NCBI GenBank assembly: GCA_036389955.1
Contig: DASVVJ010000282.1
Location: 1 to 30,410, forward strand
DNA length: 30,410 nt
Origin: Myxococcaceae bacterium
Lineage (GTDB): Bacteria; Myxococcota; Myxococcia; Myxococcales; Myxococcaceae
Direction: 5' to 3'
Shown: one piece after another, positions 1 through 30,410 of the stretch
Position numbering within the stretch: position 1 is the stretch's first letter
Layout: each line of letters begins with the position of its first letter
The notes under the pieces: generated by a model
Told to the model about the DNA's origin: nothing
Seen by the model: only the letters and a program-made list of their open reading frames with translations
Databases searched by the model: none
Position numbers and translations under genes: made by a program

Positions 1-1737
1 CTCCACGTAGGGCCGGTGCAGCGGACCATGGCGGCCGTCGAAGACGAGGTCCGACGAGAAGGTGACCAGGCGCGCGCCGTAGCGCGTGCAGGCGCTGGCC
101 AGCTGCGCGGGCGCGGTGGCGTTGACGTGCAGGCACTGCTCCACGTCGTGCTCGGCCTGGTCCACGCGCACGTAGCCGGCCGCGTTGACCACCGCCCAGG
201 GCCGCAGCCGTTCCATCATGCCATCCGCCGACCGTGGATCCGTCAGGTCCAGCTCCGACCGCGAGAGCAGGTGGTAGGCAATACCGCGCGCGTCGCAGAG
301 CCTCGCGAAGGCGCGGCCCAGGGTACCGGTGGCCCCGAGAATGACGAGCGGCCGTGGCCCCCGATCCTCCATGTCGACGCCTGGCCCTGCGGGGGGGCGT
401 GAGTACGAGCGCCCCTCGACGGGGGTATGAAAGAGCCGGTCCGGCCGGCGCCACCAGCCGGGCTGGGAGAGGATGGGATCCTCGTCCCGCGAGCGCCCCG
501 CCGCCAGGTCTCGCATCAGCTGCGCCAGCGCGGTAGGCCGGGGCAGCGGCGCGCGCACGTCGTACGGGCCAGGCTCGTAGAAGCCTTCCACACGCTGCAC
601 CAGCACGTTCCAGTCGAAGGCCCCCAGCAGCGACCAGACCGTCACCGCCCGCACGTCCACGCCCTCGCCACGCAGCTCGATGGCCGTGTCCCAGAACTCC
701 TTGAGCCAGCGAAGCTGCTCCTCCCGGGTCGAGCCCAGGTGGGCCTCCGTTACCGCGATGGGCAACCCGTAGCGCTGCCACGTCTCGCGAATCACGCCGC
801 CCACGCCAATGGGCAGGTCCAGCCGCGCGCGCACCGCCTCCATGTCCGCGAAGCGCCTCCCCTCCTCTTCCATGTGGGCCCGGGCCGGGTAGGCACTCAA
901 GTTCTCGTCGAGGTAGCGGTCGCTGCTCGCATAGTGGTTGACGCCCACCACGTCCGGCGGGCAGCGGTTCTCCAGGAACCACTCCAGCTCCGCCTCGCCG
1001 ATGCCCCACTGGAGCATGTGGCCGTAGAGCGGATGCTGCCGATCCAGCTTCCCGCAGAGCAGGTCGAGCGACAGCCACCGGCGCTGGTTCTGGAAGGCCG
1101 CCAGCGAGGCCAGCGCGGGCGTGCTGTAGCGCCGGCCCAGATCCTCGGTCTGGATGAGCCGCGCGAGCGGGTTGACAGTGCGCACGGCCCTCATCGCGAG
1201 CACCACGGCCCGGCACTCGGTCACCAGCGCCCGGGCGAAGGTGGCGTGGTCTCTTCCATGGGGATACCAGACGCCATACAGCCCGCTGAAGCGCGCGGTC
1301 GTCAGCGGCTCGTTGACGGGCGTGAAGGCGTCCACCCACGGGTAGCGCTCGGCCACCCGGAGCGCGAACTCCGCCAGCCCGGTGGCGAACGAGGGATCCA
1401 CCAGGCTGGTGTGGCGCGGCCCGCTGCCGTGGTGGGTCAGCCCGACGATGGGGCGGATGTTCAGCTCACGCAGCCCCCCGAGCCGCTCGTCCGGCCAGCT
1501 CCAGTCGATATTCCCGAAGCCGTCTGGCGCTACCCGCTCCCACAGCACCGGGTAGCGGATGGCGCGAATGCCCAGGCCTGCGAAGAGGCTCAGGTCGCTG
1601 GCGCGCGTCGCGTGACCGTTGCGCTCCATCTGGTCGAAGAACACGTCGCCCACGCGGTTGACGGTGCACTCGAGGCCCCCCCACAGCTCGAGTTTCCGCA
1701 AGCCGTCCCCATGGGAATAAGACGTAGCAGAGTCCAT
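1..1737 (-). CDS. Partial fusion protein with an N-terminal family-1 glycoside-hydrolase-like domain and a C-terminal dTDP-4-dehydrorhamnose reductase (RmlD)-like domain. The C-terminus runs off the window start.
   Basis: My own translation of the minus strand from the ATG at 1735-1737 gives MDSATSYSHGDGLRKLELWGG... The ORF is uninterrupted and in frame through 372 (MEDRGPRPLVILGATGTLGRAFARL..., the Rossmann GxxGxxG of the RmlD family) and continues to position 1. The N-domain carries the GH1 acid/base motif 'PVNEPL' and a nucleophile-region 'VTEAHLG'. The ORF is absent from the supplied track, which seems to drop ORFs that leave the window. Confidence 0.8.
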   Translation of the reverse strand, partial: MDSATSYSHGDGLRKLELWGGLECTVNRVGDVFFDQMERNGHATRASDLSLFAGLGIRAIRYPVLWERVAPDGFGNIDWSWPDERLGGLRELNIRPIVGLTHHGSGPRHTSLVDPSFATGLAEFALRVAERYPWVDAFTPVNEPLTTARFSGLYGVWYPHGRDHATFARALVTECRAVVLAMRAVRTVNPLARLIQTEDLGRRYSTPALASLAAFQNQRRWLSLDLLCGKLDRQHPLYGHMLQWGIGEAELEWFLENRCPPDVVGVNHYASSDRYLDENLSAYPARAHMEEEGRRFADMEAVRARLDLPIGVGGVIRETWQRYGLPIAVTEAHLGSTREEQLRWLKEFWDTAIELRGEGVDVRAVTVWSLLGAFDWNVLVQRVEGFYEPGPYDVRAPLPRPTALAQLMRDLAAGRSRDEDPILSQPGWWRRPDRLFHTPVEGRSYSRPPAGPGVDMEDRGPRPLVILGATGTLGRAFARLCDARGIAYHLLSRSELDLTDPRSADGMMERLRPWAVVNAAGYVRVDQAEHDVEQCLHVNATAPAQLASACTRYGARLVTFSSDLVFDGRHGPLHRPYVE

Positions 1738-1796
1738 AAATCACCACGCTCCGAGGCGGGGCGAGGAGGCATTCGCGTGCGCCTCTGCTCGCCGAT

Positions 1797-1817
1797 GAGA
1801 GTTCAAGCTGAACTCTC
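1797..1817 (-). terminator. Perfect 9-bp stem with a 3-nt loop (GAGAGTTCA-AGC-TGAACTCTC) just downstream of the hflX stop. It is a candidate intrinsic terminator or attenuator without a U-tract.
   Basis: The inverted repeat is read directly from the sequence. It is AT-richer than its surroundings and lies 57 nt after the hflX stop and 60 nt before the next gene start. Confidence 0.35.
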
Positions 1818-1873
1818 AACTTCGGAAGCGTGGGGGTCTTTGGACATTGGCCCCAGGTGCATGGGCCCTGGGT

Positions 1874-3568
1874 TCAATGACCAGGCAGCTCATCCTGGAA
1901 CGAGGCCCCGCTGGCCGTGAGCGACTTGCCCTCGTGCCAGAGCAGCTCCTCGACCCGGAGGAGCAGCTCTGTCAGCCCTTCTCCCCGCGCCGCGCTGATC
2001 GCGATGCCATCCTGGTGATGCGCGGTGAGGTGGGCCAGGTGCCCTTGCATTCCCTCCTCCAGCAGATCGCTCTTGTTGAAGACGAGCAGGCGCGGTGTTT
2101 CGTGCAGGCCCAGGCTCTTCAGGATGTGCTCCACGGCTTCTATCTGAAGCAGGTGTTCCGGATCCGAAACATCCACCACGTGCAGGAGCAGGTCCGCGTC
2201 CGTGAGCTCCTCGAGCGTGGCGCGGAAGGCGCTCACCAGCGTCTGCGGCAGCGCGCGGATGAACCCCACCGTGTCGGTGATGACCACCTCGCGGTCTCGC
2301 GGGAAGCGCAGCCTGCGGCTGGCCGGATCGAGCGTGGCGAACAGCTTGTTCTCCGCCACCACGTCCGAGTTCGTCAGCCGGTTGAGGAGCGTGGACTTGC
2401 CCGCGTTCGTGTAACCGACGATGGCGAGGACCGGCACGTCGTGCCGGGCCCGCTGCTGGCGGCGCACCTGCCGGCTGACACTCAGCGCGTCGATTCTCTT
2501 CTCGAGCATGGAGATGCGGGCGCGCACGCGGCGTCGATCCACCTCGAGCTTCGTCTCGCCGGGCCCTCGCCCGCCAATGCCGCCCGCGAGCCGCGAGAGG
2601 CCCTCGTCCCGCTGGGCGAGGCGCGGAAGCATGTACCGGAGCTGGGCGAGCTCGACCTGCAGCCGGCCCTCGGCGCTGTGCGCGTGCTGAGCGAAGATGT
2701 CGAGGATGAGCTGGGTGCGGTCCAGTACCTTCAGGCTCGTGTGCTCGGAGATGTGCCGGGCCTGGGACGGCGTCAGCTCGTGGTCGAAGATGATCATGTC
2801 CGCGAAGAGCTGCATCGCCCGGAGGTTCAGCTCCTCCAGCTTCCCCCGGCCAATCACGAAGCGCGGATCGACGCGCGGCCGCGACTGGATGAGCACGTCG
2901 AGCACCTGGACGCCGGCGGTGCGCGACAGCTCCTTCAGCTCGGCCATGGAGGCCTCGGCCAGCTCGCGGCCTCCGAGCGCCACCCCGACGAGGATGGCGC
3001 GCCCCTGGACGGCGGTCTCCCGGCCGGCGACGGAGCGCCCGAAAGCCGCCTCGATCTCCTCGGCCCGCGCCACGGGATCAAAGTCCAGCCCGTGGACACC
3101 CTCGAAAGCTTCGGTCTTCCAGAACTTCGCTCGCTCGCCAGTCGCCTCGGCGTCGAGATACCCAAGATAGACTTTGCCTGGCAGGCCGTCGGGCTGCGTG
3201 ACGATCGCGCAGACGAGATCCAGCCGGAGCAAGGCCAGGTCGGTGAGATCGTCCGGCGTGAGCGGCTCATCTTTCAAGTGCGTGTGAACGAGCCGCAGGC
3301 CCCGCAGACGCGTGTCGCCCGCGCGAACGCGGCCCACCTCGGGGAGCTCCAACTTGAACGCGTCCCCGACGATGACATGCTCGATCTCTCCGCGCCGGTT
3401 GATGAGGGCGCCCACCTGACGCCCCACCTCGTGGGAGAGCTCGGAGAGGTGGCGAGCGAGCTCGGGGCTTGTCACCTCGTCAGGCCTGACGCGCCGCCGG
3501 TAAGTCGCCTCCAGGCGCTTCCACTGATTCGGCTTGAGTCCCAGGGTGTTTCCGCTGATGGCAGGAAT
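1874..3568 (-). CDS. hflX: GTPase HflX in a long form with a ~150-aa N-terminal extension.
   Basis: The 533-aa track ORF shows the HflX hallmarks: ...DRTQLILDIFAQHAHSAEGRLQVELAQLRYMLPRL..., G1 'GYTNAGKSTLLN', 'DTVGF', 'NKSD'. The conserved reading frame continues upstream of the track's GTG (3475) with ISGNTLGLKPNQWKRLEATYRRRVRPDEV and contains no ATG/GTG/TTG. A strong SD (AAGGAGAG, complement of 3574-3581) sits 7 nt before an in-frame ATT (3568). The start is therefore uncertain (ATT 3568, ATC 3559 or GTG 3475). Confidence 0.8.
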   Translation of the reverse strand: MPAISGNTLGLKPNQWKRLEATYRRRVRPDEVTSPELARHLSELSHEVGRQVGALINRRGEIEHVIVGDAFKLELPEVGRVRAGDTRLRGLRLVHTHLKDEPLTPDDLTDLALLRLDLVCAIVTQPDGLPGKVYLGYLDAEATGERAKFWKTEAFEGVHGLDFDPVARAEEIEAAFGRSVAGRETAVQGRAILVGVALGGRELAEASMAELKELSRTAGVQVLDVLIQSRPRVDPRFVIGRGKLEELNLRAMQLFADMIIFDHELTPSQARHISEHTSLKVLDRTQLILDIFAQHAHSAEGRLQVELAQLRYMLPRLAQRDEGLSRLAGGIGGRGPGETKLEVDRRRVRARISMLEKRIDALSVSRQVRRQQRARHDVPVLAIVGYTNAGKSTLLNRLTNSDVVAENKLFATLDPASRRLRFPRDREVVITDTVGFIRALPQTLVSAFRATLEELTDADLLLHVVDVSDPEHLLQIEAVEHILKSLGLHETPRLLVFNKSDLLEEGMQGHLAHLTAHHQDGIAISAARGEGLTELLLRVEELLWHEGKSLTASGASFQDELPGH

Positions 3569-3720
3569 GGTGGCTCTCCTTGCGCGTGAAGCGTGCCGCT
3601 CCGTTCGGGTCTCACGCTAATCACTGCGAAGGTCATGTGAGCCCTGCGGGCTGAGGGGCGCTACCGTACGGCTCCTCCCTCGTGAGGGGGCAAGCTGCCG
3701 CTCAACACCCAGGCAAGCAC

Positions 3721-3737
3721 CGCCAGGGCCCCTGGCG
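3721..3737. other. Perfect palindrome CGCCAGGG-C-CCCTGGCG located 22 bp downstream of the PilT-like stop. It may be a protein-binding site or part of a terminator.
   Basis: Read directly from the sequence. Confidence 0.25.
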
Positions 3738-3758
3738 GTGACTTGAAACTGCCTCCGG

Positions 3759-5528
3759 TCACTTCTGCGCCGGCGCAGCCCCGGCGGAGGCCTCCGCTGG
3801 CGACTCCACCTTGAAACCCGCGCGCTCGAGCATGGCGCGCATCTCGCTGCGGGCCACGGACTTGTTGAGCGCCTCGATCGGTTGAACCAGCTTTTTCTTG
3901 GCCAGATCCAACAGCGCGTCGTTGAGCATCATCATTCCGTGCCCGCGCGAGGTCTGCATCACCGAGGGAATCTGGAACGTCTTGCCCTCACGGATGAGGT
4001 TGGACACCGAGCTGGTGCACAGGAGCACCTCCTGCGCCGCCACGCGCCCACCACCGATCTTCTTGCACAGCGTCTGGGAGATGACGCCCTTGAGCGACTC
4101 GGAGAGCATCATGCGGATCTGCGCCTGACGGTCCGCCGGGAACTGGTCGATGATGCGGTCCACCGTGGAGGCCGCCGTGTTGGTGTGCAGCGTGCCGAAC
4201 ACCAGGTGCCCCGTCTCCGCCGTCTCGATGGCGATGGCGATCGTCTCCAGGTCTCGCATTTCTCCCACCAGCACCACGTCCGGATCCTCGCGCAGCGCCG
4301 CGCGCAGCGCGTCCTTGAAGGAGTCGGTGTGGACGCCAATCTCGCGCTGGTTCACCAGGCACTTCTTGTTCGGGTGAACGAACTCGATGGGGTCCTCGAT
4401 GGTGATGATGTGGTCTTCACGATGGCGGTTGATGTAGTCGACCATCGACGCCAGCGTGGTGGACTTGCCCGAGCCGGTGGGACCGGTGACGAGCACCAGC
4501 CCCTTGGTGAGGAAGCACAGGTCCAGAATCTGCTTGGACAGCCCCATCTCCTCCGCGCTGCGGATGGTGTTGGGAATCTGCCGCAGCACGGCGCCAATGC
4601 CCTTGCGGTCGGCGAAGACGTTGACGCGGAAGCGCGCCGCCGGCGTCTCGTAGGCGAAGTCCGTGTCGCGCTTTTTCTCCCACTGCTGCTTGTTCTTCTC
4701 CGGAGCGATGCTGAAGACCATTTCCTTGAGGCGCGGGGGCGAAACCACGCCGAACTCCGTCATGGGGACCATGTCTCCATCGATGCGCAGGTGCGGCACC
4801 GTATCGCTGGACATATGAAGGTCCGAGGCACGGCGGGCCAGCATCGTCTCCAGCAGCGAGAGCATCTGCGCCGCGGACTCGCTCTGCTGCGCCAGGTCTG
4901 CGCCCGGCGAGACGGACGGCGCCGGCTCCGGCGGGGCGGCGGGTACCGCCGGGGGCGCCGCGGGAGGCGGAGGGGCCGGAGCGGTTGCCTTCTCCACCGG
5001 CTTGGGGGCGGGTTGCGCGGCGGGAGCCATGACGGGCGGCCGGGTCGGCGTTACCGCCGGAGCGGGGCGCGGTGCCGCCGCGGCCGGAGCCGCCGCTGGA
5101 GCAGCCGCCGGAGCCTGAGGGGCACTCGCCACGGTGCTCTGGGCCATCCCCAACATGTCGGCGGGAGAGGCCAGCTCGAGCTTCTCTCCCGAGTCCTCGA
5201 ACTCGAACGTGCCATACATGGCATGCGGGGCGAAGGGCACCATCGACACCCGCGCATGTTGCTGGTCCATCTCGAACTTCACCTGGACCGCGCCTCCGGG
5301 AGAGGCATAGGGAAAGATGGTGGTCCCCGGGGCCGGGAAGGTCGCCCGTTGATCCGAAGGCACCAGCTCCGCGACCGCTCCGATGATCTGCTGGGTGGTG
5401 AGGTTCTGCTTCAGTACCGGCACGATCCCCGAGGTGGTGCGGATGCTCACGCCCCCACCGGTCTCCATGAGGATTTCCAGACCAGAGTCCTTGAGAAGCT
5501 TCTCGATGATGTAGTCAATCCTGGCCAT
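3759..5528 (-). CDS. PilT-family type IV pilus retraction ATPase paralogue. It has an extra ~100-aa N-terminal domain and a ~70-aa Pro/Ala-rich linker ahead of the canonical PilT core.
   Basis: Walker A 'GPTGSGKSTT', Asp box, Walker B 'DVVLVGEMRD', His box 'TLHTN' and the PilT-specific 'NLIREGK' motif are all present. The ATG at 5526-5528 lies 4 nt after the upstream gene's TGA (TGACATCATGG), indicating coupling. The track's TTG at 5579 would overlap the upstream gene and is judged less likely. Confidence 0.85.
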   Translation of the reverse strand: MARIDYIIEKLLKDSGLEILMETGGGVSIRTTSGIVPVLKQNLTTQQIIGAVAELVPSDQRATFPAPGTTIFPYASPGGAVQVKFEMDQQHARVSMVPFAPHAMYGTFEFEDSGEKLELASPADMLGMAQSTVASAPQAPAAAPAAAPAAAAPRPAPAVTPTRPPVMAPAAQPAPKPVEKATAPAPPPPAAPPAVPAAPPEPAPSVSPGADLAQQSESAAQMLSLLETMLARRASDLHMSSDTVPHLRIDGDMVPMTEFGVVSPPRLKEMVFSIAPEKNKQQWEKKRDTDFAYETPAARFRVNVFADRKGIGAVLRQIPNTIRSAEEMGLSKQILDLCFLTKGLVLVTGPTGSGKSTTLASMVDYINRHREDHIITIEDPIEFVHPNKKCLVNQREIGVHTDSFKDALRAALREDPDVVLVGEMRDLETIAIAIETAETGHLVFGTLHTNTAASTVDRIIDQFPADRQAQIRMMLSESLKGVISQTLCKKIGGGRVAAQEVLLCTSSVSNLIREGKTFQIPSVMQTSRGHGMMMLNDALLDLAKKKLVQPIEALNKSVARSEMRAMLERAGFKVESPAEASAGAAPAQK

Positions 5529-5532
5529 GATG

Positions 5533-6003
5533 TCAGCGCGAGAGGGGTTCCACGGAGGAGATGTAGCGTTTATTGACAAGCGCTATGCGCTTGCCCTGGA
5601 CGAGACGAATGAACGGCGGTGTGTCGTTGAGATAGTCGTTGAGCCGGGTCCGGCCCTCGGGCTGCATGTAGACGATGAGCCCTTGCAGCCGCTGGCCATT
5701 CACCAGCCGGAGCTGCACTTCGTGCTCCGTCAGGATGGTGAGGCGATCCTCTTCGCGGAACTCGTGATCGACGTCGGTCTGCGCCACCACGATGGCGGCA
5801 CTGTTGAGGAAGGTGATCATCCCCGTGGCCACGTCTTGAGCGGGAATGAATTTCATCTCTCCGTTGAGTAGGTCCGACAGCCGCTCACCCTCAGTGTACT
5901 CGGGGACCCCGGTCATGAGGAACACGGAGACCTCCCGGGCCTCACCCTCGGGAGAGGAGATCTGAGCAAGCACACGGCGTTTGGGAACGCGAAACTCTTC
6001 CAC
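5533..6003 (-). CDS. Hypothetical 156-aa protein translationally coupled upstream of the PilT-like ATPase. It is a possible regulatory partner.
   Basis: GTG start at 6003 is preceded by the SD AAGGAAG with an 8-nt spacer, and the in-frame upstream stop is 16 codons away. I recognise no family. Its codon usage ends in A/T more often than neighbouring genes. Confidence 0.6.
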   Translation of the reverse strand: MEEFRVPKRRVLAQISSPEGEAREVSVFLMTGVPEYTEGERLSDLLNGEMKFIPAQDVATGMITFLNSAAIVVAQTDVDHEFREEDRLTILTEHEVQLRLVNGQRLQGLIVYMQPEGRTRLNDYLNDTPPFIRLVQGKRIALVNKRYISSVEPLSR

Positions 6004-6204
6004 GGGAGCTGCTTCCTTGGTCGTAACGAGGGGGTCTGCGCCGGAATCCTACTGGCAGTGGTGCTCCCGCACCAAGGCCCAGCTCCGTGGCGGGCTACCC
6101 GTCAGGCCAGGTCGAGGCACGGGCCCTTTCCGGGCTGAATTTCTCTCCAAGGGTCTCGTCTGCGGGAGCCGTTGCTCGGATTTTCACCCTTAATGAGGAT
6201 CTCC

Positions 6205-6975
6205 ATGAACATCTCGAAGCGTCAGTACCTTGGCATGCTCTCCTTGTCGTTCGGTCTGGTCGTCACCGGCTGTGGAGGAGAGACTCCGGGCGAATCCCCG
6301 GACCCCCCTGCGCCCCCTGCGCCCCCTGCGCCCCCTGCGCCCCCTCCGCCCCAGGGAGGGACGGGCAACAACTCGGGAATCGCCGTGGTCTGCGGCGAGG
6401 AGACCTGTGTTGCGCCGGGAGATGCCTACACGAGCCACTTCACCGGGCCGAACTGCGATGGTGAGGAGTACTACTACACACCCTACTTCTCTGGGACGAC
6501 CGACCCGAATCCGGACCAAATCATCCGGCCGTGGGACGGCAAGGGCATGGCCGGCACGGAGCTGCGCACCGTGATGGTGCGCTCGGTCCGAGACGCCATG
6601 GGCACCTGCCTGGTGAACCAGTGGCCCGACGGCAACACGCTGAGCAACTTCGTGCGCGTCTATCGCGAGGCCAACCCCTACGCGCTCTGCGGCGAGGACA
6701 GCTGCAAGTACCCCAGGGGCCGGTACTACAGCCACTTCACCGGGCCGAACTGCGATGGCGAGGAGTACTACTACACGCCCTACTTCTCTGGGACGAACGA
6801 CCCGAATAAGGACGGGATCATCCGCTCGTGGGATGGCAAGGGCCTGGCGGGAACACAGCTCGCCTCGGCCAACACCCGCTCGTCTCGTGACAGCAGCGGC
6901 CACTGCAACGCCAACCAGTGGCCTGCCGGCAACCCGCTCACCAACATGGTGCGCATCTACCGCACCACCCGCTAG
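6205..6975 (+). CDS. Secreted lipoprotein of 256 aa made of a Pro/Ala linker and two tandem ~99-aa Cys-containing repeats of unknown family.
   Basis: ATG at 6205 follows the SD GAGGA with a 5-nt spacer. Signal peptide MNISKRQYLGMLSLSFGLVVTG|C has a lipobox. The repeats share C-GE-x2-C ... YxSHFTGPNCDGEEYYYTPYFSGTxDPNxDxIIRxWDGKGxAGTxL ... NQWPxGNxLxNxVRxYR. Confidence 0.8.
   Translation: MNISKRQYLGMLSLSFGLVVTGCGGETPGESPDPPAPPAPPAPPAPPPPQGGTGNNSGIAVVCGEETCVAPGDAYTSHFTGPNCDGEEYYYTPYFSGTTDPNPDQIIRPWDGKGMAGTELRTVMVRSVRDAMGTCLVNQWPDGNTLSNFVRVYREANPYALCGEDSCKYPRGRYYSHFTGPNCDGEEYYYTPYFSGTNDPNKDGIIRSWDGKGLAGTQLASANTRSSRDSSGHCNANQWPAGNPLTNMVRIYRTTR
6304..6348 (+). repeat. 9-bp tandem microsatellite (CCCCCTGCG)x4 plus one degenerate copy, encoding (PAP)n.
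   Basis: Read directly from the sequence. It lies inside the lipoprotein linker and is an in-frame 9-bp unit, so it is a candidate slippage-prone tract. Confidence 0.8.
6391..6972 (+). repeat. Two tandem ~297-bp DNA repeat units encoding the duplicated protein domain.
   Basis: AGCCACTTCACCGGGCCGAACTGCGATGG(T/C)GAGGAGTACTACTACAC(A/G)CCCTACTTCTCTGGGACGA occurs at 6433 and again at 6730, which is 297 bp apart and about 95% identical. Confidence 0.8.
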
Positions 6976-7086
6976 AGCGCCGAACAGGTCAGGTCACGCC
7001 GCGCAGGTAGCGCGTGGCGACCTCAAGGTTTTGGACGACCGCGAGTCGCCTGAGGTCAAAGAGGTTGCGGCGGGTGCCTTGATAAC

Positions 7087-7100
7087 GGGCCTTCGGGCCC
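7087..7100. terminator. GGGCC-TTCG-GGCCC hairpin with a UUCG-type tetraloop in the convergent intergenic region. It is a candidate terminator for either flanking gene.
   Basis: Read directly from the sequence. It sits between the convergent stops at 6975 and 7196. Confidence 0.3.
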
Positions 7101-7195
7101 TGGCGGTTGGCTAGCCTGGCTCCAAGACGGCAAGGGCCACGGGAGAAGCCCACAGCCCGCAGTCCCCTCCAGGCCAGCCCCTGCCTGCCGCTTTA

Positions 7196-8023
7196 CTACG
7201 CGCCGAGCACCTGCTTGGCGCGAGCGTAATAGGCCTCGCGGGCGGCCAGTCCGTTGAACCCGCCGTTGATGCGGCGGGTGATCTCCCGGAAGTTGCCCTG
7301 ATCCGCGTAGCTGTTCAGGTTGCGGCTGTTCCAGAACCACGCGGCGGTGCGGAAGCCCACGTCCACGTCCGCCGCGCGCCGGGGGTTGCCCTCCAGATCG
7401 ATGCCCAGGGCCTTGCCCGCCGCCCGGTAATTGGCGCGGCCCGTGAGCTGAATGGGCCCGCGGCCCTTGTAGCGCACGCCGTCACCCGGATGAATGTTGC
7501 CCAGGTCCTTGCGGCCCTCGTACGCCGCACCCGAGGCGAGCTCCTCGAAGTAGCGGAACTCGGCGCTCTCGTGCGCCAGCTGCGCCAGGAACGCTGCCTG
7601 CCGCTTCGGGGTGTTGATGCCCGCTTCGACCATTGCCTTGTTGAGGTGCGGCAGCACCTCGTTGGCCCTCGCCGTCGACAGGTGCGGCATGATCTGCCGC
7701 AGCTGCTGCACCGAGACCCCACCCTTCACCGGGCCCGGATCCGTGGGCCGGGTCGGCGCGGCAGCCAGCGCGGCCCACGTCCGGGGCCCCACCACGCCAT
7801 CCGCGCCCAGGCCCTTGGCGCGCTGGAAGGATTTCACCGCCGCCGTGGTCTTCGGGCCGAAGTCCCCATCCGCGGCGCCCGGGCTGAAGCCGGCCGCGGC
7901 CAGCTTGCGCTGGAGGTCCACCACCTGGGGACCGCGAGCGCCTTCCCTCAGGGTGGGCGGCGCGAGGGCCGCCGTCGCGGCCAGAGGAGCAGTGGTAGGG
8001 CGTACAGTCGAGGCGGAAAGCAT
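7196..8023 (-). CDS. Secreted peptidoglycan-binding protein with a C-terminal GH19 chitinase/lysozyme-like domain.
   Basis: PG_binding_1-like 'VKSFQRAKGLGADGVVGPRTWAAL' and GH19 catalytic-region motifs 'AAFLAQLAHESAEFRYFEE...YKGRGPIQLTGRANY...FWN' are present. ATG at 8023 (MLSASTVRPTTAPLAATAALA) is chosen because the longer track ORF would overlap the upstream gene. Tandem stop TAG-TAA. Confidence 0.75.
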   Translation of the reverse strand: MLSASTVRPTTAPLAATAALAPPTLREGARGPQVVDLQRKLAAAGFSPGAADGDFGPKTTAAVKSFQRAKGLGADGVVGPRTWAALAAAPTRPTDPGPVKGGVSVQQLRQIMPHLSTARANEVLPHLNKAMVEAGINTPKRQAAFLAQLAHESAEFRYFEELASGAAYEGRKDLGNIHPGDGVRYKGRGPIQLTGRANYRAAGKALGIDLEGNPRRAADVDVGFRTAAWFWNSRNLNSYADQGNFREITRRINGGFNGLAAREAYYARAKQVLGA

Positions 8024-8199
8024 GGCAAGGGATCCAGTTCTCAGGAAATGAGCTGAATGCCCCGTTATCGTGTGCGCCCCTGTGGGAGTTGCGCAGACAT
8101 CTAAAAAGAGGGCCCCAAAGGGAACCCGGGCCGCAGCCACGGAGCCGGGGTCACTCCCAGACGCCCCCCTGCCAGCGCAGGCCCTGCCCGCAGAGGCGA

Positions 8200-15599: not shown

Positions 15600-17494
15600 G
15601 GCAGTAAGGGCCGGGCGATCAGCTCCGTGAGCCAGCGCCGGTCCGTCAGGCTCATCGTCGATGGACGCTGGATGGCCTCGCGATACGCCTCGTAGGTCTT
15701 CAGCGCCGTCTGCTTCCAGGTGAACTGCGCAACGCGCTGCTGGCCTTTCGCCGCGAGATTCCGTCCGAGCGAGGGCTCCCAGGCGAGCTCGACCATCTGC
15801 CGGGCGACGGCCGTGTCATTCATTTCGTCGGCGTAGAGGACGGCATCCCCCGCCACCTCGGGAATCGAGCTGAAGCGCGAGCAGAGGATGGGCGTCTCGG
15901 CCGCCATCGCCTCGAGCAGCGGCAGGCCGAAGCCCTCGTAGGCGGACAGGTACACGTAGGCGATGGCCTGATGGTACAGCGCACGGAGCACCTCGTGAGA
16001 CACCCCGCCCACGTAGTGCACGCCCGGCATGGGCCGCTGGCGCAGGTGGGGGAACACCCCATCCGCCGTGCCCGAGGGGTGGCCCACCAGCACCAGGCCC
16101 GGCATGTCCTCGCGGTGCTTCCACTGCGTGCGGAAGTTCACGTACGAGGCCAGCAGCAGCCGCACGTTCTTGTGCGCGTAGTCGCTGCCGATGAAGAGGA
16201 AGAAGCGGCGCGGCAGGCCCAACGGGCGCAGCACGGCCGCGCTGTCCTCTCCCGGGCGCCGGGCGAACGCGGCGGCGTCCACCCCGTGGTAGACGGTGCG
16301 CACGTGCTCCTCGGGCACCTGGAACTCGCGGATCACCTCGCGGCGGTTGTGGTCCGAGATGGCGATGATGCCCTGCGCCGCGCGCACCGAGACATACGAG
16401 GTGAGCTGGTAGCGCTTCTGGTCCGCGCCATTGGGCCACACCGAGCCGGCGCGGTAGGCAATCAGGTCCTGGTAGCTGATGACGTACGGCACCGGCGAGC
16501 GGAGCAGCAGCGGCAGGTGCTCCGGCTTGAAGAGCTGAGCCGGCCGGTGCAGCAGCTGAACGTGCGAGGGCAGCTCTCCGCCCACGTAGACGGGCAGGCC
16601 CAGCGGCTCGAGCGCCTGCCGCTGCTTGTCCGAGGCCACATAGAAGGACAGGCGCACCGGGGTGTGCTGCGTCAGCGCCTTGCTCAGCTCGATGGCGTAG
16701 ACGCTGGTGCCGTTGATGGCGTCCTCGGGCAGATAGCGGATGTCCAGGCAGACCGAGAGGTCGCCCCGCACACCGCCCAGCGCCCGGGACGAGAAGCCCA
16801 GGGCGAAGTCCGCCTGCGCCGTCTCCCGCTGCGCGGGGTAGTAGGCATGGCGCTCATCGAGCGTGGGGGCCATCGGCAGCACCGCGACGGGCACGTCCGG
16901 CCGGGCGCGGACGAGCGCCTTCGAGGCTCGCAGCGTGATGAACCCCAGGCGCTGGGCCCGCAGGGTCCAGTCCGCCAGGGCATCTCCCAGGCCGTCGAGC
17001 TTCTCGTCGAGCGTGCCGACCATGTCGAGCACCTCTCGCGACAGAAGCGCGAAGGGCATGTCCGGCGCTGGCAGCGTAAGCGCCCGGGGCAGGCGGCTCT
17101 CGCTCATCCACCGGGAAGCCTCGGCCTCGGGGGCTCCCGAGAGGTCTCTCGTGGGAACGATGGCGCCAGCCCGGTCATTCTCACCGAGCACCGCGCGCAG
17201 CTCGGCCACGCAGCTCCCCACGCCCGTGAAGCTGCCCGCCATCAGCAGCACGTCGTGCCCGGTGAGCAGCAGGGCGCGATTGACGGACTGCACGGGAGAT
17301 GGGCTGTGCAGGCTCTCCCAGGGCAGGCTCAGCTCGGAGACGAGGCCGACGAGGCGCCGGTTCAGCGTCTCGCCGCACGCGAAGAGAACGCGTGTCAGCC
17401 CCGGAGGACGCTCGGTGAGCACGGCGTGCAGCCGCTCGGCGTCCACCGCCGCGTCCTCCGTGGGGACGAACAGCAGCTCGAGAACAGGGCGCAT
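15596..17494 (-). CDS. Two-domain glycosyltransferase with an N-terminal GT-A-like region and a C-terminal GT4 (group 1) domain.
   Basis: GT4 signature 'EGFGLPLLEAMAAETPILCSRFSSIPEVAGDAVLY' is present. ATG 17494 lies 4 nt after the stop of the upstream small protein. Confidence 0.8.
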   Translation of the reverse strand: MRPVLELLFVPTEDAAVDAERLHAVLTERPPGLTRVLFACGETLNRRLVGLVSELSLPWESLHSPSPVQSVNRALLLTGHDVLLMAGSFTGVGSCVAELRAVLGENDRAGAIVPTRDLSGAPEAEASRWMSESRLPRALTLPAPDMPFALLSREVLDMVGTLDEKLDGLGDALADWTLRAQRLGFITLRASKALVRARPDVPVAVLPMAPTLDERHAYYPAQRETAQADFALGFSSRALGGVRGDLSVCLDIRYLPEDAINGTSVYAIELSKALTQHTPVRLSFYVASDKQRQALEPLGLPVYVGGELPSHVQLLHRPAQLFKPEHLPLLLRSPVPYVISYQDLIAYRAGSVWPNGADQKRYQLTSYVSVRAAQGIIAISDHNRREVIREFQVPEEHVRTVYHGVDAAAFARRPGEDSAAVLRPLGLPRRFFLFIGSDYAHKNVRLLLASYVNFRTQWKHREDMPGLVLVGHPSGTADGVFPHLRQRPMPGVHYVGGVSHEVLRALYHQAIAYVYLSAYEGFGLPLLEAMAAETPILCSRFSSIPEVAGDAVLYADEMNDTAVARQMVELAWEPSLGRNLAAKGQQRVAQFTWKQTALKTYEAYREAIQRPSTMSLTDRRWLTELIARPLLP

Positions 17495-17498
17495 AAGG

Positions 17499-17831
17499 TC
17501 ACTTGAGCTTGTGCAGCAGCGAGGCGCCCACGTCCTTGGCCGCGCGGTGCACGTCGGGGAACTGGCGCTTCAGGGAGTTGTTCACCGCATCCACCAGCCG
17601 GTGGCGCAGCGGAGGCTTTCCCACCACCGGAGCAGCGGGCGCGGCGCTGGGCGCCTGCGGCGAGGCCGGGTACGCCAGGAACAGCGCATTGGCGCGCTCC
17701 CGCTCCCGCGCGAGCGCCAGCAGCAGATCGCTGCGCTCCAGCTCGAGGTCCCGGATCCGGGCCTCCAGGCCCTTGCAGCGCTCACAGGCGGCCTTGGCTC
17801 CGGCAGTGCTTTCGTTGTCCTGGTTCGACAC
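17499..17831 (-). CDS. Small coiled-coil protein A of 110 aa, paralogous to the protein at 19773..20084.
   Basis: GTG start is preceded by the strong SD AGGAAGAGGG. It has a coiled-coil core and a C-terminal 'HRAAKDVGASLL' motif shared with protein B ('HRARDVAKRVLS'). Confidence 0.65.
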   Translation of the reverse strand: MSNQDNESTAGAKAACERCKGLEARIRDLELERSDLLLALARERERANALFLAYPASPQAPSAAPAAPVVGKPPLRHRLVDAVNNSLKRQFPDVHRAAKDVGASLLHKLK

Positions 17832-17843
17832 GGTTCCCTCTTC

Positions 17844-18626
17844 CTATCCGGCCTTGCGCAGGAGCAGGTTCACGAACCCGTCCTTCCCGGACCTATGGCA
17901 CAACCCGAGGATCTCCTCATCATCGAGCCGCAACAGCTTGCCCGCCACGTCCACCACGCGGTCGAAGCCCATGCTCCGGTAGAGCCGCAGCACCTCGGTG
18001 GGCGCCATCCCGCGCTCCTTCATGGACTCGGGGAAGAACTCCACGAGCACCGCCACGTTGCGCGAGTAGCGGAGCGTGTCCTCCAGGCCCTGGATGACCT
18101 CGCACTCGTAGCCCTGCACATCCACCTTGATGACGTCGAAGCGCTGGCCCGCGAACAGCTCGTCCCCTCGGGCCATGGCCGCCAGCCGGTTGGCGCCCGT
18201 ACCGGCATCTACCGTGGTGTTGCCGGTGTTGCCGTCCTCCACGCGCAGCCCCACGACGCCCCGGCGCGCGCCCAGCCCCACCGGCCAGATGCGCGCATGC
18301 GGCGCCAGCGCCCACAGGTTGAAGCGCAGCAGGGACACGTTGCGCGGATCGGGCTCCACCGCGTCAACGGTGCCCTCGGGCGAGCACCGGGCGGCGAGCG
18401 CGGAGAAGTACCCCACGTTGGCGCCCACATCGAGAAAGCGCGAGCGTGGGCCCAGCAGCGAACGCAGGATCGCGCCCTCGCTGGGCTCCCACGTCCCCGC
18501 GCTGCGCATGTACGGCAGGATGACGCGGTCCTCAGCGGGCAGCCACAGCTCGCCCACGTCCGTCTGGACCCGGACGGCGTTCACCACCGCCGGGGGAGGA
18601 ATCATCTCGCCCGGGCCCTTAGACAC
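17844..18626 (-). CDS. FkbM-family SAM-dependent methyltransferase.
   Basis: 'FLDVGANVGYFS' motif is present. The start is either GTG 18626, overlapping the upstream stop by 8 nt, or ATG 18605. Confidence 0.75.
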   Translation of the reverse strand: MSKGPGEMIPPPAVVNAVRVQTDVGELWLPAEDRVILPYMRSAGTWEPSEGAILRSLLGPRSRFLDVGANVGYFSALAARCSPEGTVDAVEPDPRNVSLLRFNLWALAPHARIWPVGLGARRGVVGLRVEDGNTGNTTVDAGTGANRLAAMARGDELFAGQRFDVIKVDVQGYECEVIQGLEDTLRYSRNVAVLVEFFPESMKERGMAPTEVLRLYRSMGFDRVVDVAGKLLRLDDEEILGLCHRSGKDGFVNLLLRKAG

Positions 18627-19767
18627 GGACGGGGTAGCTCGGCCGGCCAGGAGGCTGAACCAGCGGAATGGGCAGCGTGTCGCTCCTGCCCGCGGGCGAG
18701 CTCCCGTCGGCGGCGGGCGCCTGGAAGAACTCCCTCGCGGCCTCCAGCGGCTTGCCGCGGGTGTCGGTGAGCTCGAGCTCGAAGCCCTTGTAGCTCACCA
18801 GCACCGAGCCCGTGTCGGCCCGCACCCGGCAGGTGACCTCCAGCATGTCCTGCTCCTTGGAGTCCACCACCGCGTTGTACTCGATGCGGTAGCCATACTG
18901 CCGGGCGGCCTGCCTCAGGATGATGGCCAGCGCGTCGCGCCGCAGCTGATCCAGGATGCCGCTGCGGACGAAGGCATCCACCTGGTTGCGGAACAGGGGG
19001 TAGCGGTAGTCGATGACGTTCTCGTTGGCGGGCACGGTGGAGTGGCCCCCCGAGACCATGCCGGCGGCCAGCGTGGAGCCGCGGCCCTGGTGGTACACGA
19101 AGGCGGCGGGCGCCAGGGTGATGCGGTAGCCCTTGGCCAAGCTGCGCAGCGTCCAGTCCGTCTCCTCGCAGTAGCCCCGGCCGAACACCGGATCCATCAG
19201 CCCCACGTCCCGGATGACGGGGGTGGGAATGAGGATGCTGAAGGAGATGCCGGCGGGGATGTCCACCGCGGTGCCCCGGAAGTTGGCGTCCAGGCTGCTG
19301 GAGAGCCAGTCCACCACGCCCTGCGAGGCCAGGTGCTTGTCCGGGTCGACGTTGGGCAGCGAGAAGATGGAGACGTTGTTGGACCAGGCCGTCACCGAGC
19401 CGATGCGCGGGCTGGAGCGCGCAGCGGCCAGCAACATCTCCACCGTCTGCTTGGAGTAGATGACGTCCGAGTTGGAGATGATGACGTAGTCGTAGCCCTT
19501 CTCGACCGCCGCCAGCAGGCCCATGTTGACGTTGCGCACGATGCCCAGGTTGCGCGGCGTGCGGTAGTAGTAGATGCCCTGGTTCTTGCACTGCTCGGCG
19601 ATCATCTCGCTGAAGCCGGGCTCGGGGCTGCAGTCATCCAGCACCAGCACATCCACGTCAGCGGAGGGCGTCTCCAGGCCCTTGGCCGAGGTGAGGCAGC
19701 GCGGGACGAACGCCCGCCCGTTGTACACGGTGATGGCGAGCAGAACGCGGGGACGTGCGGAACTCAT
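18619..19767 (-). CDS. GT2-family glycosyltransferase.
   Basis: 'LLAITVYNG...DVLVLDDCS' (DxD) is present. ATG 19767 lies 5 nt after the TGA of small protein B, whose last codons AAGGGGTGA also serve as the SD. Confidence 0.8.
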   Translation of the reverse strand: MSSARPRVLLAITVYNGRAFVPRCLTSAKGLETPSADVDVLVLDDCSPEPGFSEMIAEQCKNQGIYYYRTPRNLGIVRNVNMGLLAAVEKGYDYVIISNSDVIYSKQTVEMLLAAARSSPRIGSVTAWSNNVSIFSLPNVDPDKHLASQGVVDWLSSSLDANFRGTAVDIPAGISFSILIPTPVIRDVGLMDPVFGRGYCEETDWTLRSLAKGYRITLAPAAFVYHQGRGSTLAAGMVSGGHSTVPANENVIDYRYPLFRNQVDAFVRSGILDQLRRDALAIILRQAARQYGYRIEYNAVVDSKEQDMLEVTCRVRADTGSVLVSYKGFELELTDTRGKPLEAAREFFQAPAADGSSPAGRSDTLPIPLVQPPGRPSYPVRV

Positions 19768-19772
19768 GGGAC

Positions 19773-20084
19773 TCACCCCTTGCTCAGCACGCGCTTGGCC
19801 ACATCGCGCGCGCGGTGGAAGGCCCAGCGCGCGGCGCGGTAGCTGAGGGTCTGCGGATGCTGCTCGGCGGAGTTGAGCTTGAGCCGCAGCTGCTCCAGCT
19901 CATTCTCCACGTCCTTGCGGCGCCGCTCGGACTCAATGAGGCGCTGGGTCAGGTCCAGCACGCGGGCGTTGGCGATCTCGAAGTCGCGCAGGGCCTGCAC
20001 GAGGTTGACGCGGTCCAGGTCCGCGGTGTTGGAGCGGCTGTCCTTCTCCTGAGGAGTCGAGCCGATAATGGTCATCTGGGTCAT
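19773..20084 (-). CDS. Small coiled-coil protein B of 103 aa, paralogous to protein A.
   Basis: It has a coiled-coil core and the C-terminal 'WAFHRARDVAKRVLSKG' motif. It sits directly upstream of a glycosyltransferase, as protein A does. Confidence 0.65.
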   Translation of the reverse strand: MTQMTIIGSTPQEKDSRSNTADLDRVNLVQALRDFEIANARVLDLTQRLIESERRRKDVENELEQLRLKLNSAEQHPQTLSYRAARWAFHRARDVAKRVLSKG

Positions 20085-20110
20085 GGGGATTTCTCGCGAA
20101 AAGCGGTCCT

Positions 20111-21202
20111 CTATGTGCGCGGAGCGGAGGGGGTGTCAAGAGCCCCTTCCAGCCACTCCATGAGGGAGGCGACGCCTGCCTCCAGGGTCCACTTGGGCTG
20201 GTAGTCGAGCGCCGAGCGGGCAGCCTCGATGGAGCACGAGGCGGCACGCACATCTCCGTCACGGAACTTGCCGCTCACCACGGGCTCGGGGGCGCCGTAG
20301 CGGCGGGCCAGCTCACGGGCCACGTGCTCGATGGTGGTGGGCCGGCCCGAGCCGATGTCGAACAGCCGCACGTCCTTGCCCGGCCGCTGGACACACTGGG
20401 TGACAGCCTGGGCCACATCGTCCACGTGGACGAAGTCGCGGACGATCTTCCCGTCCTCGTAGATGTCGAGCGACTGCTTGTTGCGGGCCAGGCGGGCAAA
20501 CAGCGTGAGCACGCCGGTGTAGGGGTTACCTGGAGCCTGGCCGGGGCCGTAGACGTTCTGAAAGCGGAGGATGGACAGGCCGCTGCCAAAGGCACGGCAC
20601 CAGGCGGAGAGCATGTGCTCCTGCGTGAGCTTGGTGGCGCCGTAAATGCTGATGGGGCTGGGGTGCGTCTGGCCGGCGATGCTGGGCAAGGCCTCGGCGG
20701 GCTGGCCGTTGGGGCCGATGTGATCCCACTGGCGCTTCTCGAGGGCCTGGCGGGAGCGCCCGGGCGGATAGAAGACGGTGCCCGAGGTGTCACGCCAGGA
20801 GCCATCGCCGTAGACGGCGCGGCTGGAGGAGAGAATGAACTGCTCGGGGACGTGGCGCACGGCGGAGAGCGCGTCGATGAGCTGCGCGGTGCCGTCCACG
20901 TTGACGGAAGCGTGGCGGTGGGACTCGGTGAGCGACTGGCCGGTGCCGGTCTCGGCGGCCAGGTGGATGACGGCGTCCGGCCGGTAGTAGCGGAAGAGCG
21001 TCTTCCAGTTCTCAGCCACGGTGACATCGCCGGGGACGAAGGTAACGCCCTGCGGCATGTCCTTGGGGAGACCGGGGTTGGTGTGCACCTGCGGGTGCAG
21101 GTTGTCGAAGACGAGGACCTCGTCTCCACGCGCCAGCAGCTTGCGGGCGACGTGGCATCCGATGAACCCAGCTCCCCCTGAGATCAATACTTTACGCGGC
21201 AT
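20111..21202 (-). CDS. NAD-dependent epimerase/dehydratase (extended SDR, nucleotide-sugar modifying), the first gene of the glycan operon.
   Basis: 'VLISGGAGFIGCHVARKLL' and 'YGATK' (YxxxK) are present. ATG 21202 follows the SD AGAGGG. Confidence 0.8.
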   Translation of the reverse strand: MPRKVLISGGAGFIGCHVARKLLARGDEVLVFDNLHPQVHTNPGLPKDMPQGVTFVPGDVTVAENWKTLFRYYRPDAVIHLAAETGTGQSLTESHRHASVNVDGTAQLIDALSAVRHVPEQFILSSSRAVYGDGSWRDTSGTVFYPPGRSRQALEKRQWDHIGPNGQPAEALPSIAGQTHPSPISIYGATKLTQEHMLSAWCRAFGSGLSILRFQNVYGPGQAPGNPYTGVLTLFARLARNKQSLDIYEDGKIVRDFVHVDDVAQAVTQCVQRPGKDVRLFDIGSGRPTTIEHVARELARRYGAPEPVVSGKFRDGDVRAASCSIEAARSALDYQPKWTLEAGVASLMEWLEGALDTPSAPRT

Positions 21203-21296
21203 GGGGCAGCCCTCTATCGCACAGGGGGCGGAATGCCAAGACGCCCTGGCTCCTGGGACTGAGGGTAAAACGAGCCGTCCCTCCGCTGCCCGGCCG

Positions 21297-21995
21297 CTAC
21301 CCCTTGGTGGGCGGCTCTAACTGCTGCTCTCGGGGGTAATAAAGGCCCAGCGGGTCCCAGACGTACTTCTCGATCGGCACGAAGGTCATGTGACTGACGG
21401 CATACCGCTCGGCAAAGCGCATGAAGCGCTCGGTGACGATGATCCTTCCCCATAGGCCCCGTGGCCGGAACACGTCTTCACCGCTCCAGGTTGCAAGCTC
21501 CAGGGCGAGCCCGTCGATCGCGTCAATCCCCGTGTAGCGGCACCAAATGCACTTCATCGGTTTGCCGATCCATAGGCGGCTGCGCTCCATGTCCAGTGCC
21601 GGGAGGCCATGAGCCGGCATGACGAAAACGTAGGGAGGCGGTGGAGGAGGCTTTGAGCCACGGCGCTTCCTCTTTACACGCAGCACCTTCACGGGGTGAA
21701 AGCCACTGAGCCCCGTGAGCCCCTCGGCCTTGAACGCTTCCGCAAAGCGTTCCGTCACTAGCAAGCCGCCGCTGGGGCCGTCTACGAGATCCCCGAACTC
21801 CTGGCCATGCAGTTCCAGTTCTCCCTGGTGGGGAGGCTGCCAGGTCAGAAAAGTGAGGGGATCCCCGCATTGGGGACATAGCGACGCAGGACCGACTTTG
21901 AGGTCAATCGTGCTGAACTCGGTATCGTGCGTACCTCCGAGTAGCTTATCCAGGACGAAGAAACGCGTAGCGTGCGCGGAATCGTCAGAAGCCAT
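21297..21995 (-). CDS. Two-CxxC(G) motif protein of 232 aa from the myxobacterial cysteine-rich paralogous family. It is the putative immunity protein of the upstream toxin.
   Basis: 'CPQCGDPL' and 'CIWCRYTG' motifs are present. Its ATG overlaps the end of the toxin gene by 11 nt (ATGGCTTCTGA). GC content is lower than in the flanks. Confidence 0.65.
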   Translation of the reverse strand: MASDDSAHATRFFVLDKLLGGTHDTEFSTIDLKVGPASLCPQCGDPLTFLTWQPPHQGELELHGQEFGDLVDGPSGGLLVTERFAEAFKAEGLTGLSGFHPVKVLRVKRKRRGSKPPPPPPYVFVMPAHGLPALDMERSRLWIGKPMKCIWCRYTGIDAIDGLALELATWSGEDVFRPRGLWGRIIVTERFMRFAERYAVSHMTFVPIEKYVWDPLGLYYPREQQLEPPTKG

Positions 21996-23235
21996 CAGGG
22001 AACCTCGCGCGCATCTCGGGCCGACTGTAGATTTGCCGCAAGTAGGCCTCAAACTCCGCAGGGGTTGCGTTGCGGTAGGTACCAAGCCAGCTGATGACTT
22101 CCTCATCTACCTTGCGGTGCCATGCCTGATAACCGTTGTGGGACTCCTTGTCAGCCGCGCGTGTGATGAAGCGGGGGTCCCTCTCGGTGTAATGACCTCG
22201 GAGTGTGGCGTGTTCGTCGAGCTTCTTGGCGATCCGCTTGGAGATCGGGTGGTGTAGTTGCCCTGTCGGTCCGGTTGTTGGCGGACCTCCTCCCATGACT
22301 TGGGCCGCCATGGCCATCGCGGTGCCAGGGAGAGAAATCATGACGGTGCTTCCAACGACGGCCACCGTGCTCACCTGGCCCACATTCGCCAGGTTGAGAT
22401 TCAACTGGGAGGCGCTTACCGAAGCGGCCTGAGGAAAGTTGGGCAGCATGGGCAGCCGTGAGGCCAATGCCGCAGCGCCTCCCGTCATCCCGTAGCTCAC
22501 GACCACGGTCACGGCGAGGACCATGACCCGTGCCACCCTGGGGCCTACCCTGTGCGCGAAGCGCTGCCCGGCCTGCTCCAGTTCCTCGATGACGGTGGCT
22601 TTGTCCGTGGCGCTCTTCAGCTCGCGGCTGGCATCTACCAGTTCCAGGAAGGTGTCCACCCCCAGGTAAACCAGCATCAATGCGGTCATGACAGCCGCCA
22701 CCTTGGTGAACACGGGCTCGGGGTTGGCGGCCAAAGCAACCCAGGTGACAAGGCCCGTGGCAATGACGGTGAAGAAGAGCTGCGGGGCCAGGGTCTCCTC
22801 TACTGCCCTGGAGATGCTCTCTCTGAGTGGATCCAGCGAGAGGCCCAGGGCGACTCCCAGTTTGTCCCACTCGCTCAGTCCCATCACATCGTCGAGCAGG
22901 GAGAGGCAGTTGTCTCTTCGCTGGCCAGGCTCGCAGATGCCGCCGAAGCTCTTACTCATGAGACTCCGCCACCGGGAGTCCGCGTCGTTACTGGCGTAGG
23001 AGGCGCGTACCAGCCAGCCTTGCTGGGGAGCGCGGAGGTGCAAGGGCGCGTTCAGCAGCAGTCCCGTCAGGGACTCCTCGAACGCGTCCGCCTCTACCTT
23101 CACGGGCCTGTTCGAGGTGGTTGGCCTGTACTCCTGTGGTTCGCCGTGCCCCGTGTCCAAGCGCACAACGGGAGTAGTGGCGCACGCGGTAACCAGGCTC
23201 AACATCCAGGCCGCAACGACTCGACGAAATGCCAA
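21985..23235 (-). CDS. Lipoprotein polymorphic toxin (SitA-like) of 416 aa with a C-terminal LHH/AHH-type HNH/EndoVII-fold nuclease-like domain.
   Basis: TTG start follows the SD GGAGGA. Signal peptide MAFRRVVAAWMLSLVTA|C carries a lipobox. The central region has hydrophobic segments. The C-terminus reads '...GQLHHPISKRIAKKLDEH...HNGYQAWHRKV'. The gene is immediately followed, with overlap, by a small immunity-type gene. Confidence 0.6.
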   Translation of the reverse strand: MAFRRVVAAWMLSLVTACATTPVVRLDTGHGEPQEYRPTTSNRPVKVEADAFEESLTGLLLNAPLHLRAPQQGWLVRASYASNDADSRWRSLMSKSFGGICEPGQRRDNCLSLLDDVMGLSEWDKLGVALGLSLDPLRESISRAVEETLAPQLFFTVIATGLVTWVALAANPEPVFTKVAAVMTALMLVYLGVDTFLELVDASRELKSATDKATVIEELEQAGQRFAHRVGPRVARVMVLAVTVVVSYGMTGGAAALASRLPMLPNFPQAASVSASQLNLNLANVGQVSTVAVVGSTVMISLPGTAMAMAAQVMGGGPPTTGPTGQLHHPISKRIAKKLDEHATLRGHYTERDPRFITRAADKESHNGYQAWHRKVDEEVISWLGTYRNATPAEFEAYLRQIYSRPEMRARFPDGF

Positions 23236-23261
23236 GAGATGTCCTCCAGGAGGTTCTGAGC

Positions 23262-24539
23262 CTACTTCCGGCCGTACTTCTTCATCGCCTCCTGGAGCCG
23301 GTCATGCGGAAGGGCGAAGACGCGGACTCCATCCGCGCCCGTCATCGTGTCCGCCGCGAGCATGGAGTTGAGGATGGCTTCCTGCGTGGCCTGCACCGTG
23401 GCCTCGAAGAGCGGGTCCATGCGCTCGTTGGCCAGCATGGACACGGCGGCGACCGGGTTCTCGCCGGACGGCTGCGTCTCCTGCGTCGAGAAGGCGAGGA
23501 AGATGTCGCCCGAGGAGTCCTCTCCCAACCCGCCCATCTTTCCGATGCCCAGCGGCACGCGCCGCGCCAGGCGGGCGAGCTGGTGCGAGAGCAGCGGCGC
23601 ATCCGTGGCGACCACGATGATGATCGACCCCTGCCCCTCGGGGAACGAGGGCAGCGAGGCCCCCTTCTCGGTGCACGCCTTCATCCGGTGGAGCATCGGG
23701 TTGGAGGGCGGCTTGCTCGCGGTAGTGCACGCCTGCAGGTCCGAAATCTCCTCGCCCACCGGAACGCCCGCCACGCTGAGCAGCTTGCGGCGGCCGTAGT
23801 TGCACTGCACCAGCACCCCCACGGTGTAGCCCCCCTGCGCCTCGGGCAGCTTGCGTGAGGCCGTGCCAATACCGCCCTTGAAGCCGTGGCACATCATCCC
23901 CGTGCCTCCGCCCACCGAGCCCTCCGCGACCGGGCCCCCGCTCGCGCCATCGAGCGCCCGGAACACGTGCTCGGGCTTCACGTGGAAGCCCTCCACGTCG
24001 TTCAGGATGCCGTCATAGGTCTCCGCCACCACGGGCAGGCCCAGCTCCCAGGCCATGCCCTTCTTCGAGGCCCATGCAATCACCGCCTGGTGCACCGTGC
24101 CCACGCTGAAGGTGTTGGTGATCATCAGCGGGCCGTGGAGCAGCCCCGATTCGTTCAGCCAATGCGCGCCCGTCATCTCCCCGTTGCCGTTGAGGGCGTA
24201 CGTCGCCGCGAAGACCGGAGCCGCCGCGCGTGCTTTTCCCCGGGGCCACACCGCCGTCACTCCCGTGCGCACCGGGCCCTTGCCCTTCACCAGCGGGCCC
24301 TGCCCCGAAATCAGCGTGGTGTGGCCCACCTCGATGCCTGGCACGTCCGTGATGGCATCCAGTGCCCCGGGCTGCCCTCCGAAGGGGATTCCCAGGTCCC
24401 GGGCGCGGGGCCTCGCGGGTGCGGGGGGGGTGGCGCCTGGCTGAGGCTTCGCGGGAGCTGGCTGCGCGGCACTGGCCCAGGGCCATCCCAGGAGGCACAG
24501 CACGGCGAGCGGGAAGAGCAACTTCTGACGGGAAACCAT
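23262..24539 (-). CDS. Secreted DmpA/ArgJ-fold P1 (S58) family aminopeptidase.
   Basis: Signal peptide MVSRQKLLFPLAVLCLLGWPWASA is present and the body is DmpA-like. ATG follows the SD AAGGGG. Confidence 0.7.
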   Translation of the reverse strand: MVSRQKLLFPLAVLCLLGWPWASAAQPAPAKPQPGATPPAPARPRARDLGIPFGGQPGALDAITDVPGIEVGHTTLISGQGPLVKGKGPVRTGVTAVWPRGKARAAAPVFAATYALNGNGEMTGAHWLNESGLLHGPLMITNTFSVGTVHQAVIAWASKKGMAWELGLPVVAETYDGILNDVEGFHVKPEHVFRALDGASGGPVAEGSVGGGTGMMCHGFKGGIGTASRKLPEAQGGYTVGVLVQCNYGRRKLLSVAGVPVGEEISDLQACTTASKPPSNPMLHRMKACTEKGASLPSFPEGQGSIIIVVATDAPLLSHQLARLARRVPLGIGKMGGLGEDSSGDIFLAFSTQETQPSGENPVAAVSMLANERMDPLFEATVQATQEAILNSMLAADTMTGADGVRVFALPHDRLQEAMKKYGRK

Positions 24540-24597
24540 GGTTACGACCCCTTCAGGCGCTGGGGCAACTCGATGCCCGTGGAACCCTCACCCCAGC

Positions 24598-24647
24598 CCT
24601 CTCCCGAAGGGAGAGGGAGCGTGGCTTAGCACGCCTCGCGGCGAGGC
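24598..24647 (+). promoter_or_regulatory. Two tandem hairpins in the leader or divergent promoter region upstream of the symporter gene: a perfect 9-bp stem with GAA loop (CCCTCTCCC-GAA-GGGAGAGGG) and GCCTCGC-G-GCGAGGC.
   Basis: Read directly from the sequence. They lie 25-75 nt upstream of the AGCS start codon. Confidence 0.35.
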
Positions 24648-24671
24648 ACGGTGCTAGGGTGCGCGCCCCAT

Positions 24672-26030
24672 ATGCTTCCCGAGCCGATCACCAAAGCCAT
24701 CTTCTGGGCCAGTGACTTCGTGTGGGGTCCCTGGACCATGGCCCTGCTGCTTGGCACCGGCCTGTTCTTGACCCTGCGCTACCGCTTCGTTCAGGTGACG
24801 CGCTTCCCCGAGGCCGCGCGGACCCTCATCCCCGCTCAGCAGGAAGGCGCCAAGGGCGCGCTCTCTCCCTTCCAGGCCTTCATGACGGCCCTGGGCGCCT
24901 CCATCGGCACCGGCAACATCGCTGGCGTGGCCACCGCCGTGGTCTCCGGCGGTCCCGGCGCCGTGTTCTGGATCTGGTGCTACGGCTTCTTTGCCACCGT
25001 CATCAAGCTCACCGAGGCCGTGCTCGGCATCCGCTACCGGCAGATCAAGGACGGGCACCTCTCCGCCGGGCCCATGCACTACCTGCGCGAGGGGCTACGC
25101 TCGCCCCGGCTGGCGTGGGTCTACGCGCTGGTGGCGGGAATCGCCGCCCTCACCACCACCCCGTTCACTCAGCCCAACTCCATCGCGGTGGTGCTCAAGA
25201 GCCAGTTCCAGATTCCCACCTGGGCCTCGGGACTCGGCATCGCCGTGCTGGCCTGGCTCGTCATCATCGGCGGCGTGCGCTCCATCGGCCGGGTGGCCGA
25301 GAAGCTCGCCCCGCTCAAGGTCGGCCTCTATCTGGCCGGCGGCCTCTGGGTCATCCTCTTCCATGCCGGAGAAGTCCCTGGCGTCTTCGCCCTCATCTTC
25401 CGCGAGGCCTTCTCGCTGGAGGCGGCCGGCGGCGGCGCGGCGGGCGTCGGCATCATGGTCGCCATGCGCTACGGCATCGCCCGCGGCATCTACGCCAACG
25501 AGGCCGGGTACGGCACGGCGGCGGTGGCCTACGGCACCGCCCGCAGCGAGCAGCCCATGCAGCAGGGGCTCAACGCCGTCATGGAGGTCTTCATCGTCTC
25601 CTTCGTCACCTCCTCCATCAGCGCGCTCACCATTCTGGTCAGTGGCGTGTGGCGCTCGGGAGAGACGAGCACCGCGCTGGTGGCCACGGCGTTCAACACC
25701 GCGCTGCCCACCGTGGGCGGCTGGGTGGTGGCCTTCTGCTCGTTCCTGTTCGGCTACACCACGCTCATCGGCTGGGCGTACTACGGCGAGCAGTTCCTCG
25801 AGTACGTCGTGGGCAGGAAGGTCACCCTGCCCTACCGCTGGGTGTACTGCGGCCTCATCTACTTCGGCGCCGTGGGCAAACCCGAGACGGTGTGGGCGTG
25901 GGGCGATCTGATGAACGGCCTGCAGATCTTCCCCAACCTGGTGGGCATCATCGGCCTGTCCGGCGCGGTGGCCGCCGCGCTGCGTGAGCGCAGCAGCTCC
26001 TCGCTCGTGCCACCCGCGGCGAAGAGCTGA
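24672..26030 (+). CDS. Alanine/glycine:cation symporter (AGCS family, TC 2.A.25).
   Basis: 'IGTGNIAGVATAV', 'GGPGAVFWIW' and 'GIRYRQ' are present. ATG 24672 is chosen because the position of the N-terminal W matches family members. Confidence 0.85.
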   Translation: MLPEPITKAIFWASDFVWGPWTMALLLGTGLFLTLRYRFVQVTRFPEAARTLIPAQQEGAKGALSPFQAFMTALGASIGTGNIAGVATAVVSGGPGAVFWIWCYGFFATVIKLTEAVLGIRYRQIKDGHLSAGPMHYLREGLRSPRLAWVYALVAGIAALTTTPFTQPNSIAVVLKSQFQIPTWASGLGIAVLAWLVIIGGVRSIGRVAEKLAPLKVGLYLAGGLWVILFHAGEVPGVFALIFREAFSLEAAGGGAAGVGIMVAMRYGIARGIYANEAGYGTAAVAYGTARSEQPMQQGLNAVMEVFIVSFVTSSISALTILVSGVWRSGETSTALVATAFNTALPTVGGWVVAFCSFLFGYTTLIGWAYYGEQFLEYVVGRKVTLPYRWVYCGLIYFGAVGKPETVWAWGDLMNGLQIFPNLVGIIGLSGAVAAALRERSSSSLVPPAAKS

Positions 26031-26034
26031 GGCG

Positions 26035-27369
26035 TTACGCCCGGGCCCCCGGCACCACCGGGCCGTCGTAGCGCAGAGGCACCCCGTCATCCGGCGCCAG
26101 GGTGACGTTGCGGCGCACCGGACGGATCGGCCGGTCATGCGCCAGCGTGAAGCGGTGCGCCGCCAGCAGCGTGCCCAGCGCCACCTTCATCTCGTAGAGC
26201 GCGAAGGCCGCGCCCAGGCACCGCCGGGCTCCGCCGCCAAAGGGCAGGTACTCGAACGGCGAGAACTTGCGCTCCAGGAAGCGCTCGGGCCGGAAGCGCT
26301 CCGGCTCGGGGAAGGTGACCGGGTTGTGGTGGGCCAGGGTGATGGCCGCCATCACTCCCATGCCCTCGGGCAGCACATGCCCTCGCAGCGTCAGCGGCGC
26401 CCGGAGCTTGCGCGTCACCAGCCCCACCACCGGGTACAGCCGCAGCGTCTCGTCGCACACCGCCGACAGGTACGGCAGCTTCGCCAGCGCCTCGGGCTCC
26501 GGCCGGGGCCCCAGCCCGCTCAGCTCCTGCTCCAGCTTCTGCCGGGCCTCAGGGGTGCGGTGCAGCCAGTACAGCGCCCACGCCATGCCAATGGCCGTCG
26601 TCTCATGGCCCGCGATGAGCATCGTCAGCAGCTCGTCCTTCAGCTCCCGCTCGGACAGCGGCTGGCCCTCCTCGTCCCGTGCGGACAGCAGCAGGGTGAG
26701 GATGTCCTCCCCTCCCCGGCCGTCCGCGCGCCGGCGGGCGATCTGCTCCGTCAGCAGCGCATCGAGCGCCTGTGAGTGCCGCTCGAAGCGCGCCCACGGC
26801 CCGATTCCTCCGAACGAGCGCCGCAGCGGCACCAGAAGCATGAGCAGCGGGGTGAACGCGTCGGCGTACATGGTCACCGCCTCCATGAAGCGCCGCACCC
26901 GCTCCGGCTCCTCCACTCCGAACACGGCGCGGATGATGATCTCCAGCGAGATGGCCTGGGTCTTCCGCATCGCCACCAGGGAGTCTCCCGGGCGCAGCCC
27001 CTCCATCACCTCCAGGGTGGCCTGCTGCATCAGCGTGCCGTAGGCGCGCATCCGCTCGCCATGAAACGGCGGCATCAGCAGCCGGCGCTCCCGCTTGTGC
27101 CGCTCTCCACTCAAGAGCAACATCGAGTTGGCGCCCACCACCGGCTCGAGCACCACGCGCGACAGCGGCTCGAAGATGGACGGATCCGCGGAGAAAATCT
27201 CCCGGATCCCATCCGGCTCGCCGGTGGCCACGATGGTGCCCATGGGCAGCTTGGCGATGAAGGGATCCCCGTAACGCTGCGAGTTCTCGCGGAAGAACAC
27301 CGCGGGGCTCTTCATGAAGCTCAGCGTCTGCAGCGGAGAGAACCGCGGTCCTCGGAGCGTCTCGGGCAT
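26035..27369 (-). CDS. Cytochrome P450.
   Basis: Heme-thiolate loop 'FGGGARRCLGAAFA', 'AGHETT' and the ExxR region 'ETLRL' are present. Confidence 0.9.
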   Translation of the reverse strand: MPETLRGPRFSPLQTLSFMKSPAVFFRENSQRYGDPFIAKLPMGTIVATGEPDGIREIFSADPSIFEPLSRVVLEPVVGANSMLLLSGERHKRERRLLMPPFHGERMRAYGTLMQQATLEVMEGLRPGDSLVAMRKTQAISLEIIIRAVFGVEEPERVRRFMEAVTMYADAFTPLLMLLVPLRRSFGGIGPWARFERHSQALDALLTEQIARRRADGRGGEDILTLLLSARDEEGQPLSERELKDELLTMLIAGHETTAIGMAWALYWLHRTPEARQKLEQELSGLGPRPEPEALAKLPYLSAVCDETLRLYPVVGLVTRKLRAPLTLRGHVLPEGMGVMAAITLAHHNPVTFPEPERFRPERFLERKFSPFEYLPFGGGARRCLGAAFALYEMKVALGTLLAAHRFTLAHDRPIRPVRRNVTLAPDDGVPLRYDGPVVPGARA

Positions 27370-27384
27370 GGTGTTCTTCGTGGC

Positions 27385-28113
27385 CTAGCGCCAGGTGGCG
27401 GAGAGTTCAGGGAAGAAACGCTGGTGCATGCGCTGGCAGTAGCTCACCAGGTTCTCACGCGACCGGCCAAAGTCCTTCACCGGACTGGACAGCCCCATGC
27501 CGAGCATGTTGCCCACGTACGCGTAGACGGTGGCGTCCACCGTGGTGGGCTGCTCGCCGAGGAAGAAGGGCCTGGAGCCCAGGTAGTCGGAGACCGCCGT
27601 GAGGTCCTCCTGGCCCAGGCGATGCACTTCGTCGGCCGAGTGGCGCCCCATGCCCTGGGCCTGGAGCTGCGCCAGGAACATCTGCCGGTACTGGTCCGTG
27701 GCCGGCGGGCGGTGCTCGGCGGGAAGGAAGTCCAGCATGCCGATGATGAGCTCACGGTAGTGCGACCAGTTGCGCTCGTCCTTGTAGCGCTCGTGGATGA
27801 TGACCCAGTAGAAGTGCTCCTTGAGCATCCGGCGGAACGACGTGGCCACGGCGCGCTGCTCGGCGGAGAGTGCGGCGTCGGGATCCTTGCCCCGGGCGGC
27901 CTTCAGGTGCGAGACGATCAGCGTCGAGTCGCCGATGCGCGTGCCGTCCTGCTCGACGATGTAGGGAACCTTTCCCTTGGGCGCATTGGCGATGTCCAAC
28001 GGCGCCACCTCATAGGGCACGCCCGTGATGCGCAGCCACGTCTCCAGTTTCATACAGGCAGGGCTCACGTTGGGCAGCCCCCACGCACCCCGAGTCTGGA
28101 CCAGACGGATCAT
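27385..28113 (-). CDS. Glutathione S-transferase-family protein (thioredoxin-like N-domain), located upstream of and co-oriented with the P450.
   Basis: ATG 28113 follows the SD GGGGAGA. The gene is 15 bp from the P450 start. Confidence 0.6.
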   Translation of the reverse strand: MIRLVQTRGAWGLPNVSPACMKLETWLRITGVPYEVAPLDIANAPKGKVPYIVEQDGTRIGDSTLIVSHLKAARGKDPDAALSAEQRAVATSFRRMLKEHFYWVIIHERYKDERNWSHYRELIIGMLDFLPAEHRPPATDQYRQMFLAQLQAQGMGRHSADEVHRLGQEDLTAVSDYLGSRPFFLGEQPTTVDATVYAYVGNMLGMGLSSPVKDFGRSRENLVSYCQRMHQRFFPELSATWR

Positions 28114-28223
28114 CTCATGTCTCCCCAAGCGAGTGAGGGTGTGCAGTGTACAGCTTCGCAGGCCCTGGGAAGGCGAGTAACCTGGTCACGGGTTCATCCG
28201 TAGACGACCGTGGAGGAAGCGCC

Positions 28224-28916
28224 ATGAAGCCAGCCCTGTCTCTGAACGGAGCGCCTGCCCGGCTCCTGCCTCTGGATGCCCAGGCTCCCACGGTGGTGGA
28301 GACCGCCACCTTCTCGTTGGGTTGATTCTGGGGTCCGGACGCCCGGTTCGGGTGTCTACCTGGAGTCATCCGCACCCGCGTCGGCTACACCGGCGGCTCG
28401 CTGGCGGATCCGACGTATGAGGAACTGGGGGATCACACCGAAGCCCTGCAGATCGACTTCGATCCGCGGCGCATCTCCTACGTAGAGTTGATGAAGCTCT
28501 TCTGGGAGGACCACGATCCCAGCGAGCGCCCGTACAACCGCCAGTACATGTCCGCCGTGTTCTACCCGAACAAGACGCAGTGGGCGCAGGCGCTCGAGAC
28601 GGGGCAGCAGCGCATGGCGGGCAAGACGGTGGCGCTGCGCACGCCGCTGATGCCGCTGGCCACCTTCTACCGGGCCGAGGACTACCACCAGAAGTACTAC
28701 CTGCGCCGGTACGCGAACCTGATGAGCGAGTTCGAGGGCTACAGCGAGCAGGCGTTCACCGACTCCACCGTCGCGGCGCGGCTCAACGGGTACGTGGGAG
28801 GCTACCGCCCGGTGGAGGCGTTGCAGGCGGAGCTGGGCCCGCTCGGACTGTCCGAGCCGGGCCGCAAGCACCTGGTGTCCCTGGTGACGGAGACCCTGGC
28901 GCGGCGCCGCTACTGA
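28224..28916 (+). CDS. msrA: Peptide methionine sulfoxide reductase MsrA with an in-frame TGA at 28323-28325 replacing the catalytic Cys codon. It is a candidate selenocysteine-containing MsrA, or alternatively a nonsense pseudogene.
   Basis: ATG 28224 follows the SD GGAGGA with a 6-nt spacer. My translation is MKPALSLNGAPARLLPLDAQAPTVVETATFSLG-[TGA]-FWGPDARFGCLPGVIRTRVGYTGGSLADPTYEELGDHTEALQIDFDPRRISYVELMKLFWEDHDPS... It matches the MsrA consensus ATFAGGCFWG...GYxGG...NPTYEEV...HAEAV...FDP...ISY...FW..HDP on both sides of the TGA in a single frame. The track shows only the C-terminal fragment 28488..28916. Confidence 0.6.
28333..28361 (+). promoter_or_regulatory. bSECIS-like stem-loop about 12 nt downstream of the in-frame UGA of msrA.
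   Basis: GACGCCCG-GUU-CGGGUGUC forms an 8-bp stem including one G.U pair. It is extendable by GGU/ACC. The apical loop region GGUUC contains G and U and lies about 20 nt from the UGA. Confidence 0.4.
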
Positions 28917-28920
28917 GCCT

Positions 28921-29916
28921 TCAGCGCACCGCCCGCGCCAGCTCGCGGCCTCCCAGCACCACGCTGCCCACCAGGCCCAGCCCCATGGCCAGCACTCCGG
29001 CCGTCATCCCCGCGCGCACCCAGCGGGGCGTGGGCGGCACGCTGCCGTACTGGCCCACACCCTCGGGGGTGGAGTGGAAGAGGTTGCCGTCGGTCCGGGA
29101 GATGGGCTCGGAGCGCTGCTGCATGGGCACGCCCCAACGGGCCATGATGGCGTTGCCCACGAAGGGCACCACGGTGTCGGCGAACAGCATCAGCCAGCCC
29201 TGGAGGAACACCGGCACCCGCGTGCGGCCCGGATGCAGGGCGCACCGCACCACCGAGCGCGCCGCCACGTCCGGCTCGTAGACGGGAGGCAAGGGCTGCG
29301 GGGCCCGGATCAGCTGCGTGGGCGCGTGGTCGAACATCGGCGTGGATACGCTGGGCACCAGGACGCCGGAGACCTGGATGCCCGAGCCCTTCAGCTCCAG
29401 CGTCAGGCTCTTCTGCCAGCCCAGCAGCGCGTGCTTGGCGGCGGCGTAGACCGACAGCAGCGGCGCGGCGCCCTTGGACAGCATGGACAGGACGTTGATG
29501 ATGTGGCCGCTGCCCTGAGCGCGGAAATGCGGCAGCACCGCGCGGGCAAAGCGCATGTAGCCGAAGCACGTCACCTCGAAGGTGCGGGTGATGTGCTCCC
29601 AGGGCAGCTCCTCGAAGAGGCCGTAGGACTGCACCGCCGCGTCGTTGACGAGGATGTCCACCCGCCCGTAGTGCTCGACGCACTGGCGCACGACGTTGTC
29701 CACGTCCTCCTGCTCGGTGACGTCACCGGCCACCACGAGACACTCGGCGCCCTGGGCTTCCACCAGTTGCCGCAGCTCCTCGAGCGCCTCGTGCCGACGC
29801 GCCGTCACACACAGGCGCACGCCCTGCTCGGCCAACCGCACCGCGCACTGCCAGCCCACGCCGCTGGATGCGCCCGTCACGATTGCCACCTGCCCTCGCA
29901 GTTCTTGCTTTCCCAT
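28921..29916 (-). CDS. SDR-family oxidoreductase with a C-terminal hydrophobic extension.
   Basis: 'VAIVTGASSGVG' and 'YAAAKHAL' (YxxxK) are present. ATG 29916 follows the SD AAGGAG with a 5-nt spacer. It is convergent with msrA, with stops 4 bp apart. Confidence 0.8.
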   Translation of the reverse strand: MGKQELRGQVAIVTGASSGVGWQCAVRLAEQGVRLCVTARRHEALEELRQLVEAQGAECLVVAGDVTEQEDVDNVVRQCVEHYGRVDILVNDAAVQSYGLFEELPWEHITRTFEVTCFGYMRFARAVLPHFRAQGSGHIINVLSMLSKGAAPLLSVYAAAKHALLGWQKSLTLELKGSGIQVSGVLVPSVSTPMFDHAPTQLIRAPQPLPPVYEPDVAARSVVRCALHPGRTRVPVFLQGWLMLFADTVVPFVGNAIMARWGVPMQQRSEPISRTDGNLFHSTPEGVGQYGSVPPTPRWVRAGMTAGVLAMGLGLVGSVVLGGRELARAVR

Positions 29917-30077
29917 GTTGGCTCCTTGAGCCCTCCAAGGCTGGGCATTCCCGCCTTCCCGGCCCACTGGAGCCTGCCCTCCTGCCTGCTCAGGGAGCAG
30001 GCCCTTCACGGTCTCCGGTGCCTTGACTCAGTCCATAGGCAGTTTCACGGGCGTAGCCCTCCACGGAGGAACTGGGG

Positions 30078-30410
30078 ATGAGGAGCCAGCTTCTGGACGA
30101 TCTGCGTTGCGGCACACGGGCCGGAGCCCTGGGAGGACTGGCCGTGGCGGGCACGGCGGCGGTGCGTAACCGGTTGCTGGGACGGCCTCCGCCCTACTCG
30201 CAGCGGCGCTTCATCTCGACCGTGGCCCGGCGCGCGGGCTGGCGGCTCTCCCCGGCTCAGGTGTGGGTGAGCGGGGCTCTGTTCCGACTGGTGTACAGCA
30301 TGGGCTTTGGCCTGCTCTTTGGAGCCCTGGGCCGCCGGTACGCCCTGCGCAGCCCCGGCGCCGCGGGCGTGGCGCTCGGCACGTCGGTCCTGCTCCTGGA
30401 GCACCTGACC
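30078..30410 (+). CDS. Hypothetical membrane protein, partial, that continues beyond the window end.
   Basis: ATG follows the SD GGAGGAA with a 6-nt spacer. The frame is open to the window end with high GC3 and hydrophobic segments (GALGGLAVAGTAAV..., LVYSMGFGLLFGALG). It is not in the track because it has no stop. Confidence 0.5.
   Translation, partial: MRSQLLDDLRCGTRAGALGGLAVAGTAAVRNRLLGRPPPYSQRRFISTVARRAGWRLSPAQVWVSGALFRLVYSMGFGLLFGALGRRYALRSPGAAGVALGTSVLLLEHLT

What the first reader, a model, noticed from the sequence alone, without database searches (positions are those of the whole stretch)
3759..6003. PilT paralogue with an extra N-terminal domain and Pro/Ala linker, coupled to an unknown 156-aa protein
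The ATPase core is an unmistakable PilT (retraction-type, with the NLIREGK motif). It is preceded by ~100 aa of unknown or degenerate PilT-N-like sequence and a ~70-aa low-complexity PA-rich linker. Its ATG lies 4 nt after the stop of a 156-aa protein of no recognisable family. That protein has a good SD-GTG start and atypically A/T-ending codons. Such accessory PilT paralogues with dedicated partners may drive something other than pilus retraction.
Basis: partly seen in the sequence, partly recalled or inferred. Interest (0 to 1): 0.55.

Follow-up and report, generated by a model that had tools for sequence, protein, structure and literature searches.

The report
PilT-like motor with Hfq-like partner
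A myxobacterial two-gene operon encodes a pilus-retraction-type ATPase with a tethered extra copy of its own N-terminal domain, preceded by a small protein built from two Hfq-like barrels; the pair stays together across many genomes and is probably a motor plus its dedicated partner, though what it does is untested.

Summary
On the minus strand, a 156-aa gene (5533..6003, SD + GTG) ends 4 nt before the ATG (5528) of a 589-aa PilT-family ATPase (3759..5528).

The ATPase has three parts:
- a confidently folded, conserved 100-aa N-terminal domain;
- a Pro/Ala-rich disordered linker of about 110 aa;
- a complete PilT core.

The extra domain looks like a diverged duplicate of PilT's own N-terminal domain. 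It is not a mis-called start: M1, R3 and D5 are invariant in orthologues and dN/dS is 0.13-0.23.

The pair is conserved. DUF6812 is followed by the long PilT in 27 of 30 Myxococcota genome loci, with gaps of 2-15 nt in most. DUF6812 lies upstream in 5 of 5 PilT-first look-ups. Flanking genes vary.

Unpaired DUF6812 genes occur in three Myxococcales MAGs, an actinobacterium and a Gemmatimonadota MAG.

Best reading: a dedicated partner or regulator of an accessory retraction-type ATPase, probably the MXAN_6705 type. The closest analogy is cyanobacterial Hfq-PilB. Function is inferred, not shown.

The parts
6012..6018 (-). Shine-Dalgarno-like AAGGAAG, 8 nt upstream of the GTG start of the DUF6812 gene
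   Evidence: Read directly from the sequence
5533..6003 (-). 156-aa tandem-DUF6812 protein (two Hfq/Sm-like barrels), GTG start, TGA stop
5764..5991 (-). Repeat 1 (residues ~5-80): acidic barrel with an inserted helix carrying the family signature ERLSDLLN...F.P
   Evidence: AF2 secondary structure. hhalign of one half against the other, E = 3.7e-5. E40, D44 and F52 are >=95% conserved in 242 family members. pI 4.55.
5545..5742 (-). Repeat 2 (residues ~88-153): basic, Hfq-like barrel (LVNGQRLQG ... ALVNKRYISSV) with an inserted helix RLNDYLN
   Evidence: hhalign against E. coli Hfq residues 21-63, E = 0.0022, 37% identity, with a 15-aa insertion. NCBIfam Hfq E = 0.0012 at residues 94-111. G103, G108, R120, D123, N126 and F131 are >=95% conserved. 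pI 10.1.
5529..5532 (-). 4-nt spacer between the TGA of the DUF6812 gene and the ATG of the ATPase gene (translational coupling)
   Evidence: Sequence. The equivalent gap is 2-15 nt in most of the related loci.
3759..5528 (-). 589-aa long PilT-family ATPase (N-domain + linker + PilT core)
5229..5528 (-). Extra N-terminal domain (residues 1-100), a diverged duplicate of the PilT N-terminal domain
   Evidence: pLDDT 88-97; element order H-E-E-E-H-E-E-E matches the core N-domain, which has one extra helix. hhalign E = 1.8e-4. PilU N-domain is the second PDB profile hit, E = 0.088. 17 invariant columns. dN/dS 0.13-0.23. No Pfam match.
4887..5228 (-). Disordered Pro/Ala-rich linker (residues 101-214)
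   Evidence: pLDDT 31-52. Length varies from 18 to 405 aa among 78 orthologues, with P+A around 50%. dN/dS 0.28-0.45.
5142..5186 (-). Conserved short motif in the linker, EKLELASPADMLGMA (residues 115-129), predicted as a short helix
   Evidence: [DE]KLELASP[AS][DE]M[ML] is present in 35 of 78 orthologues and absent from the short-linker Anaeromyxobacter type. Helix at 122-129 in the AF2 model, low confidence.
3759..4886 (-). PilT core (residues 215-589): N-terminal domain plus ATPase domain, with Walker A at 4461..4484, Walker B, His box and SNLIREGK
   Evidence: invariant GPTGSGKSTT, VGEMRDLET, HLVFGTLHT, NLIREGKTFQ.
3718..3740 (-). GC-rich hairpin 18 nt after the ATPase stop; possible operon end before hflX
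   Evidence: 10-bp stem, MFE -28 kcal/mol for the 59-nt stretch, z = -1.77. Suggestive only: there is no clear T-run.

Best explanation
This is a self-contained two-gene operon of Myxococcota.

Shown:
- Gene 1 encodes a cytoplasmic 156-aa protein made of two tandem DUF6812 units.
- Each unit models as a five-stranded Sm/Hfq-like barrel with a helix inserted between strands 2 and 3.
- The first unit is acidic; the second is basic and Hfq-like.
- Gene 2 starts 4 nt after gene 1 stops. It encodes a catalytically intact PilT-type (retraction-type) hexameric ATPase.
- That ATPase carries an extra, diverged copy of the PilT N-terminal domain, joined to the core by a disordered Pro/Ala-rich tether of very variable length.
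- The two genes travel together while their flanking genes change.
- The extra N-domain was found in every long PilT encoded next to a DUF6812 gene that I examined.

Inferred:
- The two proteins are made together and form a complex.
- The DUF6812 protein binds the extra N-domain, or the conserved ELASPADM helix in the tether.
- This module recruits, localises or gates an accessory retraction-type ATPase at the type IV pilus base. The flexible tether would let the ATPase ring engage the machine while the N-domain/partner holds on elsewhere.
- The window protein is probably the counterpart of M. xanthus MXAN_6705, the PilT paralogue reported with a long N-terminus.
For: Gene reality and selection.

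Coupling:
- A 4-nt spacer here.
- 27 of 30 GTDB genome loci have DUF6812 immediately followed by N-domain plus PilT core, with gaps of 2-15 nt in most.
- Five of five look-ups that started from the ATPase (a Myxococcus sp. MAG, Melittangium, Anaeromyxobacter, Stigmatella, and Hyalangium gracile's 900-aa form) have DUF6812 directly upstream.
- Flanking genes differ in every genus.
- Hyalangium versicolor has two copies of the whole pair (L003 and L007).
- Pairs with DUF6812 only 30-34% identical to the window protein still carry the N-domain on the ATPase (L037, L041).

N-domain: AF2 pLDDT 88-97 with PilT-NTD topology; hhalign E = 1.8e-4; PilU N-domain hit.

Precedent: cyanobacterial Hfq physically binds the pilus ATPase PilB and is needed for pili (PMC8092324).

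M. xanthus: MXAN_6705 has a long N-terminus and is conserved across Myxococcales (PMC13584747).
Against:
- DUF6812 genes occur without an adjacent ATPase: three Myxococcales MAGs, where malic enzyme follows, the actinobacterium Diaminobutyricimonas, and a Gemmatimonadota MAG. The partner can therefore act on its own or with something else.
- No pilus genes lie nearby in the window.
- In M. xanthus the MXAN_6705 deletion was not among the two strongest S-motility phenotypes (PMC13584747).
- I could not fetch M. xanthus DNA to confirm orthology or the presence of a DUF6812 gene there. MXAN_6705 sits next to a second PilT paralogue (MXAN_6706), whereas none of my loci has a second PilT within 6 kb.
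- The N-domain homology is statistically modest.
Confidence: 0.55

Rival explanations
1. The DUF6812 protein is an autonomous Hfq-like nucleic-acid (RNA) binding protein, possibly the functional stand-in for the hfq gene that myxobacteria are said to lack. On this reading it is co-transcribed with the ATPase for regulatory or historical reasons only, with no stable complex.
For: - Hfq is almost the only PDB fold match.
- Repeat 2 is basic, pI 10.1, like the Hfq core at about 10.
- Family-invariant or near-invariant residues align with Hfq G29, G34, F42 and K56.
- Unpaired family members exist in other phyla.
- The literature states there is no hfq in myxobacteria (PMC5684412).
- hflX lies just downstream in this window, recalling the hfq-hflX pairing known from other Proteobacteria (for the hflX domains; the pairing itself is from my own knowledge).
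Against: - Hfq models score far below threshold: TIGR02383 18.7 against 61.7 bits; PF17209 13.5 against 27.
- The whole protein is acidic, with a median family pI of 5.4.
- The most conserved feature is the inserted helix (ERLSDLLN / RLxDYLN), which Hfq lacks.
- The Hfq N-terminal helix carrying Q8 is not present in that form.
- hflX is not within 6 kb in any of the 30 related genome loci.
- Tight, long-lived coupling specifically to the N-domain-bearing ATPase is not explained by this reading.
Confidence: 0.15
2. The extra N-domain is a decoy or bridging domain. Because it derives from the PilT N-terminal domain, which packs on a neighbouring subunit's ATPase domain, it may dock on the ATPase domain of its own ring (auto-inhibition) or of another PilT, PilU or paralogue ring (hetero-motor coupling). 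The DUF6812 protein would then control that docking.
For: - N-domain homology to the PilT/PilU N-terminal domain.
- A long flexible tether suits intra- or inter-ring reach.
- Dual-motor PilT-PilU coupling is an established theme (PMC13584747, PMC6762196).
Against: - The N-domain is only about 15% identical to the core N-domain, so conservation of the packing interface is unknown.
- AF2 did not dock it on the core in the monomer model: pTM 0.41, with the tether disordered.
- Tethers as short as 18 aa exist.
Confidence: 0.15
3. The pair powers a process other than type IVa pilus retraction, for example another filament, secretion or uptake, or a cytoplasmic remodelling task. The DUF6812 protein would act as substrate adaptor.
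For: - The module is never next to pilus genes in the loci examined.
- The canonical PilT and a PilU already exist in M. xanthus (PMC13584747).
- Unpaired DUF6812 proteins show that the fold is not pilus-specific.
Against: - The core is 70-90% conserved among orthologues with the PilT-type NLIREGK motif intact and scores well above the PilT/PilU family cut-off.
- PilT-paralogue deletions in M. xanthus affect S-motility to varying degrees (PMC13584747).
Confidence: 0.15

Closest known systems
M. xanthus PilT paralogue MXAN_6705 (Rahman et al., J Bacteriol 2026, PMC13584747)
   Same: A PilT-family ATPase with Walker A/B, Asp and His boxes and an unusually long N-terminus. Reported as highly conserved across Myxococcales, which matches the spread seen here.
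   Different: - The paper describes the long N-terminus as intrinsically disordered. Here the first 100 aa are a confidently folded, conserved domain and only the tether is disordered.
- The paper does not mention an upstream DUF6812 partner in the passages I read.
- MXAN_6705 is adjacent to a second paralogue, MXAN_6706; none of my loci has one within 6 kb.
- Orthology is inferred; it was not checked by sequence.
Cyanobacterial Hfq-PilB(-EbsA) complex (PMC8092324 and work cited there)
   Same: An Hfq-fold protein is physically associated with a type IV pilus hexameric ATPase and required for pilus function, with no known RNA substrates. It is a precedent for an Sm/Hfq barrel used as an ATPase partner.
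   Different: [quoted passage not shown]
- Here the protein is a tandem, diverged DUF6812 with inserted helices, the ATPase is PilT-type, and the genes are translationally coupled.
- No interaction has been shown here.
Canonical Hfq (TIGR02383 / PF17209)
   Same: Same five-stranded Sm barrel. Repeat 2 shows LVNGxxLQG (Sm1-like) and an NK[RQ][HY][IV] segment aligned to YKHAI (Sm2). The residues aligned to G29, G34 and F42 are family-invariant, and the one aligned to K56 is invariant within Myxococcota.
   Different: - Scores lie far below the family thresholds.
- The architecture is tandem.
- A 15-aa helix insertion carries the real family signature.
- The N-terminal repeat is acidic.
- Hexamer formation and RNA binding are untested.
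PilT/PilU dual retraction motors (PMC6762196, PMC13584747)
   Same: An accessory PilT-family ATPase alongside the main PilT. PilU also carries a family-specific appendage (a disordered C-terminus in M. xanthus).
   Different: Here the appendage is N-terminal and includes a folded domain, and there is a dedicated small partner gene. The window protein scores as PilT/PilU family but was not placed in the PilU clade.
[not shown]
   Same: A small Sm-like barrel protein that regulates a hexameric RecA-type ATPase by binding its N-terminal domain.
   Different: A different ATPase family and process (transcription termination). The resemblance is of fold and logic only.

Membership tests
PilT/PilU family type IVa pilus ATPase (TIGR01420) | Score above the curated family cut-off over the full model | tested here: met
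   455.6 bits against a cut-off of 319.1; model positions 2-341 of 343; residues 222-560
PilT/PilU family type IVa pilus ATPase (TIGR01420) | Intact Walker A, Walker B (Asp-rich), His box and the PilT-type (A)IRNLIRE motif | tested here: met
   GPTGSGKSTT, DVVLVGEMRD, HLVFGTLHT and VSNLIREGK are present, and invariant in 51 orthologues
PilT/PilU family type IVa pilus ATPase (TIGR01420) | Usual architecture of about 345-400 aa: one N-terminal domain plus the ATPase domain | tested here: not met
   589 aa, with an extra 100-aa domain and a tether of about 110 aa
PilT/PilU family type IVa pilus ATPase (TIGR01420) | Powers pilus retraction; hexamer at the pilus base | not testable with these tools
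   The only evidence is indirect M. xanthus genetics on presumed relatives (PMC13584747)
Pfam DUF6812 (PF20660) | Score above the gathering threshold | tested here: met
   35.9 bits against 27.1, E = 7.6e-9, two stretches. Nearly all 111 homologues carry PF20660.
Pfam DUF6812 (PF20660) | Tandem two-unit architecture of about 150-170 aa, typical of the close family | tested here: met
   hhalign of one half against the other, E = 3.7e-5. Most of the best 150 representatives are 150-170 aa and match the profile end to end.
Hfq (TIGR02383 / PF17209) | Sequence score above the family cut-off | tested here: not met
   TIGR02383 18.7 against 61.7 bits; PF17209 13.5 against 27. hhalign against E. coli Hfq gives E = 0.0022, probability 13%.
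Hfq (TIGR02383 / PF17209) | Sm fold: five-stranded bent beta-barrel | tested here: met
   [not shown]
Hfq (TIGR02383 / PF17209) | N-terminal alpha-helix (Q8) and the YKHAI Sm2 motif that form the proximal uridine pocket | tested here: inconclusive
   The residues aligned to F42 and K56 are conserved. H57 aligns to R/Q and Y55 to N. There is no equivalent long N-terminal helix.
Hfq (TIGR02383 / PF17209) | Homohexameric ring that binds RNA | not testable with these tools
   No multimer prediction or binding assay was possible
PilZ domain (partner of PilB in Xanthomonas/Pseudomonas) | Pfam PilZ match or PilZ-like fold | tested here: not met
   [not shown]
T2SSE_N / MshEN or PIN ('PilT N-terminus') domain, for the extra N-domain | Pfam match to these N-terminal domains | tested here: not met
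   None of the 22 N-domains matches either family. Only three unrelated single-member hits at E > 0.07.

The most novel reading that the evidence does not exclude
DUF6812 is a duplicated, diverged Hfq. As a trimer of tandem barrels it would form a pseudo-hexameric Sm ring that stacks on, or is held by the tethered N-domain of, a PilT-type hexamer. That would be a second, independently evolved Hfq/pilus-ATPase partnership, after cyanobacterial Hfq-PilB. It might also be the 'missing' Hfq-like RNA-binding protein of myxobacteria, linking RNA or nucleotide sensing to pilus retraction.
Probability: 0.15. Interest if true: 0.8.

Novelty: new variant of a known kind. Interest (0 to 1): 0.58.

Why it matters
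PilT paralogues are common, and in most species nobody knows what they do. This one has three features that can be tested directly in the genetically tractable M. xanthus:
- a folded extra N-domain, described in the literature as disordered;
- a conserved short motif in the tether;
- a dedicated, co-translated partner.

The partner's Hfq-like fold connects to two open issues. One is why cyanobacterial Hfq sits on the pilus motor. The other is what, if anything, replaces Hfq in myxobacteria.

The finding also gives a first structural and contextual handle on DUF6812. That family has at least 1,661 clusters at 50% identity, and I found no paper that mentions it.

Tried and rejected
- A homologue search with the 130-aa N-terminal region alone found only 3 fragments, a limit of the word index. 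The full-length search was needed.
- The genome scan used a single peptide pattern, VALVNK[RQ][HY][VI]. It therefore missed genera with variants, such as Stigmatella ('MALINKRHV') and the window itself ('IALVNKRYI'). The count of 30 loci is not a census.
- The afdb50 fold library was unavailable.
- Look-ups of P0145 (Stigmatella aurantiaca) and P0340 were not on record.
- Scans that found nothing useful:
  - PADLOC: only generic P-loop hits for the ATPase and none for the partner, so this is not a known defence system.
  - Rfam: no RNA family anywhere in the window.
  - Promoters and terminators: no sigma-70-like promoter, and the only terminator-like hit is on the wrong strand.
  - Plasmid collection: no DNA match.
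- An hfq-hflX-like linkage was considered and rejected as a conserved feature. hflX lies downstream here but not within 6 kb in any of the 30 related genome loci.
- Mis-called start: rejected.
- Spurious small ORF: rejected.
Full report
**What is there**

The window is a 30,410-nt contig of a 'Myxococcaceae bacterium' MAG. The 156-aa protein is HEX8699169.1, on a contig of exactly that length.

Three genes lie in a row on the minus strand:
- a 156-aa ORF at 5533..6003;
- a PilT-family ORF whose conserved start is the ATG at 5528, with its stop at 3759;
- hflX at 1874..3475, 283 nt further on.

The small gene starts at a GTG, 8 nt after AAGGAAG. Its TGA is separated from the ATPase ATG by 'catc'. 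The mechanical ORF list extends the ATPase to a TTG at 5579. All orthologues, however, begin 'MAR[IL]D', and M1, R3 and D5 are invariant. A GC-rich hairpin lies 18 nt after the ATPase stop. No Rfam family, sigma-70-like promoter or known defence-system model was found.

**The ATPase**

The AF2 model built from the 51-sequence alignment has three regions:
- residues 1-100, pLDDT 88-97;
- residues 104-211, below 50 apart from a weak helix at 122-129;
- the PilT core.

The N-domain has the element order helix, three strands, helix, three strands. The PilT N-terminal domain that follows it has the same order with one extra helix.

Three further results on the N-domain:
- A profile-profile comparison of the N-domain with the core N-domain aligns 99 columns colinearly at E = 1.8e-4.
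- A profile search of PDB sequences gives the N-domain of a PilU structure as its second hit, at E = 0.088.
- No Pfam family matches.

I conclude, with moderate confidence, that the extra domain is a diverged duplicate of the PilT N-terminal domain.

The domain is under purifying selection. Against four close relatives, dN/dS is 0.13-0.23, compared with 0.18-0.26 for the core and 0.28-0.45 for the tether.

Among 78 orthologues the tether ranges from 18 to 405 aa, with P+A around 50%. In 35 of the 78 it contains a conserved motif, [DE]KLELASP[AS][DE]M[ML]. In the window this is residues 115-129.

**The small protein**

It is not an orphan.
- It hits Pfam DUF6812 above threshold, in two stretches.
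- It has 111 homologues in the word-indexed search, almost all Myxococcota.
- An exhaustive profile search finds 1,661 clusters at 50% identity with E <= 1e-3. Most of the best 150 are 150-170 aa and match end to end.

The two halves are homologous to each other (hhalign E = 3.7e-5).

The AF2 model has pLDDT 83 and pTM 0.81. It shows two five-stranded barrels, each with a helix inserted between strands 2 and 3.

Fold searches point to Hfq:
- Foldseek's top 50 are all Hfq except one low-probability hit, at prob >=0.99 and E about 1e-2.

At sequence level:
- Repeat 2 aligns to E. coli Hfq residues 21-63 with a 15-residue insertion (E = 0.0022, 37% identity).
- G103, G108 and F131, which are family-invariant, align to Hfq G29, G34 and F42. 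K145, invariant among the Myxococcota sequences and more than 80% conserved family-wide, aligns to K56.
- Hfq family models nevertheless score far below threshold.
- The most conserved feature of the family is the inserted helix (ERLSDLLN...F in repeat 1, RLxDYLN...F in repeat 2), which Hfq does not have.

Repeat 1 is acidic (pI 4.6). Repeat 2 is basic (pI 10.1), like the Hfq core. The whole protein is acidic.

So the protein has an Hfq-like fold, and possibly Hfq ancestry, but it does not meet the family criteria for Hfq.

**Linkage**

Starting from DUF6812, a scan of GTDB species genomes returned 30 loci.
- In 27 of them the next gene on the same strand encodes the N-domain plus PilT core. 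The gap is 2-15 nt in most.
- The three exceptions are related Myxococcales MAGs in which a malic-enzyme gene follows instead.

Starting from the ATPase, all five contexts I could read have DUF6812 directly upstream:
- a Myxococcus sp. MAG;
- Melittangium boletus;
- Anaeromyxobacter oryzae;
- Stigmatella sp.;
- the 900-aa form of Hyalangium gracile.

The flanking genes are different in every case, and none is a pilus gene. Hyalangium versicolor carries two copies of the whole pair, one with a 405-aa tether (L003 and L007).

Two distant pairs, with DUF6812 only 30-34% identical to the window protein, still have overlapping or abutting genes and an N-domain on the ATPase (L037, L041/L042).

Unpaired DUF6812 genes exist in the actinobacterium Diaminobutyricimonas and in a Gemmatimonadota MAG.

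**Interpretation**

This pattern is the classic signature of two proteins that work together:
- a two-gene unit that moves and duplicates as a unit;
- translational coupling kept over deep divergence;
- an ATPase appendage that I found on every long PilT encoded next to this partner gene.

The simplest mechanism is that the tandem-barrel protein binds the tethered N-domain or the conserved tether helix, and so recruits, localises or gates an accessory retraction-type ATPase. That step is inference; nothing here tests binding.

Known systems show this logic is plausible:
- Cyanobacterial Hfq binds the pilus ATPase PilB and is required for pili (PMC8092324).
- The Sm-like Rof binds the N-terminal domain of the Rho hexamer (from my own knowledge).

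The M. xanthus literature lists four PilT paralogues. MXAN_6705 has a long N-terminus 'predicted to be intrinsically disordered' and, with MXAN_6706, is conserved across Myxococcales. Deletions of the three paralogues other than pilU gave S-motility defects of varying degree, strongest for MXAN_0415 and MXAN_6706 (PMC13584747). The window protein is most likely the MXAN_6705 type, but I could not fetch that sequence to check. If so, the 'disordered N-terminus' description needs amending, because the first 100 residues are a folded, conserved domain.

**Rival readings**

The main rival is an autonomous Hfq-like RNA-binding role. It is made attractive by four things:
- the fold;
- the basic second repeat;
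- the unpaired homologues;
- the published statement that myxobacteria lack hfq (PMC5684412).

The hflX gene downstream in this window is a tempting echo of hfq-hflX, but it is not conserved: there is no hflX within 6 kb in any of the 30 related genome loci.

Other rivals are a decoy or bridging role for the N-domain towards ATPase rings, and a non-pilus function for the motor.

**Novelty**

- The ATPase family is annotated everywhere as PilT and has been noticed in M. xanthus.
- DUF6812 exists in Pfam, but I found no paper that mentions it.
- I also found no paper describing an Hfq/Sm-like partner of a PilT paralogue.

I therefore rate this a new variant of a known kind: an accessory PilT-family motor with a previously undescribed domain and a dedicated partner. 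It is of moderate to good interest because it can be tested directly.

Noticed in passing
window 9928..12216 (-): A 762-aa bacterial homologue of the eukaryotic Major Vault Protein (Pfam MVP_shoulder 2.9e-45, plus Vault, Vault_2 and Vault_3).
   Followed up: no
window 1874..3475 (-): An HflX GTPase gene lies 283 nt downstream of the ATPase gene. As called it has about 170 aa before the GTP-bdg_N domain. Having hflX just downstream of an Hfq-like gene recalls hfq-hflX, but hflX is absent within 6 kb in all 30 related genome loci.
   Followed up: partly
window 6172..6975 (+): The divergently oriented 267-aa protein has a signal/lipoprotein-like N-terminus and a (PAP)n stretch. It also has two internal repeats of about 95 aa (CGEE.C...SHFTGPNCDGEEYYYTPYFSGT.DPN...WDGKG.AGT). 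No Pfam family matches.
   Followed up: no
window 7196..8302 (-): A protein with a PG_binding_1 domain and a glycoside hydrolase family 19 (chitinase/lysozyme-like) domain.
   Followed up: no
L034 6001..6504 (Diaminobutyricimonas sp., Actinobacteria); L039 4001..4618 (Gemmatimonadota MAG): Tandem-DUF6812 proteins outside Myxococcota with no ATPase neighbour. One lies next to methyltransferase-like DNA_binding_1 genes and ABC transporters, the other among peptidase genes. The actinobacterial protein is 41-42% identical to the window protein, unusually close for such a distant phylum.
   Followed up: partly
L003 and L007 (Hyalangium versicolor); L044 (H. gracile): Hyalangium carries two copies of the whole DUF6812 + long-PilT pair. 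One copy has a tether of about 400 aa, giving proteins of 888-900 aa.
   Followed up: partly
L022 6474..8052: In one MAG the paired ATPase appears broken. The ORF stops after 215 aa, and the core matches in split pieces at only 50% identity. This is a possible pseudogene or assembly frameshift.
   Followed up: no
L019, L025, L030 (~6470 onward): Three related Myxococcales MAGs have a NADP-malic-enzyme-like gene directly after DUF6812, where the ATPase sits elsewhere. Their upstream synteny is shared. This suggests loss or relocation of the ATPase in that lineage.
   Followed up: no
window 5533..6003 (-) and orthologues: GC3 of the DUF6812 gene is slightly lower than that of its partner and neighbours in many lineages: 0.78 against 0.86 here, and 0.83-0.87 against 0.91-0.94 in Hyalangium, Archangium and Melittangium. 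There is no difference in Anaeromyxobacter.
   Followed up: partly

Follow-up and report, generated by a model that had tools for sequence, protein, structure and literature searches.

The question raised by this locus is what kind of protein is built from two tandem cysteine-containing units, how these units arose, and whether they belong to any family. The window (the whole stretch of DNA analysed, 30,410 nucleotides) carries the gene at 6205-6975. The initial annotation had described its product as a lipoprotein-type precursor with two tandem Cys units of about 99 aa and a 9-bp (PAP)n repeat, and this description is borne out by the sequence. The features of the locus are the following:

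6195-6199, + strand: Shine-Dalgarno-like GAGGA, 5 nt 5' of the ATG at 6205 (read from the sequence)
6205-6975, + strand: coding sequence, 256 aa plus a TAG stop codon at 6973-6975 (ORF list and sequence)
6205-6273, + strand: signal peptide with lipobox, MNISKRQYLGMLSLSFGLVVTG immediately followed by C; this Cys23 is the predicted lipidated residue (sequence; leader of the homologue P0050)
6274-6384, + strand: Pro-rich linker GGETPGESPDPPAPPAPPAPPAPPPPQGGTGNNSGIA, aa 24-60 (37 aa), probably disordered (low pLDDT)
6304-6352, + strand: 9-bp microsatellite (CCCCCTGCG) in 5.4 copies, coding for (PPA)n (TRF score 91, 97% matches, 0 indels)
6385-6672, + strand: domain copy 1, aa 61-156 (single-domain HMM match over positions 2-88 of 89, E 2e-42)
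6433-6510, + strand: high-identity core of copy 1 (SHFTGPNCDGEEYYYTPYFSGTTDPN), 96% identical to 6730-6807
6682-6969, + strand: domain copy 2, aa 160-255, the modelled copy (HMM match E 2e-41; AlphaFold2 pLDDT 96.2)
6730-6807, + strand: high-identity core of copy 2, a putative gene-conversion tract, 96% identical to 6433-6510

The ATG at 6205 was retained as the start because a ribosome binding site lies upstream and because the protein aligns end to end from Met1, leader included, with P0050 (232 aa, encoded on a 10.9-Mb contig, 48% identity). In the leader, MNISKRQYLGMLSLSFGLVVTGC, residues K5/R6 are followed by a hydrophobic core and then by V-T-G-C23. This corresponds to the usual lipobox arrangement ([LVI][ASTVI][GAS]C within the first ~35 residues, a positive N-terminus and a hydrophobic core). 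The leader of P0050, MNVVSRRVVGLLSLSLGLLGTVGCGGEE, matches it residue for residue, and the same layout is common to the homologues P0050, P0003, P0008, P0027 and P0034. The product is probably a bacterial lipoprotein precursor, with a predicted processing by SPase II. A public JGI call of this gene (P0001, metagenome 3300034028; L001 1989-2579) begins at the GTG at 6385 and has therefore lost the signal peptide, the lipobox and the linker, and annotation-based searches would miss the lipoprotein nature of P0001. The corresponding JGI contig L001 shows 0 mismatches to the window over 12,579 nt and thus does not represent an independent copy of the locus. A promoter and terminator scan of 5900-7300 gave nothing beyond chance level.

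The two units are direct repeats with a period of exactly 297 nt. Over their whole length they share 72.5% nucleotide and about 65% amino acid identity. The segment 6433-6563/6730-6860 is 88% identical, its flanking pieces 72-83%, and the longest run at 95% identity or more is the 78-nt core (96%). Each unit matches the family HMM with an E value of about 1e-41, so that the repeat is far beyond chance. The spacing of 297 bp and the ~80-bp core of ~95% identity reported in the initial annotation are therefore correct in substance. Its interpretation, a recent in-frame duplication, is not retained in view of the modest overall identity of the units, the two-domain organization of P0050 and the wide occurrence of the two-domain layout. 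P0050 is collinear with the window protein (leader, domain 1, domain 2, in the same order). Moreover, a motif C[KS]YP[RQ]GR opens domain 2 in both proteins (CKYPRGR in the window protein, CSYPQGR in P0050) and is found in domain 1 of neither. The collinearity and this shared domain-2-specific motif suggest that the two-domain state is older than the split between the two proteins.

In a neighbour-joining tree, domain 1 of the window protein nevertheless groups with its own domain 2. At same-residue sites of the 78-nt core, identical codons are used in 23 of 25 cases, where local codon usage predicts 14 (P=3e-5); for the sites outside it the proportion is 23/35 (P=0.064). The two copies would descend from an old duplication, a view that has moderate support. 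The 78-nt core would have been homogenised later, probably by intragenic gene conversion, which fits better than a young duplication; this second step is likewise moderately supported, being based on one distant homologue (P0050) and on modest statistics (core versus flanks, Fisher's test, P=0.017). Domains are more alike within than between proteins in many other family members, for example P0029 (98%) and P0027 (92%). For this reason recurrent duplication or concerted evolution seems to be typical of the family. Intragenic homogenisation combined with a young in-frame microsatellite would make this gene a small textbook-style case of repeat dynamics, the phenomena themselves being already known.

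Does the repeated unit belong to a described family? The window protein has no match in Pfam-A, NCBIfam or the PDB sequences. A profile of 104 domain sequences found no match among PDB sequences, and the 104 sequences themselves yielded no relevant Pfam family. Matches to DUF3558 (E 0.11) and DUF1138 (E at least 0.007) were discarded as noise. A full-text literature search for the sequence motifs of the domain found no paper. The earlier statement that the motif fits no recognised family therefore stands, the sequence and profile searches of Pfam, NCBIfam and PDB all being negative.

Homologues do exist. A word-indexed search retrieved 26 proteins among 5.8e9 clusters. HMMER with a two-domain profile identified 135 representatives at E<=1e-3 (108 at E<=1e-10), these being clusters at 50% identity among 1.84 billion (1.84e9) representatives. 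In GTDB genomes, 22 loci were found, all from MAGs and with a best identity of 55%. They are distributed over four phyla: Acidobacteriota, Actinomycetota (Jatrophihabitans, Micromonosporaceae), Gemmatimonadota (Longimicrobium) and Myxococcota. These results define a true but rare family. Three eukaryotic receptor tyrosine phosphatases with fn3 arrays (P0108, P0120 and P0155) also matched the two-domain profile (E about 1e-18, 10 stretches). With the single-domain HMM they give no match, and these hits look like an artefact in which one periodic repeat array is matched to another.

The domain consensus spans about 90 aa (CGExxC...SHFTG...C.G.E.YYTPYF...RSWDG.G..GT...S...G.C...WP.GNTL..FV.IYR). 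Its core cysteines C3, C8, C24 and C75 (domain-2 numbering) are 91-100% conserved. E5, S17, H18, G26, E28, W50, G54, G57, S67, G73, Y93 and R94 are also highly conserved, as are the aromatic residues F19, Y30, Y31, Y34 and W80. Most domains carry 4 or 6 cysteines, and the additional ones occur only in pairs (47 with 56 in 14/14 cases, -1/1 with 55 in 15/15). This strict pairwise co-occurrence argues for disulfide bonds in an extracytoplasmic protein, and the domain is probably disulfide-stabilised. For the DPNKDG loop, an EF-hand-like reading was downgraded, position 1 of the loop not being conserved in the subfamily.

A whole-protein AlphaFold2 model (13 sequences, pLDDT 61) was too poor and was replaced by a model of one domain (6682-6972) calculated from the 104-sequence alignment. 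This second model is predicted with high confidence (pLDDT 96.2, pTM 0.88; all five models at 92.7 or above) and is all-beta. Foldseek returned no match at E<1 against either PDB or BFVD, and neither database supplied a structural neighbour of known binding function. The top PDB entries are beta-crystallins (E 1.3, TM 0.34).

This resemblance raises the possibility of a very divergent betagamma-crystallin-type protein, whose role would be structural or that of a coat component, stabilised by Ca2+, and not ligand binding. Protein S of Myxococcus has two domains and about 170 aa. However, the sequence comparisons argue against membership. Pfam Crystall gave no match at E<=10 with the window protein or at E<=1 with the 104 domain sequences. 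With a profile built from domains of Protein S, gammaD, gammaB and betaB2, HHalign returned a probability of 0.3% (Protein S being the member of the profile that was verified, at 100% identity to 1PRR). One half of the domain aligned to the other with a probability of 0.6%, showing no significant similarity. The twin Greek-key motif ([YFW]xxxx[YF]xG plus a conserved Ser) is not present: W50-x4-L55-x-G57 has the right spacing with Leu instead of the second aromatic residue, and the first hairpin, Y15-x3-F19-x-G21, falls short by one residue. Neither of the two copies, nor the consensus of the family, contains the Ca2+ motif N/D-N/D-x-x-S/T-S. Membership of the betagamma-crystallins was therefore rejected at the sequence level, and we regard the structural or coat reading as unlikely. 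The fold may be new, or else derived very remotely from the Greek key; the place of the domain in the crystallin superfamily is not established.

Domain architectures were analysed with a single-domain HMM of 89 positions. Of the 114 proteins in which it detects the full domain, 65 carry one copy, 43 two, five three and one four. The first copy directly follows the leader in 44 of the 114. The last copy ends at most 8 residues from the C-terminus in 86/114, and 66 of these 86 end exactly in V/I-Y-R. Such a terminal position could indicate a secretion or sorting signal of the T9SS C-terminal domain type. A domain of that type would be expected as a single copy at the extreme C-terminus of its cargo and only in lineages that have the secretion system, a combination not observed here. 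The domain occurs in two to four tandem copies, directly after the leader in the 44 proteins mentioned, and as the whole mature protein in 25 stand-alone members (about 9 of these 25 with a lipobox). It is also present in the monoderm Actinomycetota. The window protein is predicted to be sorted by its own lipobox, and no NCBIfam sorting-domain model matches it. A sorting function thus appears extremely improbable.

Partner domains were listed from the top 25 Pfam families over 62 members, together with 30 members scanned singly. Proteases are the commonest identifiable partner among the domains listed: trypsin-like S1 proteases (P0005, P0010, P0030, P0039 and P0066), S8 subtilases (P0035 and P0036) and an M12 metalloprotease (P0031). 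Other partners include PIG-L de-N-acetylases (3 proteins), PGAP1-like alpha/beta-hydrolases (lipase-like), LVIVD+Big_7 or Kelch propellers with Ig-like domains, Vps62-like, PKD and HEAT domains, and MYXO-CTERM. In P0045, a Ser/Thr kinase is followed by a TM segment and then by a domain pair as the outer part, which suggests that the domain can serve as a sensor ectodomain. No conserved gene neighbourhood was found around the four homologues examined, and the protein would therefore act as a self-contained unit.

The frequency of S1, S8 and M12 proteases among the identifiable partners, and a C-terminal location like that of the PPC and P-domains of secreted proteases, could point to a protease-associated accessory element, acting as intramolecular chaperone, as pro-domain-like inhibitor or as substrate anchor, the stand-alone lipoprotein being a tethered protease partner or inhibitor. 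Nevertheless, numerous partners are of other kinds (PIG-L, alpha/beta-hydrolase, kinase, propellers, PKD, HEAT), and no protease gene adjoins the window gene or the four homologues checked. We consider this role quite improbable. A slightly lower credence still is given to a small disulfide-rich antimicrobial or toxin-like effector of a predatory soil bacterium, in the style of the crystallin-like killer toxins. Such toxins are known from yeast and Streptomyces. The protein is secreted, Cys-rich and small, the family is found in Myxococcota and Actinomycetota, some partners carry Vps62-like domains, and the weak crystallin-like fold resemblance recalls these toxins. On the other hand, the window protein is predicted to be fixed by a lipid anchor rather than released, the domain is promiscuously appended to other proteins and also makes up a kinase ectodomain, and no immunity-like gene is conserved next to the four homologues examined.

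We are inclined, by a small measure, to see the window protein as a lipid-anchored tandem binding module on a Pro-rich stalk. After export, the protein would be lipidated at Cys23, and a flexible Pro-rich stalk of ~37 residues would hold two all-beta, disulfide-stabilised domains of ~90 aa off the membrane. The family would be a mobile extracytoplasmic module, appended to secreted enzymes, to propeller and Ig-like proteins and to the outer side of a Ser/Thr kinase. It is this use that makes ligand binding the most likely role: the domains may tether or sense an extracellular or cell-envelope polymer, the two sites providing avidity. The proposal in the initial annotation of a secreted or binding factor is compatible with these architectures. 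The partner domains listed (the 25 leading Pfam families across 62 members, and those of 30 members scanned singly) include no glycoside hydrolase. This is unusual for a carbohydrate-binding module and counts against the binding-module reading. In view of the fusions to PIG-L and, as a sensor, to a kinase, and of the adjacent PG_binding_1/GH19-like gene (7196-8302), we name a GlcNAc-containing polymer (peptidoglycan, chitin) as a candidate ligand, which is only a guess.

A broader reading would make the domain a disulfide-locked fold of a new kind, related to the Greek-key/betagamma-crystallin group at best as a remote offshoot. Soil bacteria of four phyla would use it as a general extracytoplasmic module for ligand recognition, with cell-wall or GlcNAc-containing polymers as possible ligands; its uses would include sensing in a kinase and a lectin role at the surface, on a stalk of variable length. 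We hold this reading to be doubtful. If the binding reading is right, the domain offers a way into the question of what directs secreted proteases, deacetylases and one receptor kinase to their substrates or signals in little-studied soil phyla (Acidobacteriota, Gemmatimonadota, Myxococcota and Actinomycetota). It would also constitute an undescribed extracytoplasmic domain family and a candidate for a new Pfam/DUF entry, one whose structure is predicted with confidence and of which no relative has been solved. For biochemistry, the window gene is a handy minimal representative, with two domains and nothing else attached. The feature is not surprising biology; it merits a family definition.

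In the whole-protein model, aa 1-60 mostly have a pLDDT below 50, with the exception of aa 30-44, in which the block 31-40 averages 70. In the window protein, the first Cys of the first domain lies 39 aa from the lipid Cys, compared to 10-26 aa in the other lipoprotein members. This spacing is the longest among them because of the microsatellite. The CCCCCTGCG tract is the top-scoring tandem repeat of the entire 30-kb window (TRF) and a near-perfect short tandem repeat inside a coding region. It is missing from the nearest homologue, P0050. Each 9-bp unit reuses the rare CCT codon although the GC3 of the gene is 86%, which points to a young slippage product; this product would lengthen the stalk in frame. 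The unit length is divisible by three, as opposed to that of loci with on/off contingency. The frame is kept, and slippage could therefore only tune stalk length and not switch expression. Close relatives in which the length of the tract could be compared were not found: identity did not exceed 55% in the genome scan, and a scan of metagenome contigs gave a match to the leader region only.

The genes surrounding the locus were also examined. The initial annotation placed the gene divergent from a PilT-partner operon, and this arrangement is confirmed by a DUF6812 gene (5533-6003, - strand) and a PilT-like gene (3759-5579, - strand). The latter encodes a PilT/T2SSE-type ATPase with an N-terminal extension of ~230 aa that includes an Ala/Pro-rich tract, partly encoded by a 12-bp repeat (5077-5115). 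The DUF6812 gene lies upstream of it and overlaps it by 47 nt when the longest ORFs are considered; the JGI call on the identical contig is also of 156 aa. Convergent with the 6205-6975 gene, 7196-8302 (- strand) encodes a probable cell-wall hydrolase with PG_binding_1 and GH19-like (lysozyme/chitinase) domains (JGI call of 242 aa, longest ORF of 368 aa). Further along, 9928-12216 (- strand) encodes a 762-aa protein homologous to the eukaryotic Major Vault Protein (Pfam MVP_shoulder 2.9e-45, Vault_2 1.5e-32, Vault 5.5e-31, Vault_3 1.4e-21). It is flanked by genes for a flavin amine oxidase (8200-9891, - strand) and an Rce1-like CAAX protease (12379-13899, - strand). Bacterial MVP homologues have been reported before (bioRxiv 10.1101/872010).

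Several known systems resemble parts of this organization. The betagamma-crystallin superfamily (Protein S of Myxococcus xanthus, clostrillin, spherulin 3a) is among the closest, and the domain occupies the architectural niche of microbial crystallin, CBM and PPC modules. Like CBMs and the PPC, PKD and P-domains, it is a small, mobile, usually C-terminal beta-module present in one to several copies on extracytoplasmic hydrolases, and its stand-alone tandem versions resemble lectins. It differs from CBM, PPC, PKD and P-domains in having no sequence or fold match to them and no glycoside-hydrolase partner among the domains listed, and in its probable dependence on disulfides. No CBM or lectin family matches in Pfam/NCBIfam, and the sole lectin in the fold searches is galectin-1 (Foldseek E 8.7). 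Among the partner domains listed, PIG-L de-N-acetylase occurs three times, proteases being dominant.

The CCCCCTGCG tract recalls the in-frame coding microsatellites found in the linkers of surface proteins, which likewise combine a near-perfect short repeat, a Pro-rich linker and a unit that is a multiple of three. It is not of the on/off type of contingency loci. Finally, the domain pair of P0045 takes the same position, after the kinase and the TM segment, as the PASTA repeats of PknB-type Ser/Thr kinases, in a single example whose fold and sequence are unrelated to PASTA.

Follow-up and report, generated by a model that had tools for sequence, protein, structure and literature searches.

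We describe a two-gene cassette of a Myxococcaceae bacterium that is probably a sitAI5 toxin-immunity locus, for which we propose delivery by outer-membrane exchange and an AHH-like nuclease mechanism. The DNA analysed, hereafter the window, spans 30,410 bp and makes up one contig of a Myxococcaceae metagenome-assembled genome. Our confidence is highest, and indeed very high, in the toxin-immunity reading of the gene pair as a whole. The chemistry assigned to the C-terminal toxin domain (the tip) is the weakest link of the mechanism. In its architecture the cassette is ordinary, being of the described SitA5 kind for which a curated annotation model exists. However, the tip family and the matching four-cysteine branch of immunity proteins fall outside the Pfam and NCBIfam models.

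The sequence-only reading had placed a 416-aa and a 232-aa open reading frame here with an 11-nt overlap, and both lie where it put them, on the minus strand (Table 1). The overlap is exactly 11 nt because the toxin stop (TGA, 21987-21985) falls inside the sitI reading frame. The ribosome-binding site of sitI is GAGG at 22003-22006, seven nt before the ATG and inside the last codons of the toxin. The GGAGG of sitA5 falls within 23 bp of upstream DNA that are conserved with a JGI metagenome contig, L004. In the database, the sitI reading frame is entered as "hypothetical protein VF815_10130". The same metagenome-assembled genome has at least one further SitA5 gene (VF815_39015) and at least one further immunity homologue (VF815_33155).

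Table 1. Features of the sitAI5 cassette (positions counted along the window)
Feature	Position	Strand	Basis
Complete sitAI5 cassette, regarded as the unit of transfer	21279..23258	-	blastn block against L004; coincides with the lowest-GC stretch
sitA5, 416-aa lipoprotein polymorphic toxin, TTG start at 23235-23233	21985..23235	-	NF050093 match and full-length relatives
Shine-Dalgarno GGAGG, 7 nt upstream of the sitA5 TTG	23243..23247	-	read from the sequence
Signal peptide, lipobox L14-V-T-A-C18, Ala at +2	23182..23235	-	
Residues 19-312: escort domain followed by the conserved pre-toxin linker; four hydrophobic segments	22300..23181	-	
Toxin tip (residues 313-416) of the GQxHH...HxGYxxWH family, putative AHH-like metal-dependent nuclease	21988..22299	-	
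sitI, encoding a 232-aa immunity protein of the Imm11/double-CXXC clan, ATG at 21995-21993	21297..21995	-	
11-nt overlap ATGGCTTCTGA, toxin end ..DGF* and immunity start MAS..	21985..21995	-	

The toxin is a SitA5-family lipoprotein with a swappable C-terminal tip. The NCBIfam model NF050093 (SitA5_escort) matches its residues 11-249 over profile positions 2-260 of 262 (E = 1.1e-71, 241.5 bits, cutoff 160), which sharpens the earlier description of the protein as a SitA-like polymorphic toxin; in the Pfam scan, no model covers the escort region. Full-length relatives are 70-90% identical to the toxin, and one of them, from Archangium lansingense (71% identical, with the same tip), has the RefSeq name 'SitA5 family polymorphic toxin'. 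The same label, given by RefSeq or UniRef, is found on many of the 435 relatives that residues 1-273 retrieved as a database query, and the escort regions of the best 120 of these 435 are 68-78% identical to the window protein. The lipoprotein signal that had been read as LVTA|C is present, with L14 and C18 invariant in an alignment of 11 SitA5 proteins, and the hydrophobic central segments noted earlier number four by hydropathy (residues 149-171, 174-200, 234-258 and 291-309). In an 11-protein alignment, SitA5 conservation reaches an ...ISLPxTAVAM motif at about residue 309 and ends abruptly by about residue 312.

Past this boundary the SitA5 proteins carry different tips. A comparison of polymorphic C-termini, which had been suggested as a check, gave 20 unrelated tips among 107 near-full-length SitA5 relatives, when clustered on the last 85 residues; with the last 125 aa, unrelated tips were drawn into one cluster by the linker that they share. 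These tips include an HNH-like group of 50 as well as Pfam AHH (68 bits), Pfam LHH and Tox-RNase-5 domains. A catalogue of SitA5 tips was reportedly compiled by Vassallo and Wall in 2019 (PNAS). A modular design of escort plus toxin has been described for SitA5 (PMC8546572).

The window tip belongs to a large family of its own. An exhaustive profile search recovered at least 613 representative clusters at 50% identity, 160 of them at E <= 1e-30. Among the best 150 of these 613 matches, the domain is always at the extreme C-terminus, on proteins of 86 to 2,753 aa. The long carriers are Rhs-repeat proteins, together with one OMP beta-barrel fusion, and the others are SitA5 proteins or short Cys-rich proteins of 157-190 aa with a hydrophobic N-terminus. 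When a set of 119 SitA5 proteins was compared with a local HMM of the tip family, only members of the family itself and one frameshifted copy matched.

The residues invariant across the tip family are Q, HH, H, G, H, L and Y, and in the window protein the two motifs read GQLHH (residues 325-329) and HNGYQAWH (366-373). The C-terminal LHH...H...WH pattern noted from the sequence alone is therefore present, but its first letter is no family feature: the position before HH is L in 32 of 150 relatives, I in 30, V in 17 and E in 12, with other residues elsewhere, and this variability means that "LHH" is not a signature of the tip family. Identity as Tox-LHH (PF14411) was considered and rejected on the same count of L before HH and on the lack of an HMM match. 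A genuine LHH tip does occur on another SitA5 protein (P0410) and is unrelated to the window tip. The AlphaFold (AF2) model of the tip is confident (pLDDT 94). In it, HH closes a short strand, a helix and another short strand come next, and W-H opens the helix after that.

Assignment of the tip to the HNH/EndoVII nucleases, as made in the sequence-only reading, finds mixed support. On one hand, nothing relevant was returned by Pfam at E <= 10 for the full toxin, its last 171 aa or its last 105 aa, the last of these being the Tox-LHH/AHH check proposed with that reading; NCBIfam gave no match to residues 313-416, a PDB sequence search with the tip profile gave chance helical matches only, and a fold search gave no match. 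The window toxin likewise has no match to the AHH model PF14412 at E <= 10. On the other hand, AHH was the most-matched Pfam family among tip relatives scanned singly, with weak matches in 5 of 41 (best E = 0.0034) and scores of 12.8-14.5 bits in three retrieved members, against a cutoff of 22.3. In all three relatives for which coordinates are available, the AHH match begins at the HH motif (profile positions 15-16), and in two of them it extends to the HxG..WH helix (profile 81-87), the third covering profile positions 16-49 only. An hhalign comparison of the tip family with four Pfam-positive SitA5-AHH tips was non-significant, and aligned only the HxG..WH / HKGPHPERYH stretch.

The AHH signature has been described as [AG]HH, N, H, H and Y (PMC3482391). 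It is only partly present here: HH, H366 and H373 never vary, the position ahead of HH is not restricted to A or G, and W-H stands in place of Y-H; no counterpart of the conserved Asn was identified in the tip family. The tip likely has nuclease chemistry and belongs, as a divergent AHH-like domain, to the HNH/EndoVII superfamily of metal nucleases. The in-register AHH matches of its relatives, and an immunity partner of the AHH type, make this plausible.

That partner, the 232-aa protein, folds like MXAN_0049, the immunity protein of an AHH nuclease. MXAN_0049 (PDB 6a4c) was the unique match in a fold search, at 19% sequence identity; searches of PDB by sequence, started from the immunity profile or from an Imm11-like relative, failed to find it. 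Imm11 has MXAN_0049 as its prototype. This protein binds the AHH nuclease MXAN_0050, and is an immunity protein validated by experiment (PMC12077131). Comparative genomics links Imm11 to Tox-AHH, Tox-HNH and Tox-SHH (PMC3482391). In addition, Imm11 and double-CXXCG share one Pfam clan (CL0767), and Myxococcus xanthus DK1622 has eight ahh-imm11 sitAI5 loci (PMC12077181).

The earlier placement of the 232-aa protein in the double-CxxCG family holds in part. Two CxxC motifs are present, CPQCG at residue 40 and CIWCR at residue 149, and all four cysteines (C40, C43, C149 and C152) are invariant in 33 aligned homologues, out of more than 500 homologues in all. However, the second motif, as CIWCR, is a CxxC without the G, and the scores on the curated models stay under their cut-offs: PF09535 at 18.4 bits (cutoff 25), Imm11 PF07791 at 14.1 bits (cutoff 22.1) and TIGR02264, the SitI6 equivalog, at 21.6 bits (cutoff 100.15). 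Identity with SitI6 was rejected for this reason and because the partner toxin is SitA5, not SitA6. At E < 0.01, 28 of the 33 aligned homologues match PF09535 and 15 of 33 match PF07791, and several homologues carry precomputed matches to one or the other.

The two genes travel together. We compared seven independent loci (the window, L002, L004, L006, L087, L089 and L090), and in all seven the immunity homologue directly follows a gene that ends in the GQxHH tip. This is true of SitA5 escorts and of short Cys-rich carriers alike, so that the pairing of tip and immunity protein is independent of the carrier. The junction ...AGGTTyCCnnATGGCnTCTGA is conserved in 7/7 loci, and thus the same nucleotides code the end of the toxin (RFPxGF*) and the start of the immunity protein (MAS...). 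This conserved overlapping junction points to translational coupling of the toxin and immunity genes. Identities of tip and immunity protein co-vary (Spearman 0.75 over 21 pairs, which are non-independent through shared ancestry). Escort, tip and immunity parts are all under purifying selection, with dN/dS of 0.11-0.30 across the three and of 0.11-0.28 for sitA5. Extra or orphan immunity copies are found in L006, beside an IS element, and in L089, beside type I restriction-modification and Mrr genes.

Several other explanations of these data can be weighed against the proposed one, and those that concern the activity of the tip are the more serious. It is possible, though rather unlikely, that the tip represents a distinct and unnamed polymorphic-toxin family whose fold and chemistry are perhaps not of the AHH/HNH type, neutralised by its own zinc-binding, four-cysteine branch of the Imm11 clan; that branch may then be intermediate between Imm11 and double-CXXCG. 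We consider it improbable, at still longer odds, that the SitA5 pair is real while the tip has a separate fold and activity, such as that of an RNase or another metal-dependent hydrolase, and is neutralised by an Imm11-fold protein. Such an account has to contend with the modelled order of strand-HH, inserted helix, strand and H-x-G...(W)H at a helix start, which parallels the AHH layout, and with the fact that AHH recurs most often among the weak Pfam matches and does so in register. Imm11-clan partners have also been reported with AHH, HNH and SHH nucleases (PMC3482391, PMC12077181), and the small beta-beta-alpha-metal core is easily missed when folds are compared over whole domains.

Whether the cassette works at all, and whether its second gene confers immunity, are questions on which the evidence is more one-sided. 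The locus could be a decaying or silent remnant, or one kept mainly as immunity against the toxins of neighbours, with its own toxin not expressed or delivered. Neither a promoter-like nor a terminator-like site was found for the cassette, the sitA5 start lies just 26 nt past the stop of an S58-family peptidase gene, the window is without tra genes, and orphan immunity genes (L006) and frameshifted toxins (P0415) exist elsewhere in the family. However, both reading frames are intact and have strong ribosome-binding sites, every family-invariant residue is kept, and the low dN/dS in escort, tip and immunity parts indicates continued purifying selection, which makes a remnant very unlikely. Less credible still, and in our judgement barely so, is a role of the four-cysteine protein as a zinc-ribbon accessory factor of the lipoprotein, for example a chaperone or regulator, instead of an immunity protein. 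The protein does score below threshold on every curated immunity model, and weak sequence echoes of zinc-finger proteins occur around its first CxxC; against this stand its unique fold match to a validated immunity protein, its strict coupling to the GQxHH tip whatever the N-terminal carrier, and the existence of extra and orphan copies, which are typical of immunity genes.

Composition, the block shared with L004 and a break in synteny together support the view that the cassette is a discrete two-gene unit acquired horizontally, as had been proposed from its lower GC content. The 1.94-kb stretch has 62.6% GC, where the window averages 67.9% (sd 2.0), and ranks second lowest of 570 sliding windows; the ten lowest all overlap the cassette. 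GC3 is 73% and 78% in the two cassette genes, and 88-95% in neighbouring genes. In a blastn comparison, homology with L004 spans exactly 21279-23258 (1.98 kb, 82.5% identity), reaching 18 bp beyond the sitI stop at one end and 23 bp ahead of the sitA5 start at the other, and the genes that flank this block in L004 are unrelated to those of the window. The nearest genome, another Myxococcaceae metagenome-assembled genome (L007), has 86-92% DNA identity with the window from 23260 to the window end, one indel excepted. To the left of 23260 it shares nothing with the window, and a clean empty site was not found. As the L007 homology ends at 23260, the cassette sits on a synteny breakpoint. No integrase or IS element was found in the window, and flanking repeats were limited to short matches in two copies, roughly what chance would produce. 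A 13-nt direct repeat (21229-21241 and 23225-23237) was considered as a boundary and rejected, being off the homology boundaries and absent from L004. With its dual-coding junction and sharply bounded 1.98-kb unit, the locus offers a clean case in which to study how such cassettes move in the absence of a recognisable mobile element.

By analogy with the delivery and immunity model of the family (PMC8546572, PMC5562445, PMC12077181), the toxin would be lipidated at C18 and then sorted to the outer membrane. TraAB-dependent outer-membrane exchange would bring it to neighbours with a compatible TraA receptor, where the escort domain may carry the tip into the recipient cytoplasm. For tested SitA5 alleles, entry needed ExbB1/TonB-type machinery (PMC8546572). 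Once inside, the tip of about 100 residues would degrade nucleic acid through a cluster formed by HH328-329, H366 and H373. Clonemates would survive because their cytoplasmic SitI, a protein that is not transferred, would bind and block the tip. Neither traA nor traB is visible within the 30,410-bp window, and transfer by outer-membrane exchange is thus assumed from family membership. For the window toxin we infer both this route of delivery and the nuclease activity.

Compared with known systems, the cassette is closest to the SitAI5 loci of Myxococcus, in which SitA5-Mf1 has an HNH tip and SitA5-Mf2 an AHH tip (PMC8546572). It shares with them the lipoprotein signal, the escort domain, a modular toxin at the C-terminus, and an operon in which the immunity gene comes directly after the toxin gene. 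Unlike those AHH and HNH tips, the window tip is missed by the Pfam AHH and HNH models and belongs to the separate GQxHH family. The M. xanthus pair MXAN_0050/MXAN_0049 differs in its carrier, a PAAR/T6SS toxin, whereas the window toxin is a lipoprotein with an escort domain, and also in the immunity protein, which in the window has two invariant CxxC pairs. In the SitA6/SitI6 system a DUF2380 toxin is paired with an immunity protein of the double-CXXCG type; the window immunity protein likewise has two CxxC motifs and weak PF09535 and TIGR02264 matches, but departs from SitI6 in lacking the G of the second motif and in having SitA5 as its partner. Rhs/YD-repeat toxins carry the same GQxHH tip at their extreme C-terminus (E about 1e-32). 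Their carriers are shells of 1,300-2,750 aa, presumably T6SS- or secretion-delivered, whereas the carrier in the window is a 312-residue lipoprotein escort.

Myxobacterial genomes hold 25-80 sitAI loci each (PMC8546572). The modest added interest of the present locus lies in its tip and in the immunity protein that goes with it. SitA/SitI repertoires mark strains like a 'barcode', determining which myxobacterial cells may join the same multicellular group, and each new allele is therefore one more incompatibility determinant.

The locus also exposes an annotation gap, in that the Pfam and NCBIfam models miss a large C-terminal toxin family together with its matching four-cysteine immunity family. 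For want of such models, database entries call the immunity gene and its homologues 'hypothetical protein'; short forms of the toxin bear that name too, or the wrong name 'Wall-associated protein precursor'. HMMs built from the present alignments could name several hundred toxin and immunity clusters. The tip module is also found on carriers outside the Sit system.

The Sit toxin-immunity pair of the window has relatives in several other myxobacterial settings. In Archangium lansingense (locus L006, 4611-8665), an IS transposase (DDE_3), a truncated ORF of 125 aa and an orphan copy of the immunity gene are arranged in tandem; after them comes a complete sitA5-sitI pair, which belongs to the same allele family. 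The same pair is also present in Pyxidicoccus trucidator (locus L089, 1-5409), together with a second immunity paralogue; genes for type I restriction-modification (HsdM/HsdS) and for Mrr immediately precede the pair and the paralogue, a defence-island-like setting. In Corallococcus exercitus (locus L011, 2183-4944), there are two SitA5-like ORFs whose escort regions, the N-terminal parts ahead of the toxin domain, are ~32% identical, and the gene directly downstream of them is homologous to the S58 peptidase gene next to the window's cassette. This neighbourhood may be one in which sit loci land repeatedly. In addition, P0415, a 377-aa SitA5 protein retrieved through its escort region, is a decayed copy from the allele family of the window's sitA5: its C-terminal toxin domain begins GQLHHVISKRIA and then runs out of frame.

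The GQxHH tip, as we call this toxin domain, also occurs on short proteins of 157-190 aa (loci L002, 6001-7192, and L087, 594-1743). These combine a hydrophobic N-terminus with a Cys-rich stretch (..C.CK.G....C..L); the same immunity gene comes after each of them and overlaps it by 11 nt, as in the cassette. No family was found for them in Pfam or NCBIfam, and one is named 'Wall-associated protein precursor' by RefSeq. The short Cys-rich proteins may represent a separate, small delivery form of the GQxHH toxin.

Within the window, one copy of a short direct repeat (listed below with three further features) spans the sitA5 start codon and first codons (MAFR), and the other, 56 nt beyond the stop codon of sitI, would likewise read MAFR. 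The second copy could be the vestige of a neighbouring sitA5 start; given its shortness, the repeat could also be explained by chance. It is not present in L004, a metagenome contig sharing the tip-immunity junction.

Additional features of the window
Feature	Position	Strand	Remarks
Major vault protein (MVP) homologue ORF, 762 aa	9928-12216	-	Major Vault Protein domain matches
103-aa ORF	19773-20084	-	GC3 0.92, genome-typical
13-nt direct repeat, TCTTGGCATT[C/T]CG on minus strand	21229-21241 and 23225-23237	-	12/13 identical
GST-like ORF, 247 aa	27385-28128	-	Matches to GST_N_4, GST_C_6, Tom37

The 103-aa ORF had no match in Pfam or NCBIfam, and shares a 4-nt overlap with the downstream GT2 glycosyltransferase gene. 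A stretch of ~800 bp containing the GST-like ORF (27370-28164) is missing from L007, the nearest related genome; on either side of this stretch, L007 is collinear with the window at 87-92%. Finally, the 762-aa ORF, from its domain matches (MVP_shoulder, 2.9e-45; Vault_2, 1.5e-32; Vault, 5.5e-31; Vault_3, 1.4e-21), is a bacterial homologue of the eukaryotic vault shell protein; MVP homologues from bacteria are reported in a preprint (bioRxiv 10.1101/872010).

Follow-up and report, generated by a model that had tools for sequence, protein, structure and literature searches.

Selenocysteine (Sec)-containing peptide methionine-S-sulfoxide reductases (MsrA) with the motif GUFWG/H are protein-repair enzymes and are counted in reviews among the experimentally verified bacterial selenoproteins. 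Syntrophobacter fumaroxidans was credited with a Sec-MsrA in 2006, and a survey from 2016 contained 18 Sec-MsrA genes. The literature describes the enzyme of Clostridium (Alkaliphilus) oremlandii OhILAs, CoMsrA, as a native Sec protein of the 1-Cys type. Its C-terminal helical domain is distinct and is needed for activity. The enzyme has glutaredoxin, not thioredoxin, as its reductant. [quoted passage not shown] Table S2 of Peng et al. records the genera Myxococcus, Corallococcus, Cystobacter, and Stigmatella as users of Sec.

The DNA analyzed here, referred to as the window, is a 30,410-nt stretch of a metagenomic contig. It contains an msrA gene interrupted by an in-frame UGA at the position of the catalytic residue. 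We infer that the region encodes a Sec-containing MsrA of the 1-Cys type, and assign this reading a probability of about 0.92. The gene and its signals comprise the following features, in which hairpin numbering takes the U of the UGA to be nucleotide 1:

28212–28216, + strand: Shine–Dalgarno sequence GGAGG, read from the sequence, with a 7-nt spacer before the ATG
28224–28916, + strand: msrA coding sequence of 230 codons including one Sec codon, with the ATG at 28224–28226 and the stop codon TGA at 28914–28916
28302–28709, + strand: PMSR catalytic domain (PF01625), residues 27–162, Pfam E-value 1.9e-36
28323–28325, + strand: UGA predicted to be read as Sec, residue 34, in place of the catalytic Cys of GCFWG and aligned with Cys16 of CoMsrA
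28323–28368, + strand: putative bacterial SECIS hairpin, recognized from its fold, the bSECIS criteria, compensatory pairs, and frozen synonymous sites
28323–28332 with 28359–28368, + strand: lower stem of the SECIS, 10 bp, nucleotides 1–10 with 37–46, which takes in the UGA
28337–28345 with 28349–28357, + strand: upper stem of the SECIS, 9 bp, nucleotides 15–23 with 27–35
28346–28348, + strand: apical loop GUU of the SECIS, which becomes GGUUC when the closing G-C pair opens
28758–28856, + strand: C-terminal helical domain (PF20939), Pfam match to residues 179–211, E-value 1.5e-07; the alignment to PDB structures extends to residue 224

The frame at 28224–28916 contains a single internal stop, the TGA at 28323–28325, and no frameshift along its 230 codons. 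The translation reads VVETATFSLG up to the internal stop and continues with FWGPDARFGCLPGVIRTRVGYTGG, and the peptides that directly flank the stop are ETATFSLG and FWGPDARFG. The Pfam search was run on the protein with Cys substituted at the internal stop. Both domains of the family were matched, and the C-terminal one, which bears the Pfam name [quoted passage not shown], scored 31.6 bits, above the cutoff of 23.7. The G+C content of third codon positions (GC3) of msrA is 0.92 throughout the + frame, which, in a window with 68% GC, agrees with a real gene. Two open reading frames of the opposite strand, 28356–28871 and 28115–28375, overlap msrA and were rejected, since the GC3 of 0.92 and the homology favor the + frame. 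The sequence-only reading of this DNA had proposed a complete MsrA frame with read-through of the UGA, a Shine–Dalgarno sequence with the ATG at 28224, and a TGA placed precisely at the catalytic Cys of GCFWG. The two domain matches along the 230 codons, the directly readable GGAGG with its 7-nt spacer, and the translation together with the alignment to CoMsrA bear out these proposals.

The best match of the encoded protein in the PDB is CoMsrA (entries 4LWJ–4LWM, 4U66, and 4W8C), which aligns to residues 26–224 with an E-value of 2.4e-50. CoMsrA, an experimentally characterized selenoprotein, is thereby the nearest solved structure. The active-site residues map without gaps and with a constant offset of 18: Cys16 of CoMsrA corresponds to U34 of the window protein, Tyr47 to Y65, Glu55 to E73, Gln89 to Q107, Tyr90 to Y108, His137 to H155, and Tyr140 to Y158. 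All the named active-site residues of CoMsrA are therefore kept in the window protein. The msrA of the window, which is mis-annotated, adds a new member to a selenoprotein family that is already known and has been characterized experimentally.

The two proteins are alike in the G-U-F-W-G motif, where Sec is predicted for the window protein, in the helical domain, and in having no conserved resolving Cys. The sole Cys of the window protein is Cys44, which is encoded within the 3' arm of the SECIS. Position 44 is occupied by Arg, Ser, Ala, or Gly in relatives, and Cys44 is not conserved. A single Cys at a variable position makes the protein a 1-Cys, or strictly speaking 1-Sec, type. The sequences of CoMsrA and the window protein are strongly diverged over the 200 aligned residues, and their hosts differ, one being a low-GC anaerobic Firmicute and the other a myxobacterium-like organism with 68% GC. 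Unlike CoMsrA, the window protein has a 25-residue N-terminal extension, conserved in myxobacteria only, and the non-conserved Cys44. Its SECIS differs from that of CoMsrA by the additional 10-bp lower stem that takes in the UGA. A further difference is that no selenoprotein glutaredoxin partner was seen near the window gene in the Pfam analysis of the window open reading frames. A glutathione S-transferase (GST)-like gene with GST_N_4 and GST_C_6 domains, similar to Tom37/metaxin, is located at 27385–28128 on the - strand of the window, divergent from msrA. It adjoins msrA on L081 and L082, which are identical contigs, and is not found beside msrA in the closest relative (locus L001) or in any other locus. 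The GST-like protein was rejected as a candidate reductant partner of MsrA because this adjacency is not conserved.

The UGA codon is conserved among the relatives of the gene. Homologues were scanned in species representatives, one genome per species, and 80 loci were returned. The catalytic motif could be placed in 75 of these 80 nearest loci, to which the counts refer. The catalytic codon is TGA in 65 of the 75, TGT in eight, all from Microcoleus, and TGC in two from Dehalococcoidales. All twelve myxobacterial relatives, from Archangium, Vitiosangium, Hyalangium, and Myxococcaceae metagenome-assembled genomes (MAGs), carry TGA; isolate genomes are included among them, with both a complete and a draft genome of Archangium gephyra. 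The closest relative, a Myxococcaceae bacterium MAG (L001), has an MsrA with 87% identity and shares the P450, SDR, and Na/Ala-symporter neighbors. The carriers of TGA span at least eight phylum-level groups, and those from outside the myxobacteria include Syntrophales/Syntrophobacter, Desulfobacterales, Dehalococcoidia, Anaerolineales, Planctomycetota, Acidobacteriota, and Firmicutes (Desulforamulus and Syntrophomonadaceae), among others. The sequence-only reading had asked whether close relatives contain Cys and lack the hairpin; they carry TGA and the hairpin instead. It had also described Sec-MsrA as rare, which does not apply to this subfamily: judged from the catalytic codon, most of the nearest species representatives (65 of 75) are Sec forms.

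All phyla show protein-level conservation of the strand N-terminal to the UGA, ETATF[AS]LG. The ATG located 33 codons before the TGA, and the GGAGG just upstream of it, are present in 13 of 13 sequences, consisting of the window and the twelve myxobacterial loci. The conservation of the upstream strand, the ATG, and the GGAGG implies that the ribosome must read through the UGA. TGA is also the most common genuine stop codon in the window, where it ends 11 of 20 genes, msrA included. The code has therefore not been reassigned, and reading of the internal UGA calls for a local recoding signal.

The hairpin that is a candidate for this signal begins at the UGA itself if its lower stem is included. 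The upper stem starts 11 nt past the UGA, the spacing between the UGA and the loop is 20 nt, and folding of the upper hairpin by itself gives -13.7 kcal/mol. The expectation from the sequence-only reading, a hairpin with a G/U-containing loop about 12 nt downstream of the UGA, is thus closely matched. All four published bSECIS criteria agree with the element, namely the loop (GUU, or GGUUC), the 9-bp stem, the 20-nt spacing, and the energy of -13.7 kcal/mol. The loop G23-G24-U25-U26-C27 fits N1-G-[G/U]-N-N2, and its G23 and C27 can pair. The bSECIS model is a structural one, and binding of SelB to the window element is a prediction. Unlike the bSECIS model, no curated covariance model of Rfam matches the element: the search of the whole window at the gathering threshold and a permissive search of positions 28150–28550 returned no relevant family, only chance matches. 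The MFE of the whole fold is -28.6 kcal/mol with z = -1.27, and 19 of 200 shuffled sequences fold equally well. The fold of the single sequence is therefore no better than chance at 68% GC, and the significance of the hairpin comes from the comparative data only.

Covariation was computed from the 65 Sec forms, aligned without gaps. Compensatory changes occur in three pairs of the upper stem. Pair 19:31 is found as U-A in 23 sequences, G-C in 18, and G-U in seven; pair 23:27 is G-C in 39 and A-U in 14; and pair 18:32 occurs as C-G, U-G, U-A, A-U, and G-C. The covariation score of the alignment is 0.160, compared to 0.117 for shuffles, none of which reached 0.160 in 500 attempts, and to at most 0.096 for controls in which the register was slid. 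In the segment of nucleotides 15–37, the Sec forms have a mean energy of -11.8 kcal/mol, and 63 of the 65 are at -7.5 kcal/mol or lower.

Because the SECIS lies inside a conserved peptide, synonymous sites could be used as an internal control. Entropies at conserved four-fold degenerate third positions amount to 1.3–1.9 bits along the gene. In contrast to this, third positions within the hairpin, C21, G24, and G30 in hairpin numbering, are frozen. Two such sites belong to the stem, in the alanine codon at +6 from the Sec (C in 39 of 40 sequences; 0.17 bits) and the glycine codon at +9 (G in 59 of 65; 0.58 bits). In the loop, G24, which is the third position of an Arg or Gln codon, does not vary among the 65 Sec forms. 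The spacer codons Gly+3 and Pro+4 vary freely, and freezing is thus confined to the stem and loop of the hairpin.

The residues at +6 (Ala or Ser) and +10 (Cys, Arg, or Ser) after the Sec co-vary, which corresponds to alignment columns 19 and 31 (window positions 28341 and 28353). They do so because the first bases of their codons pair in the stem, as G-U, G-C, or U-A. Judged from the aligned sequences, the RNA structure dictates which amino acids are used at these sites, and the sole Cys of the window protein is one of them.

The lower stem has a different record. Across phyla, approximately 72% of its alignment cells are paired, and it contains no compensatory changes. In myxobacteria, its 3' arm uses codons ending in A or T (GGA in 12 of 13 sequences, CCT in nine of 13) despite a GC3 of about 0.9. 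The lower stem is probably a clade-specific extension, for which the alignments offer support within myxobacteria only. RNAalifold, applied to the 65 sequences, favors another small hairpin, which pairs columns 1–10 with 20–28 and has no covariation. All of its columns are invariant and constrained by the protein, and it is not preferred; as a model of the RNA, it may nevertheless represent an alternative, competing conformer.

The Cys-MsrA of the subfamily, found for example in Microcoleus, some Dehalococcoidales, and Chloroflexi, have the same domain architecture, 47–55% identity (approximate values), and the motif GCFW[GS]PDA.FG. They differ from the window gene in having TGT or TGC instead of TGA and a hairpin that is weak or absent. 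We compared 13 Cys forms with respect to the hairpin. Twelve of them have a weak hairpin or none, with an energy of -0.2 to -7.7 kcal/mol for the same region. At the sites frozen in Sec forms, the Cys forms use GCG as opposed to GCC, and GGA or GGC as opposed to GGG. The Microcoleus genes, with the codons GCG and GGA, form no hairpin (-0.2 to -1.6 kcal/mol). Three further Cys forms encode FWGPDARFG, identical to the peptide of the window, with the codons GCG, CGT, CGC, or GGC, and reach -3.7 to -7.7 kcal/mol. The exception is L017, a Cys form with a strong hairpin of -13.1 kcal/mol. This locus is from a Dehalococcoidales MAG (contig CAZXAJ010000033.1, 3052–3100) and combines a TGC codon with a retained SECIS-like hairpin. 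In a rough neighbor-joining tree, L017 and L032, another Cys form, nest within a Sec clade. L017 looks like a recent conversion of Sec to Cys with a fossil SECIS. A separate variation of the motif is present in a Sec-MsrA from a Gemmataceae MAG (L030; contig DATLYH010000188.1, around position 2697), which has G-U-F-W-C in place of the usual GUFWG. The resulting UxxC arrangement suggests a possible resolving Cys three residues past the Sec.

Three other accounts of the interrupted frame have to be weighed against Sec insertion. If the TGA were a recent lesion in a Cys-MsrA, or an error of sequencing or assembly, no full-length protein would be made. The splitting of the gene by gene callers into products of 33 and 141 residues and the unexceptional statistics of the single-sequence hairpin are in line with such a nonsense pseudogene. 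However, the same TGA occupies 65 of the 75 homologous loci across many phyla, the reading frame contains no additional stops or frameshifts and keeps a GC3 of 0.92 throughout, and the frame, start codon, and Shine–Dalgarno sequence upstream of the TGA are kept in the window and in all twelve myxobacterial loci. Furthermore, the 693-nt msrA, including the TGA, is identical in three independent assemblies (JGI 3300034028, SRR10954974, and ERZ27253072), which excludes a sequencing error. We regard a lesion or an error as extremely improbable. The same low standing is given to the production of two separate polypeptides, a 33-residue leader and a truncated MsrA initiated at an internal GTG or ATG, with the hairpin serving as a regulatory element or attenuator. 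Database entries of 178 and 141 residues, and the separate calls of 33 and 141 residues, would suit this arrangement, but the truncated forms are without the nucleophile of GCFWG and would be inactive. The segment FWGPDA.FG...GV.RT.VGY.GG, located between the TGA and the internal starts, is among the most conserved of the family, and the ETATF.LG strand ahead of the TGA shows conservation across phyla and can be aligned to CoMsrA, starting at residue 8 of that structure, neither of which fits a discarded leader and a late start.

The host might instead be devoid of Sec machinery and decode the UGA as another amino acid, through near-cognate read-through with Trp or Cys or through a reassigned code. 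The searches for the machinery give this account some footing. The source is a metagenomic contig, and the search for sel genes covered the window and the flanks of 83 msrA loci. selA, selB, and selD were not found by Pfam among the 26 open reading frames of the 30-kb window, or in the locus flanks, and ARAGORN found no tRNA-Sec in the window, which contains no tRNA gene at all, or around msrA at those 83 loci. SelB was searched for, with a view to Myxococcaceae and Archangiaceae, with the Anaeromyxobacter protein from a paper supplement as the query, using a word-index search, an exhaustive search of representatives, which are unnamed, and a cluster look-up; the named matches were Anaeromyxobacter-like sequences and a Polyangia MAG only. 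The database homologue P0012 is stored with a Trp at the catalytic position (GWFWG), the likeliest cause of which is a gene caller that reads TGA as Trp. Against decoding by another amino acid stands the use of UGA as the terminator of 11 of the 20 window genes, including msrA, which contradicts a reassigned code. Trp in the position of the nucleophile would leave the enzyme dead. A hairpin that is conserved and has an invariant G in its loop is the element that a mechanism based on SelB requires, and it would have no role in simple read-through. In addition, related genera are listed as users of Sec, and native Sec is reported for the orthologous enzyme of Clostridium. Decoding of the UGA as an amino acid other than Sec is therefore very improbable, although slightly less so than the two accounts above. 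The reading of the gene as a Sec-MsrA, put forward from the sequence alone, is supported by the conservation of the UGA, the fit to bSECIS, the covariation, the frozen sites, and the match to CoMsrA.

A mechanism of synthesis and catalysis for the Sec-MsrA can be proposed, in which we infer the binding of SelB, the actual insertion of selenium, and the reductant by analogy with described systems. Translation would begin at the ATG at 28224. When the ribosome reaches the UGA at 28323–28325, the downstream mRNA hairpin would act as a bacterial SECIS, as in the systems of E. coli and Clostridium. The complex of SelB, GTP, and Sec-tRNA(Sec) would bind the GU-containing apical loop located 20 nt past the UGA and deliver Sec in place of termination by RF2, and translation would run on to the TGA at 28914. 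In the finished enzyme, the selenolate of residue 34 would attack methionine sulfoxide and be converted to a selenenic acid. Because the sole Cys44 is not conserved, recycling is most likely carried out by a reductant of the glutaredoxin/glutathione type, as in the C. oremlandii enzyme.

A more far-reaching evolutionary scenario can be formulated, which we consider doubtful. According to it, the MsrA with a helical domain would be ancestrally and predominantly Sec enzymes, the Cys forms would be reversions, and the myxobacterial SECIS would have shaped the protein, with Cys44 available for co-option. The 65 Sec forms among the 75 loci, the nesting of L017 and L032 within the Sec clade, and the fossil SECIS of L017 fit an ancestral Sec. 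Cys44, having arisen through the pairing requirements of the SECIS, could act as a resolving residue by forming a Sec34-Cys44 selenenylsulfide.

The window resembles a piece of a myxobacterial chromosome, and its remaining genes are ordinary housekeeping or envelope genes according to Pfam. The open reading frame at 9928–12216 on the - strand encodes 762 residues and matches domains of the eukaryotic Major Vault Protein (MVP), with E-values of 2.9e-45 for MVP_shoulder, 1.5e-32 for Vault_2, 5.5e-31 for Vault, and 1.4e-21 for Vault_3. From these matches, it may encode a bacterial homologue of MVP that contains several vault repeat domains, and it may merit separate attention. A segment of approximately 2 kb at 21316–23262 contains no open reading frame with the typical high GC3 and has a composition unlike that of the rest of the window. 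Pfam gave no match for the four candidate open reading frames of this segment.

The Sec codon has consequences for the annotation of the gene and its relatives. Public gene calls on identical contigs split msrA into a gene of 33 residues and one of 141, a mechanical list of open reading frames gives a truncated frame at 28488–28916, and most of the close homologues in databases are fragments of 178 residues. The prediction of the sequence-only reading that gene callers would truncate msrA is borne out by these calls and fragments. The NCBI entry from Vitiosangium sp. GDMCC 1.1324 (P0043) is a 182-residue "peptide methionine sulfoxide reductase" without the catalytic residue. This entry and P0012, the homologue stored with Trp, are annotation artefacts of the Sec codon.

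The finding leaves the knowledge of Sec decoding and of MsrA chemistry unchanged. It provides a clean example of an RNA structure that constrains synonymous sites, and even amino-acid choices, within a coding region. Its main value is the correction of annotation across a whole myxobacterial clade, as the public entries for msrA and its relatives from Archangium, Vitiosangium, Hyalangium, and many MAGs are fragments of 141–182 residues without the catalytic residue. Because the database entries are fragmented, counts of the selenoproteome of soil myxobacteria likely miss these genes.
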